A stretch of 64,000 nt of DNA. Source: Gemmatimonadales bacterium (GTDB lineage: Bacteria; Gemmatimonadota; Gemmatimonadetes; Gemmatimonadales; GWC2-71-9). The position numbers and the translations under genes were made by a program. This document shows positions 1-64,000 of this stretch, piece after piece. The stretch is taken from positions 2,464 through 66,463 of the forward strand of contig DATMDQ010000151.1 of NCBI GenBank assembly GCA_035557715.1, written 5' to 3'. The notes below the pieces were generated by a model. It saw nothing but the letters and a program-made list of their open reading frames with translations, was not told the origin of the DNA and did not search any database. Position 1 is the first letter of the stretch, and every line of letters begins with the position of its first letter.

Positions 1-452
1 AGAAACAGCTCGGAGGGTAGCGTTGGTGGGGTCAGCGTGCCGGCCATCGCCTGGAATCTCTCGCATTCCGCCTGCGATGCGTTCGGATCGAAGCACACCG
101 CCAGGGCCTCGACCAAGGGTGGCCGGTCAGGCCGTTCCAGCGCATCAAGCCAGGGGTGGCATTCGGTCACCTGCCTGCACGTCAGCCGGACCCGAACCAC
201 GCCGTCCAGCCAGCAGGGCCCTTCCGCCAGGCCGGCCAGGAGCGGTTGGCTGAGGAGCATGCTTTCTCCGCTCGGAGTGACTGCCCCAAATCGCAATTTG
301 CCTCGCTCATTACGCTGGTGCAGTACCACTCCCCAGCCGAAGACAGGTCGCTGTAGCCGATACCAATCCAGCACTCTAACGAGTTGTTCCCGTAAGGCTT
401 CGACAACGAGCGGAGATGGCATGGTTTCGACTGGCGGAAAAGGTTGTTGCAT
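1..452 (-). CDS. Hypothetical protein, 3'-truncated by the window edge
   Basis: Manual translation of the minus strand from ATG 452 (alternative ATG 422) stays open to base 1: MQQPFPPVETMPSPLVVEALREQLVRVLDWY... Not in the ORF track because it has no stop. No family recognised. Confidence 0.55.
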   Translation of the reverse strand, partial: MQQPFPPVETMPSPLVVEALREQLVRVLDWYRLQRPVFGWGVVLHQRNERGKLRFGAVTPSGESMLLSQPLLAGLAEGPCWLDGVVRVRLTCRQVTECHPWLDALERPDRPPLVEALAVCFDPNASQAECERFQAMAGTLTPPTLPSELF

Positions 453-512
453 CGCCCCAGGATGGGGCCTGGTCGCCCAATAGGTATGCAGAATGTGGGC
501 CAGAGCGGACTC

Positions 513-599
513 GGAGCTGGGACCTGGGAAGCTAGGAGCTAGGATCTAGGGCTAGGGCGCGAAGCTAACGATCGGGACCTTCTGCCTGGCTCCCAGCCC
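513..599. repeat. Heptamer-array inverted repeat (GGAGCT[A/G]-like units)
   Basis: 513-557 holds degenerate GGAGCTG/GGACCTG/GGAGCTA/GGATCTA units; complementary arm CCTGGCTCCCAGCCC at 585-599. Confidence 0.65.
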
Positions 600-645
600 G
601 CACTGGCGGACCCCCCTCTGATCGGCCACATTCTGCGATTCATCC

Positions 646-1998
646 ATGACCCACAAATACCCCTCCTCCCACGTCTTGTACCGCAAGCTGAAGCGGGAGT
701 ACCCGCGCATCGTTCGGGGAGACGGTTGCTACCTCCATGACGACCAGGGGCGGCGCTACCTGGACGGCTCCGGCGGTGCATACGTCGTGAACGTGGGCCA
801 TGGGGTGAGCGAGATTGCGGAGGCACTCGCGTGCCAGGCAGCAAGAGTGGCGTACGTGACCGGGACCACCTTCACCAATGACGCCGTGGAGGAGCTCGCC
901 GCCGAAATCGCGCGGCTCTCCCCCGGTGATCTCCAGCTGGTATACCCGCTGGCCAGCGGCTCCGAGGCGGTCGAAGCCGCGCTCAAGCTCGCCCGGCAAT
1001 ACTGGGCAGAGTCGGGTCGACCGAAGAAACACAAGCTGCTCGCGCTGGCGCCTTCCTATCACGGGAACACGCTTCTCGCGCTCTCGGCATCGTCGCGGGA
1101 GCAGTACAAGACCTATTACGGTGAGTGGCTGGTTCCGGTGGCCCGGGCACCGGCTCCGTACTCCTATCGCTGCGCGTGCCGTGGTGTAGCGCCGCTCTGT
1201 CCCGCGTGCAGTGGGACTGCCATCGAGGAGGCAATCGTAAGGGAGGGGCCGGAGACGGTCGCCGCGCTCATCGCCGAGCCGGTGGGCGGCTCCTCGAGCG
1301 GCGCTTCGGTTCCCGCCAAGGAATACTGGCCGCGGGTGCGGGAGATCTGCAGCCGGCACGAGGTCCTGCTGGTGGCCGACGAGATTCTCACCGGTGCCGG
1401 CCGGACCGGTACCTGGTCGGCGCTCGAGCCTTATGGTGTCGTGCCCGACATCATGGTACTCGGCAAGGGGATCGCTGGGGGGTACGCCCCGCTCTCCGCG
1501 GTCGTGGCGCCGCGGCGGCTGGTCGATGTCCTGGCCCGCGGCTCGGGGGTGTTCCTTCACGCGCAGACGTTCTCCCATCATGCCACGCTGTGCGCGGCGG
1601 GAGTGGCCACGATCAAGTACCTCCGTCATCACGGCCTCATCGAGCGCTCCGCGGCGATGGGACGGGTGCTGCATCGTCAGCTGGAGGAGCTCCGCGCGTT
1701 CGAGTGCGTGGGCGACGTGCGGGGTCGTGGGCTGTTGGCCGGCATCGAGTTCGTGGAGGACAGGTCCACCCGCCGCCCCTTTCCGCCGGCCGTGCGTTTT
1801 GCCGAGTCGTTCGCGGCCAATGCGCTCGATCTCGGGCTTGTGGTCTGGCCCAATTCCGGGCAGCTCGCCGACGGAACCGGGGACCTCGCCATGCTGGCTC
1901 CACCTTTTGTGATCGACGAGCAGCAGATCGCCGAGATGGTGGGCCTCTTCGGCCGAGCCGTGGAAAAAACCGTTACCCAGGTAGCCGCCGCACGATGA
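646..1998 (+). CDS. Class III PLP-dependent aminotransferase (omega-amino acid/diamine type)
   Basis: Motifs YLDGSGG, SGSEAVEAALK, SYHG, ADEILTGAGRTG, GKG (PLP lysine), VGDVRGRGL. Confidence 0.9.
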   Translation: MTHKYPSSHVLYRKLKREYPRIVRGDGCYLHDDQGRRYLDGSGGAYVVNVGHGVSEIAEALACQAARVAYVTGTTFTNDAVEELAAEIARLSPGDLQLVYPLASGSEAVEAALKLARQYWAESGRPKKHKLLALAPSYHGNTLLALSASSREQYKTYYGEWLVPVARAPAPYSYRCACRGVAPLCPACSGTAIEEAIVREGPETVAALIAEPVGGSSSGASVPAKEYWPRVREICSRHEVLLVADEILTGAGRTGTWSALEPYGVVPDIMVLGKGIAGGYAPLSAVVAPRRLVDVLARGSGVFLHAQTFSHHATLCAAGVATIKYLRHHGLIERSAAMGRVLHRQLEELRAFECVGDVRGRGLLAGIEFVEDRSTRRPFPPAVRFAESFAANALDLGLVVWPNSGQLADGTGDLAMLAPPFVIDEQQIAEMVGLFGRAVEKTVTQVAAAR

Positions 1999-3563
1999 GC
2001 GCTCCCGCCAAGATCACCTACACCTCCGCCAGTGGCGATCTGGAGGAGTTTCACCACCACTTCGACGCCGCCCTCGCCGGGATCAGACGCAACGCCGGGC
2101 AGTCGCATCCGTTCTACATCGACGGCCAACCGGTGGAGACTGGCTCCGAGGTCCTGGTGGACCGGTCGCCGGTGGACACCACTCTCGTGCTCGGCCGCTT
2201 TGCCGCGGCGGCGGCCACCCACGTCGATGCCGCGGTGGCCGCCGCCCGCCGAGCTCAGCGGGACTGGGCCCGGCGGCCCTGGCAGGAACGGCTCTTGGTG
2301 CTCCGGCGAGCCGCGTCTCTGATTCGGCAGCGCAAGTACGAATTGGCCGCCTTGATGAGTCTGGAGGTGGGCAAGAGCAGGCTCGAATCCATGGGCGACG
2401 CGGAGGAGTCGGCTGACCTGATCGATTACTACTGTCAGCAGGTCGAGGACGCGGACGGATTCGTCCGGCCGATGGCGCGAATCACACCGGTCGAGCGAAA
2501 CACCGACGTGCTCCGCCCGTACGGTGTCTTTGCCTGTATTGCCCCGTTCAATTTTCCTCTCGCCCTCTCGGCCGGAATGTCGTCGGCCGCCCTGGCCGCT
2601 GGAAATGCCGTGGTATACAAGCCGGCGGAGGACACGCCCTGGACCGGGCTCAAACTGTACGAGGTGTATCGCGACGCCGGCGTGCCGGCCGGCGTGTTCA
2701 ACCTCCTGTTCGGACGGCGGGAAGTAATCGGCGACCCGCTGTGGCAGCATCCCGGGATCGACGGCGTCGTCTTCACCGGCTCGAAGCGGGTGGGCATGCG
2801 TATCCACGCCGGGCTGAGCGGACGCTGGATCAAGCCATGTCTCCTGGAGCTGGGCGGAAAGAATGCGGCCGTGGTGCTGCGCGGCGCCGATCTCGATGCC
2901 GCCGCCGAAGGGGTGATGCGCTCGGCGTTCAGTCTCCAGAACCAGAAATGTAGCGCTACCTCCCGAGTCTACGTGCAGCGGGAGGTGCTGACGCCGTTCC
3001 TGGATCGCCTGATAAAGAAGACCCGGGCCATTCGGATGGGCGACCCGTCGGAGCGGGATGTGTTCTTCGGACCGGTCATCAACCAGAGCTCGGTGGAACG
3101 GTTCGAGCGGGCGGTGGCGCAGGCCCGGGAGGAAGGAAGCGTGTCGCTCGGTGGGGAGCGTCTGACCGGAGGTATCTTCGATCGGGGTCACTACGTCGCT
3201 CCGACCGTCGCGCGGCTGCCGCTGGATTCCTCGCTGTTTCAGGAGGAGCTCTTTGTCCCCTTCCTTGCGGTGGGAGAGGTCACCGGCCTTGACCAGGCCA
3301 TCGCCGAGACCAACCGGGTGGAGTACGGTCTCACTGCCGGTATCTTCGCCGGAGATCCCGCCGAGGTTGCCCGTTTCTTCGACGAGGTCGAGGCGGGCGT
3401 GTGCTACGCCAACAAGCGCACCGGTGCCACGACGGGCGCCTGGCCCGGGGCACAGGCGTTCTGTGGCTGGAAGGGATCCGGGTCGAGTGGAAAGGGTGGC
3501 TGCGGGCCGTACTATGTCGCCCAGTTCATGCGGGAGCAGAGCCGAACCGTGATCGAAAGCTGA
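1995..3563 (+). CDS. NAD-dependent aldehyde dehydrogenase (P5C-dehydrogenase-like)
   Basis: ATG 1995 overlaps the upstream stop (ATGA). Motifs PFNFP, KPAE, FTGS, ELGGKN, catalytic QKCSA, EELFVP, YGLTAG. The ORF-track start at 1125 is over-extended. Confidence 0.9.
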   Translation: MSAPAKITYTSASGDLEEFHHHFDAALAGIRRNAGQSHPFYIDGQPVETGSEVLVDRSPVDTTLVLGRFAAAAATHVDAAVAAARRAQRDWARRPWQERLLVLRRAASLIRQRKYELAALMSLEVGKSRLESMGDAEESADLIDYYCQQVEDADGFVRPMARITPVERNTDVLRPYGVFACIAPFNFPLALSAGMSSAALAAGNAVVYKPAEDTPWTGLKLYEVYRDAGVPAGVFNLLFGRREVIGDPLWQHPGIDGVVFTGSKRVGMRIHAGLSGRWIKPCLLELGGKNAAVVLRGADLDAAAEGVMRSAFSLQNQKCSATSRVYVQREVLTPFLDRLIKKTRAIRMGDPSERDVFFGPVINQSSVERFERAVAQAREEGSVSLGGERLTGGIFDRGHYVAPTVARLPLDSSLFQEELFVPFLAVGEVTGLDQAIAETNRVEYGLTAGIFAGDPAEVARFFDEVEAGVCYANKRTGATTGAWPGAQAFCGWKGSGSSGKGGCGPYYVAQFMREQSRTVIES

Positions 3564-3574
3564 GAAGGAGTTCT

Positions 3575-4906
3575 ATGACTGCACGCGATTATCCGAAGAT
3601 CGTCGTTCCCCCGCCGGGGCCAAAGGCTCGCGCCATCGTGGACCGCGACGCCGCCTGGACCTCCACCTGCTACATCAAGGAGTACCCGCTGGTCGTTTCG
3701 CGGGGGCAGGGAGTCATGGTGGAGGATGTAGACGGCAACCGCTACCTCGACTTTATGGCGGGCATTGCGGTCTCGTCCACCGGATACGGCCACCCCAGAG
3801 TGGTAGCGGCAGTCAAAGAGGCGGCCGACCGCTTCCTCCACATCTGCGGCTCCGACTTCTACTACGAGGGTATGGCCGCGCTGTGCGAGCGCCTTGCCAA
3901 GGTAGCGCCCGGCCGCTCCAAGAAGCGCGTCTTCCTCACTAACTCCGGTACGGAGGCAGTAGAGGCGGCAATCAAACTCGCCCGCTACGCCACCCGGCGC
4001 ACCGCGATCATCGCCTTCCGGGGCGCGTTCCACGGGCGGACGACCGGCGCGGTGACGCTCACCTCGAGTAAGGCTCGCCAGCACGCCGGCTTTGGCCCGC
4101 TGCTGCCGGAGGTGCACCACGTTCCATTCGCCTACCGCTACCGCTGTCAGTTCTGTGCCGGTGAGGCCGAGTGCAACCGGGGATGCATTGATGTCATCGA
4201 GAAGGAGCTCTTCACCCGGCAGCTCGACCCCCGGGATGTCGCCGCCATCTTCGTCGAGCCGATTCAGGGGGAAGGCGGGTACATCGTACCACCGGCCGGC
4301 TATCTGCAGGACCTCCGCGCACTCTGCGATCGCCACGGCATTCTGCTGGTGGCGGACGAGGTCCAGTGCGGCATCGGCCGCACCGGAAAGATGTTCGCCT
4401 GCGAGCATGAGGGCGTAGAGCCAGACATTCTTCTTACTGCCAAGGGCCTCGGCTCGGGCATGCCGATCGGGGCGATGATATCCCGGGAATCGATCACGAC
4501 CTGGGAGACCGGCTCGCACGGCTCGACCTTTGGGGGCAACCCGGTCTGCTGTGCCGCGGCGCTTGCGACGCTCGACCTGGTGCAAGGCGGCCTGATGGCC
4601 AACGCCGCCCAAATGGGTGAGCGGCTCCTGGCCCGGGCAGAGAGTCTCAAGGAAAAGCATCCCTGCATCGGCGACGTGCGGGGCCGCGGGCTGATGGTGG
4701 GCGTGGAGTTCGTGAAGGACCACGCGACCCGCGAGCCGGCCGGTGAGCTGGTCCACGATCTGGTGCAGCGAGCCTTTCGCCAGGGTCTGCTGCTGCTCGG
4801 CGCCGGAAAGAGCACGCTTCGTCTGGCGCCGCCGTTGGTCGTGGATCAGCAGGATGTGGATACTGCCATGGACATGATCGACGCCTGCCTGGCCGAGCTC
4901 GATTGA
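3575..4906 (+). CDS. Class III aminotransferase, 4-aminobutyrate/5-aminovalerate transaminase-like
   Basis: SD AGAAGGAG then ATG 3575. Motifs YLDFMAGIAV, NSGTEAVEAAIK, FHGRT, EPIQGEGG, DEVQCGIGRTG, AKG, STFGGNP. Confidence 0.9.
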   Translation: MTARDYPKIVVPPPGPKARAIVDRDAAWTSTCYIKEYPLVVSRGQGVMVEDVDGNRYLDFMAGIAVSSTGYGHPRVVAAVKEAADRFLHICGSDFYYEGMAALCERLAKVAPGRSKKRVFLTNSGTEAVEAAIKLARYATRRTAIIAFRGAFHGRTTGAVTLTSSKARQHAGFGPLLPEVHHVPFAYRYRCQFCAGEAECNRGCIDVIEKELFTRQLDPRDVAAIFVEPIQGEGGYIVPPAGYLQDLRALCDRHGILLVADEVQCGIGRTGKMFACEHEGVEPDILLTAKGLGSGMPIGAMISRESITTWETGSHGSTFGGNPVCCAAALATLDLVQGGLMANAAQMGERLLARAESLKEKHPCIGDVRGRGLMVGVEFVKDHATREPAGELVHDLVQRAFRQGLLLLGAGKSTLRLAPPLVVDQQDVDTAMDMIDACLAELD

Positions 4907-5811
4907 GCGGTCGCTCGAAAGTGGTCACCATGCGGGAGGCGATCGCCGCGCATGTGCACGACGGCGACACCGTCGTAATCGAGGGCTTCACCCACCTCAT
5001 CTGTTTTGCCGCGGGGCACGAGATCATTCGCCAGGGCCGCCGGGACCTGACGCTGTGCCGGCTCACGCCCGACCTCATCTACGATCAGATGATCGCGGCC
5101 GGCTGTGCCCGGAAGCTGGTGTTCTCCTGGGCGGGGAATCCGGGTGCCGGGTCGCTGCACGCGTTTCGCCGGGCGGCGGAAGGGAAGGGGCCATCGCTCG
5201 AGCTGGAGGAGTACTCCCACTTCGGGATGGTCGCCCGCCTCAGTGCGGGAGCATCGCGGCTGCCTTTCTGGACCATGCGCAACTACATGGGCACCGATCT
5301 CCCGGCGGTAAACCCGGCGATTCGCACGGTGACCTGTCCCTACACCGGCGAGGTGCTCGCCACGGTACCGGCACTCAACCCGGATGTGACCATCGTCCAC
5401 GCGCAGCGCGCGGACGAGGACGGAAACGCCCAGATCTGGGGGCTGCTCGGGGTGCAGAAGGAAGCCGCCTTTGCCTCCGGCCGGGTCATCGTGGTGGTCG
5501 AGGAGCTGGTGGATCAGTCGCAAATCCGGGCCGATCCCAACCGCACGCTGATTCCTGGGTTGATCGTTGACGCGGTGGTGGTGGAGCCCTGGGGTGCTCA
5601 CCCGTCCTACGCGCAAGGCTACTACGACCGGGACAACGAGTTCTACATCAGCTGGGAGCCGATCTCCCGCGATCCCGCCGCGTTGAGCCGTTACCTCGAT
5701 GAGTTCGTATATGGGGTAGAAGACCGGAAGGCGTATGTGAAGCGGTGCGGGGGACTCGACCGGCTGAAGGCGTCGCAGCGGGTGTGTGCCGGCGTGAACT
5801 ATGGGTTCTAA
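4903..5811 (+). CDS. Family I CoA-transferase subunit A (glutaconate CoA-transferase GctA-like)
   Basis: EAIAAHVHDGD, EGFTHLICFAAGHEIIRQG, DVTIVHAQRADEDGN, GAHPSYAQGYYDRD. Start is TTG 4903 or ATG 4930. Confidence 0.85.
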   Translation: MSGRSKVVTMREAIAAHVHDGDTVVIEGFTHLICFAAGHEIIRQGRRDLTLCRLTPDLIYDQMIAAGCARKLVFSWAGNPGAGSLHAFRRAAEGKGPSLELEEYSHFGMVARLSAGASRLPFWTMRNYMGTDLPAVNPAIRTVTCPYTGEVLATVPALNPDVTIVHAQRADEDGNAQIWGLLGVQKEAAFASGRVIVVVEELVDQSQIRADPNRTLIPGLIVDAVVVEPWGAHPSYAQGYYDRDNEFYISWEPISRDPAALSRYLDEFVYGVEDRKAYVKRCGGLDRLKASQRVCAGVNYGF

Positions 5812-6571
5812 GTACACTCCGTCCGAAATGATGGCCGCCGTCGCCGCGCGGGAGCTGCGCAATGGCGAGGTGGTGTTCGTCGGCATCGGGCTGCCCAACC
5901 TGGCCTGCAACCTCGCCCGCGAGACCCACGCACCCAACCTGGTGCTGATCTACGAGAGCGGGGCGGTGGGTGCCGTTCCCGAGCGTCTCCCGGTCTCGAT
6001 TGGAGATCCGGCACTGGTCACCGGCTCCCTGATGGTCTGCAGCATGGCCGATGTCTTCCAGTATTTCCTGCAGAACGGCCGGATCCAGGTCGGTCTGCTG
6101 GGCGGCGCCCAGATCGACCGCTACGGAAACATCAACACCACCGTCGTGGGCGACTACGCTCACCCCTCGGTACGGCTCCCCGGGAGCGGCGGGGCGGCCG
6201 AGATCGCGGTCCATGCCCGGCGAACGGTCGTGATCAGCCGGCTCGGCCGGCGGGTATTTCCGGAACGGGTGGACTTCATCACCAGCCCCGGCATGAGAGT
6301 AAAGGGTCGGTCGCGCCGTGAGCTGGGCATGCCCGGTGCAGGGCCCACCACGGTCATCACCGACAAAGCGATTCTGGAAGCCGATCCGGAGAGCGGTGAG
6401 CTGGTGCTGGCGGCGCTCTACCCTGGCGTTGCGGCCACCGAGGTAGCGGAGGGAATCGGCTGGCCGGTCCGCAACCGGAGCCAGTTGAAGGACGTGCCCC
6501 CACCGACCGACCGCGAGCTCCATCTGTTGCGCCAGGTGCTCGATCCCAAGCGGCTATACCTCAAACAATGA
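5801..6571 (+). CDS. Family I CoA-transferase subunit B (GctB-like)
   Basis: VFVGIGLP, YESG (catalytic Glu region), GGAQIDRYGNINTT, LPGSGGA; overlaps subunit A. Confidence 0.85.
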   Translation: MGSKYTPSEMMAAVAARELRNGEVVFVGIGLPNLACNLARETHAPNLVLIYESGAVGAVPERLPVSIGDPALVTGSLMVCSMADVFQYFLQNGRIQVGLLGGAQIDRYGNINTTVVGDYAHPSVRLPGSGGAAEIAVHARRTVVISRLGRRVFPERVDFITSPGMRVKGRSRRELGMPGAGPTTVITDKAILEADPESGELVLAALYPGVAATEVAEGIGWPVRNRSQLKDVPPPTDRELHLLRQVLDPKRLYLKQ

Positions 6572-6581
6572 CCGAGACCGC

Positions 6582-7997
6582 ATGAGCGCCATTGAACTGC
6601 CGCGGGTCCTGACGCTACGGGATCTGGTCTTGTTCAACATCGTAGCGATCCTCAGCCTCCGCTGGACGGCCACCGCCGCGGCGGCGGGTCCGAGCTCGCT
6701 CACTCTATGGGTGCTGGCGGGGCTCTTCTTCTTCATCCCACAGGGACTCGCGGTTAGCGATCTGTCGGCCCGCTATCCCCAGGAGGGCGGGATCTACTTT
6801 TGGACCAAGCGGAGCTTCGGGGAGGGCCACGCGTTTCTCTGCGGCTGGTGCTATTGGGTCAACAACATCCTGTACTATCCCAATCTGCTGATGTCCACCG
6901 CGGTCATCGGGACCTACGCCATTGGCCGGGGTGGCAGCGGGATGATGGACGATTGGACCTACATCCTCACCGCCACGCTCAGCGCTCTCTGGCTTGCGGT
7001 GCTTCTGAACGTGATCGGCCTCAAGACTGGCCGCTGGCTCCAGAACCTGGGGGCGCTGGGCACCTACATCCCAGGCGCTGTGCTCATCGGTTTCGGCATC
7101 CATGCCATGCTCACCCGGCCGGCGGCGACGCCCATTACCCTCGAGACCATCACGCCCAACCTGGGCAACATGTCGCAGCTGAATCTCTGGGCGTCCATCG
7201 CCTTCGCGTATGCCGGGCTCGAGCTCTGCGCCGTTATGGGAGACGAGATCAAGGATCCCCGCCGGACCCTGCCGCGCTCGATCTACATCGCGGCGCCCTT
7301 CATAGCATTCCTGTACATCGCGGGCACTCTCTCGCTGTTGTGGCTGGTGCCGAGCTCCGAGGTGCATGTCGTCTCGGGATTCTTCCAGGCGATGGCCGCC
7401 GGTGCCCGGGACTTTGGTGGACTGGCCTGGCTCATTCCGGCTGCCGCGGCTCTCTACGTGTTGGGGAACATCGGGGGCATCGGGGCCTGGCTCACCGGCC
7501 CCGCGCGGGTGGCCTTCGTCATTGGACTCGACCGGTACTTCCCTCCGGCATTCGGCCGGGTGCACCCACGGTGGAAGACGCCGTACGTCGCGATCCTGAC
7601 TCAAGCGGTGCTGGCTACCGTGTTCATGCTGCTTTCGATCCTGGGAAGAGGCACGACGGTTGAGCGGGCGTACCTGATGTTGCTGGACACGATGTTACTG
7701 ATCTACTTCATTCCCTACATCTATCTGTTCCTGACCTATCTGATTGTCCGCATCCGGGAGCCCTTGCCCGGCTCTGGTACCTGGCTCCGGGGAAAGGCCG
7801 CAGCGGTGGTCGTCGGTGTCGCCGGATTGCTGCTCACTCTGCTGGCGATGATCGTCGCCAGCATCCCACCCTCGGATACTGCGCAACCGTGGCTCTTCCG
7901 CCTCAAGGTCATCGGCGGTGCTACGCTCTTTGTTCTTCTCGGCGGCGTGGTGTACTGGCGCGCACGCTTGTCTGCCGTGGGGTCACGGCGCGGGTGA
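6582..7997 (+). CDS. APC-family amino acid/polyamine permease
   Basis: About 12 hydrophobic segments; EGGIYFW, FAYAGLE, EIKDPRR, WKTPYVA motifs. Confidence 0.9.
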   Translation: MSAIELPRVLTLRDLVLFNIVAILSLRWTATAAAAGPSSLTLWVLAGLFFFIPQGLAVSDLSARYPQEGGIYFWTKRSFGEGHAFLCGWCYWVNNILYYPNLLMSTAVIGTYAIGRGGSGMMDDWTYILTATLSALWLAVLLNVIGLKTGRWLQNLGALGTYIPGAVLIGFGIHAMLTRPAATPITLETITPNLGNMSQLNLWASIAFAYAGLELCAVMGDEIKDPRRTLPRSIYIAAPFIAFLYIAGTLSLLWLVPSSEVHVVSGFFQAMAAGARDFGGLAWLIPAAAALYVLGNIGGIGAWLTGPARVAFVIGLDRYFPPAFGRVHPRWKTPYVAILTQAVLATVFMLLSILGRGTTVERAYLMLLDTMLLIYFIPYIYLFLTYLIVRIREPLPGSGTWLRGKAAAVVVGVAGLLLTLLAMIVASIPPSDTAQPWLFRLKVIGGATLFVLLGGVVYWRARLSAVGSRRG

Positions 7998-10540
7998 TGG
8001 TGAGGTTCCTGCAGGCGAGCATCGTTCTGCTTCTGCCCGGGGTGCTGCTGGCGCAGCGGGAGCCGGTGCTGCGTCAGATCAAGGTCCCTCACGCTTACTA
8101 CTATCGTGAGATGTACCTGCCCCAGCTCACCAGCGGCCCCAGCTCGGTAACCTGGTCGCCGGACGGGCAGGAGCTGATCTATTCCATGCAAGGCTCGCTC
8201 TGGCGCCAGCGGCTCGGCAGCAGGGAGGCGCGCCAGCTCACCACTGGTCCCGGGTATGCCTACCAGCCCGACTGGTCTCCTGACGGCCGGCACGTCGTCT
8301 ATGCCGCGTACGACCGGGACGCCATCGAGCTCCGGCTGCTCGATCTCTCCTCCGGCCAGAGCCGGCCGCTCATCGCCGACGGCAGCGTCAACGTCGAGCC
8401 GCGCTGGTCTCCGGATGGGCGCCGGCTCGCTTTTGTCTCGACCGCTTTCAAGGGCCGATGGCACATCTTCATTGCACCGGTGAGCGCGGACGGTACACCA
8501 GGTCCGGCCCAGCGGATCACCGAGGATCGGGACAGCGGGCTGCCGCGCTACTACTACGGGGCCTTCGACCAGTACCTCTCTCCTGCCTGGTCTCCCGACG
8601 GAAACGACTTGATCTTCGTCTCCAATCGGGGCCACATCTGGGGCTCCGGCGGGTTCTGGCGAATGCCGGCTCGAGCGGGTGCCGAGCCGCGCGAGTTGCA
8701 CTATGAGGAGACCACGTGGAAGGCGCGGCCGGACTGGAGCCGCGACGGCAAGCGAGTGGTGTACAGCTCCTACCTCGGCCGTCAGTGGCACCAGCTCTGG
8801 TTGATACCGGCGGACGGCGGAGATCCGCTTCAGCTCACCTATCGGGCCGGCGACGCTACTGCAGCCCGATGGTCGCCGGACGGCCGGCGGATCGCCTACA
8901 TCTCCAACGAGAACGGCAACACGGCGCTCTCCATTGTCGAGGTGCCCGGAGGTGGCATCCAGTTGGTACCAGCTGAGCGGCGGATCTACCGGGAACCGAT
9001 GGGGCGGCTGGCGCTCACCGTGATCGATCGCGTGTCAGGCCGTCCCCTGCCCGCGCGAGTTTCGATCGAGGGAGCCGATGGCCGGAGCTTCGCGCCGGAT
9101 GATGCCTGGCGCTACGCCGATGACGGCTTCGATCGGCGACAGCGCAAGGTCGAGTACGGTTACTTCCATACCCGCGGCTCATCGGTAGTGACCGCGCCAG
9201 CTGGCTCGGTCACGGTGGAGGTCTCCCGCGGACCGGAGTACCGGGTGGTGAGGCGCACTATATCCGTGCGGTCGGATTCGACCGCATCGCTCCGGATCGT
9301 GCTCGACCGACTGGTCGACATGCCGGCGGCCGGGTGGTACAGCGCCGATCTTCACGTGCACATGAACTACGGCGGTGCCTACCGGAACGACCCGCGCAAT
9401 CTGGCGTTCCAGGCTCGTGCCGAGGATCTCCATCTGGTGGAGAACCTCATCGTGAACAAGGAGGGACGGGTTCCGGACATCGGCTACTTCAGCGGCCGTC
9501 CGGATCCGGTTTCCACCTCATCTACGGTGATCGTGCACGATCAGGAGTACCACACCAGCTACTGGGGCCACAGTGGACTCCTGGGGCTGCGACGCAACGT
9601 CATCCTGCCCGGTTATGCCGCGTACCCGAACACTGCCGCCGCGAGTCTCCACCCGACCAACGCCGCGGTGTTCGACCAGGCGCGCGCCCAGGAGGCGCTC
9701 ACCGGGTACGTCCACCCGTTCGACAGCTACCCTGATCCGGCAGACTCCACGAAGCCGCTCACGCACGAGCTGCCGGTGGATGTCGCCTTGGGCAAGGTGG
9801 ACTACTACGAGGCGATCGGCTTCGTGGACAACTATGAGGTCACGGCGCGGGTATGGTACCAGCTATTGAACTGCGGCTTTCGTCTGCCGACCGGCGCGGG
9901 CACCGATGCGATGGCCAACTTCGCCTCGCTCCGCGGGCCGGTGGGCATGAACCGGGTATTTGCCAAGATCGCCGGCCCCCTCGACCACCGCCGCTGGCTG
10001 GCGGCGCTCAAGGCTGGCCGTACCTTTGCCACCAACGGACCGCTGCTCGGTTTCACGCTCGAAGGGAAAGAGCTGGGCGGCGAGCTGGCCATAGGAGCGG
10101 ACAGGAGGGAGCTGGTAGCGAAGATTACTCTGAACTCGATCGTGCCGGTGGATCGTCTCGAGGTCGTGCGCAACGGCGAGGTGGTGATGCAGGTACCACT
10201 CACCGGTGACCGCACCAGGGTCTCGACCACGGTCCGGGTGCCGGTGCAGGGCAGCGGCTGGTATCTGCTGCGGGCCAGAGGGAATGGCCCGGAGTATCCG
10301 ATTCTCGATTTCTATCCCTACGCCACCACCAGCCCGATCTACGTGACCGTGGACGGCGCACCGATCCGCTCGACCGCCGACGCCGACTATTTTATCGCCT
10401 GGATCGGGCGACTGGAGCGGCATGCCATGGATCATAAGGACTGGAACACCGAGCAGGAGAAGTCCGACGCGCTGGCAACCATACGCCGAGCCAGAGCCGA
10501 GTTCGAGTCGCGCAGAACCCAATCAGAGGAACGCCGTTGA
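7997..10540 (+). CDS. Secreted TolB-like (PD40 repeat) protein fused to a CehA/McbA-like PHP metallohydrolase
   Basis: ATG 7997 overlaps the stop; signal peptide ...VLLA-Q; repeated WSPDG motifs; C-terminal DLHVH, HP, GTDA metal-binding motifs. Confidence 0.8.
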   Translation: MVRFLQASIVLLLPGVLLAQREPVLRQIKVPHAYYYREMYLPQLTSGPSSVTWSPDGQELIYSMQGSLWRQRLGSREARQLTTGPGYAYQPDWSPDGRHVVYAAYDRDAIELRLLDLSSGQSRPLIADGSVNVEPRWSPDGRRLAFVSTAFKGRWHIFIAPVSADGTPGPAQRITEDRDSGLPRYYYGAFDQYLSPAWSPDGNDLIFVSNRGHIWGSGGFWRMPARAGAEPRELHYEETTWKARPDWSRDGKRVVYSSYLGRQWHQLWLIPADGGDPLQLTYRAGDATAARWSPDGRRIAYISNENGNTALSIVEVPGGGIQLVPAERRIYREPMGRLALTVIDRVSGRPLPARVSIEGADGRSFAPDDAWRYADDGFDRRQRKVEYGYFHTRGSSVVTAPAGSVTVEVSRGPEYRVVRRTISVRSDSTASLRIVLDRLVDMPAAGWYSADLHVHMNYGGAYRNDPRNLAFQARAEDLHLVENLIVNKEGRVPDIGYFSGRPDPVSTSSTVIVHDQEYHTSYWGHSGLLGLRRNVILPGYAAYPNTAAASLHPTNAAVFDQARAQEALTGYVHPFDSYPDPADSTKPLTHELPVDVALGKVDYYEAIGFVDNYEVTARVWYQLLNCGFRLPTGAGTDAMANFASLRGPVGMNRVFAKIAGPLDHRRWLAALKAGRTFATNGPLLGFTLEGKELGGELAIGADRRELVAKITLNSIVPVDRLEVVRNGEVVMQVPLTGDRTRVSTTVRVPVQGSGWYLLRARGNGPEYPILDFYPYATTSPIYVTVDGAPIRSTADADYFIAWIGRLERHAMDHKDWNTEQEKSDALATIRRARAEFESRRTQSEERR

Positions 10541-12159
10541 TTTCGCTCATCATGCTGCTGGTGGGTGTTGCAGCCACGGAGGCGCCGGCCCCGAAGCCAA
10601 AGCTCGTGCTCACCATCATGATTGACCAATTCCGGCCGGATTACCTGCAACGATTCCGGCCCTACTTCGGCCGCGGTGGCTTCAACCTGTTTCTCGACCG
10701 GGGGGCCAACTTTGCCGGGGCACGCTACGAGCATGGAGTGACGTCGACCTGCCCCGGCCACGCTGTCGTGTTGACCGGCAGTTATGGCAACGTGAATGGC
10801 ATCGTCAACAACGATTGGTACGATGCGGCTGCGGGCCGTAAGGTGTACTGCGCCGCCGACAGCCTGGTTCAACTGATCGGGGTACAGAAAGAAGGGCGCT
10901 CCCCTCGGAACCTGATCGGCAATACCGTAGGGGACGAGCTCAAGCTCGCTTCTGCCGGACGCAGCCGGGTCATTACCGTGGCCGGAAAAGACCGCTCCGC
11001 CATCATGCTGGGAGGCCACCTGGCCGATGCGGCTTACTGGACGGCGGATACCCTGTTCGTCAGCTCGACGTACTACCTCAAGGACCTGCCGCAGTGGGCT
11101 CGCCGTTTCAATGCCTCAGGCGCCATGGCTTCTTACTCGGGAAAGGTGTGGGAGCGGCTGCTTCCGGTAGCCACGTACGATGCCATGGGCGCGGATGATG
11201 TTGTGGGCGAGGAGAACGTTGGGGCTCGGGGCCGCGTATTTCCGCATCGGCTCGGTGACATGGCGTCCTCGGTCCCGAGTTTCGTCACCAGCCTGGAGTA
11301 CTCCCCATTCCACAACGACATCATTGCCGACTTTGCAATGAAGGCACTGGTGGAAGAAGACCTGGGCCGCGACTCGGGGCCCGACCTGCTGGCCATCAGT
11401 TTCTCGGCGATCGACCGGGTGGGGCACGCCTATGGACCGAACAGCCAGGAAGTGATGGATATCGTCATCCGCACCGATCGGACGCTGGAACGATTGTTCG
11501 CATTTGTAGACAAGCAGGTGGGACTGGCCAACACTTTGATCGTTCTGAGCGCCGACCACGGAGTGGCCCCTCTGCCGGAACTGATGGAAGCCCTCAAGCC
11601 GGGCGCGGGGAAAGGCCACCGGGTGAATCCCGCAGCCATTACGGCCGCCGTCAACGCTCGCCTCGATCAGCGATACGGGAAACTGGCGGCTCCCGGGTGG
11701 GTCCTCTACCACGAGCCGCCCTGGATCTATCTCAACATGCCCGCGGTCGAGCGGCGGAGAATTTCGGTCGAGGCCGCGGAGCGGGAAGCCAGAGTGGCAG
11801 TGGAGAAGGTTACGGGCGTCGAGCAGGCAATAACGGCCACCGAGCTGCGGCTCCTCACTCAGCTACCTGAGTCACCTGCAGCGCTGAGTTTCCACCCGGC
11901 TCGAGCGGGGAACATCTATTACAGCATGAGGCCGTACTGGCTGGTCGAGGCCCACGAGACAGGCGCTTCCCACGGCTCTCCCTGGTCCTACGATGCTCGG
12001 GTACCGCTACTCTGGTTCGGCGCCGGGATCTTACCGGCCACCTATCCCGGCATGGCTGCGATAGCCGATGTAGCACCGACTCTGGCCTTTCTCCTCGGCA
12101 TCAGCCAGCCGGGCGGGTCGAGGGGACGGGTGCTGAGCGAGATGCTCAGCCAGAAGTAG
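10537..12159 (+). CDS. Alkaline phosphatase superfamily protein (PafA/NPP-like), exported
   Basis: Signal peptide; IMIDQFRPDYL, TSTCPGH (Thr nucleophile), KDRSAI, DRVGHAYGP, SADHG, HGSPWSYD. Confidence 0.85.
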   Translation: MISLIMLLVGVAATEAPAPKPKLVLTIMIDQFRPDYLQRFRPYFGRGGFNLFLDRGANFAGARYEHGVTSTCPGHAVVLTGSYGNVNGIVNNDWYDAAAGRKVYCAADSLVQLIGVQKEGRSPRNLIGNTVGDELKLASAGRSRVITVAGKDRSAIMLGGHLADAAYWTADTLFVSSTYYLKDLPQWARRFNASGAMASYSGKVWERLLPVATYDAMGADDVVGEENVGARGRVFPHRLGDMASSVPSFVTSLEYSPFHNDIIADFAMKALVEEDLGRDSGPDLLAISFSAIDRVGHAYGPNSQEVMDIVIRTDRTLERLFAFVDKQVGLANTLIVLSADHGVAPLPELMEALKPGAGKGHRVNPAAITAAVNARLDQRYGKLAAPGWVLYHEPPWIYLNMPAVERRRISVEAAEREARVAVEKVTGVEQAITATELRLLTQLPESPAALSFHPARAGNIYYSMRPYWLVEAHETGASHGSPWSYDARVPLLWFGAGILPATYPGMAAIADVAPTLAFLLGISQPGGSRGRVLSEMLSQK

Positions 12160-13345
12160 CCTCGACGACAACCGCGATTCCCTGACCCACTCCGATACAC
12201 ATAGTCGCAAGGCCGTACCGTCCGCCGGTGCGCCGGAGTGCGTAAACCAGTGTGGTCAGGATCCGCGCCCCGCTGGAGCCCAGCGGATGTCCCAGGGCAA
12301 TGCCACCGCCGTAGATATTCACCCGGGCGGGATCGAGCCGGAGTTCCTGAATGCAGGCCATGGCTTGGGCGGCAAAGGCCTCGTTCAGCTCCACCAGATC
12401 CAGTTGTCCCACACTGATCCCGGCGCGCTCAAGGGCCTTTCGCGAAGCGGGAATCGGACCGAGCCCCATGCAGCTCGGATCGACTCCGGCTACGGCGGTA
12501 GCAACGATCCGCGCCATGGGCTTGAGCCCGAGCTCCCGGAGCATCGCTCCGCTCACCAGCGCCAAGGCCGCGGCTCCGTCGTTGATACCACTGGAGGTTG
12601 CCGCGGTCACCGTGCCATTTGGCACGAAGGCCGGCTCGAGACGGGCGAGGGCTTCCGGGGTGAGGCCGGCTCTCGGTGCCTCGTCCGTGGCGACGGTGCG
12701 TGCGCCTTCGGCTCCTGGAACGTCCAGGGGAACGATCTCATCCTTGAACGCGCCACCGGCAACAGCAGCCAACGCGCGGCGCTGACTCTCGAGGGCGAAC
12801 TCCTCCTGTGCTCTCCGTCCGATTCCGTGGAGCCGGGCGACTTTCTCGGCTGTCTCACCAAGCGATATGGTCCACTCGGCCGGCATCCGGGGATTGACGA
12901 AGCGCCAGCCGACGGTGCTGTCAGCCACGCTGGGCGGCGAGCGATCCCAGGCCCGCGGACTCTTGAGCATTACCATGGGCGCCCGCGTCATGCTCTCCAC
13001 TCCACCGGCCAGCAGGAGGTCTCCCTCGCCCGCACGAATCGCGTGGGTGGCCGCGACTACCGCCTGCAGCCCCGACCCGCAGAGACGGTTCACCGTCTGT
13101 CCTGGTATTTCCACCGGCAACCCCGCGAGCAGTGCCGCCATCCGGGCAACGTTCCGGTTGTCTTCGCCGGCCTGGTTGGCGCACCCGAGGATCACGTCGT
13201 CAACCCGCTCCGGCGGAATGCCGCCGCGCCGGATCAGCGCGCGAATGGCGGCCGCGGCCAGATCGTCGGGACGCACCCCCGCCAACATTCCGCCGGCGCG
13301 CCCGATTGGCGTACGCACCGCAGCCGTGATGAAAGCGTCGCTCAC
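12146..13345 (-). CDS. Acetyl-CoA C-acyltransferase (thiolase, PcaF/PaaJ-like)
   Basis: RTPIGR, NRLCGSG (active Cys), NEAFA, GHPLGSSG, CIGVGQG. Confidence 0.92.
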   Translation of the reverse strand: MSDAFITAAVRTPIGRAGGMLAGVRPDDLAAAAIRALIRRGGIPPERVDDVILGCANQAGEDNRNVARMAALLAGLPVEIPGQTVNRLCGSGLQAVVAATHAIRAGEGDLLLAGGVESMTRAPMVMLKSPRAWDRSPPSVADSTVGWRFVNPRMPAEWTISLGETAEKVARLHGIGRRAQEEFALESQRRALAAVAGGAFKDEIVPLDVPGAEGARTVATDEAPRAGLTPEALARLEPAFVPNGTVTAATSSGINDGAAALALVSGAMLRELGLKPMARIVATAVAGVDPSCMGLGPIPASRKALERAGISVGQLDLVELNEAFAAQAMACIQELRLDPARVNIYGGGIALGHPLGSSGARILTTLVYALRRTGGRYGLATMCIGVGQGIAVVVEATSG

Positions 13346-13360
13346 CGGTGCAGCCTCACG

Positions 13361-13389
13361 TTGACCTCCCCCTACGAGATGGCTAAGTT
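13361..13389 (+). promoter_or_regulatory. sigma70-type promoter for tRNA-Ser
   Basis: TTGACC (13361-66), 17-nt spacer, TAAGTT (13384-89), about 20 nt upstream of the tRNA. Confidence 0.6.
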
Positions 13390-13408
13390 GCTGCCCGGCA
13401 ACGAGTCA

Positions 13409-13495
13409 GGACAGGTGGCCGAGCGGTTGAAGGCACCACCCTGGAAAGGTGGCATACCTGCAAGGGTATCGAGGGTTCGAATCCCTCCCTGTCCG
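13409..13495 (+). tRNA. tRNA-Ser (anticodon GGA)
   Basis: Acceptor GGACAGG/CCTGTCC; D-arm TGGCCGAGCGGTTGAAGGC; anticodon arm CCACC-CTGGAAA-GGTGG; long variable arm; GGTTCGAATCC T-arm; CCA not encoded. Confidence 0.95.
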
Positions 13496-13501
13496 TTAAT
13501 A

Positions 13502-13570
13502 AGCTATTAGTCTTTGGCTGTTCGCTGTTAGCCAATGGCTCATAGCTCATACCTAATAGCTAATAGCTAA
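13502..13570. repeat. Heptamer-array inverted repeat downstream of the tRNA
   Basis: Five 7-mers TGGCTCA/TAGCTCA/TACCTAA/TAGCTAA/TAGCTAA (13536-70); AGCTATTAG (13502-10) is complementary to CTAATAGCT. Confidence 0.7.
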
Positions 13571-13589
13571 TTGTATTATGTTGTCAGCT

Positions 13590-13946
13590 ATGATCGCCCT
13601 CATCCGCCGCAGCCGAGCCATGGCGCTGGCACTGTTGCTCCTCGCCCCCGGGGTCAGCGGGAGCGCGGTGCAATGGTTGCACGCCTGTCCGGTAAAGGCG
13701 GCGGCGGTCGCCGATCATCAGCACCACGGCCAGGCCCCGGCAGACCCGGGTCACTCCCAGAACTGCCAGTGCATTGGCTCCTGTAATACCGCGGCCACCG
13801 CGTCGCCCGCCAAAGCGGTCACCGTCGCCGCGGCCGTTGTTCAACTTGCTCGCCAGGTCGTCTCGCCGTCGGGTGTCAGCTTCGTCCCGGTCGGCACCCC
13901 GTCCGATCTCCTTCCGCCGGCAACCGCTCCACCCCTCCTGTCCTGA
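13590..13946 (+). CDS. DUF2946-like Cys/His-rich small protein upstream of a TonB receptor
   Basis: N-terminal hydrophobic helix, HACP, HQHH, CQCIGSC, C-terminal LLPPATAPP. Alternative ATG at 13578. Confidence 0.65.
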   Translation: MIALIRRSRAMALALLLLAPGVSGSAVQWLHACPVKAAAVADHQHHGQAPADPGHSQNCQCIGSCNTAATASPAKAVTVAAAVVQLARQVVSPSGVSFVPVGTPSDLLPPATAPPLLS

Positions 13947-14029
13947 GTAGTCGGAACCAGTGACCGTGCGGATCCGGGCTTCTCGTCCGGAACGCCGCCG
14001 TTACCTGAACCGAAAACCACAGGACTTAC

Positions 14030-16357
14030 ATGAAGCCTTTCATGGTGCGACGCGTGCTCGGAACCGCTGTCGCCCTTCTGATGCCACCCTTGGCCCTCAC
14101 GCCACTGGCGGCGCAGCAGCAAGCCGGCACCATCGTCGGTGTCGTGCGCTCGGCCACCAACGATTCCGTGCTTCCCAGGGCGCTCGTCTCGATCGAGGGT
14201 CGCCCCGTGAACATCCAGGCCGACGCCGAGGGACGCTTCCGCATCGAGGACGTGCCGGCCGGCAAGGCCCGGATCAGCGCGCGGCTGCTCGGGTACGCGC
14301 CCACCAAGGAGACAGTCGTTGTTCCTGCAGGAGGGGCGCGCGTGGTGGAGCTCAGACTTCAGCCGGCGGCCGTGCAGCTGGCCGAGCTCACCGTCATCGG
14401 CACCAATGCCGATCTGGAAGAGCGCCGCGCCCGCCTGGCCCAGATCCCGGGTTCGGTGGCGCTGATCGAGTCGGCCGAGATCCGCCGGACCCGGCAGGCG
14501 AATTTCAAGGATGTGCTGGGCTTTACTCCGGGCGTGTACGTGCAACCCAGATTCGGTGCGGCAGACGAGAGCCAGATCTCCATTCGGGGCTCGGGACTGC
14601 GCAACAACTTCCACGCCCGGGGGATCAACATCCTGGTGAACGGGATGCCGTATCGAAACACCGATGGCTTCACCGACTTCGAGTCGCTCGAGCTGGCCAA
14701 TACTGAGTCGATCGAGGTGTACAAGGGCGGCAACGCGCTGCGGTACGGGGGGTCGACTCTCGGTGGGGCGATCAACCTGGAGACCAAGACCGGCTATACC
14801 GCGGCGCCGCTCGAGGTGTTGGCGGAGGGTGGCAGCTACGGGCTCCTGAAGACCCAGATTGCGTCGGGAGCGACCCTGGGGAAGCTGGATTACTACGGGA
14901 GCTTCACCCGGACCAGCCTCGACGGCTACCGGGACTACGCGGTGCAGGGACGTGACCGAGTGAATGGCCATCTCGGGTACGTCCTCTCGGAGAATACCGA
15001 CATCCGGGCGTTCTACTTCTTTGCGCGGGTCGATGAGCAGCTACCCGGGGCGCTGACAGCGTCCGAGCTGGCCAGCACCCCCACCGCCGCCGATCCAGAG
15101 AACCAGGCCGATCGCTGGGGGCGGAACTACGATCTCCATCACCTGGGGCTTCAGCTTCGGGCCCAGCTGGGCACCGGCCAACGGCTGGAAATCAGCCCCT
15201 ACTTGCAGTATCGGGATATCGATCACCCCATCTTCCGGGTGATCAATCAGCAGAGCGGGGATTATGGTGCCGAGGCCCGCTACGAGAATTCGCTGCCGCT
15301 TTTCGGACGAACCAACCGTTTCACGGTTGGACTCCAGCCTTCCTGGCTCAACATGGACCACCGGCAGTTCGTCAATGAGGCCGGTGAGCACGGCGACCTG
15401 CAAAAGGATCAGAAGGACGAGGCCGTTGGGTTGGCACTCTACGCCGAGAATGCACTCGCGCTGACTTCCAAGCTCACCGCCGTTGCCGGGTTCCGGCTCG
15501 ACCATGCCATCCGGAAATCACAGGACCATTTCCTCTCCGACGGCGACCAATCCGATCACCGCGAGTTCAACCCCCTCCTCCCCAAAGTCGGGATGTTGTA
15601 CGCCGTTCCGAAGCTCCAGGGCCAGGTGTACGCCAACGTGAGCCGATCGTTCGAGCCGCCTCTGCTGCTCGAGCTCAATAGCCAAACCGTACCCGGGTTC
15701 ATCGACCTGGCCGGCCAGGATGCCTGGCAGTTCGAGCTGGGGTTCCGAGGACGCTCCGGCGCGATCGGATGGGACGTGGCGGCGTACGATGTCGAGCTGG
15801 AGAACGAGATCCTCAACATCAACGTGCAGCCCTTCACCGGTGCCACGTTTACCGTCCCGACCTACCGCAACGCTCCTCGCACCCGCCACTACGGGTTGGA
15901 GACCGGTCTGGAATACAACCTTCAGGGCGGCCTCTTCCGCCGGGGTGCAAAGCGGGATGAGACCCGCGTGCGGCTGGCATACACCTTTGCCCAGTACCGT
16001 TTTCTGGACGATCCTGACTTCGAGGGGAACGACATCCCCGGCGCGCCGGAACATCACCTCCAGGCCGAGGTGCAGTACCGGCATCCGTCAGGTTTCTCGC
16101 TGGCGCCGAAAGTGGAATGGGTGGCAAGCTCCTACTTCATTAACAGCGCGAATACCGCCTCGAACCAAGGGTGGGCCACATTCGGCCTTCGCGCGGAGTA
16201 TGACATCGACCGGCTGGGTCTCATCGCCTTTGCCGCGGGTGAGAACCTAACCGATACGCGATACAGTGCGTCCGTCCAGGTCGATAATGCGGTCGGTCGC
16301 TCGTTCGAGCCGGCCGATGGCCGGGCGGTCTATTTGGGTCTGAGGTGGAGCCGATGA
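14030..16357 (+). CDS. TonB-dependent receptor with N-terminal carboxypeptidase-regulatory-like domain
   Basis: Signal peptide ...LAA-Q; plug motifs ISIRGSG, ILVNGMP, IEVYKG, GGAINL; C-terminal ENLTD...GRAVYLGLRW. Confidence 0.9.
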   Translation: MKPFMVRRVLGTAVALLMPPLALTPLAAQQQAGTIVGVVRSATNDSVLPRALVSIEGRPVNIQADAEGRFRIEDVPAGKARISARLLGYAPTKETVVVPAGGARVVELRLQPAAVQLAELTVIGTNADLEERRARLAQIPGSVALIESAEIRRTRQANFKDVLGFTPGVYVQPRFGAADESQISIRGSGLRNNFHARGINILVNGMPYRNTDGFTDFESLELANTESIEVYKGGNALRYGGSTLGGAINLETKTGYTAAPLEVLAEGGSYGLLKTQIASGATLGKLDYYGSFTRTSLDGYRDYAVQGRDRVNGHLGYVLSENTDIRAFYFFARVDEQLPGALTASELASTPTAADPENQADRWGRNYDLHHLGLQLRAQLGTGQRLEISPYLQYRDIDHPIFRVINQQSGDYGAEARYENSLPLFGRTNRFTVGLQPSWLNMDHRQFVNEAGEHGDLQKDQKDEAVGLALYAENALALTSKLTAVAGFRLDHAIRKSQDHFLSDGDQSDHREFNPLLPKVGMLYAVPKLQGQVYANVSRSFEPPLLLELNSQTVPGFIDLAGQDAWQFELGFRGRSGAIGWDVAAYDVELENEILNINVQPFTGATFTVPTYRNAPRTRHYGLETGLEYNLQGGLFRRGAKRDETRVRLAYTFAQYRFLDDPDFEGNDIPGAPEHHLQAEVQYRHPSGFSLAPKVEWVASSYFINSANTASNQGWATFGLRAEYDIDRLGLIAFAAGENLTDTRYSASVQVDNAVGRSFEPADGRAVYLGLRWSR

Positions 16358-17646
16358 TGCACTTCGCGAAGAACTTCCGACTCCTGACCCTGTTGGGCCT
16401 AGCCGGGTGGGGGTGCGGTAACGGCTCCGGCATTCGGGTCTCAGCGCTGGAAGCCCCGTCCGCCGGCAAGTCTCAATCGGCGGATCCCGCGCTCGCTGTC
16501 ATGCCCGGATCCGGCGATCTGATGCTGGGCTGGATCGAAGGCGATGGGAAGGCCTGGGAGCTGTACACCGCGAGATCCACTGACGGGGGCGGGAAGTGGT
16601 CGTCTCCCGTCCGCGTTGCAGGTGGAGCCGAGGCTCCGGAGGAGGTGCACCCTCACGGAGAATCCTCACCGCGGCTGGTAGTCGCGCCGGGAGAACGCGT
16701 GGCACTCGTCTGGCCTAACAACGTCGCGGTCCCGGGCCGCAAATGGCCGGCGGCAATGCTCCGCTTTGCCCGGTCCGGCGACGGCGGCTTGCACTGGTCC
16801 AACCCGATCACCCTCAACGACGATACCACCGGCGCCCTGGTGAGCCATCAGTTCCATGGGGCCGCGTGGTCCGGCGACTCGGGTCTCACCGTGGCGTGGC
16901 TGGACGAGCGCGGGGTGGCAGCGCCACTAGCATCGGGGTCCGACGGTCACGCGGAGCACGCCGCGGAGCCTGACGCGAGTATCTACTTGGCCACCTCGTC
17001 TGATTTCGGCCGCTCCTGGGGTCCCAACCGGCAGGCGTGGACCGCTGCCTGCCCGTGTTGCCGGGTCTCCCTCGCGCGGGGCAGGGATGGCCAGGCGCTG
17101 GCGGCTTGGCGGCAGCACTTCCCAGGGAACGTCCGTGACGTCGTGACCGCAGTGGCCAGCGATCGTTCTTCGGAGCCCAAGCGCGTCCATCCCGACGATT
17201 GGGCCTACGCTGGTTGCCCACACACCGGGCCCGCCATTGACACCGGAAGCGATGGAACGGCGCACGTCGTCTGGTATACCGGAAAGGAAGGTAGACTCGG
17301 GGTGTATTACGCCCGCCAGACGCCGGATGGTTCGGGGCCGGCGGTGGACCTCGTGACCGGCCGCGGGCTCGGAGTGGCGCATCCGGCCGTGGTGGCGTTA
17401 CCGGATGGCGGCGCCCTGGCGGCCTACGATGTCGCGGCCGACGGGAAGCGGCAGATCAGTCTGGCTCGCTTGCTGCCGAGCGGCAGGGTCGGGGGACGTC
17501 TCGTGGTCGAGGGCTCAGAGAATGGCAAGTATCCGCAGCTCGCGGTCTTGAACGACAGCGTAGCCGTCGTCGCCTGGACTGCCTCCTCCGGAGATTCGCA
17601 GAGGATCCGTGTCGCCCGACTGGAAGTCAGGTCGGTGAGGCGGTAG
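16354..17646 (+). CDS. BNR-repeat (sialidase-like) beta-propeller lipoprotein with Cys/His motifs
   Basis: ATGA overlap with the receptor; lipobox-like AGWGC; Asp-box repeats STDGGGKW, SGDGGLHW, SSDFGRSW; CPCCR and GCPHTGP. Confidence 0.75.
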   Translation: MMHFAKNFRLLTLLGLAGWGCGNGSGIRVSALEAPSAGKSQSADPALAVMPGSGDLMLGWIEGDGKAWELYTARSTDGGGKWSSPVRVAGGAEAPEEVHPHGESSPRLVVAPGERVALVWPNNVAVPGRKWPAAMLRFARSGDGGLHWSNPITLNDDTTGALVSHQFHGAAWSGDSGLTVAWLDERGVAAPLASGSDGHAEHAAEPDASIYLATSSDFGRSWGPNRQAWTAACPCCRVSLARGRDGQALAAWRQHFPGNVRDVVTAVASDRSSEPKRVHPDDWAYAGCPHTGPAIDTGSDGTAHVVWYTGKEGRLGVYYARQTPDGSGPAVDLVTGRGLGVAHPAVVALPDGGALAAYDVAADGKRQISLARLLPSGRVGGRLVVEGSENGKYPQLAVLNDSVAVVAWTASSGDSQRIRVARLEVRSVRR

Positions 17647-17772
17647 GACAGCGTGCGGACGGTGATGAGGCGGACGATAGAGCGGCGCGCGATAATGCGG
17701 CGGTCGGTACGGAGAAGGTCGGTATCAAGCCCGCCCTTCCGCTGTCCCACCTACCGCCCTCTCGTCGCTCCC
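17633..17772. repeat. Degenerate inverted repeat between the BNR gene and pyrR
   Basis: GGCGGTAGGACAGCG ... GACGATAGAGCGGCG on the left mirrors CGCTGTCCCACCTACCGCC ... CTCTCGTCGC on the right. Confidence 0.55.
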
Positions 17773-17789
17773 ACTAGCTTCCCGCCTCA

Positions 17790-18326
17790 ATGCCATCCCG
17801 TACGCCCCTTCTCGACGACCGCGCTTTCGGCCGCACGCTGGCGCGCATGGCGAGTGAGGTCGTCGAACGAAGCGGAGGCACCGAGGAGCTCGTCCTCGTC
17901 GGGATCCAGCGCCGCGGCGTCGAGCTGGCCGACCGGCTGAAGCGCCTCATCGATGCCTCCGAAGGCTCCAACCTCCCCTGCGGCAAGCTCGACATCACTC
18001 TCTATAGAGACGATCTCCAGACCATCGGCCCCCGGCCGATCGTGGGCGAGACCAGCCTCCCCGACCTCGACGGCAAGACCGTCGTCATCGTGGATGATGT
18101 CCTCTACACCGGACGGACCGTTCGGGCTGCGCTCGATGAATTCGCCGACTTCGGCCGGCCGCGGCGAGTGCTGCTCTGCGTCCTGATCGACCGGGGCGGT
18201 CGTGAGCTCCCGATCCAGGCCGACATCGTGGGGACCAGTGCCAGCGCCGGGCCTGGGGACCGGGTGGATGTCTTCGTGTCCGAGCTCGATGGCCGGGACG
18301 CGGCCGAGCTGGTGAGGGGCAAATGA
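17790..18326 (+). CDS. pyrR: Bifunctional pyrimidine regulator/uracil phosphoribosyltransferase
   Basis: [38 protein letters not shown]. Confidence 0.92.
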
Positions 18327-19282
18327 GCGCGCCCAGCCTCGGCAAGGACCTGGTCGGCCTGGAGCCGCTGAGCGCGGAGCAGATCGAGCTCATCCTCGAC
18401 ACGGCCGAGCCGTTCAAGGAGGTCAGCGAGCGGGCGATCAAGAAAGTGCCTGCGCTACGCGGCAAGACGATCGTCAACCTCTTCTTCGAGGCCTCCACCC
18501 GCACCCGCATCTCGTTCGAGTTCGCCGAGAAGCGGCTTTCGGCCGACACCGTCAATGTGGCGGCGGTCGGCTCGTCGGTCAGCAAGGGCGAGACCCTGGT
18601 GGACACCGCCAGGAACCTCGAAGCCATGCGGATCGACATGGTGGTGATCCGGCACGGATCGTCCGGGGCGGCCCAGTTCCTCGGGCAGCGGATCCGCTCG
18701 AACGTGATCAATGCGGGAGACGGCAAGCACGAGCATCCGACCCAGGGACTGCTCGACATGCTCACGCTTCGCGACCGCTTCAAGCGCATCAAGGGCCTGA
18801 AGGTCGCGATCTGCGGCGACATCCTCCACAGCCGTGTGGCTCGCAGCAACATCTGGGGCCTGACCAAGCTGGGCGCGGAAGTGGGAGTCTGTGGACCCGC
18901 GTCGCTGCTGCCACGCAACGTGCAGGAGCTCGGGGTCACCATTCTGCCCCGCATCGAAGACGCCATCCAGTGGGCTGATGCCCTGAACGTGCTCCGGCTC
19001 CAGCTGGAGCGCATGGAGGGAGGCTTCCTCCCCTCGCTGCGGGAGTACAACCGGGTATTCGGTGTCACCTCGGAGCGGCTGGCCCGGGCACCGAAGGATC
19101 TGATCATCCTCCACCCCGGGCCGATGAACCGGGGCGTCGAGATCGACAGCGACGTGGCCGATGGCCCCCACAGCGTCATCCTGCCGCAGGTGACCAACGG
19201 CGTCGCGGTGCGCATGGCGGTGCTGTACCTGCTGGCCGGGGGATCCCCCGACTGGGCCCAGGGCGGGGACGAGAGCCGATGA
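18323..19282 (+). CDS. pyrB: Aspartate carbamoyltransferase catalytic subunit
   Basis: [37 protein letters not shown]. Confidence 0.95.
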
Positions 19283-20565
19283 AGCCGATCCTGATCCGCG
19301 GCGGGCGGGTCATCGATCCTTCACGGGGCACTGACGGCGTCGCCGATGTCTACCTCGAGGGCGGGAAGGTCGCCGCGGTGGGCCGCGATATCGGGTCGCC
19401 CGACGGCGCCGTGGTACTCGACGCGTCCGGCAAGATCGTCACGCCCGGGCTGATCGACCTCCACGTGCACCTCCGCGAGCCCGGCCAGGAGGAGCTCGAG
19501 ACGGTGGCCACCGGCGCCATGGCGGCCGCTGCCGGAGGATTTACCGCGGTCTGCGCCATGCCCAACACCGATCCGGTGACGGACAATCAGGCGGCCATCG
19601 GCTTCATCGTGAGTCAGGCGCAGCGCGCCGGAAAGGCGCGAGTCTATCCCATCGGCGCCATCTCATTGGGTCAGAAGGGACAGCAGCTCGCCGAGTTCGG
19701 GGAGCTGGTGGGAGCCGGGGCGGTGGCCGTCAGTGACGATGGCAAGCCGGTGGTTTCCAGTCACCTGATGCGCACTGCGCTGGAGTATGCCCGCACCTTC
19801 GGGATCCCGGTCGCCGACCACTGCGAGGACCCCACGCTCGCGGCGGGTGGCGCCATGCACGAGGGGATCGTCTCGACCCGGCTCGGCCTGAAGGGCGTAC
19901 CGAGCGCCGCCGAAGAGATCATGGTCGCCCGCAATATCCTGTTGGCGGAGCTGACCGGCGGACACGTGCACCTGTGTCACATGTCGACCCGGGGATCGGT
20001 GGAGCTGATTCGCCGCGGAAAGGAAAAGAAGATCCGGGTCACCGCCGAGGCGTGCCCGCACCATTTCACGCTGACCCACGAGCGGTGCGAGGGCTACGAC
20101 ACCAACGCGAAGATGAACCCACCCCTGCGGGAGCCGGAGGACCGGGAAGCCATTCGCCAGGCGCTCCGGGATGGCACCATCGACGCCATCTGCACCGACC
20201 ACGCTCCCCATCATTATGATGCCAAGGAGCGGGAGTTCGACAATGCACCCAACGGGATCATCGGCCTGGAGACGGCGCTCGGGCTGGCTATCAGCGAGCT
20301 GGTGGAGTCTGGCCTTATGACTCTCCCCGACCTGGTGAACCGGATGAGCACCATGCCGGCCCGTATTTTCAATCTGCCGGGCGGCACGCTTGCGGCCGGT
20401 GCGCCCGCCGACGTGCTCATCGCCGACCCCAAGTCCAGCTGGGTCGTCAACCCGGCCGAGTTCTTTTCGAAGAGCCGGAACACGCCTTTCGCTGGGCGGC
20501 GGCTCACCGGCCGGTCCGAGGTGACGATCGTCCGGGGACAGGTCGTGTTCCAGCGAGCCCGTTGA
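19279..20565 (+). CDS. pyrC: Dihydroorotase
   Basis: [33 protein letters not shown]. Confidence 0.93.
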
Positions 20566-20711
20566 ACCTGCCCCCAGAGGCTGTTGGGAACCCACGACCG
20601 AATTAGATTTGCACTAGAGGATTTATCGACGTTCGCGCGCGCGCTCGGCAGGGTGAATTGGCTCACCCGAGAGCGATCGACGTCTTAGAGCGGATGAGAG
20701 GAACCCTTCCC

Positions 20712-21587
20712 ATGGCCAAAACGACCACGGATACCGAAGTCACGATCGAAGCGCTTCTGGAGCAACGCTCGCAGTACGAAGAGTGGATCCTGCGCCTCGA
20801 CACGACTGGCGACAAGGCCTCACCCGCAGTGCGTCAACGGGTGCGGGGGGACTACGAGGCCCGGCTGGAGTCGGTGATGGAACAGCTGCGGGGTCGGAGT
20901 GCTGCCATTGCCGAAGAGCTCGAGCGGCAGCATGCCTCGCAGGCGGAGCTCGATCGGGAACGGCGCTCCGCGGAGGAGGCGCTGGCCGAGGCCGAGGTGC
21001 GGCACTCTGTCGGCGAGTACAGTGAGGACGAGTGGCGGCGGCATAGCGAGCAGAGCAAGAGAGGCATCGAGCAGCTGCGTTCCCGGCTGCGCGCCATCGG
21101 AAGCGAGATCACCCGGCTGACGGAAATTCAGGCGCTGATCTCGGGTACCCGCGCTACCGCCGCCCCGGCACCGCCCCCATCATCTCCGGCCCCCCGCCCG
21201 GCGCCCAGGCCCGAGGTTCTCGAGCAGGCACTCCTGGTGACTCACGTGGCCGACGAGCCGGAGCCTTCCCCGCCCGCGCCAAAGCCGCGCCAGCCGGAGC
21301 CCGCCGCAAGCCCGGTGGACGAGATGGCCTTCCTTAAGTCCGTGTCGGACGACGAGCCATCCCGGATCGCGAGCCGCCGGACCAACAATCCGGAGACACC
21401 TTCAGGCACCACAACTACCACAGCGCCGCGTGAATCCTCGGCGCCCAGCGCAACGGCGGCCGGCGGCGGTGGCGGAAAAGCCGCGTCTGGGGTCGCCAAG
21501 ACACTCAAGTGCGGGGAATGCGGGACGCTGAACCGCCCGACGGAGTGGTACTGCGAGCGCTGCGGGGCGGAGCTGGCGGGGGTGTAG
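20712..21587 (+). CDS. Hypothetical coiled-coil protein with Pro-rich linker and C-terminal zinc ribbon
   Basis: SD-like GAGAGG before ATG 20712; heptad-rich N-terminal half; CGECG...CERCG at the C-terminus. Confidence 0.7.
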   Translation: MAKTTTDTEVTIEALLEQRSQYEEWILRLDTTGDKASPAVRQRVRGDYEARLESVMEQLRGRSAAIAEELERQHASQAELDRERRSAEEALAEAEVRHSVGEYSEDEWRRHSEQSKRGIEQLRSRLRAIGSEITRLTEIQALISGTRATAAPAPPPSSPAPRPAPRPEVLEQALLVTHVADEPEPSPPAPKPRQPEPAASPVDEMAFLKSVSDDEPSRIASRRTNNPETPSGTTTTTAPRESSAPSATAAGGGGGKAASGVAKTLKCGECGTLNRPTEWYCERCGAELAGV

Positions 21588-21605
21588 GACGGGGAAGAAA
21601 AAAAC

Positions 21606-21766
21606 GTAAGCGGTGAGAGGTAAGCGGCAAACGAATACATCACCTACAATTACGGGCCTGACATAAAGCTGTTTCTCATGTTCCGGGCTCCAACGCAAAG
21701 GGGGCGCCCCACAACTGGCGCCCTCATCCTGTTGTCCCCGCTCACAGCTTACCGCTTACCGCTCAC
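21606..21766. repeat. Heptamer-array inverted repeat between convergent genes
   Basis: GTAAGCG/GTGAGAG/GTAAGCG (21606-27) versus complementary CCGCTCACAGCTTACCGCTTACCGCTCAC (21738-66). Confidence 0.75.
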
Positions 21767-22014
21767 TTCTTGGTGGCTACCAGCTTCGCCAGCCGGCTCT
21801 TCTGACGGGCCGCGGCGTTCTTATGGACGATGCTCTTCTGCGCGGCGCGGTCGAGCAGCTTCACAGCTTCGGCGTAGGCGGTGGCGGCCTCGGCACCGGT
21901 GGCGGCACGGACTTTTCTGAGCGCCGTCCGGAGCTCGCTTCGATGGGTACGGTTGTGAATGGCGCGGGCACGACCCTGGCGCATACGCTTGGCAGCGGAC
22001 TTGATACGGGGCAC
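21763..22014 (-). CDS. rpsT: 30S ribosomal protein S20
   Basis: GTG start; PRIKSAAKRMRQ...LLDRAAQKSIVHKNAAARQKSRL. Confidence 0.95.
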   Translation of the reverse strand: MPRIKSAAKRMRQGRARAIHNRTHRSELRTALRKVRAATGAEAATAYAEAVKLLDRAAQKSIVHKNAAARQKSRLAKLVATKK

Positions 22015-22209
22015 GGCAACCTCGGTTACGGAGAAATTCGTTCCGGAATCGATCCGGAAGCTGAGCCCGAAAAAATAGGCCACCGAGGCTGCAAGGTCAA
22101 GCGGGACGCGGTTTTGACTTTGCCCTTGTGGCACGTTTAACCTTCGGCGCTCCCCAGACCGAGGCGACTCCTGGATCGACAAATCGGCGATTTTATACTG
22201 GCCTTCCCC

Positions 22210-22872
22210 ATGCTGGTATTCGCTATGTGCGCTCATGAGTACGCCCACGCGGCGGTTGCGCTCCGGCAGGGTGACGACACGGCATATCGTCTTGGTCGAG
22301 TGACGCTGAATCCGCTGCCACACATCGATCCTTTCATGAGCATACTTTTGCCGGCCCTGCTCTGGTTTACCTCAGGTGGCAGCTTCACCTTCGGAGGGGC
22401 GAAGCCGGTGCCGGTGAACTCGGCGAACTACCGAAGCTACGTCAAGGGTGACATCCTGGTCTCGGCCGCGGGGGTCATCACCAACCTGATCCTGGCCCTC
22501 CTCTGGGCGGTGGTGTTCATATTGCTCGGCCAGATCGGAAGGTCCTTCACAGCAGCTGCGCCGGTGCTTGACACTGCCCAGCGGATGCTGGTCTTCGGCA
22601 TCTGGCTCAATCTGGTCCTCTGTTTCTTTAACCTGATACCCGTGCCTCCGTTGGATGGCTCGCATCTGTTCTACCATCTGCTCCCCCCTCGGGCCGGCCT
22701 TTGGTATCGCGGGCTGCAGCGCTTTGGCTACCTTCCGATATTCGCGCTGATGTTTCTGTTTCGGCCGGTGATGGTATTTCTGCTGGCTCCGGCCTACAAG
22801 GGAATGATGCTCCTCCTTCAAGTCATCTACCCGTTTCGAGTGGGCCAAGGATGGAACATCTTTCAGTCATGA
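22210..22872 (+). CDS. Site-2 protease (peptidase M50)
   Basis: HEYAH zinc motif, NPLPHIDP, FNLIPVPPLDG. True start may be the in-frame CTG at 22171, which follows GAGG. Confidence 0.88.
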   Translation: MLVFAMCAHEYAHAAVALRQGDDTAYRLGRVTLNPLPHIDPFMSILLPALLWFTSGGSFTFGGAKPVPVNSANYRSYVKGDILVSAAGVITNLILALLWAVVFILLGQIGRSFTAAAPVLDTAQRMLVFGIWLNLVLCFFNLIPVPPLDGSHLFYHLLPPRAGLWYRGLQRFGYLPIFALMFLFRPVMVFLLAPAYKGMMLLLQVIYPFRVGQGWNIFQS

Positions 22873-23627
22873 CCGCCACCGACACCGCCACCCTTCCCGA
22901 AGTGCCGACTACCGCCTTCGGCGCTGGCTTCGTGGTGGAGCTGGAGGCGTTCTCCGGACCGCTCGACCTGCTGCTGCACTTGCTGCGGGAAGAGGAGCTT
23001 GAGATAGCCGACATCCCCATCGCGCGGATCGCCGATCAATTCCTTCAGGCGGTGCACGAGCTGGGCCTCAATCAGGCGGCCGACTACCTCGATATGGCGA
23101 GCCGGCTGGTGCGGCTCAAGGCGCAGATGCTGCTGCCGCGCGGCTCCGAGGAGGATGGCTGGGAAGATCCCCGGGCGGAGCTGGTGCGGCGACTGCTGGA
23201 GTATCAGCAGATTCGGGAGGTCGCGGTCTGCCTGGGGCGGGCTGCCGACAAGCGGGCGGAGCAGTTCGCCCGGGGCTACCTGCCGCCGCCACCGTTGCTG
23301 CCGCCTCCGCCGCTGACGCTCAATCTGTTCGACCTGCTCGCCGCCATCGACCGGGTCATTGCCGGGATCCCCTCGCCGGTACTGCACCGCGTGGTGGCCC
23401 GGCCGCTGGATGTAGAATCGGCCACTCGCAGGATCGAGGACCTTCTCCTGGACCGGGAAGAGATCCGCTGGCTCGACGCGCTCGGGTCGGGAGCCACGAT
23501 CGTCGACGTGCTCTCGACTCTGCTGGCCCTGCTGGAGCTGGCCAAGCGCGGAAGTCTCCGGCTGGTTCAGTCCACTCCCTTCTGCCCGATGGTGATCGCC
23601 CGTGAGTCCCCTCGCCCAGCTGCTTGA
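22869..23627 (+). CDS. scpA: Segregation and condensation protein A
   Basis: FSGPLDLLLHL, KAQMLLP, DPRAELVRRLLEYQQ, LALLELAK. Confidence 0.9.
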   Translation: MTATDTATLPEVPTTAFGAGFVVELEAFSGPLDLLLHLLREEELEIADIPIARIADQFLQAVHELGLNQAADYLDMASRLVRLKAQMLLPRGSEEDGWEDPRAELVRRLLEYQQIREVAVCLGRAADKRAEQFARGYLPPPPLLPPPPLTLNLFDLLAAIDRVIAGIPSPVLHRVVARPLDVESATRRIEDLLLDREEIRWLDALGSGATIVDVLSTLLALLELAKRGSLRLVQSTPFCPMVIARESPRPAA

Positions 23628-24186
23628 GGCCGCGCTCTTCTCCGCCGGCCGGCCTCTGACCGCGGAGGAGCTGGCGACCCTCGACCCGGACGCCAACGCG
23701 GCCGACGTGCGGGTAGCGCTGGAGCAGCTCCGGGAGCACTACGACTTCAATCAGCACGGGGTGGAGCTCGTGGAGCTCGCCGGCGGGTACCAGATCCTGA
23801 CCCGGCCGGTGCACGCGGCGGCCATCGAGCGGGCGCAGTTCTCGGTGCGCGCTCCGAAGCTCACCGCCGCCACGCTGGAGACGCTGGCGGTCATCGCATA
23901 CCGGCAGCCGGTGGGGCGGGTGGCGATCGAGGAGATTCGCGGCGTCTCGGCCGGCGGGGTGCTGCGATCGCTGCAGGAGCGTGGCCTGATCGAAGTCGTC
24001 GGACGCAGCGAGGCGCTGGGACGCCCGCTCCTCTACGGGACGACGGCGCTCTTCCTGGAGCTCCTGGGGATGCGGGACCTGGCCGAGCTTCCCAAGGCCG
24101 AGGAGCTCACCATCGCGCTGCGCCCGCACCTGGCCACGTCCGAAGGCGAGGACGACGCGGCGGCGTATGTCGAGGCCGAGTCATGA
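23602..24186 (+). CDS. scpB: Segregation and condensation protein B
   Basis: LEAALF, AGGYQILT, LETLAVIAYRQPV, IRGV, RPLLYGTT. Confidence 0.92.
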   Translation: MSPLAQLLEAALFSAGRPLTAEELATLDPDANAADVRVALEQLREHYDFNQHGVELVELAGGYQILTRPVHAAAIERAQFSVRAPKLTAATLETLAVIAYRQPVGRVAIEEIRGVSAGGVLRSLQERGLIEVVGRSEALGRPLLYGTTALFLELLGMRDLAELPKAEELTIALRPHLATSEGEDDAAAYVEAES

Positions 24187-24977
24187 CTGAGATGCGGCTC
24201 CAGCGTGCGCTGGCTCGGGCCGGTGTGGCATCCCGGCGGGCCGCCGAGAAGCTGATCGAGGATGGCCAGGTAAAGGTGGACGGCAAACCGGCCACGCTCG
24301 GGATGAAAGTGGACCCCGACCGCCAACGGATCACCGTCGGCAGAAAGCCGGTCAAGACGCGGGATCGCCGGTGGCTCGCGTTCCATAAGCCTCTCGGTGT
24401 GGTTACGACGGCCAACGATGAGGAGGGACGCCGCACGGTGCTCGACTTCATCCCTGATCCCGCCGCTCTCACCTACGTGGGCCGGCTCGACGTCATGACC
24501 ACTGGGCTGCTGATCCTGACCACCGACGGTGAGGCGGTACACCGTCTGACCCATCCGAAGTACCGGATCCCCCGCCGCTACACCGCCCTGGTGCACGGAA
24601 AGCCGACGGCCGAGATCGCGGCGCTGGCACGGGAGAAGACCGTCATCGACGGCAGGGCCGTGGTGCCGACCGACGTCCGGGTCAGACCAGGCAAGGACGG
24701 TCGAAGCATCCTGGACCTCACCCTCGAGGAAGGGCGTAACCGGATCGTTCGCCGCTGGTGCGAGGCCATGGGTCTCAAGGTCGAGCGGCTGGCGCGTCTC
24801 TCGTACGGACCCGTCAGGTTAGGAGATCTCGCGCCGGGCCGGTACCGGCCGCTGACACCGCGGGAGGAGGCCGCGCTCTACAAGGCGGTGCATCTCACGC
24901 CGGAAGGCACTGAAACCCGTTCCGCCGAGAGGGCGTCGGGTAAGCGGCCCCGTCCCACATCGAGGAGTACGAAGTGA
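24183..24977 (+). CDS. rluB: rRNA pseudouridine synthase (RluB/RsuA family)
   Basis: S4 domain (RLQRALARAGVASRR), GRLD catalytic Asp, EGRNRIVRR. Confidence 0.8.
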   Translation: MTEMRLQRALARAGVASRRAAEKLIEDGQVKVDGKPATLGMKVDPDRQRITVGRKPVKTRDRRWLAFHKPLGVVTTANDEEGRRTVLDFIPDPAALTYVGRLDVMTTGLLILTTDGEAVHRLTHPKYRIPRRYTALVHGKPTAEIAALAREKTVIDGRAVVPTDVRVRPGKDGRSILDLTLEEGRNRIVRRWCEAMGLKVERLARLSYGPVRLGDLAPGRYRPLTPREEAALYKAVHLTPEGTETRSAERASGKRPRPTSRSTK

Positions 24978-25954
24978 GCGCCACCAAGCTGAGCCCCAAA
25001 CCCGCCGAGCTGCTGCCGGTTCAGCGGATTCTGAAGGAAGTATCTCGACGCATCGTGGGGCAGGATGCCATGGTGGAGCGGCTCCTGGTGGGCCTGCTGA
25101 CGGGCGGCCACATCCTGCTGGAGGGCGTGCCGGGCCTGGCCAAGACGCTCGCCGTCAAGACCCTCTCGGAGATCATTCACGCTTCGTTCTCCCGCATTCA
25201 GTTCACTCCCGACCTCCTGCCGGCCGACGTCATCGGTACCATGGTCTTCAACCAGAAGAACCAGGAGTTTCACGTCAAGAAAGGACCGCTGTTCGCCCAG
25301 ATCATCCTGGCCGACGAGATCAATCGGGCGCCGGCCAAGGTCCAGGCGGCGTTGCTAGAGGCGATGCAGGAGCATCAGGTGACCATCGGCGGTGCGACCT
25401 ATCCGCTGCAGGAGCCTTTCATGGTGCTCGCCACGCAGAACCCGATCGAGAGCGAGGGCACCTATCCGCTTCCCGAGGCGCAGCTCGACCGCTTCATGCT
25501 GAAGGTGCGAGTCGGCTATCCCACCCGAGACGAGGAGAAAGAGATTCTGCTGCGGATGAGCGGTGGCCAGGAGATTGCCGTCGAGCGCCTGCTGGACCCC
25601 GACGACATCCTGGCGGCTCGCAAGGCGATTGCCGGGCTCTACATGGACCAGAAGGTGGTGGATTACATCGTCGATCTCATCCGCGCCACGCGCGATCCGG
25701 GGCTGGTAGGCCTCAACGACCTCAAGCCCCTGGTCGCGTTCGGCGGATCACCTCGCGCGTCCATTGCGCTGGCACAGGCGGCGCGAGCGCACGCCTTCCT
25801 GCGCGAGCGGGCCTACGTGGTTCCCGAGGATGTGCGGGCCCTGGCCCCCGACGTGCTGCGCCACCGGATCGTGCTGACGTTCGAGGCGGAGGCCGAGGAC
25901 GTGTCCACCGACGATGTGGTGACACGGGTGCTCGGTGCGTTGAAGGTTCCGTGA
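24974..25954 (+). CDS. moxR: MoxR-family AAA+ ATPase
   Basis: LEGVPGLAKT, RIQFTPDLLPAD, DEINRAPAK, ATQNPIE, LPEAQLDRF. Confidence 0.92.
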   Translation: MSATKLSPKPAELLPVQRILKEVSRRIVGQDAMVERLLVGLLTGGHILLEGVPGLAKTLAVKTLSEIIHASFSRIQFTPDLLPADVIGTMVFNQKNQEFHVKKGPLFAQIILADEINRAPAKVQAALLEAMQEHQVTIGGATYPLQEPFMVLATQNPIESEGTYPLPEAQLDRFMLKVRVGYPTRDEEKEILLRMSGGQEIAVERLLDPDDILAARKAIAGLYMDQKVVDYIVDLIRATRDPGLVGLNDLKPLVAFGGSPRASIALAQAARAHAFLRERAYVVPEDVRALAPDVLRHRIVLTFEAEAEDVSTDDVVTRVLGALKVP

Positions 25955-25964
25955 TCGCGGTCGC

Positions 25965-26013
25965 GAGTCGTGAGCCCAAGTGACTCCTGACTCCCGACTC
26001 GTGACTCCCGACT
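25965..26013. repeat. Heptamer array GACTC[C/G][C/T] x4 with a short complementary arm
   Basis: GACTCCT GACTCCC GACTCGT GACTCCC at 25982-26009; GAGTCGTGAG at 25965-74. Confidence 0.7.
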
Positions 26014-26017
26014 GACC

Positions 26018-26902
26018 ATGCCCATCTCCCCCGAAATCCTGAAGCAAGTCAAGGCGATCGAGCTCCGAACCCGGGGCCTGGTGGGCTCGCTCTTCGCGGG
26101 TGAGTATCGGTCCGTCTTTCGCGGGCAGGGAATGGAGTTCGCCGAGGTTCGGGCCTACGAACACGGCGACGACTTCCGCTCTATCGACTGGAACGTGTCG
26201 GCCCGCCTGGCCAGTCCCTATGTGAAGACCTTCACCGAGGAGCGGGAGCTCACCGTCATGCTGGTGGTGGATCAGTCCGGATCGACACGCTTCGGTGAGC
26301 CGGTGACCAAGGCCGCGCTCTCAGTGGAGATCGCGGCCGTCCTGGCACTCGCCGCGGCGCACCATAATGACCGGGTGGGAGCGTTGCTCTTCTCCGACAC
26401 AGTCGAGCGGGTGATCCCGCCGCGAAAGGGCCGCCGCCATGCGCTTCGGGTGATCCGCGACCTGGTGGCATTTCAGCCCTCGGGCCGGCGCACCAATCTG
26501 GGGGCCAGTCTCTCCTACGCCAGCCGGGTGCTTCGGCATCGGAGCATCGTCGTGGTGCTCTCCGATTTTATCGCCGAAGGATGGGAGCGCCCGCTCCGCC
26601 GGCTCGGCGCGCGTCACGACGTGGTAGCCATCACGGTGGACGATCCCCGGGAGCACCACCTGCCGGAGTCGGGATGGATCGAGATCGTGGATGCCGAGTC
26701 CGAACGCCGGGTGCTGGTGGATACCGGGAGCAGGGAAGTGCGGGCCCGGGTCGCGTTGCTGGCTGAGCGTCGCAGGGAGGATAGAGCCCGGGCTCTCGCC
26801 GCGTCGGGAGCCGACCACGTCAGGCTGGAGACCGGCAGGGATTACGCCATCCCGTTGCGCCGCGCCTTTGCCCGGCGCGCCCGCCGGATCAATCGCGCGT
26901 GA
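26018..26902 (+). CDS. DUF58 (vWA-like) protein of the MoxR/Bat operon
   Basis: GMEFAEVRAYEHGDDFRSIDWNVSAR, EERELT, DQSGS, SDF. Confidence 0.88.
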   Translation: MPISPEILKQVKAIELRTRGLVGSLFAGEYRSVFRGQGMEFAEVRAYEHGDDFRSIDWNVSARLASPYVKTFTEERELTVMLVVDQSGSTRFGEPVTKAALSVEIAAVLALAAAHHNDRVGALLFSDTVERVIPPRKGRRHALRVIRDLVAFQPSGRRTNLGASLSYASRVLRHRSIVVVLSDFIAEGWERPLRRLGARHDVVAITVDDPREHHLPESGWIEIVDAESERRVLVDTGSREVRARVALLAERRREDRARALAASGADHVRLETGRDYAIPLRRAFARRARRINRA

Positions 26903-27714
26903 TCGCGCTGCTGGCAGTGAGCCTCATGCTGCAGGGCAGCACACCGACTGTCGGCGACACCGTGTGGCTCAGCCGAACGGTGGGAGTTCCTGCCGGCTAC
27001 GCTGTCCGAGCCACCGACTGGGAGCCCGCCGACCCGATCGAGCTGCTGGGACGCGGCAAGGTGGTCATGACCGGAGACTCGGCCAGGATCACGTACCCCG
27101 TGGTGCTCTGGCGGCCGGGGCAACACACCATCGACCCTCCCGGACCGCTGCTACTTGGGCCTGGCGGGACGGTGGATTCGCTTCCAACGGCGCGGGTGAA
27201 CGTTGAGGTTCGGAGTGTCCTGCCTCGGGTATCGCCGGATTCCCTGTCGCCCCAGCCTCGGGCCAGTCTTGTTACCCGCAGAGTGGTCAGCCTGTTCCCG
27301 GTTCTCGGTCTCTGGCTGGTGGCTGCGATTCTGCTTCTGCCACTTCACCTCTGGTGGCGCAGGCGGGGCAAGCCGGCTCGTACGACCACGCCTCCACTCC
27401 GGCCCGAAGCGCTCACGGCTCCGCTGGCCCGTTGGGCCGATGCGGGCGAATACCGCGCCGTCGCGAACGTCGCCACCGCCCGTCTTCGGGCTGCGATGGA
27501 GCAACGCGTGGCTTCGGCGCATCCGGGCCTGGACACCGAGCGGGTTTTGGCCGAGATCGCCGCTGCGCGGCCGGAGTGGCCGCTACGGGAACTGGGTGAG
27601 CTGCTTCGGGCGCTGGATGATGTGCGCTTTGGCCTGGTGCCCTCCTCTGAGGCGCTGAGGCTCTCACAGGCGACGACCGAGATGCGCGACCGCCTGCTGC
27701 GGGAGGCCGCGTGA
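26899..27714 (+). CDS. Bat-operon exported/membrane protein (BatD-like Ig domain plus TM)
   Basis: Signal-like N-terminus, TVGDTV, TM helix ending WWRRRG; translationally coupled on both sides. Confidence 0.65.
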   Translation: MIALLAVSLMLQGSTPTVGDTVWLSRTVGVPAGYAVRATDWEPADPIELLGRGKVVMTGDSARITYPVVLWRPGQHTIDPPGPLLLGPGGTVDSLPTARVNVEVRSVLPRVSPDSLSPQPRASLVTRRVVSLFPVLGLWLVAAILLLPLHLWWRRRGKPARTTTPPLRPEALTAPLARWADAGEYRAVANVATARLRAAMEQRVASAHPGLDTERVLAEIAAARPEWPLRELGELLRALDDVRFGLVPSSEALRLSQATTEMRDRLLREAA

Positions 27715-28688
27715 GCTTCGCCCGCCCCTGGCTCCTGGTATTGCTCCTGCTCGCTCTCGCCTTCTGGTGGTGGCGGCGCCGCAAGGGTGTGGTTCCCGCG
27801 GCCAAGTACAGCGACGTCACCCTTCCGGCCGAAGCGGTGAGGCGGCGGTGGTGGGTGATGCTTCCACCGGCGCTTCGCGCGCTGGCGTTGACCGGGCTCG
27901 TCGTGGCGGCCGCCGGCCCTCGGATCGGCGGCGACACGGTGGAGGTGAAGCAGGAAGGAATCGCGATCGTCATCACCATCGATATCTCCAGCAGCATGCT
28001 GGCAGAAGACTTCGCTCCATCCAATCGTCTGGAAGTGGCCAAACGGCAGGCAGTCGGATTCATCCGCGGCCGAAGCGCCGACCGGATCGGACTGGTAGCC
28101 TTTGCCGGCGAGGCGCTCACCCAGGTACCGGTAACCCTGGACTACCCCGTGATCGAACAAGCGGTCATGGACCTGAAGATCGGCAGTCTGGAAGACGGCA
28201 CCGCGATCGGCAGCGGTCTGGCCACCGCCGTGAACCGGCTCCGGCGCGCACCTGACAAGTCGAAGGTGATCCTGCTGCTGACCGACGGCGAGAACAACAA
28301 GGGCTTGATCGATCCCCGAACCGCGGCGGCCACGGCCGCGGCGTTCGGCATCAAGGTATATACCATAGGCGTGGGGACGATCGGTGAGGCACCCATTCCT
28401 ACCGGCCGCGGGCTCGGGGGTTTCCGCTACGAGCTGCTGCCCGTGCGCATCGACGAGCCGCTGCTCCAGGAGATCGCGCAGAAGACGGGCGGACGGTACT
28501 TCAGGGCCAAGGACAGCGAGGCACTGAGCCGGATCTTCCGCCAGATCGATGCGTTGGAGAAGACGCCGATCCAGATTACCCGCTACACCCGATACGACGA
28601 GACCACCCGGCCCCTGATCCTGCTGGGCCTCGGTGCGCTGGCCCTGGAGCTTCTACTCGCCTCGACTCTGGTGGTGCGGGTTCCATGA
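27711..28688 (+). CDS. batA: vWA-domain membrane protein BatA
   Basis: FARPWLL, DISSSM MIDAS, DRIGLVAFAG, GTAIGSGL, LLTDGENN, IYTIGVG-like YTIGVG. Confidence 0.85.
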   Translation: MSFARPWLLVLLLLALAFWWWRRRKGVVPAAKYSDVTLPAEAVRRRWWVMLPPALRALALTGLVVAAAGPRIGGDTVEVKQEGIAIVITIDISSSMLAEDFAPSNRLEVAKRQAVGFIRGRSADRIGLVAFAGEALTQVPVTLDYPVIEQAVMDLKIGSLEDGTAIGSGLATAVNRLRRAPDKSKVILLLTDGENNKGLIDPRTAAATAAAFGIKVYTIGVGTIGEAPIPTGRGLGGFRYELLPVRIDEPLLQEIAQKTGGRYFRAKDSEALSRIFRQIDALEKTPIQITRYTRYDETTRPLILLGLGALALELLLASTLVVRVP

Positions 28689-30322
28689 CCTTCGATTCTC
28701 CGCTGGTTCTCTTTCTTGCTCCGGTGCTTGCGGTGGCGTTCGGATGCGCGGCCTGGCTCGCGCGCCGACGCCGGGTGCAATTGGCCCGGCGGTGGTCTCC
28801 CTCGCTCGCCCGGATTGCCCGCGCCCGCGGAGGCTGGGCTCCGGCGGTTATCGGTGTGGCGGTGCTCCTGGCTGGAATCGGCCTGGCAGGACCGCGCTCC
28901 GGTCGCACCGAGGTGAAGACCGAGACCCGAGCGCTCAGTCTGGTCTTCGCCATGGATATCAGCCGATCGATGCTGGCGGAGGACGTGGCACCGAGCCGGC
29001 TGCTGCGCGCCTCCCGGGAGGCACGCCGGCTGATTCAGGATCTCGAGGGCGATCGGCTGGGTATGATCGCGTTTGCCGGCCGGAGCTACATCCTCGCGCC
29101 ACTCACGGTGGATGGCGGGGCCATCCGGATGTACCTCGATGCGCTGGATCCCGATCTCGCCAGCGAAGGAGGTACCAGCCTCGCCGCGGTTCTCACCCAG
29201 GGTGCCCAGCTTCTCGGGGCCGCCACCGACGCCGCCGATCGGGTGCTGGTGCTCTTCACCGATGGCGAAGCGCACGACACGCTGCCGGAGGCGATCGCGG
29301 CGGCCGAAACGCTCAAGGACGAGGGCGTGCGCCTGATCGTGGTGGCCCAGGGGCGGGCGCTGCCGACTCGAATACCGCTCCGGGACTCGGCGGGCACCTT
29401 ACTGGAATACAAGCAGGACGAGGCGGGAAATGTGGTCCGGACTCAGAGACGAGATGATGTATTGCGCGCCGTGGTGGAGGCGGCTGAGGGGACGCTGGTT
29501 CCTAGCGAGCTACCGGACCAGGCCGGAGCAGTGCGCGACGTCGTGGCTGCCATGAAGCGAAGTCCCACTTCGGACACTCGAACCAACGATCTGGTGCCGC
29601 GGGCGTGGATTCCGGTGCTGGCGGCTGGCATCATGCTGTTGGGCTACACCATCGCCCGGCCGGGGCCGGCGTTGGTCAGCTTCGCCGGGCTCCTGCTGCT
29701 ATCCAACTCCGCCGCGGCGCAGCGCCCGACGACCGGCTACCGCGCAATGGACGCAGGCGATCCCGCCGGAGCCGCGGCGGAGTTTCTGAAGGAGGCACAG
29801 GGCAGCGCACGCGACACCGCCTTCTATAACGCAGGCACGGCAGCCCTGGATGCCCAGCGGTTCGAGATTGCCCAGGGCGCCTTGACCGAAGCGGCCAAGT
29901 CACTCGATCCGGACCTCAGGTACCGCGCACTTTACAATCTGGGCGTAGCCGGCCTCCTCGCGGCGGCGGCCGATACCGCCAAGCGGAATGAGCATCTCGA
30001 TCAGGCCGCCGAGCGGCTTCGTGAAGCATTGCTGCTGCAACCCTCCTCGGCCCGCGCCAAATGGAATCTTGAGCTGACCCTGCGCCGCCAGCCGCCGCCA
30101 TCGGGAGGCGGAGGTGGCGGAGGTGGTAAGCCGCCTGCGGGCGGCGGCGGCGGCGGCTCACAATCGCCGGAGCCCGCGCGGCCCGAGCCCCAGGACCAGG
30201 AGCTCAGCCGAAGCCAGGCAGAACAGATCCTGAACTCGATGGAGCGTCGGGAGCGGGAGACCCGCTCGGACCAGCAGCGCCGGCTCAAAGGCAGCTCCGG
30301 TGGTGGAGTGAAGGACTGGTGA
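28685..30322 (+). CDS. BatB vWA domain fused to a BatC-like TPR domain
   Basis: DISRSM, FTDGE in the N-terminal part; after an internal TM/signal segment come TPR motifs FYNAGT, ALYNLG, AKWNLEL and a Gly/Pro tail. Confidence 0.78.
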   Translation: MTFDSPLVLFLAPVLAVAFGCAAWLARRRRVQLARRWSPSLARIARARGGWAPAVIGVAVLLAGIGLAGPRSGRTEVKTETRALSLVFAMDISRSMLAEDVAPSRLLRASREARRLIQDLEGDRLGMIAFAGRSYILAPLTVDGGAIRMYLDALDPDLASEGGTSLAAVLTQGAQLLGAATDAADRVLVLFTDGEAHDTLPEAIAAAETLKDEGVRLIVVAQGRALPTRIPLRDSAGTLLEYKQDEAGNVVRTQRRDDVLRAVVEAAEGTLVPSELPDQAGAVRDVVAAMKRSPTSDTRTNDLVPRAWIPVLAAGIMLLGYTIARPGPALVSFAGLLLLSNSAAAQRPTTGYRAMDAGDPAGAAAEFLKEAQGSARDTAFYNAGTAALDAQRFEIAQGALTEAAKSLDPDLRYRALYNLGVAGLLAAAADTAKRNEHLDQAAERLREALLLQPSSARAKWNLELTLRRQPPPSGGGGGGGGKPPAGGGGGGSQSPEPARPEPQDQELSRSQAEQILNSMERRERETRSDQQRRLKGSSGGGVKDW

Positions 30323-32640
30323 TCGCCCTCATCCTGCTTGTGCTTCTGCACCTGGGGCCGCCTGAGCTCCATGTGTCGGTCGATCACGATAAGGTGGCGG
30401 TGGGGGACGAGCTGGTGTACACCGCCCGCGCGGTGAGCCAGTCCTCGGAGCCGATGCGTTTGACCTTGGCGCCCTTGAACGGGTTCGAGATCGTCTCCCG
30501 CAGCGAGCGGACCGAGGTCTCCCTTTCGGCCCGAGCGATCCGCACCACGATCCTTGAGATACGCCTCAGGGCATTGCGCCCGGGTCGCTGGCAGGTTGGC
30601 CCCGCGCGCGCCACCCAGGGACACGAGATGACGGAGGCGGCAGCCATTGTCGTCGAGGTCGAGCCGAGCCCCGCCGTGGCCGCCACGGCGCTCAACCCCA
30701 GGCTCCGAAGTTTGCTGGAGCGCACTCCCCCGCCGCCCCGAGGCAAAGCCGCCGTAGCCCTGGTGCTATCGGCCGACACGGTTCGGGTGGGCGAGCAGGT
30801 TGACGTCGTTACCGCGGCCTGGTTTCCGCGCGACCTGCGCATGCAGCTTCGCCGCCCGCCGACGCTGCAGCCGCCGGTGATCGACGGCGTGTGGAGCTAT
30901 CCCCAGGCGGCGCCGTCCGGCATTGCCGTCACCCGCAACATCGGCGGGGTCGCGTATGATCTGTTTGTCGCCCATCAGGTGGTCTTCCCTCTGGTGGCCG
31001 GAACCATCGCGGTGCCCCGCGCCATGTTGAAGTACAGTACGCCGCTAGCCCTCCAGTTCTTCAGCCAGGAGGAGCGCTTCGCGCTGACCAGCCTGCCCGA
31101 GACCCTGACCGTGCGACCGCTTCCGACCGAGGGCCGTCCGGCTGACTTCAACGGTGCGGTAGGCTCGGGACTGCGGGTCGAGCGCCGGGTCACGCCTCCT
31201 ACCGCTCACCCGGGCGAGGGCGTGGCTGTCGAGGTGATGCTGTCCGGGGCCGGGAACTCCGCGCTCTGGCCGCCTCCCGCGATCCGATGGCCTCGGACTG
31301 CCCGGGCTTACGCGGACCGGGTTGATGAACAGGTCGCCACGGTTGACGGCCAGGTTGGCGGTGTTAAGAGCTTCAGGTACCTGGTGGTGCCGGATTCAAT
31401 AGGTCCGCTCACCCTGCCGGCGCTCAGTTACTCCTATTACGACTTGGCCGCGGGGGCGTATCGCTCGGCCGGTACCGGGGCCGCCTCGCTGCCGGTGGCG
31501 AGGGGCGGTGAGTCAGCCAGCTCGGCGGCATTACCCCCTGCGCTCTTGCCGAGCGGGTCGCCGGCGTTCACCCGACGTGTGGCCCAGGCGATTCCGGATT
31601 GGGGGTGGGTGGCGCTTCTGTTGCTGCCTCCACTCGCCGTGTTTGGCCGCGGCTGGCGGCCCCGTCGTCGTCGGCGCGTCGTGCCGCCGGCCGCAGGGCT
31701 CCGCGGCGCGGAGGAGGTCCTCGATGCGGTCGTGCGGAGCCTGGTGCCGGACCCGGACCATCGCTCGCGAACCGGACTCGCTGCCGCGGTCCGGGCGGCG
31801 GGGGGTGATGCCGATACCGCATGGAGGCTGGCCGCGGCACGAGAGCATCTGCTGGCCCGGCGGTACGGTCCGGGCGAGATCTCCGAGGAGGACGCCGCTC
31901 TGGTCGCCGAAGTACAGGAATTGATGGACCGGCTCGGCGGCTCACTCCGAGGTTGGCGGGGCCGGAGCGTGGTTGCCGGACTGGTTCTCGGTTTGGTCGC
32001 GGGGAGCCTCGCGGCGCAGTCTCCTCCGCCGGAGCAGCTGTATGAGAGTGGCTCGCTTCGCGCGGCGGCAGAGGGGTTCGCGCGGAGGGCCGAGCTCGAG
32101 CCCACCGTCGCGGCTCACTGGTACGATCTCGGTGCCGCCCACTACCGGCTGGGCGCGACCGGTCACGCGGCCGCGGCCTGGCAGCGGGCCAGGCGGCTGG
32201 AGCCTCGCGAGCCCACCATCCGTCGCGCGCTTCGGCTCACACCGGCACCCGATGCCGCTTCCGCACGGTGGACCTGGTCTCCTCCGGTGACTCCCGATGA
32301 GCTCTTGCTCCTCGGGGGATTGGGGTGGCTGGCAGGCTGGATTGCATGGGTGTTGCGGCCGCGGCAGCGCGATCGCTGGGCCGTCCTGCTCGCATTCTCG
32401 GCCGCAACCACGGCCGCGGGTTTCGGTCTGCGCACCTGGTACCGGCGTCCGATCGGCATCGTACTCGATCAAACCACGCTTCGGCTCTCGCCTCACGGGC
32501 GCGCACCGGCGCTGGGACCGGTCGAGGCTGGAGGGGCGGTGCAGATTCTGAAAAGCGATCGAGGCTGGGTGCTGGTGCGCGTGGCGGGCTCCCGAGAAGG
32601 GTGGGTGGCCGCGGACGCCATCGCTACGATCGGGGGATAG
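30319..32640 (+). CDS. BatD fused to a BatE-like TPR/SH3 region
   Basis: Ig-like repeats, FNGAVG, GNSALW; then TM, WYDLGAAHY TPR and C-terminal SH3-like GWVLVR...EGWV. Confidence 0.75.
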   Translation: MIALILLVLLHLGPPELHVSVDHDKVAVGDELVYTARAVSQSSEPMRLTLAPLNGFEIVSRSERTEVSLSARAIRTTILEIRLRALRPGRWQVGPARATQGHEMTEAAAIVVEVEPSPAVAATALNPRLRSLLERTPPPPRGKAAVALVLSADTVRVGEQVDVVTAAWFPRDLRMQLRRPPTLQPPVIDGVWSYPQAAPSGIAVTRNIGGVAYDLFVAHQVVFPLVAGTIAVPRAMLKYSTPLALQFFSQEERFALTSLPETLTVRPLPTEGRPADFNGAVGSGLRVERRVTPPTAHPGEGVAVEVMLSGAGNSALWPPPAIRWPRTARAYADRVDEQVATVDGQVGGVKSFRYLVVPDSIGPLTLPALSYSYYDLAAGAYRSAGTGAASLPVARGGESASSAALPPALLPSGSPAFTRRVAQAIPDWGWVALLLLPPLAVFGRGWRPRRRRRVVPPAAGLRGAEEVLDAVVRSLVPDPDHRSRTGLAAAVRAAGGDADTAWRLAAAREHLLARRYGPGEISEEDAALVAEVQELMDRLGGSLRGWRGRSVVAGLVLGLVAGSLAAQSPPPEQLYESGSLRAAAEGFARRAELEPTVAAHWYDLGAAHYRLGATGHAAAAWQRARRLEPREPTIRRALRLTPAPDAASARWTWSPPVTPDELLLLGGLGWLAGWIAWVLRPRQRDRWAVLLAFSAATTAAGFGLRTWYRRPIGIVLDQTTLRLSPHGRAPALGPVEAGGAVQILKSDRGWVLVRVAGSREGWVAADAIATIGG

Positions 32641-32649
32641 ATTTCCCCG

Positions 32650-34351
<1,702 letters not shown>

Positions 34352-34365
<14 letters not shown>

Positions 34366-35275
34366 GGTGCCGGTGCTGGTCGGACCCACCGCCGTCGGCA
34401 AGACCGCTGTTGTGATGGCGCTCGCGGCGCATTGGCCTCTCGAAGTCATTTCAGCCGACTCCCGCCAGGTATACCGCCGCCTGGATATCGGTACCGCCAA
34501 GCCCAGCCGGAAGGAACGAGCCAGGGTTCCGCACCATGGGGTCGATCTGGTCGATCCCGGTGCGCGATACAGCGCCGGTCATTTTGCCCGGGATGGCGTG
34601 TGCTGGCTGGATGAGATCCGGAGCCGGGGCAAGCTGCCGGTGGTGGTCGGCGGCACCGGGCTCTACGTCCGGGCCCTGGCCGAGGGACTCTTTGCCGAGC
34701 CCGTGCTGGATGTCGCTCGGCGGCGATCACTCGATGCGTGGACCGCCCGGCTGGAGGCCATCGAGCTGCTTCGGTGGGCGGCGCGACTCGACCCCGGCTT
34801 CCGGGGTGGCGGCCGGCAGCGGGCGGCCCGGGCGATCGAAGTGGCCCTCCTGAGTGGGCGACCACTCTCCTACTGGCAGCAGGCGGCGAGCGCCCAGGGA
34901 TCACTGGACCCATGGTACATTGTTCTCACCGTGCCCCGGCCGGTGCTGCACCAGCGGATCGCCCGGCGAGCCGAGGAGATGGTGCGGCGAGGGCTGATCG
35001 AGGAGGTCGCGTCGGTGCTGACCGAGGGGCACGGGCCCAAGACCCCCGGTCTGGACGGGATCGGCATTCGGGAGGCCGTCGAGTATCTCCATGGCCTGCG
35101 ACCGCGTGAGTCCGTGGCCGGGGCGATCGCGGTAGGCACGCGGCAATATGCCAAACGGCAGGAGACCTGGTTTCGCCATCAGCTGGCAGGGCGAGTGATC
35201 ACGCTGGACGCTACCCGGCCTCCTGAGAAGCTGGCGGCGGAGATAGCTGCGTTGTGGGAGCGAGCTGAGAGCTAG
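34352..35275 (+). CDS. miaA: tRNA dimethylallyltransferase
   Basis: GPTAVGKT, DSRQVY, GGTGLY, YAKRQETWF. TTG 34352 follows GGAG; alternative GTG 34367. Confidence 0.92.
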
Positions 35276-35395
35276 GAGCTGGGAGCTAGAGTCAGGTCTA
35301 ACCGTGCCGGAGGGATGAGGTCATGATGCACAAAATATTTGGCGGTGAGCTCCGCGGCTTCAGACACCAAGCTCCCAGCTCCTAGCTCCCAGCTC
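35262..35395. repeat. Near-perfect 26-bp heptamer-array inverted repeat
   Basis: GAGCTGAGAGCTAGGAGCTGGGAGCT (35262-87) versus AGCTCCCAGCTCCTAGCTCCCAGCTC (35370-95): 25 of 26 positions complementary. Confidence 0.85.
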
Positions 35396-35398
35396 ACT

Positions 35399-36523
35399 AT
35401 GAAAATCGGCATCACCTGCTATCCCACCTACGGCGGCTCAGGCGCCGTGGCCACCGAGCTGGGACTCGAGCTCGCCCGCCGTGGCCACGAGGTGCACTTC
35501 ATCACCTACGACTCGCCTTTCCGGCTCCGGGGATACAGCGAGCGGGTCTTCTTCCATCAGGTCGAGACCCGGATGGGGCGCTATCCTCTCTTCGATCATT
35601 TCCCCTACACCCTGGCACTGGCCTCGAAGCAGCACGAAGTGGTGCTGCGTGAAGAGCTCGACCTCCTGCACGTGCATTACGCGATCCCCCACGCCACGAC
35701 GGCCTACCTGGCCCGCGAGATGCTGAAGGGCGAACGGTCGCTCCGGGTGATCACCACCCTGCACGGCACCGACATCACGTTGGTGGGGCAGGAGGCAAGC
35801 TTCTACGCCATCACCAAGTTTTCGATCGAGCGTTCCGACGGCGTCACCGCCGTCTCGAACTACCTCCGGGACGAGACCTATCGGGCCTTCGGCTGCGGAA
35901 GCTGTGATATCCGGGTGGTCCCCAACTTCGTCAATCTCAAGGAGTATCGTCCTGGCGATCCCGGATGTCGGGGAACAGTGGCGCCTGAGGATCATAAGGT
36001 GATTACCCACATCTCCAACTTCCGCGAGGTGAAGCGGGTGAAGGATGTGATACGGGTGTTCGCCCGGATCCGCCGAGCCATGCCAGCGACGCTGGTGATG
36101 ATCGGGGATGGACCCGAGCGGATGGACGCGGAGAACGAGGCCCGCGACCTCGCCGTGACCGACGATGTCCGCTTTCTCGGCCGGCTGGATTCCGTGGCCT
36201 CACTGCTTCAGGCCAGCGACCTCTTCATCCTGCCGTCACAGACCGAGTCATTCGGCCTGGCCGCGCTGGAGGCGATGGCCTGCGGATCGCCGGTGATCGC
36301 CAGCCGGGCCGGAGGGTTGCCCGAGGTGATTGACGACAGGGTCAACGGAATCCTCGAGCCGGTCGGCTCGGTGGAGGCGATGGGGCGCCTGGCAGTCGAG
36401 CTGCTGCGCGATCCCGAACGTCATGCTGCCATGCGGGCGGCGGCCATCGCCAAGGCAGAGCAGTTCTCGGCCGACCGGATCGTCCCGATGTACGAGGCGT
36501 ATTATCAGGAAGTGCTCGCTTGA
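35399..36523 (+). CDS. bshA: N-acetyl-alpha-D-glucosaminyl L-malate synthase (bacillithiol biosynthesis)
   Basis: [64 protein letters not shown]. Confidence 0.88.
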
Positions 36524-36532
36524 GGCGGATCC

Positions 36533-37330
36533 GTGTCGCCTGAGCTCCTGCTGAAAGGCGCCATACTCGGTCTGGTGGAAGGGGCGACAGAGTTCATCCC
36601 GGTCTCGTCTACCGGGCATCTCATCGTGGTGAGCGATTGGCTCGGCCTGGTGGACGAGCGGGCCAAGACCTTCGACGTCTTCATTCAGTTGGGCGCCATC
36701 CTGGCAATTGTCTGGCTCTACCGAGCCCGGCTCCGGCGCACGGTAGCCGCGGCCCGGCAGGATCCCAGCAGCCGCCGATTTGTGCTCAACCTCATCATCG
36801 CGTTTCTCCCGGCCGCGATCGTTGGCTTTCTCTTCCACAGCTGGATCAAGGATCGGCTGTTCAATCCCACGGTGGTCGCCATGGCGCTCGTGGTCGGAGG
36901 AGTGCTCATCCTGCTCATCGAGCGGTTGGCGCCCGCCCCGAGAGTACGGGACGTGAGCGAGGTTCCGGGCCGAACCGCGCTCGGGATCGGCCTCGCCCAG
37001 GTGCTCTCGCTGATCCCAGGAGTGTCGCGGTCGGGCGCTACCATCATGGGGGGCTACAGCCTGGGCCTGTCACGGATCGCAGCCACCGAATTCTCCTTTT
37101 TCCTGGCGATTCCCGTCATGTTCGCCGCGACGCTGTACGATCTGCTGAAGAGCTGGTCAGTGCTTGCGATGAGTGACATCCCGCTGTTTGCCGTCGGTTT
37201 CATCGTCTCCTTCGTATCGGCGTTGGTCGTGGTCAAGGCGTTCTTGTCCTACGTGTCGGGGCACAGCTTCCGTGTTTTCGCATGGTACCGCATCGGATTC
37301 GGTGCGATCTTACTGTTGACCAGAGGCTAG
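36533..37330 (+). CDS. uppP: Undecaprenyl-diphosphatase
   Basis: VEGATEFIPVSSTGHL, IQLGAILA, PGVSRSGATI, EFSFFLAIP. Confidence 0.95.
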   Translation: MSPELLLKGAILGLVEGATEFIPVSSTGHLIVVSDWLGLVDERAKTFDVFIQLGAILAIVWLYRARLRRTVAAARQDPSSRRFVLNLIIAFLPAAIVGFLFHSWIKDRLFNPTVVAMALVVGGVLILLIERLAPAPRVRDVSEVPGRTALGIGLAQVLSLIPGVSRSGATIMGGYSLGLSRIAATEFSFFLAIPVMFAATLYDLLKSWSVLAMSDIPLFAVGFIVSFVSALVVVKAFLSYVSGHSFRVFAWYRIGFGAILLLTRG

Positions 37331-37441
37331 CCCATTGCTCGCCGTGTGGAGCTTGGTTAGCGAGCCCGGTGGGTGCTGCGAAGACACTGCGTTCTTTTGT
37401 CCAGAGGCGAGGCCCCACGCCGCCGCGACGAAGCTCCCAGC

Positions 37442-38173
37442 ATGGATGTGTTGCCGGTGATGCGACTGCACTACTACGACCGGGTCAGCTCTACGATGGA
37501 CGTCATCCATCAGCTCGCGGCGGACGGCGCCGTCCCGGGAACCGCGGTGATGGCCGGGGAGCAGCTCGAGGGACGAGGCTCGCGTGGACGGACATGGCAC
37601 TCGCCGGTTGGAGGCTTGTGGTTGAGCGTTCTGTTCCAGCCGCCAGTGGTAGAGGGGATCGAAGTAATCAGTCTCCGGGTAGGACTTGCGGTGGCCGAAG
37701 CCATCCAGGCCCGGGTGCCGAAGCCGGTGCAGCTCAAGTGGCCAAACGACCTCATCCTCGAGGGTCGGAAGCTTGGAGGGGTGCTGTGTGAGGCCCGCTG
37801 GCAGGGCGACGCACTTGGATGGGTGGCTGTTGGCGTCGGGATGAACGTCCGGAACAGCACTCCGGCCGAGCTCGGCAGCGTCGCCGTGTCGCTCTCTGAG
37901 CTGAATCCCGGAATCTCCCTGGAGGAGGTTGCCAATCCCATTCTTGCGGCTCTCCGGGCACTCGACCTCGGTACGGGCCGGCTCTCGCCAGCGGAGCTGG
38001 ATCGGTTCGCCCGCCGGGATTGGCTCCGAGGCCGCACCATCCGTGAGCCGGCCGAGGGAAGGGTGACCGGTGTGGGCGAGGATGGCGCGTTGCTGGTGCG
38101 AACCGCCTCGGGATCGGACGTGTCGCTGCGAAGCGGCACCGTAGAATTGGCCGCCGCCTCCCATAGCCGGTAA
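37442..38173 (+). CDS. birA: Biotin-[acetyl-CoA-carboxylase] ligase, apparently without the HTH domain
   Basis: SSTMD, QLEGRGSRGRTW, KWPNDL, KLGGVL, GVGMNV. Start uncertain (37442 or 37460). Confidence 0.85.
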   Translation: MDVLPVMRLHYYDRVSSTMDVIHQLAADGAVPGTAVMAGEQLEGRGSRGRTWHSPVGGLWLSVLFQPPVVEGIEVISLRVGLAVAEAIQARVPKPVQLKWPNDLILEGRKLGGVLCEARWQGDALGWVAVGVGMNVRNSTPAELGSVAVSLSELNPGISLEEVANPILAALRALDLGTGRLSPAELDRFARRDWLRGRTIREPAEGRVTGVGEDGALLVRTASGSDVSLRSGTVELAAASHSR

Positions 38174-38181
38174 CTTCGCTC

Positions 38182-38961
38182 ATGCTGCTGACCCTGGATA
38201 TCGGGAACACCGAGATCACCGTCGGCCTCTTCCGGGGTCGCGATCTGGACGCCCACTGGCGTCTGACTACCAATCCGGACCGAACCCCGGACGAGTGGAG
38301 TAGCGCGATCGGGGGCTTTCTGGTGCAGGCAGGCCACTCGCCTAACGAGGTTCGGGCCGTCTGCTTTGCCTCGGTGGCGCCGGCCACGACCCAGAGTGTC
38401 GTCGAGGGTGTAGCGCTATCTACCGGGTGCACCGGCGTGGCGGTGGATGCCCGGTCGCCACTGCCCGTTATCCTGGACGTGGACGAGCCGTTAACCGTTG
38501 GCGCCGACCGGATCGTGAACGTCCTTGCCGCTATCGACCTCTTTGCGGCCGACAGCCTCGTCGTCGACTTCGGCACGGCCACTACCTTCGACTGCGTTAC
38601 GGCCGACTCCCGGTTCATCGGCGGAGCGATCATGCCGGGCCTCCGTACCTCTGCTGACCAGCTCACCCGCCGTGCGGCCAAGCTGCCCGCCACCGAGCTC
38701 AAGGCTCCCAGCCGAGTGATCGGCCGCCGAACGGAGGAGTGCATCCAGGCCGGGGTTCTCTTTGGCGCCGCGGATGCGGTGGATGGAATGGTTCGCCGGA
38801 TCACCGCGGAATGGCCCGGCGGACGGAAGCCTCGGGTGGTCGCCACCGGTGGGCTCGCCGGCGTCATCGCGCCGCTGACCGCGGCCATCGAGCTGACCGA
38901 TCCCGATCTTACCCTGCGCGGGCTGCGCATCGCCGCCGGTCATCTCGGTCTCGAGTGGTGA
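38182..38961 (+). CDS. coaX: Type III pantothenate kinase
   Basis: DIGNT, VGADR, VDFGTATT, GGAIMPG, ATGG. Confidence 0.93.
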   Translation: MLLTLDIGNTEITVGLFRGRDLDAHWRLTTNPDRTPDEWSSAIGGFLVQAGHSPNEVRAVCFASVAPATTQSVVEGVALSTGCTGVAVDARSPLPVILDVDEPLTVGADRIVNVLAAIDLFAADSLVVDFGTATTFDCVTADSRFIGGAIMPGLRTSADQLTRRAAKLPATELKAPSRVIGRRTEECIQAGVLFGAADAVDGMVRRITAEWPGGRKPRVVATGGLAGVIAPLTAAIELTDPDLTLRGLRIAAGHLGLEW

Positions 38962-39872
38962 CATGGGTGCGCGGGGCAGGGTACCGCCTGCTCGGCTCCC
39001 GCTTCGACTATCTGCTCCATACCCGGCCGGCCGAGTGGCCGATCATGGCCGCGCATACCCTGGTTGGCTACATACTCGCGGTCGGTCTCGACGGCGCTCA
39101 GCGCGGGGAACGACTCGGGTCCGCGCTGCTCGGCCTCGGCCTCTGGGTCGTTTGTCTTAACGGCGGTACGCTGGCCTTCAACAGCGCGTTTGACCGCGAC
39201 GAAGGCGACATCGCCTATCTCCGGCAACCTCCACCGCCGCCCGCCCACCTGGCGAGTTTTGGCTTCTGCCTCATGGCGTTGGGCTTGCTCGGGGCATGGG
39301 GCCTCACCGCGGGGTACCTAGCCTCGTATTCTGTCTGCCTGGGACTTTCGGTACTGTACTCAGCGCCCCCGTTTCGCCTGAAGGCAGTGCCCGGAGCCGA
39401 CTGGGTGATCAACATGCTGGGCTTCGGAACGCTGACGCCGTATGCCGGCTGGGCCGCCACCGGCGTTCCGCTGGACCCGGCGCGTGGGTTGGTGTTGCTG
39501 GCCTTCTGCCCCCTGTTTGCGGCGCTCTATCCGCTAACCCAGATCTATCAGCTCGAGGAGGATCGTCGCCGCGGCGATCGAACACTTGCGCTGATGCTTG
39601 GGGTGCGGAGGAGCCTGTTCGTCTCCCTCGGCGCGGCCGCGGCGGCATTTGCCTTGCTTGCTCTGGCCGGCCTGCGAACAGGGTGGGGACCGCGAGACGT
39701 CGGTCGCTGGGCGGCACTTGCTGTGTGCGCATTGGTGTGGGGAATGCTCTTGACCTCCTGGCTTCGGCGATACCGCCGGATGAGAGAACGGGATCACCAG
39801 TGGGGGATGTACCAGGCGCTCGGCGCCTGGGCGCTCACCGATCTAGCCGTGGTGCTGGCCTGGGGTACCTGA
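38958..39872 (+). CDS. UbiA-family prenyltransferase
   Basis: GTG overlapping the coaX stop; NSAFDRDEGD, YSAPPFRLK, YQLEEDRRRGDRT; multiple TMs. Confidence 0.8.
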   Translation: MTWVRGAGYRLLGSRFDYLLHTRPAEWPIMAAHTLVGYILAVGLDGAQRGERLGSALLGLGLWVVCLNGGTLAFNSAFDRDEGDIAYLRQPPPPPAHLASFGFCLMALGLLGAWGLTAGYLASYSVCLGLSVLYSAPPFRLKAVPGADWVINMLGFGTLTPYAGWAATGVPLDPARGLVLLAFCPLFAALYPLTQIYQLEEDRRRGDRTLALMLGVRRSLFVSLGAAAAAFALLALAGLRTGWGPRDVGRWAALAVCALVWGMLLTSWLRRYRRMRERDHQWGMYQALGAWALTDLAVVLAWGT

Positions 39873-39940
39873 GCCGGGCCCTTGGCCCTCGAACCTGCGT
39901 TCCGGTATACTTGGGAATTCACATCCTCTCGGGAGATTGC

Positions 39941-40570
39941 ATGACTTCGACGGCAGAACTGAAAGGCGAGTACGATCTTACCAGAGTCCCGATGATCGTG
40001 CAGGGTGCCGTCAAACTGGGCCTGCTCGAGGGCATCCTGGTCTTATTGTTCTCGCTGGCCTTGCGGTTTCTCGGCGGGGTAGCGGAGCTGGTTGTCGGGG
40101 GCATCATTCTGCTCCTCGGTCTCGCCGCCGTCAGCATGCTGCCGGGACTCTGGACCAGGCCGCGGACCATCGAGGGGATTGCGGGCGCGGCGGGAATCGG
40201 TCTGGCAGCCGCGGGAGTTTTCCTCCTGGTGGATGTCGCGTTGCTGCAGAACATCGGCACCTACAGTCACCGCTGGTATGAGGTCGGGGGTGGGAGCAAC
40301 TGGTGGTACCACCCGGTGTGGTGGATGGTGGGCACGTTCATACCGTGGATGGGTGCCTGGATCCTCGCCAACCAGACCGTGAGGGAGGGCCGACCAGCGC
40401 CGCTCGCGGGCTTCCTGACAGCCGTGGGCGCCGCGGTCGTCCTGGCGGCAGGTGCCGTTCTGCTCGGGTTCCCGGGAGCACGCTGGACGTTGGCCACCTT
40501 CGGGGTCGCGTTCCTGCCGGGGCTCGCCCTGGCAACCGCTCTCTCGGCCATGGGGAAGCGTCACCCCTAA
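39941..40570 (+). CDS. Hypothetical integral membrane protein
   Basis: ATG after GGGAGA; five to six hydrophobic segments; GGGSNWWYHPVWW motif. Confidence 0.65.
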   Translation: MTSTAELKGEYDLTRVPMIVQGAVKLGLLEGILVLLFSLALRFLGGVAELVVGGIILLLGLAAVSMLPGLWTRPRTIEGIAGAAGIGLAAAGVFLLVDVALLQNIGTYSHRWYEVGGGSNWWYHPVWWMVGTFIPWMGAWILANQTVREGRPAPLAGFLTAVGAAVVLAAGAVLLGFPGARWTLATFGVAFLPGLALATALSAMGKRHP

Positions 40571-40573
40571 GCG

Positions 40574-40924
40574 ATGCGATGGGTCCGTCTTCTCTTTCGC
40601 ATCTTCGGGTGGCTGCTCACGCCGTTTCTGGCGTGGGCAGCTTCTTTTTTTGGGGCGGTGGCTGGTGCGCTGCTGGCCCTGAAGCTGGAGGATCCCGTTC
40701 GGGGAGTGATCGTTACCGCGGTGTGTGGAGGGCTGGCGGGTTTCGCCTGCCTTATTGGCTGGCTGCGTTTCCTCCGGCGCTCGCCCGAGATCCGTGAGGT
40801 GCTGGCGGTGACGGCGGACGGAACGCCCGACACCACGGATATCGTCGCGGCCATCGACGAAGCCACGACGCTTGACGAAGCCCCGCCGGAGCCGTCGCAT
40901 TCCGATCCCGCGGGTCGTACTTGA
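40574..40924 (+). CDS. Hypothetical membrane protein
   Basis: Two TM segments and an acidic tail; co-oriented within the operon. Confidence 0.6.
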   Translation: MRWVRLLFRIFGWLLTPFLAWAASFFGAVAGALLALKLEDPVRGVIVTAVCGGLAGFACLIGWLRFLRRSPEIREVLAVTADGTPDTTDIVAAIDEATTLDEAPPEPSHSDPAGRT

Positions 40925-41316
40925 CGCACAGCAGGCCCTGGCACCTTGCACTCGCCGCGCTTCTCGCCTGTGGAGGATCGAAGGCCGAAGCGCCCGCGGC
41001 CGCCGATACTGTCGCCGCTACTCTGCCCTCTGATTCCCTGGTGCTGACAAGCCCTGCGGGGATAGAGATCTGGTTCACGCTGGCGCGGGTATCGGCGGGT
41101 GCTGACGGCCAACGATGTGTGGAACGCGGGGTCGAGATTCGCCAGGGTGGCCGGCGGGTGCAGGTCCCTCTCTTGTATACCGGTTCCCCTCCGGTTCTCG
41201 TCAACGACTCGACTATGAGAGCCACGCTCTGGACTCACTGCGCTCCGGGAGACTCCTACCGGGTGGACCTCCGAAGCGGGCGACCGCTGCGGGAGCGCTC
41301 TGGAGCTGTGCCTTGA
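40921..41316 (+). CDS. Hypothetical lipoprotein
   Basis: Lipobox LLAC; RRVQVPLLYTG motif; two additional Cys. Confidence 0.6.
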   Translation: MTHSRPWHLALAALLACGGSKAEAPAAADTVAATLPSDSLVLTSPAGIEIWFTLARVSAGADGQRCVERGVEIRQGGRRVQVPLLYTGSPPVLVNDSTMRATLWTHCAPGDSYRVDLRSGRPLRERSGAVP

Positions 41317-42320
41317 TCGGCCGACAGACCGGTCGTTGCCGGGTTGCGGTGACGCTTGCGTTGGCGTTGGCTGCGTGGGGGCGAGCCCAGCATCTGCAAG
41401 CGCAGGAAGCCGAGGTCAACATCGGACGGCTCTTCGACTCGACCGAGTGGACGTCTTATCGGCTTGGAGTGACGCGCCCGCTCGGCGGCGTCTTCAGGGT
41501 ACAGCTGCACGGTGATGTCCTTCGGCGGGTGGGGGGATTGGGCACGCTCGCAGGCCTCGGGACCGATCTCACCGCGTTTCGCTCCGGTGGCCAGGGTCCC
41601 TATCTGGTAGCCGGCCTGAGTGGTGGGCTCGGCTCGGAGAGCTCCAACGATTTCTCCGATCTCTGGGGCTCGTGGTCAGCCGGCGTGGGATACGACCTGT
41701 TCCCGGTATCGTTCATGTCCATTGGGGCCGAAGGACGATGGCGGGGGGTCTCGCTCACCGGGGAGCAAGGGGTGGAGCTGGCTCTCGGGCTGGCCTTCCA
41801 CCGCGGTCGGGGCGCGTCTCCTCCAGAACGCGCGCGGCCGCCGGTTCCGGCGTCCGGAACACTGCTTCCGCCCGAGACCGTCACGAGCTCCTCGAGGTCC
41901 GCTGCCGGTCTACAGCGGAGGCCGGAGACGTTGGCCGATTCGATAATTGCAACTGCGACGGAAGTGATGGGGCGTCCCTATACGTACGGGGGCACCGGGA
42001 CCGATGGTGACGGGTTCGATTGTTCAGGCCTGATTCAGTATGCCTACCGGAAGCATGGCATCGCCCTGCCGCGCCGCAGCACGGACCAGGCGCGCGAGGG
42101 CAGGAAGATCGACCGGGAGCTGAAGCGACTTGCCCCCGCTGATATCCTGACCTTTTCCAACCGGGGCGGGCAGGTGACGCATGTGGGACTCTACCTCGGA
42201 GAGGGTCGCTTCATTCACAGCGCGACCCGGGGCGTCCAGGTGAGCACCTTGAGTGCGGAAGACCCCTACGGACGCTGGTGGTACAAGCGATGGGTAGGGG
42301 TCAGGCGCATCGTCCGCTAG
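41313..42320 (+). CDS. NlpC/P60 (C40) peptidase with N-terminal outer-membrane beta-barrel-like domain
   Basis: TTG overlapping the upstream stop; signal ...LQA-Q; amphipathic strands (AGVGYDLF, LALGLAF); FDCSGL, HVGLY, FIHS catalytic triad. Confidence 0.8.
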   Translation: MIGRQTGRCRVAVTLALALAAWGRAQHLQAQEAEVNIGRLFDSTEWTSYRLGVTRPLGGVFRVQLHGDVLRRVGGLGTLAGLGTDLTAFRSGGQGPYLVAGLSGGLGSESSNDFSDLWGSWSAGVGYDLFPVSFMSIGAEGRWRGVSLTGEQGVELALGLAFHRGRGASPPERARPPVPASGTLLPPETVTSSSRSAAGLQRRPETLADSIIATATEVMGRPYTYGGTGTDGDGFDCSGLIQYAYRKHGIALPRRSTDQAREGRKIDRELKRLAPADILTFSNRGGQVTHVGLYLGEGRFIHSATRGVQVSTLSAEDPYGRWWYKRWVGVRRIVR

Positions 42321-42510
42321 CGCTATTCGTGGCTTTCGTGTCCACAACAGCATGCACCGCTCCTGATGGGATAACCCTGCTGCTTGCCCGCCGCTTCGAC
42401 CTGCTCGGCCACATCGGTCTGCGCGAAAGGCCCCGCCACACCAGAAGTCTGCCAGGATGACACAGATAGCAGGCACCGCGATTGCCCGCTGTCCAGCCCA
42501 GATCAATGGG

Positions 42511-42538
42511 TTGACATGAGGGGCGCAGCCCTTATCTT
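42511..42538 (+). promoter_or_regulatory. sigma70-type promoter of groES-groEL
   Basis: TTGACA (42511-16), 16-nt spacer, TATCTT (42533-38). Confidence 0.7.
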
Positions 42539-42546
42539 TGCCTCTC

Positions 42547-42573
42547 TTAGCACTCTCGTGCGCTGAGTGCCAA
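42547..42573. promoter_or_regulatory. CIRCE element (HrcA operator)
   Basis: TTAGCACTC-N9-GAGTGCCAA, one mismatch to the TTAGCACTC-N9-GAGTGCTAA consensus, just downstream of the promoter. Confidence 0.92.
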
Positions 42574-42633
42574 CCCAGTGAAGTTCAAGAACTTAGAATT
42601 GTCAACCAACTCACGTAGTGGGAGGTCGCACAG

Positions 42634-44645
<2,012 letters not shown>

Positions 44646-44664
44646 GATCTGCTCTTTACTTGAG

Positions 44665-44699
44665 AAGCGCCCCGGGATCTCCCGGGGCGCTTTTCTTTT
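44665..44699 (+). terminator. Rho-independent terminator after groEL
   Basis: 12-bp stem AAGCGCCCCGGG-ATCT-CCCGGGGCGCTT followed by TTCTTTT. Confidence 0.9.
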
Positions 44700-44859
44700 C
44701 CACCGACTCGCGTATTTCACGCCGTCGGGTGGATCGCGGGACTGCAGAAGGCCGCACTGGTCTGCGGGCCCAATCACTTACACTGCGGCTCCACATGGTA
44801 CGACAAATGCCGCGCAAGCCGTATCTGCACTGATTCGTCCACACTACGCATGGAGCTGC

Positions 44860-45369
44860 ATGCCCAAACCACCGCCTGGACGCGAGCCGGATCCGATGGC
44901 CCATGTGGTCGACCGACTGCTGGCTCAGCTGCCCGGCCTCCAAGGCACCCAGCCAGCACCCCCGGTTTTTCGCTCCTCGATCGGAGAAATTCGCGTGGCC
45001 AGTGGGCGCTATGTCGAGCCACCCACCCTGATCGGCCTCTGGGGCCGAGTAGCCCTGGGCCTGATGCTGGGCGTCATGATGACCGTCTGGCCTTACTTCC
45101 GGGAATGCGGCCTCCCACTATTTGGATATCTGGGGGCGCTCGCTGCGGTGTTGGTGGCTGGGGGATGGATCGCGGTAACGGCTTGGCAGCTTCGGAACGG
45201 CATCGCCCATATCCTGGCGCTGGTTCTCCTGTTCTGGGGCCTGGTCCTCACTGCGGACGAGCTGCTTTCCCGGACAAGCTACGCTGCGGTCCCAGCGACC
45301 TGGATGTGCGGTGTTCCGGATGGCGGTCCCGGCTGGATGCGCTGGTTCGCCCCGCCAGGTGTGGAGTAA
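44860..45369 (+). CDS. Hypothetical membrane protein
   Basis: GGAG SD; VDRLLAQL N-terminal motif, three TMs, two Cys. Confidence 0.6.
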   Translation: MPKPPPGREPDPMAHVVDRLLAQLPGLQGTQPAPPVFRSSIGEIRVASGRYVEPPTLIGLWGRVALGLMLGVMMTVWPYFRECGLPLFGYLGALAAVLVAGGWIAVTAWQLRNGIAHILALVLLFWGLVLTADELLSRTSYAAVPATWMCGVPDGGPGWMRWFAPPGVE

Positions 45370-45393
45370 TCCTCGTACCTCTGCCTTCCAACT

Positions 45394-48300
45394 TCAATCG
45401 GTTCGCATCAGCGCCTGAAACGGCACGAACTCCCGCAGGCTTTCGAAGGCAGGGTCGGAGTGGACATCCTCAGCATCACGGCCATCAAAGGCCAGAGGCC
45501 GACCCTGAATCCACGCCTCCTGGAGCAGCTCCACCGCATCCGCGCGATCGCCGAGGGCCGCGCTGATGCGGGCTCGGGCATACGTCTGGCTTCCAAAGAG
45601 ATGCGGGATGGATAGCCCAGCGAGTTCTCCGCTCAGGCGCAGTGCCTCAGTCCGATCACCCATCCGCGCGGCCGTGGCGCCGAGCCGTCCCAGAAGCATG
45701 GGGTTCCGGGGATGCTGGGCCAGCCCAGCCGCGTAGTGCTGCCGGGCATTTTCCCATTGGCGGGCTGCATACTGTATGTCACCCTCCATGACCCTGCCCG
45801 CGAGCGTGGTGTCTACACTCGCGGGGGTCTCCTCCACCAGTGTCTCGAGCCAGCGCGCGGCGGCAGCGTCGTGCTCGTGCACCCGCAGCTCGCGCCACAC
45901 CCAGAGCGCAGCTTGGCGAGGCCCCGAAACGTACGGATCGTCGCGGGTCGGTCGGGGAAGCTCACGACGTGCCCCCTTTACGTCGCCCGCGGCTGCCAAG
46001 GCCAGCAGCAGATTCACGTGGGGCCAGAATCGGTCGGGGAAACGTCGCACCGCCCGGCGCGCGCTTTCCAGCTCCGCCGCGCGCTCTCCGAGACGGTGCA
46101 ACGCCGACGTGTGGCTCTCCCAATAGAAGGGAGCGACCAGCAGAAGCCCCCGGTCCGGATCGACCTTCGAGAGAATCGTCAGGCTCTCGCGGGGCCGATT
46201 GATCATCAGCGCGGTGCTCGCGGCCAGGGTGTAGCCTTCCACGGATGCCGGGGTCAGATCCACGAGCTCGCGGGCGGCTCGGAGTCGCCCCCAGAGGTCG
46301 CCTCGGAGGTCCGCTCGCAGTCCGTTCAGCACGGCACGCTCGGCTGGGGTGAGGGTGCGCTGGTGCCCCGTGAGGCGTCGAACGAGGGTGTCGACGGCCG
46401 GCCAGTGGTCCAGCCGAGTCTCGACGTAGGCCCGCATGAGCAGCGGGGCCATGTAGCTCGTATCCAGGCTCGACGCATGGTCGAGTCGCTCGAAGGTGTC
46501 CTTGTAATCGCCGCGAAAGAAGCTTTCCCAGGCCCGGCTCACTTCGTTGTATGCGTCGTAGGAGGGTGGGATGCCGAGACCAGCCGAAAATCCGCGGCTG
46601 GTCGTGTCGACCGCGGACGCCACCGCCGCTACGACGCGCTCACCCAAACTGGTTACCAGGCGCGAGGGAGTGTTTGCGGGACCGTTCACCGGTCCCACGG
46701 TCCGCACGACCTTCCCGGTTGCCACATCGATGATCTGAATCAGGACCCGGAGAGTGTCACCTTCGCGGAAGAGGTCCCCGGAGAGCACTGTCCCGGATCC
46801 GGTTTCCTCCGCCACCGCGATCGCGCGGTTCCCATCGCGGAACAGGGCAGGGATGTGCTCGACGATACGGCTGGCGACCGACGCCGTACGGGGATCGACG
46901 ACCTCGAACTGCGTGGTCCGCATGAGGCCCTGCGCGATCCAGTCCGCCGCGAGGGCTCCTATGCCCGTTAGCGTGCTATCTCCGGTATGGTTGGTGAGCG
47001 GAGCCACCACCACCCGGCGGGAGGAGAGCGTCGGCGCACTTCGGGTCAGCAGGGTTCGCAGGTTGGCCCGCTGGGAGGCGGGCATCAGGAAGAACCCCGC
47101 GGCACCGGCGACCATCACGCTACCAATCCCAACCATTGCCGCCCGCGAGCGCCACCGCCGGGACCGCGACCCCGCTCTGGCGCGGTGATACGCAAGGGAG
47201 GACCGACTCGCCTCTCCTTCGCCCGACCTTGGTTCCCAGCTCCTGACCGCTGCCAGATGGAGCGCCTCGCGTCGCGACGCCGCCAGCAGGTCGTAGGCAA
47301 CCCGGCAGATGATCTCGTGGGTGAACTCGTAGACGCCAGGTGTTCCCGGCTGTTCCCGCACCATCCGGCGGGCGAGGAGCTCCTCCACTCCCACGGCGCA
47401 GGCGGTGGCACCGAGCCCCGAGACCGCAGGGAGCATCCTGCTGTCGAAGGTCCGGCCGAGCACTGCGGCCGCGTCTACCACGGCACGAACCTCGGGCGTC
47501 ATGCGATCGAGCCGGCGGCGTACTGCTTCGCGGATGGTGGCCGGGAGCGGGATCGGCTTTCCGTTGTCGCCGGGCTCCAGCCGCCACGCCCCCGCATCAG
47601 TAGGGAGCAGCTGCCCCTCATCCACCAGCGCGGCGGTGAGCTCGATGGTGTAGAACGGGTTGCCCGCGCCTTCGCCGTACAGACGCTCTGCCAGGGCATG
47701 CCGGGCCGGCGGAGCCAGCTCCAGCATCGACCCGAGGAGCAGCTCGATGTCCCGGAGGCCCAGCGGCTGCAGCTTGAGTCGGCGGATCCCGGCGCGGGAG
47801 GAGAGCTCCACATACGCGGCGGTACGCTCCTCGCCGGTGCGAGCGGTCACCAGCAAGAGGAGTGGCGCCGCCACCCGACCGCTCACCGCCATCAGGACCT
47901 GCTGGGTGGCCGGGTGCGCTAACGGTAGATCGTCAATGTAGAGAACAACCGGGCGCTCGGCGGCGACGGCACTGAGAACGTCGACCAGGGCGTCCTCCAA
48001 CCCGCGCCCGTCGTCGGAGGGTCTCGGAAGCGAGGGAAAGCGGTCGCGCAGGGCGGGAGCCAGCCGCGCGAGCTCTCCCAGGGTGGCGGCCGACGCCCCG
48101 GAGGCGCCCGGAGCGTTCACCAGTCCGATCACCAGCTCCGCCAGCGCATCGAGTGACGTGTGGGGTGTTGTTTCGTAGCCCCGAGCTCGCAGCACCGTGG
48201 GGCGGTTGCCTTCTGCCGCAACTCGGCGCAGGAACTCCTCGCACAGCCTGCTCTTGCCGATGCCGGCGTCGCCCTCCACCAGGATGGCGGCAGGGGTACC

Positions 48301-49137
48301 TGCACGAACCGCCCGCCACACCGAGCTCAGTTCGGTCAGCGCTTGTCCCCGGCCGGTGAGGTCGGGAGTAAAGAGCGCGGCCGACCCGGGTGTGTGATGT
48401 AATTGTCCGCCTGCCGCGTCGCGCTCGAGCACGGCCCCCAACTGCAGGAAGCCGGGCGTGGGCATCGAGTCGATGGCCCGAAGCTGAGCGCGAAATGCGT
48501 TGAATCGAGCAAGCGCCTCCGCCGTCCGGCCCTCGAGCTGGGCAAGCTCGATGAGGTGACGCTGGCCTTCCTCCTCCAGCGGGAGCAGATCCACCCATCG
48601 CTGCGCCCACAACGAACCCTCCTGCCAGTTGCTGTTGCCCCGCGCCTCCTTCACCAGCTCCCGAAGGGCAAGCCGGAGGGGCCCGCGCAACGTCTCGCGT
48701 TCGGTCTCCAGCCAGAGGCGGAAGTCCTCCCCCCCCAGATTGTCCGCGCGGGAGAGGAACTCACCATGCCACGCCGCCACCGCTTCCCGCCAGCGGCCAG
48801 CGCGGACATGGCCTTCGAAGCAGGTGGCATCGAGGACGAGGGTCTCGGCAGCAAGGGAAACCTGGTCATGCTCGGTCTGGAGCCCATGACCAACCAGTCG
48901 CTTCAGCTCGAGGAGCACTTGTCGGAGGGACTGTCGCGCTTTGGCGGGATCCCGCTCGCGCCAGAAGAGGTCGGCCAGCTCCCCGCGGTCGACGGGTCTG
49001 GGCGACCGGCGCGCCAGGTAGGCGAGCAACGCCAACCCGATGCGTGGGCTGGATAGTCCGGCGGCGCCGCCCTCGAACTGGAGCTCACCCAGGGTACGCA
49101 GGACCGGAATGGCGGAGGTCACAATCGCCTGTGGCAT
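45394..49137 (-). CDS. Membrane-spanning SARP-type regulator: wHTH-BTAD, AAA/STAND NTPase, TM, TolB-N-like domain, TPRs
   Basis: LRTLGEL, LLAYLA, ARQSLRQVLLELK, PLEEEG (BTAD); Walker A GDAGIGKS, Walker B LYIDDL, GNPFY, FTHEI; TM AAMVGIGSVMVAGAAGFFL; VVVAPLTNHTGD...LAADWIAQGL; TPR-like helices. ATG 49137 preferred over 49266. Confidence 0.82.
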   Translation of the reverse strand: MPQAIVTSAIPVLRTLGELQFEGGAAGLSSPRIGLALLAYLARRSPRPVDRGELADLFWRERDPAKARQSLRQVLLELKRLVGHGLQTEHDQVSLAAETLVLDATCFEGHVRAGRWREAVAAWHGEFLSRADNLGGEDFRLWLETERETLRGPLRLALRELVKEARGNSNWQEGSLWAQRWVDLLPLEEEGQRHLIELAQLEGRTAEALARFNAFRAQLRAIDSMPTPGFLQLGAVLERDAAGGQLHHTPGSAALFTPDLTGRGQALTELSSVWRAVRAGTPAAILVEGDAGIGKSRLCEEFLRRVAAEGNRPTVLRARGYETTPHTSLDALAELVIGLVNAPGASGASAATLGELARLAPALRDRFPSLPRPSDDGRGLEDALVDVLSAVAAERPVVLYIDDLPLAHPATQQVLMAVSGRVAAPLLLLVTARTGEERTAAYVELSSRAGIRRLKLQPLGLRDIELLLGSMLELAPPARHALAERLYGEGAGNPFYTIELTAALVDEGQLLPTDAGAWRLEPGDNGKPIPLPATIREAVRRRLDRMTPEVRAVVDAAAVLGRTFDSRMLPAVSGLGATACAVGVEELLARRMVREQPGTPGVYEFTHEIICRVAYDLLAASRREALHLAAVRSWEPRSGEGEASRSSLAYHRARAGSRSRRWRSRAAMVGIGSVMVAGAAGFFLMPASQRANLRTLLTRSAPTLSSRRVVVAPLTNHTGDSTLTGIGALAADWIAQGLMRTTQFEVVDPRTASVASRIVEHIPALFRDGNRAIAVAEETGSGTVLSGDLFREGDTLRVLIQIIDVATGKVVRTVGPVNGPANTPSRLVTSLGERVVAAVASAVDTTSRGFSAGLGIPPSYDAYNEVSRAWESFFRGDYKDTFERLDHASSLDTSYMAPLLMRAYVETRLDHWPAVDTLVRRLTGHQRTLTPAERAVLNGLRADLRGDLWGRLRAARELVDLTPASVEGYTLAASTALMINRPRESLTILSKVDPDRGLLLVAPFYWESHTSALHRLGERAAELESARRAVRRFPDRFWPHVNLLLALAAAGDVKGARRELPRPTRDDPYVSGPRQAALWVWRELRVHEHDAAAARWLETLVEETPASVDTTLAGRVMEGDIQYAARQWENARQHYAAGLAQHPRNPMLLGRLGATAARMGDRTEALRLSGELAGLSIPHLFGSQTYARARISAALGDRADAVELLQEAWIQGRPLAFDGRDAEDVHSDPAFESLREFVPFQALMRTD

Positions 49138-49250
49138 AGGAACTTGACGGACCGGTTGACGGCGGGTTGCGCTCGCGGTGCTAAGATCGACCCAGTTCAT
49201 GAACCAATCGATCCAATCCGGCGCTCCTGCACCCCAACCGAGTATCAGCG

Positions 49251-49529
49251 ATGTCGCTGCATCCACCCGATGAGGATCACGGGACGACGTCCGAACGCTT
49301 CGAGTACTTCATGATCCGGGTGACGCGGTCCGACCAGGACCCTGACCGGGTCTCGGGCCTGGTGGAACGGCTCGGGTCAGGGGAGAAGCGCAGTTTTCAA
49401 ACCGGCGATCAGCTGCTTCGGATGGTCGGTGGGTGGTTCGAGTCCAGCCTCAACTTGCAGTCCCCGACTGGGCACCGCAATCCCGGCGGTGTCGGGTCAA
49501 CCAATTCCATGCCGGGCGATGGTGCCTAG
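49251..49529 (+). CDS. Small hypothetical protein, first gene of the accessory run
   Basis: 92-aa ORF with YFMIRV...GLVERLGSGEKRSF motif; its stop overlaps the AGGAGG SD of the next gene. Confidence 0.6.
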   Translation: MSLHPPDEDHGTTSERFEYFMIRVTRSDQDPDRVSGLVERLGSGEKRSFQTGDQLLRMVGGWFESSLNLQSPTGHRNPGGVGSTNSMPGDGA

Positions 49530-49537
49530 GAGGAACA

Positions 49538-50503
49538 ATGCGCTCCCTTTTCGCCTTCCTGTTCGCTGTGACGTTTCTGGCTCCCCGGAATAGCGCCGCA
49601 CAATCCGGCAGCGCCGTCGCCCCCGCCGGGGCTGACACGATAGCGGCCGCCGCGGCAGCCGTCATCAAGAAGAAGAAGGGTGGCATGTTCGGCAAGTTCA
49701 AAGGCCTGGCTAAGAACAAGGTCGTCAAGACTGTCGCCAAGACCGCGCTGTGCACGGTGGTGCCCGGGGGCCAGGTCGTCGCCGGCGCGCTCGAAGCCGC
49801 GGAGACGAAGAACGTGGCTGGGGCGGCTGGGGCGGCCGGTGCGGCCCTGAGCGGAGGCGGGGGCGGGGGCTGCATGCCGGGGATGCCCGGGATGGCCGCG
49901 CCCACCAGCCCTGCGGCAGGCGGGGTCGGTGCGGCCGGCGTCGGAGCACTGGGCGCCGCTGCCTCTGCTGCGGCCCTGCCGGGACAGCCTTCCACCGGCA
50001 TGCCGGGCATGGCGATGTCACCCGAGCAATTGAAGCAGATGCAGGAGCAGTACGGGAAAATGGGGATGGATACCGCCCAGCTGCGGGCCATGCAGCAGAT
50101 GATGGCGGGCCTGCCGGGCGCCTCTCAGGGTGAGGCGGCGGCCCCCTCGGGTCCAGCCGCAGTGGCCGGCGGTCCTGCGCTCACCCGGGAGAAGGGCAAG
50201 ATGCTGCTGCGGCGGCTGCCCTGGGTACCCGGGAGTGACGCGGTGCAGCAAGGTACCGAGCCGATGTTCGGGATGGTCATGCAGGAGGTCGCGGCTGCCA
50301 TCAAGGCCGCACCCAAGCGCTACAAGATTGAGGCGCGGGTAGAAGAGCAGGGTGGCAAGGCTCAGAACCGGCTCCTGTCCCAGAAGCGCGGCGCCGCGGT
50401 CCTGGCGGCCCTGACTGCCCGGGGCGTGCCGGCGGACGCGTTGACCGTGTCCGAAGGGAAGGCCGATAAGGATCCCCGGATCATCGTTTCGGAAGGCAAA
50501 TAA
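49538..50503 (+). CDS. Exported protein with Gly/Ala/Met-rich middle and C-terminal OmpA-like domain
   Basis: AGGAGG SD; signal ...SAA-Q; YKIEARVE...NRLLSQKRGAAV...GVPAD resembles OmpA_C. Confidence 0.72.
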   Translation: MRSLFAFLFAVTFLAPRNSAAQSGSAVAPAGADTIAAAAAAVIKKKKGGMFGKFKGLAKNKVVKTVAKTALCTVVPGGQVVAGALEAAETKNVAGAAGAAGAALSGGGGGGCMPGMPGMAAPTSPAAGGVGAAGVGALGAAASAAALPGQPSTGMPGMAMSPEQLKQMQEQYGKMGMDTAQLRAMQQMMAGLPGASQGEAAAPSGPAAVAGGPALTREKGKMLLRRLPWVPGSDAVQQGTEPMFGMVMQEVAAAIKAAPKRYKIEARVEEQGGKAQNRLLSQKRGAAVLAALTARGVPADALTVSEGKADKDPRIIVSEGK

Positions 50504-50531
50504 GCCACTCGAGTAGCGGAGGAGGCGCCGT

Positions 50532-51827
50532 ATGCAGGGACCGATAGTCAACCTCGTTACCGCGGCCGGGCTGATGACATCGCTGGGCGTGTCCGCGGTC
50601 GGGGCACAACAGCAGGTGAAGGTCACCGTCGCCGCAGTTCCCAATCCGATCGCGGCGGGAAGCTGCACCCGAATCTGGGCCGACGTGCGGGACGAGCTCA
50701 ACCGGCAGCTCACCCTGGAGAACGGCGCGCCGCTCCAATGGGGCTCGTACGACTACAGCACCACAAATGGAACCGACTTCGAGTGGCGGAGCACCGGCTC
50801 GGAAGAGTTTGAGCTCTGCGCTAAGCCCGGCGTCGGAGCGGTGAGCACGCAAGTGACTGCCACCATCAAGGGCATGCCTTACAGTGGAAGTGCGCTGGTC
50901 TCGGTCGCGGCGCAGCCTTCCGCGCCGACCGCGAACACCGGCGGGGTTGCGCCCGGCGGGGTCGCCTCGGCCACACCGCCAGCAGCCGCGCCTCAGGCAC
51001 CCACACCGGCAACGGTCCCAGCTCAGCCCTATACGCCGGGTGCAGCGCCCGCCCCGCCGGCGCAGGCCTACTCACCTCCGTCTCAGGCTTACTCACCTCC
51101 GGCCCAGCCCTACGCACCGACCGCGGCCCCTGCCAGTGCTTCACCGCCCGCCGTCGCTGCTCAGCCTCAGGCCCCGGCAGCCCAGCCGGTCCTGGCACAA
51201 CCGCTGAAGAGCAGTGGTGGGTTCTTCAAGAAGATGGGGAGTCACTTCAAGCAGAAAGCGGCCGAGGTGAAGGCCGAGACGGCGCAGAACCTCACGGCAG
51301 CCGCCACCCAGGTCGTGGATACCACGTTTCAGACCGGCACCAGGCTGGTCGCCTCCACGACCGCAGAGGTCACCAACACTGCCCGCTCGGGAATTGGTGG
51401 CGTTGGTCAGCGGCTGATGCTGGCGCCCCAGCGGGGCGGAGGGAGCGCGGACAACCTCGCGCTGGCCATCGCCTCGGGACGGGCGGTGCTGCTGGAGCTG
51501 CGGTTTACCCCGGGCACCTCGGTGCTTGAGCCATCGGCTCGGGACCTGGTGCAGCGGCTGGGGGGTGAACTGAAAAAGGCCATGGCAGAGATGCCTGCGG
51601 CCAGGTTCGAAATAAATGCGCACGTAGAATCGCCCACCGACCAGGTGCTGTCCGAGAATAGAGCAGCCACGATCAAGGCGCTGCTGGGTAACCAGGCCGA
51701 CGCGCGAAGGCTGACAGCGCTGGGGTATGGCGCCTCTCAGCCGCTCAATGGCGTCCCCACGGCTCGAATCGAGATTGTGCGGTGCAACGATGGCCAAACC
51801 AGGTGCTTAATGGAGGTAGCGCCATGA
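50532..51827 (+). CDS. Exported protein: Ig-like N-domain, Pro/Ala linker, C-terminal OmpA-like domain
   Basis: GGAGGAGG SD; signal ...VGA-Q; QxYxP repeats; LRFTPGTSVL, FEINAH, LSENRA, LTALGYGASQP. Confidence 0.75.
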   Translation: MQGPIVNLVTAAGLMTSLGVSAVGAQQQVKVTVAAVPNPIAAGSCTRIWADVRDELNRQLTLENGAPLQWGSYDYSTTNGTDFEWRSTGSEEFELCAKPGVGAVSTQVTATIKGMPYSGSALVSVAAQPSAPTANTGGVAPGGVASATPPAAAPQAPTPATVPAQPYTPGAAPAPPAQAYSPPSQAYSPPAQPYAPTAAPASASPPAVAAQPQAPAAQPVLAQPLKSSGGFFKKMGSHFKQKAAEVKAETAQNLTAAATQVVDTTFQTGTRLVASTTAEVTNTARSGIGGVGQRLMLAPQRGGGSADNLALAIASGRAVLLELRFTPGTSVLEPSARDLVQRLGGELKKAMAEMPAARFEINAHVESPTDQVLSENRAATIKALLGNQADARRLTALGYGASQPLNGVPTARIEIVRCNDGQTRCLMEVAP

Positions 51828-53299
51828 GAACGACGATTTCCCGGATGGTGCTCACTCTCAGTGCGCTTCTCGGATTTGCCATCGGGCCGCTCGGAGCCCA
51901 ACAGGCCCCCAAGGATCTCCAGGCCACGCCAGTGTCACCGACCAAGGTGAACCTGAGCTGGACTCGTGGGGTAAACGCGGCTGGTCATAAGATCCTTCGG
52001 GGGGTGGGTAGTGCCCATCCTACCGAGATCGGGTACGTGCAGAGTCCAGGCGCCGCCTATACCGACGCCGCGGCTCCCGCAGGTTCTCGGCTCCTGTACC
52101 AGGTCATGGCCCAGTACCCGAGCAGCCCGAACAAGTATTCGTCCAAGGTCAGCGTCACCACGCCAAGTGCTGGGAGCACGGCGTCGTCCACTCCGCCGCC
52201 CTCCACCACACCCGCGCCTTCGTCTGCGGCCGCGGTTCCCAGCAGCCCGGTAGTTGCGGCCGTGCCCTTGGCCGCGCGGAATACGGCGGTGCTCCAGTAC
52301 GGCGGTACTCCGGTTGCCGCCACCAGCGGCAGGCTCACTCCGGTCGTGGCCGCCGAAGCCACACCGGCCGCTACTGCGGTACCGGCCACGCCGGCCGCCC
52401 CGATGCCGGTCAGTGGACGCTACCGGGTCGTGGCCAACGGGTTCAGCGTGATCCATGAATCGTATGACGACATGCTTTCGCGGGACGGAAAGTACGATGA
52501 GGTATATGGCGGGTTCACCATGCTGCACTACGACCGGAAGACGGGCGATGTGCTGGACCGGGACCTGCGGCGCACCAAGGTCCTCGGAGACATCCACAAC
52601 TTTCCAGACCGGCTGCGCGCGGGGAGCGCGAGTGGAAGCGGTGGCCTGAGGGCGGGCGACAGCTATCCTGATGCCGGCCATGCCAGATACCGGGGTCAAA
52701 ACGGAGCCGAGCCCAACAGCCAGACGTTTCCGTTCAAGGTGTGGGAAGGCTCGCTCACCGACGGAGCCGACGCCGCCGTCATCCTGCCGACCATGTGGGA
52801 GCAGGACAACGACGGATCCACCTACGACGCCTGGCACCAGTCAGAGGTCAGCAGTGCCTCGCAGATCTGGTTTGATCCGGCAGTGCAGCAAGCGCTGAAG
52901 CAAACGGCGCTGGGCGTGATCGCACCTCCGGGCTCGATCACCCCCAACATGACGCCGACATTCGGAGAGCATGCCGTGGGTGCGATCGGCTTCTTCGCCG
53001 CCATCGGGCAGCCGTGGGTAGCGTCGCTGATCATGGGCTCGCGCGACAGGCCCATTGGAATGACGGGGGTGGTGCCCTCGCTTCCTCGGCGCGCCATCGT
53101 GCTGACGCGTGAGATCATTGAAAGCTCGCTCAACGGGTCGAGGATCCTCCCGGACCCCGCCACCCTCGGGCCGGGCAACGCATGGATGCTGGCGTACTTC
53201 GATGTGCCGGTGGGCGTGATACCAGTGCTGCTCAGAGACGGACCGGGGCAGAATCTCCAGGCGAATTATGTGATGTACCTCCAGGTGGAGCGGATGTAG
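51824..53299 (+). CDS. Exported protein: one FN3 domain plus an unassigned C-terminal domain
   Basis: ATGA coupling, GGAGG SD; signal ...LGA-Q; APKDLQA...VNLSW...YTD...YQV FN3 pattern; DDMLSRDGKYDEVY motif. Confidence 0.75.
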   Translation: MRTTISRMVLTLSALLGFAIGPLGAQQAPKDLQATPVSPTKVNLSWTRGVNAAGHKILRGVGSAHPTEIGYVQSPGAAYTDAAAPAGSRLLYQVMAQYPSSPNKYSSKVSVTTPSAGSTASSTPPPSTTPAPSSAAAVPSSPVVAAVPLAARNTAVLQYGGTPVAATSGRLTPVVAAEATPAATAVPATPAAPMPVSGRYRVVANGFSVIHESYDDMLSRDGKYDEVYGGFTMLHYDRKTGDVLDRDLRRTKVLGDIHNFPDRLRAGSASGSGGLRAGDSYPDAGHARYRGQNGAEPNSQTFPFKVWEGSLTDGADAAVILPTMWEQDNDGSTYDAWHQSEVSSASQIWFDPAVQQALKQTALGVIAPPGSITPNMTPTFGEHAVGAIGFFAAIGQPWVASLIMGSRDRPIGMTGVVPSLPRRAIVLTREIIESSLNGSRILPDPATLGPGNAWMLAYFDVPVGVIPVLLRDGPGQNLQANYVMYLQVERM

Positions 53300-53399
53300 T
53301 GACCGTCCGCCTGCCTCGCGCCGCTTAACACGGAACTGAGTTCGAATCACAGCGCTGTACCCAGCATCCGCCTACTGCCAATTCAGGAGGGTACTACCC

Positions 53400-54599
53400 A
53401 TGCGTGTTCCCGTGGTGGTTTGTCTGACATGTGTCGGTCTCCTCAGCCTGGCGACCTTTCCCAAGCAGGCGCTCGCACAGGTCCCAACGCGGGCCAGCGA
53501 GCCAGTCCTTCGGGCTCCCACGCGGGACGACCCGGCGACGGTTCCAGCCAGCCCGCAAGCCACAGAGCCTGCTCCAGCCGCAGCTCCGGCCGCCGCCGCT
53601 CCCGCGGCGCCGGCGCCCGTCAGCGCGGCACCTGCGCCGAGCGGGGTTACCCAACTGCCTCCGGCCGCGGCACCCCCGACGACAGCCTCGACCTCCTCGG
53701 CGGCAACAGCCTCGAAAGGCACCTATAGCACGGCCAACTTCTCGCTCAGCTTGGAGGGGGTCACCGTGGGGTATCTGCGGGCGGTGGAAGGGGGTGCGGC
53801 CGTCGGCACGGTGGTGGTCGACAACGTGGGGCCCGACAACATCCAGAAGAAGCATGTGACTGGGGTCAGGTACGAGCCACTCACCTTCGACGTGGGCCTC
53901 GATTCCAAGCCAGTCGTCGAGTGGGTCACCTCCGCCTGGCAGGGGAAAAATGCGAGAAAGAGCGGCAGCGTCCAGATCCTAGACTACGACTTCAATATCG
54001 TGGGGGGTCGCGAATTCACGGACGCCCTCATCACCGGGACGACGGTCTCGGCACTGGATAATTCCAATGCCAAGGCACCCCTTGTGCTGACGGTGACCGT
54101 GGCGCCGGAGTCCGTCCGGGAAGTGGGGGGCTCCGGCAAGGCGCAAGGCTTGAGTCCGAAGAGCAAGCCGATTTCGTCCGGCAATTTCCGGTTCGAGATG
54201 GGGGACCTCGAGACCTCATTCGTGAGACGCATTGAGCCCTTCACAGTCGGGCAGCAGGCGACTGCGAACGAAATCGGCGAAATGCGAAGTGCCGAGAAAC
54301 AACCCAGCACCCTGGAGTTCCCCAACCTGAAGATCAGGATGGCTGCTCGCCCGTACCCAAACTGGTCCAAGTGGCGTGACGAGTTCCTGCTCAAGGGCAA
54401 CGGTGGGGAGGCCCAGGAGAAGAACGGTGCGATCGTGTTGCTCGATCCGACCCTGCAGAATGAGCTGGGCCGCATCAATCTGTTCAACTGTGGCCTCATC
54501 CGGCTCGGGGGCGAGCGACAGGAGGCAGCGAAGGAGAGTGCCAACACGGTCACAGCAGACCTGTACTGCGAGAAGATGGAGCTGGCCATCAAGAACTAG
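53400..54599 (+). CDS. Exported protein with two tandem phage/eCIS tail-tube (gp19-like) domains
   Basis: AGGAGG SD; signal ...ALA-Q; domain 1 NFSLSLEG...KKHV...YEPLTF...EW...RKSGSVQILD; domain 2 NFRFEM...PNLKI...W...EKNGAIVLLD...LYCEKMEL. Family assignment is by motif recognition only. Confidence 0.72.
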   Translation: MRVPVVVCLTCVGLLSLATFPKQALAQVPTRASEPVLRAPTRDDPATVPASPQATEPAPAAAPAAAAPAAPAPVSAAPAPSGVTQLPPAAAPPTTASTSSAATASKGTYSTANFSLSLEGVTVGYLRAVEGGAAVGTVVVDNVGPDNIQKKHVTGVRYEPLTFDVGLDSKPVVEWVTSAWQGKNARKSGSVQILDYDFNIVGGREFTDALITGTTVSALDNSNAKAPLVLTVTVAPESVREVGGSGKAQGLSPKSKPISSGNFRFEMGDLETSFVRRIEPFTVGQQATANEIGEMRSAEKQPSTLEFPNLKIRMAARPYPNWSKWRDEFLLKGNGGEAQEKNGAIVLLDPTLQNELGRINLFNCGLIRLGGERQEAAKESANTVTADLYCEKMELAIKN

Positions 54600-54810
54600 C
54601 TCCGCTGCTACCTCACTCATGCCGAGGAGATCATGCACGACTACCCCGGCTGAGTCCTCGACGACGGGACAGGTTGCACCCGCGGCGGCCCGGCTGGGGG
54701 AAGCTGAGCCCCCGGAGGACGAGACCGGTGGGGCGCAGCCCTGAAGCAGATCAGATGATGACGACGACGAGTGTCCCGGCTCGACCACGAGTTACTCAAG
54801 GATATCAACT

Positions 54811-56016
54811 ATGACGAAACCAGCTGCTGTTTCCTGTGTCGTTGTCGTCGCCATGCTCAGCCTGGCCGGCTTCGTCCGTCCGGCTACGGGACAGGCACCG
54901 GAACGGGCTGCCACCCCGCGGCTGGTGGTTCCAGCCGGGGTGACAGCGCCGCTTCCGGGTCAACCGACCACCGCCCCCACCACGGCTGCGCCGGCCGAGC
55001 CCGCCCCAGCGGCGCCCGCGCCGGTCAGCGCGGCGCCTGCGCCGAGCGGGGTTACTCAAGTGCTTCCGGCCGCGGCACCACCAGCCACGGCGAGCAGCTC
55101 CCAGACCGCGCTGGCGGCCGAGCGGTCGTACGTGGCGGGTAAGTTCGGACTCACGCTCGATGGCGTGCCGATCGGCTGGGCCAAGAGCGTTGAGGGAGGG
55201 GATGCCTCGGCGGACGTGGTGGTCGAGAAAGCTGGCCCGGACCACATCTCAGGCAAGCACCTGAGCAACATCAAGTACGAGCCCATTGCCGTGGTGACCG
55301 ATCTCCCGTCCAGGACATTGAGCGACTGGATTGCCGGATCGTGGAAGGGAACCGCGGTCAGGAAAAACGGCAGCATTCAAAGCATGAGCTACGATCTCAA
55401 GATCCTGAACGAGCTCGAGTTCATGAACGCCCTGGTCGCGGAGACCACCATGCCGGCGCTCGATGCCGCGAGCAAGGAGAACGCCCAGATCACGATCAAG
55501 ATCCTGCCGGAATACACCCGCACCAAGCCAGGGTCGGGGCAGAGCGGGTCCGGCATCGACGCCAAGAGCCAGAAGCGGTGGACGCGGGCGAATTTTCGCT
55601 TCGAGATGAGCGGCCTGGATGGGACCAAGGTCAACAAGATCGACTCGATCACGGTTCGTCAGACGACAGTGGAGAATCCGGTCGGCGAACTCCGCGATTA
55701 CGAGAAAGAGCCGGGCAAGATCGAGTTCTCCAACCTGAAGATCACCCTCGCCGCGTTGTCGGCGCAGACCTGGGTGGACTGGCACAACGATTTCCTGGTC
55801 AAGGGAAACAGCGGCGCAGCGCAGGAGCGGAGCGGCGCCATCGTGTACCTCGACCCAACCAGGACATCCGAGCTGGGTCGCGTCAATCTCTCGAACTGCG
55901 GAATCTTCAGGCTCGGCCGGGAAAAGGCAGAGGCGGGAAGCGAAAGCATCCAGCGCATGGTCGCTGAACTGTATTGCGAGCGTATGGAGCTGGTCGTCAA
56001 CAACGCAGGGAAATGA
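54811..56016 (+). CDS. Paralogous exported double tail-tube protein
   Basis: Signal ...ATG-Q; KFGLTLDG...KYEPI...DW...RKNGSI...PALDAASKE; NFRFEM...PGKIEFSNLKI...ERSGAIVYLD...ELYCERMEL. Confidence 0.75.
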   Translation: MTKPAAVSCVVVVAMLSLAGFVRPATGQAPERAATPRLVVPAGVTAPLPGQPTTAPTTAAPAEPAPAAPAPVSAAPAPSGVTQVLPAAAPPATASSSQTALAAERSYVAGKFGLTLDGVPIGWAKSVEGGDASADVVVEKAGPDHISGKHLSNIKYEPIAVVTDLPSRTLSDWIAGSWKGTAVRKNGSIQSMSYDLKILNELEFMNALVAETTMPALDAASKENAQITIKILPEYTRTKPGSGQSGSGIDAKSQKRWTRANFRFEMSGLDGTKVNKIDSITVRQTTVENPVGELRDYEKEPGKIEFSNLKITLAALSAQTWVDWHNDFLVKGNSGAAQERSGAIVYLDPTRTSELGRVNLSNCGIFRLGREKAEAGSESIQRMVAELYCERMELVVNNAGK

Positions 56017-56056
56017 TCGAGGTATGGCCCTAAAGTCCTTCTCGGAGGCACGTCGT

Positions 56057-56986
56057 ATGCACATCGGAGCGCGCGCGGTAGCCGCAGCCCTGGTCGGCAC
56101 CCTGGCCGCTGCAGGACCGCTCAGCGGGCAGACTTCTCGGGACGCGGCGCGAGTCGAGCCGATCGAACGGCCCGTCCTTCCCGTCCGTGTGTCGTCCTCG
56201 CTGCAGGCGTCGATCGGATACACCCGGATCGAATTCGAGGTCAACCGACCTCTGGCTCAAGCCAAAGGCGGGCTGGTACCGTTCACCGTCAAGTTCACCG
56301 GTGCTGGTGATGTGGCCTCGGTGCAAGTCCCAGGATCGTTGTCCTATCCGCTCGGGGCTCACTCCGGAAGCTTTGAGCAGACCATTCCCAACGCGGACAT
56401 CCGCGCTCTGCTGAAGCGTGACGAAGCAGCCATCCTTTCGCGCTGTACGTCGACCCTCGACTACAACAAGGTCGAATCGATCAACACGGTGCACGACGCC
56501 CAACTACCCGTGACGGTCAACGGACCCGACGGCGCGGTCGTGGCCTCGACTACAGTCCCATACCAGCTGGGACTCACCTGTACCCGCGTGCCACCGCTCG
56601 CCGTTTCCATCGGGTACACCAGGATCGAATACAGCATCGCTCAGCCGCTCACCAGCTCCAAGGGCGGGCTGGTTCCCCTCACGGTAAAGTTCAATGGCAC
56701 CGGCAATGTCGCGTCGGTCCAGGTCCCCGGGTCATTGTCGTATCCGCTCGGCTGGCACTCCGGGAGCTTCGAGCAGACTCTGCCCAATGCCGATATACGC
56801 GCCATCATGAGGCGGGACGAAGCGGCGATCATGGACCGGTGTAAGTCCACCCTCGACTACAACAAGGTCGATTCGATCAACACGGTGCACGATGCCAAGC
56901 TCCCGGTGACGGTCAATGGACCCGACGGCGCGGTGGTGGCCTCCGTCACCGTGCCCTACCAGTTAGGGCTGACCTGTACCCGGTAA
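56057..56986 (+). CDS. Exported protein made of two near-identical 125-aa domains
   Basis: GGAGG SD before ATG 56057 (track start 56024); signal ...LSG-Q; repeat unit IGYTRIE...LGLTCTR. Confidence 0.78.
   Translation: MHIGARAVAAALVGTLAAAGPLSGQTSRDAARVEPIERPVLPVRVSSSLQASIGYTRIEFEVNRPLAQAKGGLVPFTVKFTGAGDVASVQVPGSLSYPLGAHSGSFEQTIPNADIRALLKRDEAAILSRCTSTLDYNKVESINTVHDAQLPVTVNGPDGAVVASTTVPYQLGLTCTRVPPLAVSIGYTRIEYSIAQPLTSSKGGLVPLTVKFNGTGNVASVQVPGSLSYPLGWHSGSFEQTLPNADIRAIMRRDEAAIMDRCKSTLDYNKVDSINTVHDAKLPVTVNGPDGAVVASVTVPYQLGLTCTR
56213..56983 (+). repeat. Intragenic tandem duplication, 375-nt units with 396-nt period
   Basis: 56213-56587 and 56609-56983; 102 of 125 residues identical by manual alignment. 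Confidence 0.92.
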
Positions 56987-57038
56987 TTACGACGAAGCTG
57001 CGGTAGTGACGAGCCACGTCAATTGAGGGCGACACATC

Positions 57039-59009
57039 ATGCAGACGGTCACACGAGCCATCATGATCATGACAACGCTCCTGGGTGTCATTGCACCGGC
57101 GCTCCAGGCCCAGCAGCCCAAGCCGGGTAATCTCACCGCTACCTTGACCAATCCGACCACGGTCGTCCTGTCGTGGACCGCGGCAGGGAATGCCACCAGG
57201 TATTGGGTTCAGCGGAGCATCGGCACCGCCAACTTCGCCAACCTGAGTGCGCCGAAGATCACAGGGACGACGTACACCGACGCCGGAGCTCCTGCTGGGA
57301 CCGCGATCCGGTACCGGGTCATTGCCGGCTTCAGCAGCGGCCCGAACTCGTATGGCACGAGCATCAACGTGACCACTCCCTCGGGGAGTACCGCTTCCAC
57401 CGCACCACCGGCATCTTCGAGTCCGCCGGCATCGCCGGCATCCGCGGCATCGGGGGCACCGGCATCGGGGGCACCGGCATCGGCGGCACCAGCCTCGGCG
57501 CCGCCTGCAGCTCCGCCGGCCCAGCCCCTGGCGGTGGTGGTCACGCCGGTGCTGGTGCCGAGCACGCCGGTCGTTGCTGCCCCCACCGGAGTTCTCAGAT
57601 CCGTACCGGGCAACGCCGTGACTCCCACAACCCTGGCCAAAACGGCGATGAAGCCTGCTGGCCCACCTCCAGCGGGTTTGACGGTGACTGGCACACCTTC
57701 CTCGGGCACGGTCACGTGGCAGCCGACGTCGGAAGCGGCGAGCTTCACCGTCACCCGCTGGCTTCAGACCAAGCCAGACTGCTGTCGCGTGAGCTCTCCT
57801 ACCCTAACTACTCCGGTCTGGAGCGATACCACCCTTCACTGGGCGGGCACCTACATCTACCGCGTGTACGCCAACTATCCGGACGGCCGGGAAGGGTTTG
57901 CCGACGTGGCCTTCACTCGACCCGAACCGAAGGATCCCGCGGGGTTCACCGCGACGCAAACCGGGGAAGGAGAGGTTGAGCTCGCCTGGCAGGCTGTTCC
58001 GGGCGTGACCACTTATTTCGTGGGCGGCCCCGGTGCGGGGAACGAGGGGCTCAAGGTCAAAGGGACCAAGACTACGCTCACCGGGGTTCCCAATGGAGCA
58101 CAGCACTGGACCGTCGCCAGCTGGTACGAGCCCGGTGGCCTGCTCGTCAACGGGCAGTTCTGGCCTAAAGCGTCCGTCAATGTGGTGGCTCGAAGTGGTA
58201 AATACCGCGTGATGGTGACCGGGCTCCGGTCGGAACACGCAACGGTGGATGACTGGTGGTCGAAAGACGGCAAGTGGGACGAAGTGTACGTCTCGGCATT
58301 CGTGCAGACGTTCAATCGACCTTCCGGCCAGCTATTGGCCTCCGCCACCATCAAGAGTCCCATCCATGGTGACGTCAACGGCTTTCCCCCGGGGGCGCGG
58401 GTACGAGCCGGCACTGCTTCGGACCTGGGAGGCATCGTGACCTCCGATAATGTGTCGCCGATTCTGGGACAGCCCGCGCCGGGAGCCGCCGGATATCCTC
58501 AGCTGGTGCTGTGGGAGGGGACACTGACGTCCGACCGAGAGGTCGTTGTCCTCCACCCGGTCCTTTGGGAAGCGGACATAGGTAACGCGAACACCACGGC
58601 CTACAATGGCTGGCGGCAGTACTTCGAGGGCAATCCGGCGCGGGAGTGGTCGATTCCGGGCGTGCAGACTCCAGACCCACAGGCAGCTACCTGGTTTCAG
58701 GAGGGGGCCGCAGTCAAGCTCTCGCCGGCGGTGGATTGGATGGTCGTCACGACCACCGACAAGGATCGACCCATAGGGGTCCGGAACGGCGGCTGCGAGA
58801 CTTACTGTGGCTTCTGGCTCGATCAGATGCTCATCCTGACACGCGAGCGGATCGAACGAGTGCTCAGCAGCCCATACGCAACCGGTGAAAAGGGACAGCT
58901 TGAGTTCCGCGTCACGGATCACTACAAGCTTCCCAACGGCAGTCACTCTTCCTGGAGCGCGCTCCAGGGGGATTACGTCCTGATCCTCCGTGTCGAGCGC
59001 ATTTCATGA
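57039..59009 (+). CDS. Exported protein: three FN3-like domains plus the same unassigned C-terminal domain as 51824
   Basis: Signal ...LQA-Q; PGNLTA...LSW...YTD...YRV; two more FN3-like units; DDWWSKDGKWDEVY; 15-nt ASGAP/ASAAP repeats at 57447-57506. Confidence 0.78.
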   Translation: MQTVTRAIMIMTTLLGVIAPALQAQQPKPGNLTATLTNPTTVVLSWTAAGNATRYWVQRSIGTANFANLSAPKITGTTYTDAGAPAGTAIRYRVIAGFSSGPNSYGTSINVTTPSGSTASTAPPASSSPPASPASAASGAPASGAPASAAPASAPPAAPPAQPLAVVVTPVLVPSTPVVAAPTGVLRSVPGNAVTPTTLAKTAMKPAGPPPAGLTVTGTPSSGTVTWQPTSEAASFTVTRWLQTKPDCCRVSSPTLTTPVWSDTTLHWAGTYIYRVYANYPDGREGFADVAFTRPEPKDPAGFTATQTGEGEVELAWQAVPGVTTYFVGGPGAGNEGLKVKGTKTTLTGVPNGAQHWTVASWYEPGGLLVNGQFWPKASVNVVARSGKYRVMVTGLRSEHATVDDWWSKDGKWDEVYVSAFVQTFNRPSGQLLASATIKSPIHGDVNGFPPGARVRAGTASDLGGIVTSDNVSPILGQPAPGAAGYPQLVLWEGTLTSDREVVVLHPVLWEADIGNANTTAYNGWRQYFEGNPAREWSIPGVQTPDPQAATWFQEGAAVKLSPAVDWMVVTTTDKDRPIGVRNGGCETYCGFWLDQMLILTRERIERVLSSPYATGEKGQLEFRVTDHYKLPNGSHSSWSALQGDYVLILRVERIS

Positions 59010-59032
59010 CTTCCCCGCACTCTGAGAATCTT

Positions 59033-59566
59033 ATGAAAACCGTTCCCTGGTCGATTATCGCAGCGCTTGGCCTGGCCGCTCCGACGGCCCTCGCTGCACA
59101 AGAGAAGCTTGTGGCCCGGGGTGGCAGTGCCAGCTTTACTATGACCATCGAGGGAACCAAGCAGGGAGTGTTCGCGGCCGCGAAGGGGGGGAGTATGGCC
59201 GGTCTTCGATTCGGTTACGGCGCCAAGTCACCACGGGATGCGGCCAGCGGGCTGGCCAGCGGCAGGCGCCAACACGGGCCGGTCGTCGTCACCAAACTGG
59301 TTGGCACTGGATCGCCGCAGATCTTCCAGGCGTTGACCACCAATGAGGTGCTGAAATCAGTCGTGGTCGTGCTGCCCGGGGAGGGGGGGAGTAGCTACAC
59401 GGTCAAGCTCAGCAACGCCGTCGTCAGCGAGATCAAACAGTACACCGATGTGGTCAACGGTCTGGCGGTGGTTCTGGAGGACGTGAGCTTTATCTTCCAG
59501 AGGATCGAAGTGGAGGATCCGGCAACCAAGACGATGGCGATGGACGATTGGATGGCCGGGAAGTGA
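59033..59566 (+). CDS. hcp: Hcp/TssD-like tube protein with an N-terminal signal peptide
   Basis: MTIEGTKQG, SPRDAASGLASGRRQHGPVVVTK, SPQIFQALTTNEVL, YTVKLSNAVV, LEDVSFIFQRI, DDW; preceded by MKTVPWSIIAALGLAAPTALAA-Q. Confidence 0.82.
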   Translation: MKTVPWSIIAALGLAAPTALAAQEKLVARGGSASFTMTIEGTKQGVFAAAKGGSMAGLRFGYGAKSPRDAASGLASGRRQHGPVVVTKLVGTGSPQIFQALTTNEVLKSVVVVLPGEGGSSYTVKLSNAVVSEIKQYTDVVNGLAVVLEDVSFIFQRIEVEDPATKTMAMDDWMAGK

Positions 59567-59574
59567 GCTAACGC

Positions 59575-60384
59575 CTAGAGCGCCAGGCCGAGCTGGACCC
59601 CGACTCTCTGCACGATAAGGATTGGCTGCAGCGGCCGGTCCTGGTCGGCAACATGGAGCGCGCCCCGGAAGCGGACCCGGCGGAGCGCCCGCGCCACGGT
59701 GGCCCGGGCCTCGGCCGCGGTGTTGCACTGCTGGCTCAAATGCGCCAGGACGACGGCCAGAAGTCCCGGATGGTGCAGGTCGGCCAACAGCTCGGCCGCG
59801 GCCCGGTTCGACAGGTGGCCGGCTGAGCCCGCAATCCTGCGTTGCACCACCGGAGGGTATTCGCTGGTGCGGAGCTGGACCTCGTCGTGGTTGGCCTCCA
59901 GCACGATTGCGCTCAGGTTGCGAAGCAGGTAACGCACTGCCGTGGTCGGGCGACCAAGATCATAAGCAACCCCGACGCTGGCTCCCTCGGATTCACGGAC
60001 GACCACCGCGAGCGGCTCGGCGGCATCATGGCTCGTCGGGCATGCCTCGATGGTGAAGGGGCCCAGCTCCAGGCGGGCGCAAAGTCCGAGCGTCCGGTGC
60101 TCGGCATCCTCCATGGTGGCTAACAGATGCCGCCAGGTACCGGGGGCCGTGAGGACCGGCACTTGCAGGCGCCGCGCCAGGAGGGGTGCTCCACACGCGT
60201 GATCGCCGTGCTCGTGGGTCAGGACGATCCCGGCCACCTGTGACAGGTCGAGGCCCGCCCGCTCGGCCCGCCGCTCGATCTCGCGGGCGCTGAACCCGGC
60301 GTCGATCAGCAGCCCCACGCCTTCGGATTCCACCGCGAAGCAATTCCCCCGCGATCCCGAGCCGAGCACGTAGAGCGTGATCAC
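59575..60384 (-). CDS. MBL-fold metallo-hydrolase (YycJ/WalJ-like)
   Basis: GSGSRGN, IDAG, THEHGDH, EANHD, GHLSN, HLS. Confidence 0.88.
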   Translation of the reverse strand: MITLYVLGSGSRGNCFAVESEGVGLLIDAGFSAREIERRAERAGLDLSQVAGIVLTHEHGDHACGAPLLARRLQVPVLTAPGTWRHLLATMEDAEHRTLGLCARLELGPFTIEACPTSHDAAEPLAVVVRESEGASVGVAYDLGRPTTAVRYLLRNLSAIVLEANHDEVQLRTSEYPPVVQRRIAGSAGHLSNRAAAELLADLHHPGLLAVVLAHLSQQCNTAAEARATVARALRRVRFRGALHVADQDRPLQPILIVQRVGVQLGLAL

Positions 60385-61553
60385 CGGGGGGCGCTCCGCT
60401 GGATGGTGCGCCGGAGCGATTCGCGCCGCTCAGCCGAAAACGCCACGTTTCGGCGGGCGAGGACCCGCTCAGCCACCCGCAGGAAGCCATCTTCGGTCAC
60501 TCGCTCGTCTCCGCTGCAGCCCCACGCAAAAGGCGGGATGTACTTCGGCGGGATCGGTGTGCCGAACACATTGGCCCCGGCCGATATTACCGTCCCCGTG
60601 GCCAACATGGTCCCGATGGCGGTTTTGGCGTGGTCGCCGAAAAGGGTACCGACATTGATCCGGCCACTCTCAATTCGCTCGCCATCTATCTCCAGGCGGA
60701 CCGGTCCATAGGTGTTCTTCAGATTGGATGTGGTCGTGCCGGCGCCCAGGTTGACCCAGTGGCCTACGATGCTGTGACCGACAAAGCCATAATGGCTCTT
60801 GTTCGAAAATCCATGAAACAGGCTCGCCGCGATCTCACCGTGCACCCGGCATTCGGGCCCGAACACCGAGCCCCGGACGAATCCACCCAGGACGCGGGTA
60901 CCCGGTCCCACGTAGGTCGGCCCTTCGAGACGGGTGCCGTTCCTGACCTCGGCTCCCTGATCGACCACGACCGCCCCCTGTCGCAAGTCGAACACCACCC
61001 CGGGCTCGACCTTCGCGCCCAGGCACACGAGGTGGGTAGGATCGCCAAGGACCAGGCTTCCTTCCGGAACTCCATCGCTCGGAGTCACCAGAAACTCGGT
61101 GCAGTCCACCGGAAGAAAGCTCTCGAGGGCGGTGAGCAGATCGTAGGTACCCTGGAGACGCAAGCCCGCGATTTCGAGGCCCGGACCGTTCTCATGTGGA
61201 CCAGTCCAGCGTTCACCGCCAGGCACGACCCATCCCACTGTTTCCTCGCGGTGCGTCAGCCGCCGGATGTTGGCTCCTGGAGCGATCGGTGCACCGGTCG
61301 GCGCGAACCATGCCGCGCCGACCAGGGCGGGCCCCTCGATCGGAGCCGGCGGCCGTACGGGCGGCTCGTCCCCCTCGCTGAATCCTTCCGTGTGGGCGCC
61401 CAGGATGGCCGTGGCGTCGTTCCCAACCGCCGCCTCCCAACGCTCCCGAATTCGCCAGATGCCCGCGCGAAGCTCGGCGATCGGGCGGACGCCGGTAAAC
61501 GGAGCCCATGCAGCACCCGGCGACTCAGGCTCGACGAGGTAAAGCGTCGTCAC
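60381..61553 (-). CDS. Putative sugar nucleotidyltransferase/acyltransferase with hexapeptide repeats (GlmU-like)
   Basis: GTG 61553 overlaps the manC stop; PFTGVRPIAELRAG, hexapeptide region, NKSHYGFVGHS, NLGAGTTTSNLKN. Confidence 0.75.
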   Translation of the reverse strand: MTTLYLVEPESPGAAWAPFTGVRPIAELRAGIWRIRERWEAAVGNDATAILGAHTEGFSEGDEPPVRPPAPIEGPALVGAAWFAPTGAPIAPGANIRRLTHREETVGWVVPGGERWTGPHENGPGLEIAGLRLQGTYDLLTALESFLPVDCTEFLVTPSDGVPEGSLVLGDPTHLVCLGAKVEPGVVFDLRQGAVVVDQGAEVRNGTRLEGPTYVGPGTRVLGGFVRGSVFGPECRVHGEIAASLFHGFSNKSHYGFVGHSIVGHWVNLGAGTTTSNLKNTYGPVRLEIDGERIESGRINVGTLFGDHAKTAIGTMLATGTVISAGANVFGTPIPPKYIPPFAWGCSGDERVTEDGFLRVAERVLARRNVAFSAERRESLRRTIQRSAPR

Positions 61554-62581
61554 GAATGGACGTCGCGAATCTCGGGGGGCAGCGCGTCGAGGAGCTGCTT
61601 CATCGAAGCAGCCCGCTTGCTCGGCATGACCAGGATCCGTCCGTTCGCCTGCACCACGATCAGGTCCTGGACTCCGCTGAGGACAACGGTATCCCGGTCG
61701 GACCAGACGATGCAGTCTTCCGAATCGTGCATGAAGGCGCTGCCGACGACCAGATTGCCGCTCGTGTCCTTGGGACGAACCCGGGTCAGCGCCTGCCAGG
61801 TGCCGATGTCGTCCCAGGCAAAGGCGCCGCTCACCACCGCCACCGACGCGCTCCGCTCCAGCAGTCCCACGTCGATGGAGATCGGCGTTACCTCGGTGAA
61901 GAAGTGCTCGACCTGGCCGGCCCTGAGCGCCGGTAGATGGGGCGATACCTCCGGAGTGTTGGCCGCCACCTCCGCCAGCAGCCGCCCGGCCGTCCAGGCG
62001 AAGAGCCCGCTGTTCCACAGCGCGCCGGCTGCCATCAGATCGAGTGCCGTGGCGGCATCCGGCTTCTCGGAGAATCGCGCCACCATTCTGGCGCCGTCTC
62101 CGAGCGGCGGCCCGGGCACGATGTAGCCGTATCCGGTTTCGGGACGCGAGGGCACCACGCCGACGGTGACCAGGCAGTCGTGCTGTCGGGCGATGCTGAG
62201 CGCGGTCTCAGCCGTGCGGCGAAAAGCAGCGGCATCGCCCACGGCCCAGTCGGCGTGGAGCGACAGCACCTCGGCGTCAGGGTCACGGCGCTGCGCCTCC
62301 CACGTGGCCCAGATCAGGGCCGGCGCGGTGGACGCAGCGCGGGGCTCGACCAGGATATTGGACTCGGGAAGGTTGAGACGCTGCTGGATCTGCCTGGCCA
62401 ATGCAGCACCAGTCACGACCAGGATGCGCTCACGCGGGATCAGCCCCGTCAGCCGGTCGATCGACTCTTCAGCCGTCGAAACGGAGCCGGCCAGCGGCAG
62501 CAGCTGCTTCGGATTCTCCGGTGTGCTGAGCGGCCAGAAACGTGTCCCCGAGCCACCGGCAAGAATGACAGCCCATCTCAT
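61550..62581 (-). CDS. manC: Mannose-1-phosphate guanylyltransferase
   Basis: ILAGGSGTRFWPLS, PKQLLPL, EP...STAPA, HAD, GYGYI, FSEKP, WNSG, WDDIG. Confidence 0.88.
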   Translation of the reverse strand: MRWAVILAGGSGTRFWPLSTPENPKQLLPLAGSVSTAEESIDRLTGLIPRERILVVTGAALARQIQQRLNLPESNILVEPRAASTAPALIWATWEAQRRDPDAEVLSLHADWAVGDAAAFRRTAETALSIARQHDCLVTVGVVPSRPETGYGYIVPGPPLGDGARMVARFSEKPDAATALDLMAAGALWNSGLFAWTAGRLLAEVAANTPEVSPHLPALRAGQVEHFFTEVTPISIDVGLLERSASVAVVSGAFAWDDIGTWQALTRVRPKDTSGNLVVGSAFMHDSEDCIVWSDRDTVVLSGVQDLIVVQANGRILVMPSKRAASMKQLLDALPPEIRDVHS

Positions 62582-62585
62582 AAGG

Positions 62586-62781
62586 GCGGGGAAGCGGGGA
62601 AGCGGGGAAGCGGGGAAGCTTCTTGGAGGAGAAGATCTCTGAGGTGAGTAATTGCTGAAGCTCCGAAAGTTAAGCTTCGTGAATGAACGGTGTTGAGAGC
62701 GTAAAATCTACCGGGGGGCATTGAATGTACATAGGTAAGAAATGGTCGAACTTCTGTCCCGCCTCCCCGCCTCCCCGCCTC
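62586..62781. repeat. Octamer-array inverted repeat
   Basis: GCGGGGAA x4 (62586-62617) and CCCGCCTC x3 (62758-62781), flanking an AT-richer spacer of about 140 nt. Confidence 0.85.
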
Positions 62782-63141
62782 CTACCCGGTGATCGCCGCC
62801 GCCAGCGCCGAGCGGTGTTGGCGCAAGTCGTAGAGCACCTCACCGACGTTCGCGTCTGGCTGGGCCAGAATCGCCAGGCAGTCGCCCGGGCCGATCTGGG
62901 CCACCACCAGGAGGCCGCGCTCGTACTCGACGACCACGGTGCGGAGCGCGCCTCGTGCGGCGCCGACACCGAGTCGGGTGCCGTACTGCACCAGGGTTGC
63001 GGTGAGGGCGGCCAGGGTTTCAGCCTCGAACGGCTGGTGTGCGGCGTGCTCGATCGGCAGGCCATCGGCGCTCAATACCAGGACCGCCTCGATTCCATCT
63101 CGAGCGGCCAGACCGCGCACCACCTCACCCAAGCTTGCCAT
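62782..63141 (-). CDS. Roadblock/LC7 (MglB-like) domain protein
   Basis: AVLVLSADGLPI, LAALTA, VVEYERG, ANVGEVLYDL. Confidence 0.82.
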   Translation of the reverse strand: MASLGEVVRGLAARDGIEAVLVLSADGLPIEHAAHQPFEAETLAALTATLVQYGTRLGVGAARGALRTVVVEYERGLLVVAQIGPGDCLAILAQPDANVGEVLYDLRQHRSALAAAITG

Positions 63142-63243
63142 TCAGTTCGCTCCGGGCCGCAGAAAAAAGTTAGGCGCAACGTATGAGTCGCTCGGGGCGA
63201 AGTCAAGAAATGACGCCGGGTTGGGGCCACCGCCCGCTTCCGG

Positions 63244-63272
63244 TTGACCCCTCTTCGCCCGGGGCTTAACCT
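63244..63272 (+). promoter_or_regulatory. sigma70-type promoter, short or absent leader
   Basis: TTGACC, 17-nt spacer, TAACCT; ATG follows 9 nt later with no SD. Confidence 0.55.
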
Positions 63273-63281
63273 TCCCGCTCA

Positions 63282-63839
63282 ATGCGACGACTTTCCCTGA
63301 TTTTCCTGCTGCTCGCCCCGGGCGGCATCGCCTGCAGCGACTCGAACGACTTGCCCGATGCCACGATCGCCAACGTGGAGCGGGTCGATACGCTTTGGGC
63401 CCTGGTCGGCACTCCGGTCTCGACCCCGAGCGGGTATTCGGTGCAGGGCAGCCAGAGGGTGCGAACCGATCTCTCGGTGGAGTTCGACTTTGCGTACAAT
63501 GTCGAAACTGCGATAGAACACGTTTTCCTGCCCCGAGCCGCGCTGGGTATCGACACCGCTGCCGCAGCAAAGCCTGGGTTTCTGCTGCAGACTGAGAGCT
63601 TCGAGGCCATCACCGTGGCCCCCAGCAACGGGTACATCACCGATACCGCGGTGCCGATCGCCGTGGGGCAACGCTACGTTGTGCGGAGCCGGATCACCTG
63701 CACCAATCTCGGCGTTCCCAAGTACGCCAAGATGGAAATCCTGTCGTTCGATGAGGCCACGCGGATTGTATCGTTTCGGATCCTGGTGAACGACAACTGC
63801 GGGTTCAAGGGCCTCGAACCCGGTCTCCCCGACCGGTAA
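63282..63839 (+). CDS. Hypothetical lipoprotein
   Basis: Lipobox GIAC; beta-rich; YAKMEIL...NCGFKGL. Confidence 0.65.
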   Translation: MRRLSLIFLLLAPGGIACSDSNDLPDATIANVERVDTLWALVGTPVSTPSGYSVQGSQRVRTDLSVEFDFAYNVETAIEHVFLPRAALGIDTAAAAKPGFLLQTESFEAITVAPSNGYITDTAVPIAVGQRYVVRSRITCTNLGVPKYAKMEILSFDEATRIVSFRILVNDNCGFKGLEPGLPDR

Positions 63840-63841
63840 GT

Positions 63842-64000
63842 GTGATCGACCTCAAGCGACTCCGGCAGGATCCGGCCGGCAGCCGCGCCAGCCTGATGCG
63901 ACGTGACGATCCGTCGCTCGCAACGACTCTCGATACCTTGCTCGACCTCGACCGCCAGCGGCGCGAGCTGCTGGTGCGGGCCGAGGCGCTGAAGGCGGAG
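63842..64000 (+). CDS. serS: Seryl-tRNA synthetase, 5' part
   Basis: GTG start; MIDLKRLRQDP...LDLDRQRRELLVRAEALKAE matches the SerRS N-terminal coiled coil; runs off the window. Confidence 0.85.
   Translation, partial: MIDLKRLRQDPAGSRASLMRRDDPSLATTLDTLLDLDRQRRELLVRAEALKAE

What the first reader, a model, noticed from the sequence alone, without database searches (positions are those of the whole stretch)
59033..59566. Orphan Hcp-family protein carrying a Sec signal peptide
Seen: an Hcp1-type core (SPRDAASGLASGRRQH, SPQIFQALTTNE, EDVSFIFQRI) preceded by a 22-aa signal-like peptide ending ALAA-Q. It is the last gene of the run, with no tss genes nearby. Established: Hcp forms hexameric rings that bind cargo in the lumen and is normally exported only by the T6SS. 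Inference: a Sec-routed Hcp ring acting in the periplasm or outside the cell. Having both tube lineages (Hcp and gp19-like) in one operon is itself unusual.
Basis: partly seen in the sequence, partly recalled or inferred. Interest (0 to 1): 0.78.

Follow-up and report, generated by a model that had tools for sequence, protein, structure and literature searches.

The report
Exported Hcp protein without any T6SS
A soil Gemmatimonadales bacterium with no type VI secretion machine encodes a true copy of that machine's tube protein (Hcp) behind a conserved Sec export signal. The gene sits in a conserved operon of other exported phage-tail tube proteins, so the Hcp ring fold appears to be reused in the cell envelope in a way I found described in no paper.

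Summary
Window 59033-59566 (+) encodes a 177-aa protein that matches Pfam T6SS_HCP (54.8 bits, cut-off 23.5). Its AlphaFold model superposes on solved Hcp structures (TM 0.68-0.75).

- **Signal peptide:** residues 1-22 have the n/h/c layout of a Sec signal peptide and end in LAA|Q. The same [A/G]|Q site is seen in all seven other operon proteins.
- **Start codon:** the ATG at 59033 is invariant in seven orthologous loci. The internal Met of "MTIEG" is not conserved.
- **No T6SS:** the genome is 99.7 % complete and has one Hcp only. It has no TssC, no phage sheath and no real gp25.

The gene is under purifying selection (dN/dS 0.13-0.27). It lies in an operon that is syntenic across Gemmatimonadales.

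- **Survey:** in 80 species-representative genomes, about half of the relatives carry a signal peptide. None of 29 such loci has T6SS machinery genes within 10 kb, against 11 of 29 loci without a signal peptide.
- **Recurrence:** exported Hcp next to an exported double gp19 tube protein recurs in a Nitrospiraceae locus and in one other metagenomic locus. The Nitrospiraceae locus also holds a signal-peptide VgrG.

Export and independence from T6SS are well supported. Ring or tube assembly in the envelope is inferred. Four literature searches found no description of this.

The parts
59024..59028 (+). Shine-Dalgarno-like GAGAA, 4 nt before the start codon
   Evidence: A purine-rich GGAGA/TGAGAA motif is conserved at this spacing in all 7 aligned orthologous loci. 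The sequence further upstream is not conserved.
59033..59566 (+). Coding sequence of the exported Hcp (177 aa plus TGA stop)
   Evidence: ORF. PF05638 scores 54.8 bits. The ATG at 59033 is invariant in 7 loci. dN/dS of the core is 0.13-0.27 against orthologues.
59033..59098 (+). Sec signal peptide, residues 1-22 (MKTVPWSIIAALGLAAPTALAA), predicted SPase I cut A22|Q23
   Evidence: It has an n/h/c layout with no Cys and no RR. Hydrophobicity and the xA|Q end are conserved while the sequence drifts. Indels are multiples of 3 and dN/dS is below 1. The AF2 pLDDT is below 50 here. The same [AG]|Q site is seen in 10 other predicted exported proteins of the window.
59099..59131 (+). Short mature N-terminal extension QEKLVARGGSA (residues 23-33) before strand beta-1
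   Evidence: Q[ED][KR]LVARGG is conserved in the Gemmatimonadales clade. It is deleted in some members (P0022, L014) and absent from T6SS-linked relatives.
59132..59563 (+). Hcp beta-barrel core, residues 34-177
   Evidence: AF2 places strands from residue 35 with pLDDT 83-98. Foldseek gives TM 0.68-0.75 to Hcp crystal and cryo-EM structures. All family-invariant residues are kept.
59228..59281 (+). Most conserved loop of the subfamily, S66-PRDAASGLASGRRQHG-P83
   Evidence: D69, G73 and R79 are invariant in 80 sequences. The same motif occurs as a free tandem repeat in giant exported proteins.
53400..54599 (+). Operon partner: exported protein with two gp19-type tube domains
   Evidence: PF06841 matches in 2 stretches. 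The N-terminus is signal-peptide-like and ends ALA|Q. Orthologues sit in the same operon in L006, L008, L012 and L013.
54811..56016 (+). Operon partner: second exported double gp19-type tube protein
   Evidence: PF06841 scores 55.5 bits in 2 stretches. The signal peptide ends ATG|Q. Relatives without a signal peptide sit in a canonical eCIS cluster.
56057..56986 (+). Operon partner: exported protein of two ~130-aa repeat domains. It is directly adjacent to the Hcp gene in four related loci.
   Evidence: Cluster 4. Adjacent to Hcp in L006, L014, L015 and L060. It is 79-89 % identical across loci and has 1-3 domain copies. The AF2 model is moderate and beta-rich, with no informative fold match.
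57039..59009 (+). Operon partner directly upstream: exported FN3 protein with an unassigned C-terminal domain
   Evidence: PF00041 fn3 match. Signal peptide ends LQA|Q. Its TGA stop overlaps an alternative in-frame ATG at 59006.
49538..51827 (+). Operon partners: two exported OmpA-like (peptidoglycan-binding type) proteins at the head of the run
   Evidence: PF00691 OmpA matches. Present in the same order in L006 and L008.
59575..60384 (-). Convergent downstream gene that marks the end of the operon
   Evidence: ORF. Its orthologue in L006 is annotated Lactamase_B, and it is syntenic in L006, L012, L013, L016 and L060.

Best explanation
The gene makes a genuine Hcp-fold protein as a pre-protein with a cleavable Sec signal peptide.

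**Proposed route.** SecYEG moves it across the inner membrane. Signal peptidase I cuts after Ala22, leaving Gln23 at the new N-terminus. The ~16.5 kDa mature protein then works in the cell envelope or beyond. It does so without any type VI secretion system or other contractile machine, because the genome has none.

**Proposed partners.** In this Gemmatimonadales lineage it is one component of a conserved, co-oriented set of exported proteins: two OmpA-like wall-binding proteins, two FN3 proteins, two double gp19-type tube proteins and a tandem-domain protein.

**Most likely mode of action.** It still forms the Hcp ring, since every family-invariant residue is kept. The ring would act as a structural or binding module together with these partners.

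**Status of each step.**
- Shown: the fold; the conserved leader and start codon; absence of T6SS in the genome; purifying selection; operon synteny; and the mutual exclusion between leader and T6SS gene linkage among relatives.
- Inferred: actual export and the cleavage site; ring formation; physical interaction with the gp19-type proteins; final location.
For: **Fold and family.**

**Leader is real and translated.**
- The ATG is invariant, an SD-like motif precedes it, and indels are multiples of three.
- Hydrophobicity and the A|Q end are conserved across about 35 close homologues.
- dN/dS is below 1 in the leader and 0.13-0.27 in the core.
- The same [AG]|Q junction is seen in the 7 other operon proteins and in 3 unrelated exported proteins of the window.

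**No contractile machine in the 99.7 %-complete genome.**

**Conserved operon and chromosomal synteny.**

**Family-wide pattern.**
- 34 of 68 complete relatives in species-representative genomes carry a signal peptide.
- 0 of 29 signal-peptide loci (at least 7 kb held) have TssA/BC/E/F/G/L/M genes in the flanks, against 11 of 29 loci without one (Fisher p = 3e-4).
- A 49 %-identical relative without a leader sits in a VgrG-Hcp-TssE-TssF-TssG cluster.
- 86 of the 150 nearest 50 %-cluster representatives look signal-peptide-bearing.

**The same split in the partner family.** Double gp19 proteins without a leader lie in a sheath/baseplate eCIS cluster. Sec- or Tat-bearing ones do not.

**Pairing recurs.** Exported Hcp plus exported double gp19 occurs in Nitrospiraceae L049 and in L093.

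**Invariant residues retained.**
Against: - There is no experimental or transcript evidence.
- SignalP was not available. The signal-peptide call rests on a simple rule plus conservation.
- Position -3 of the proposed site is Leu. This is tolerated but is not the classical Ala.
- Most signal-peptide Hcps in other phyla are solitary (36 of 42 loci have no gp19 neighbour). Partnership with the gp19-type proteins is therefore not a general property of exported Hcps.
- Three surface loops are 6-13 residues shorter than in T6SS-linked relatives. This could affect ring stacking.
Confidence: 0.72

Rival explanations
1. The exported Hcp has an autonomous function. It might be a soluble periplasmic or secreted ring that binds or sequesters small proteins or another ligand. 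On this view it does not assemble with the gp19-type tube proteins, and operon adjacency in Gemmatimonadales reflects co-regulation only.
For: - Most signal-peptide Hcps in other phyla are lone genes in unrelated metabolic contexts.
- The signal-peptide state needs at least 13 changes on the tree by parsimony. The exported form therefore arises or persists without a fixed partner set.
- The conserved SPRDxxSGxxxGKRQH loop also exists as a free repeat in giant exported proteins, which hints at a self-standing binding motif.
Against: - Within the window's clade the gene is always inside the tube-protein operon, at the same chromosomal site.
- The Hcp plus double gp19 pairing recurs in two unrelated loci.
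- The closest genome has a second Hcp paralogue inside the operon.
Confidence: 0.2
2. The N-terminal hydrophobic segment is an uncleaved signal anchor. The Hcp domain would then be tethered to the inner membrane and face the periplasm.
For: The uncharged stretch between K2 and Q23 is 20 residues long, enough to span a membrane.
Against: - Pro at -6, a small residue at -1, and Gln at +1 are conserved. This matches the junction of all other predicted exported proteins in the window.
- Other classes of exported Hcp fuse the leader directly to strand beta-1 (…AQAKA-AYEFYVT). That leaves no linker for a tethered barrel.
Confidence: 0.06
3. This is an ordinary cytoplasmic T6SS Hcp with a mis-read start, or it is served by a T6SS that lies in an assembly gap.
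For: The assembly has 186 contigs, so gaps exist. Databases label the homologues as T6SS tube protein.
Against: - No TssC, sheath or gp25 was found in a 99.7 %-complete genome.
- The internal Met is not conserved and would truncate beta-1.
- The leader is conserved and translated.
- None of 29 signal-peptide loci has T6SS genes nearby.
Confidence: 0.02

Closest known systems
T6SS tube protein Hcp/TssD (P. aeruginosa Hcp3, PDB 3HE1; V. cholerae Hcp in the sheath-tube, 5MXN; 6A2V)
   Same: Same Pfam family, above the cut-off. Same fold, TM 0.68-0.75. All residues invariant in the subfamily are retained.
   Different: - It carries a Sec signal peptide, whereas canonical Hcp has none and polymerises in the cytoplasm inside the sheath (established knowledge).
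- No T6SS genes are in the genome.
- Three loops are 6-13 residues shorter.
- It scores just under the NCBIfam TIGR03344 cut-off.
T6SS-linked members of the same Hcp subfamily (e.g. Polyangiaceae P0113 / L011, start MAYEFYVTIEGTKQGK)
   Same: 45-49 % identical over the whole core, with the same motifs (IEGTKQG, SPRDxxSGxxSGKRQH, TNEVLKSV, FQRIE, DDW).
   Different: They have no leader and sit in VgrG-Hcp-TssE-TssF-TssG clusters. The window protein has a leader and has gp19, OmpA and FN3 neighbours instead.
Specialised or 'evolved' Hcps with C-terminal toxin domains (Hcp-ET; from my own knowledge, not checked here)
   Same: The Hcp fold is reused with an added module.
   Different: Those remain cytoplasmic T6SS substrates with a C-terminal extension. 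Here the addition is an N-terminal export signal and T6SS is absent.
eCIS / phage T4 gp19-type tube proteins (partner family in the operon)
   Same: This is the sister tube-protein lineage. It shows the same split: forms without a leader lie in sheath/baseplate clusters, and Sec/Tat forms lie outside them.
   Different: The Hcp studied here is PF05638, not PF06841. A weak PF17642 TssD match was seen only in a gp19 neighbour.
Bacteroidetes Q-rule for signal peptidase I substrates (PMC5837995)
   Same: Predicted cleavage exposes Gln at +1 in the Hcp and in all 10 other predicted SPase I substrates of the window.
   Different: The paper states that the rule holds for Bacteroidetes but not for the entire FCB group. 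Gemmatimonadota are not mentioned, and pyroglutamate formation was not tested here.

Membership tests
Hcp/TssD protein family (PF05638, Hcp fold) | Sequence match above the curated Pfam cut-off | tested here: met
   54.8 bits against 23.5, residues 52-161.
Hcp/TssD protein family (PF05638, Hcp fold) | Hcp beta-barrel fold | tested here: met
   AF2 pLDDT 84. Foldseek top 20 hits are all Hcp, TM 0.56-0.75, probability 1.00.
Hcp/TssD protein family (PF05638, Hcp fold) | NCBIfam TIGR03344 (TssD subfamily) trusted cut-off | tested here: not met
   54.7 bits against 58.9. This is a near miss.
Hcp/TssD protein family (PF05638, Hcp fold) | Hexameric ring assembly | not testable with these tools
   Only monomer prediction is offered. 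Indirect support: all subfamily-invariant residues are retained.
Functional T6SS inner tube component | Co-occurrence with the T6SS core (TssB/C sheath, TssE/F/G/K baseplate, TssJ/L/M) | tested here: not met
   No PF05943, no PF04984 and no true PF04965 in the 99.7 %-complete genome. None in the 64-kb window by in-box HMMs.
Functional T6SS inner tube component | No signal peptide; cytoplasmic assembly | tested here: not met
   A conserved 22-residue Sec-type leader is present.
Sec / signal peptidase I substrate | n-region with positive charge, uncharged hydrophobic h-region, and a c-region with a helix breaker and a small residue at -1 | tested here: met
   K2; WSIIAALGLAA; P17-T-A-L-A-A22|Q23. 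The rule-based scan is positive. SignalP itself was not available.
Sec / signal peptidase I substrate | Leader conserved in character but not in sequence across orthologues, and translated | tested here: met
Sec / signal peptidase I substrate | Demonstrated export and cleavage | not testable with these tools
   Needs fractionation, reporter fusions and N-terminal mass analysis.
Lipoprotein (SPase II) or Tat substrate | Lipobox Cys at +1, or a twin-arginine motif | tested here: not met
   The protein has no Cys and the leader has no RR. Other family members do have a lipobox (P0111, L018) or Tat-like leaders (L045, P0235, P0259).

The most novel reading that the evidence does not exclude
Exported Hcp, exported double gp19-type tube proteins and, in Nitrospiraceae, an exported VgrG spike assemble after Sec/Tat export. 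Together they would form a tube or tube-and-spike structure without sheath or baseplate, located in the periplasm or on the cell surface and anchored by OmpA-like wall-binding proteins. This would be a new class of phage-tail-derived envelope apparatus, built outside the cytoplasm.
Probability: 0.22. Interest if true: 0.92.

Novelty: new variant of a known kind. Interest (0 to 1): 0.72.

Why it matters
**It contradicts a textbook rule.** Hcp is taught as a protein with no signal peptide that leaves the cell only through the T6SS. Its presence in culture supernatant is the standard assay for T6SS activity, and its gene is used as a T6SS marker in genome surveys. Here a large share of one Hcp subfamily carries Sec, lipoprotein or Tat leaders and is never linked to T6SS genes. 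This share is 34 of 68 complete relatives in species-representative genomes and 86 of the 150 nearest cluster representatives.

**Practical consequence.** Databases label these proteins "T6SS tube protein". That label inflates T6SS counts in phyla such as Gemmatimonadota, Acidobacteriota and Nitrospirota.

**Biological consequence.** The ring and tube fold of contractile injection systems appears to have been re-used outside the cytoplasm.

**What this case adds.** This locus has a conserved partner set. It therefore offers a concrete, testable system: two double gp19 tube proteins, wall-binding proteins and a highly conserved tandem-domain neighbour.

Tried and rejected

I could not test whether the relatives' genomes lack TssC, and used 10-kb flanks instead.
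- There was therefore no whole-genome HMM scan with my own T6SS models and no transcript evidence.

**Searches with no useful result.**
- Four literature searches found no paper on signal-peptide Hcp or VgrG. One search on Gemmatimonadota and T6SS returned a plasmid T6SS survey that I did not read.
- PADLOC gave no defence-system match for the Hcp, seven operon neighbours or the divergent regulator.
- The promoter/terminator scan found nothing around the gene. This fits co-transcription but is weak evidence.
- PDB sequence searches of the FN3 protein, the tandem-domain protein and a double gp19 protein gave only FN3 hits or chance hits.
- The AF2 model of the tandem-domain neighbour (pLDDT 73, one model of five) matched only generic tandem beta-sandwich proteins at TM below 0.3. 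This is uninformative.

**Ideas considered and rejected.**
- An internal start at the Met of MTIEG, because it is not conserved.
- A decaying remnant gene, because dN/dS is 0.13-0.27.
- The weak gp25 hit, which lies in a GH94 enzyme.

**Left open.** The upstream in-frame ATG at 59006 overlaps the previous stop codon. It is present only where the FN3 gene precedes Hcp. It would add 9 residues and still give a signal peptide, so the main conclusion does not depend on it.

Full report
**1. What is in the sequence.**
Window 59033-59566 (+) is an open frame of 177 codons plus TGA. It is the last gene of a run of co-oriented genes. The previous gene (57039-59009) stops 23 nt before it, and the next gene (59575-60384) is convergent.
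- The protein matches Pfam PF05638 T6SS_HCP at 54.8 bits (cut-off 23.5) over residues 52-161.
- It matches NCBIfam TIGR03344 at 54.7 bits, just under that model's cut-off of 58.9.
- By sequence, the nearest solved protein is P. aeruginosa Hcp3 (3HE1, E 1.9e-12).
- An AlphaFold2 model built on 80 homologues has mean pLDDT 84. Residues 1-30 are unstructured and a confident beta-barrel runs from residue 35.
- The best Foldseek matches in the PDB are all Hcp proteins (6A2V, 5MXN, 3HE1, 4HKH; TM 0.68-0.75).

The Hcp assignment is therefore sound.

**2. The N-terminal leader.**
Residues 1-22 read M-K-TVPWSIIAALGLAA-PTALAA, followed by QEK. This gives a one-lysine n-region, an uncharged hydrophobic core, a proline six residues before the end and a small residue at -1. 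There is no cysteine (so no lipobox) and no twin arginine. SignalP was not available, so I relied on conservation.

- **Conservation of character.** About 35 homologues of 56-90 % identity have the same length. Their leader drifts in sequence but keeps its hydrophobic character and the ending x-A|Q or x-G|Q.
- **Start codon.** In a DNA alignment of seven orthologous loci the ATG at 59033 is invariant. A GGAGA/TGAGAA motif lies 5-9 nt upstream. Sequence further upstream is unrelated in three loci. Every indel in the leader is a multiple of three.
- **Selection.** Pairwise dN/dS is 0.22-0.79 in the leader (few sites) and 0.13-0.27 in the core.
- **Internal Met.** Starting there would remove most of strand beta-1, which in T6SS-linked relatives begins MAYEFYVTIEG.
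- **Upstream ATG.** An in-frame ATG at 59006 overlaps the stop of the preceding gene, but only in loci where that gene precedes Hcp. It would add nine residues and still leave a signal peptide.
- **Same junction elsewhere in the window.** The seven other proteins of the run and three unrelated predicted exported proteins (starts at 7994, 14030 and 41313) all have [A/G]|Q at the predicted cleavage site. This resembles the Bacteroidetes "Q-rule" (PMC5837995). It shows that the Hcp leader looks like the genome's ordinary SPase I substrates.

**3. No machine to fire it.**
The window lies in a 3.2-Mb assembly rated 99.7 % complete.
- That genome has one Hcp match only.
- It has no TssC/VipB and no phage-type sheath.
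- The only gp19 matches are those in this operon.
- The one sub-threshold gp25 match (17 bits) lies inside a GH94 glycosyl hydrolase.

My own HMMs for TssA, BC, E, F, G, L, M and VgrG were built from neighbours of relatives and confirmed by Pfam. They find nothing in the 64-kb window.

**4. A conserved operon.**
The closest homologues on long contigs (L006, L008, L012, L013) show the same gene set:
- a divergent BTAD/AAA_16 regulator;
- two OmpA-like proteins;
- FN3 proteins;
- one or two ~400-aa proteins with two gp19 tube domains;
- a tandem-domain protein;
- the Hcp.

The same flanking genes follow downstream: an MBL-fold hydrolase, nucleotidyl transferases, Robl/LC7, seryl-tRNA synthetase and UvrD. 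Gene order within the operon varies. The Hcp gene is directly next to the tandem-domain gene in four loci (L006, L014, L015, L060). The closest representative genome has a second signal-peptide Hcp inside the operon. All operon proteins have signal-peptide-like N-termini, so they should meet in the same compartment.

**5. The wider family.**
A full HMMER search of 1.84 billion cluster representatives gives 2,104 relatives at E up to 1e-3.
- Of the best 150, a simple rule signal-peptide-bearing, seven of them with a lipobox. A further 27 have no N-terminal extension.
- Another 21 have an extension that the rule does not call. Several of these are visibly Tat or Sec leaders.
- The remaining 16 are long multidomain proteins.
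- A scan of one genome per species returned 80 loci from more than ten phyla. Automated classification gives 34 with a signal peptide, 32 without, and 14 partial or unclear.
- Leader architectures are diverse. Some leaders are fused directly to beta-1 (…AQAKA-AYEFYVT). Others have a 25-residue linker, a Cys-rich carbohydrate-binding-like domain, a lipobox (Chloroflexota) or a Tat-like leader.
- On a tree of the core domain, the window protein sits in a fully supported clade of six signal-peptide Hcps. Five are from Gemmatimonadota records. The sixth is on a 3.3-kb contig of a bin labelled Gloeobacterales.
- On the same tree, the signal-peptide state needs at least 13 changes by parsimony. At least 3 of these are forced by well-supported branches. 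The leader has therefore been gained or lost repeatedly. The backbone of this short-protein tree is poorly resolved.

**6. Leader and T6SS linkage exclude each other.**
Among loci with at least 7 kb of sequence held, 0 of 29 signal-peptide loci have any T6SS machinery gene in the flanks. This compares with 11 of 29 loci without a leader (Fisher p = 3e-4).
- A 49 %-identical relative without a leader sits in a VgrG-Hcp-TssE-TssF-TssG cluster.
- Two more distant signal-peptide Hcps are lone genes in metabolic neighbourhoods.

**7. The partner family shows the same split, and the pairing recurs.**
Homologues of the double gp19 protein come in four kinds:
- a Sec leader plus a Pro/Ala linker (Gemmatimonadota);
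- Tat leaders;
- short Sec leaders;
- no leader (~310 aa).

Their contexts differ by kind.
- A form without a leader lies in a textbook eCIS cluster with Pvc16_N, two sheath genes, gp19, CIS_tube and gp25.
- A Sec form is paired with a second double-tube gene and has no CIS genes nearby.
- A Tat form lies next to a 193-aa Hcp with its own signal peptide (…ALKPTQG|QVS) and no sheath or baseplate genes.

In a Nitrospiraceae genome (L049) one locus holds two signal-peptide Hcps and a Tat-leader double gp19 protein. It also holds a VgrG that itself starts with a signal peptide (MRPVQICVCLILLVMPCIALAG|ANP…) ahead of the usual VgrG N-terminus. A second Nitrospira locus (L028) has the same signal-peptide VgrG.

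Exported forms of the Hcp tube, the gp19-type tube and even the spike therefore co-occur in at least three unrelated settings, always without sheath or baseplate.

**8. What the protein keeps and what it has lost.**
All residues invariant or nearly invariant across 80 family members are present. These include E40, G41, Q44, G45, the S66-P83 loop, E105, K108, E149, Q156, E159, D171 and D172. The family includes both T6SS-linked and exported forms.

Compared with T6SS-linked relatives, the Gemmatimonadales clade has three loops that are 6-13 residues shorter, around residues 48-53, 115-120 and 139-146. Other exported classes keep the long loops. I read this as a retained ring-forming core with trimmed surface loops. 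This is inference, because no oligomer prediction was possible.

**9. Most likely mechanism.**
Shown:
- the fold;
- a conserved, translated leader;
- absence of any contractile system in the genome;
- purifying selection;
- the conserved operon;
- family-wide exclusion between leader and T6SS linkage.

Inferred:
- SecYEG export and SPase I cleavage at A22|Q23;
- ring formation;
- function in the envelope together with the exported gp19-type proteins, wall-binding OmpA-like proteins and the tandem-domain neighbour.

Rivals:
- An autonomous soluble ring that binds cargo. Most exported Hcps elsewhere are solitary, which favours this.
- An uncleaved membrane anchor.
- A mis-annotated cytoplasmic Hcp, which is now very unlikely.

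**10. Comparison with what is known, and novelty.**
The protein belongs to the Hcp protein family by sequence and fold. It fails two defining features of a T6SS tube component: co-occurrence with the T6SS core and lack of a signal peptide.

Four full-text searches found no description of signal-peptide Hcp or VgrG. Earlier notes of this scan report similar exported orphan Hcps in other genomes. I treated those as leads, and my own survey agrees with them.

New in this locus is a conserved partner set, and the finding that the exported Hcp plus exported double gp19 pairing recurs across phyla. I class it as a new variant of a known kind. The operon-level reading, a tail-like structure assembled outside the cytoplasm, would be categorically new but is unproven.

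**11. Limits.**
There is no experimental, transcript or proteomic evidence. SignalP was not available.

Noticed in passing
L049:11650-13713 (+) and L028:4932-6905 (+): Two Nitrospira/Nitrospiraceae loci encode a full VgrG (Phage_GPD plus Phage_base_V) preceded by a signal peptide. The gene lies beside signal-peptide Hcps. In L049 a Tat-leader double gp19 protein and an M10-like metallopeptidase are also present. No sheath or baseplate genes lie within 10 kb.
   Followed up: partly
window 7994, 14030, 41313, 49538, 51824, 53400, 54811, 56057, 57039, 59033 (starts of predicted exported proteins); also 50532 by eye: Every predicted SPase I substrate in the window has Gln at +1 of the predicted cleavage site ([A/G]|Q). 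This is a Bacteroidetes-style Q-rule in a Gemmatimonadales genome. The Q-rule paper says the rule does not hold for the entire FCB group.
   Followed up: partly
P0121, P0148, P0126, P0139, P0201, P0146, P0127 (proteins); P0077: The conserved Hcp loop motif SPRDxxSGxxxGKRQHKP occurs as 5-25 free-standing tandem copies in giant (965-5053 aa) proteins; four of the five N-termini inspected look like signal peptides. It is triplicated in place in one 207-aa exported Hcp.
   Followed up: partly
window 56057-56986; L006:10534-11841; L060:294-809: The ~130-aa domain of the tandem-domain operon protein is 79-89 % identical across loci whose Hcps are only 63-90 % identical. Its copy number varies from 1 to 3. 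It has one Cys pair per domain and no family or informative fold match.
   Followed up: partly
L012:6147-6725 (+): The closest representative genome (Hcp 90 % identical) carries a second, divergent signal-peptide Hcp paralogue inside the same operon (MKSFDRLILAVVTVLAFLPATAGA|QASGSTFWVQIEGTKQG).
   Followed up: no
L033, L034, L037, L039, L043, L046, L055, L081: Hcps of the same subfamily, without a leader and with no T6SS genes within 10 kb, occur in Actinomycetota MAGs (Gaiellaceae, Solirubrobacteraceae). As far as I know, this phylum is not known to have T6SS. L081 also has a double gp19 homologue 2 kb away.
   Followed up: no
L045:3803-4783 (+); P0235, P0259: Some family members carry Tat-like leaders (SRRRLLQGAAGAAVIGV…) instead of Sec leaders. 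This suggests that the folded protein, or a complex, can be exported.
   Followed up: no
L015 (3.3-kb contig of a bin labelled Gloeobacterales cyanobacterium): This contig carries the Gemmatimonadales-type Hcp (69 % identical) and the tandem-domain gene. It is probably a mis-binned Gemmatimonadota contig.
   Followed up: no
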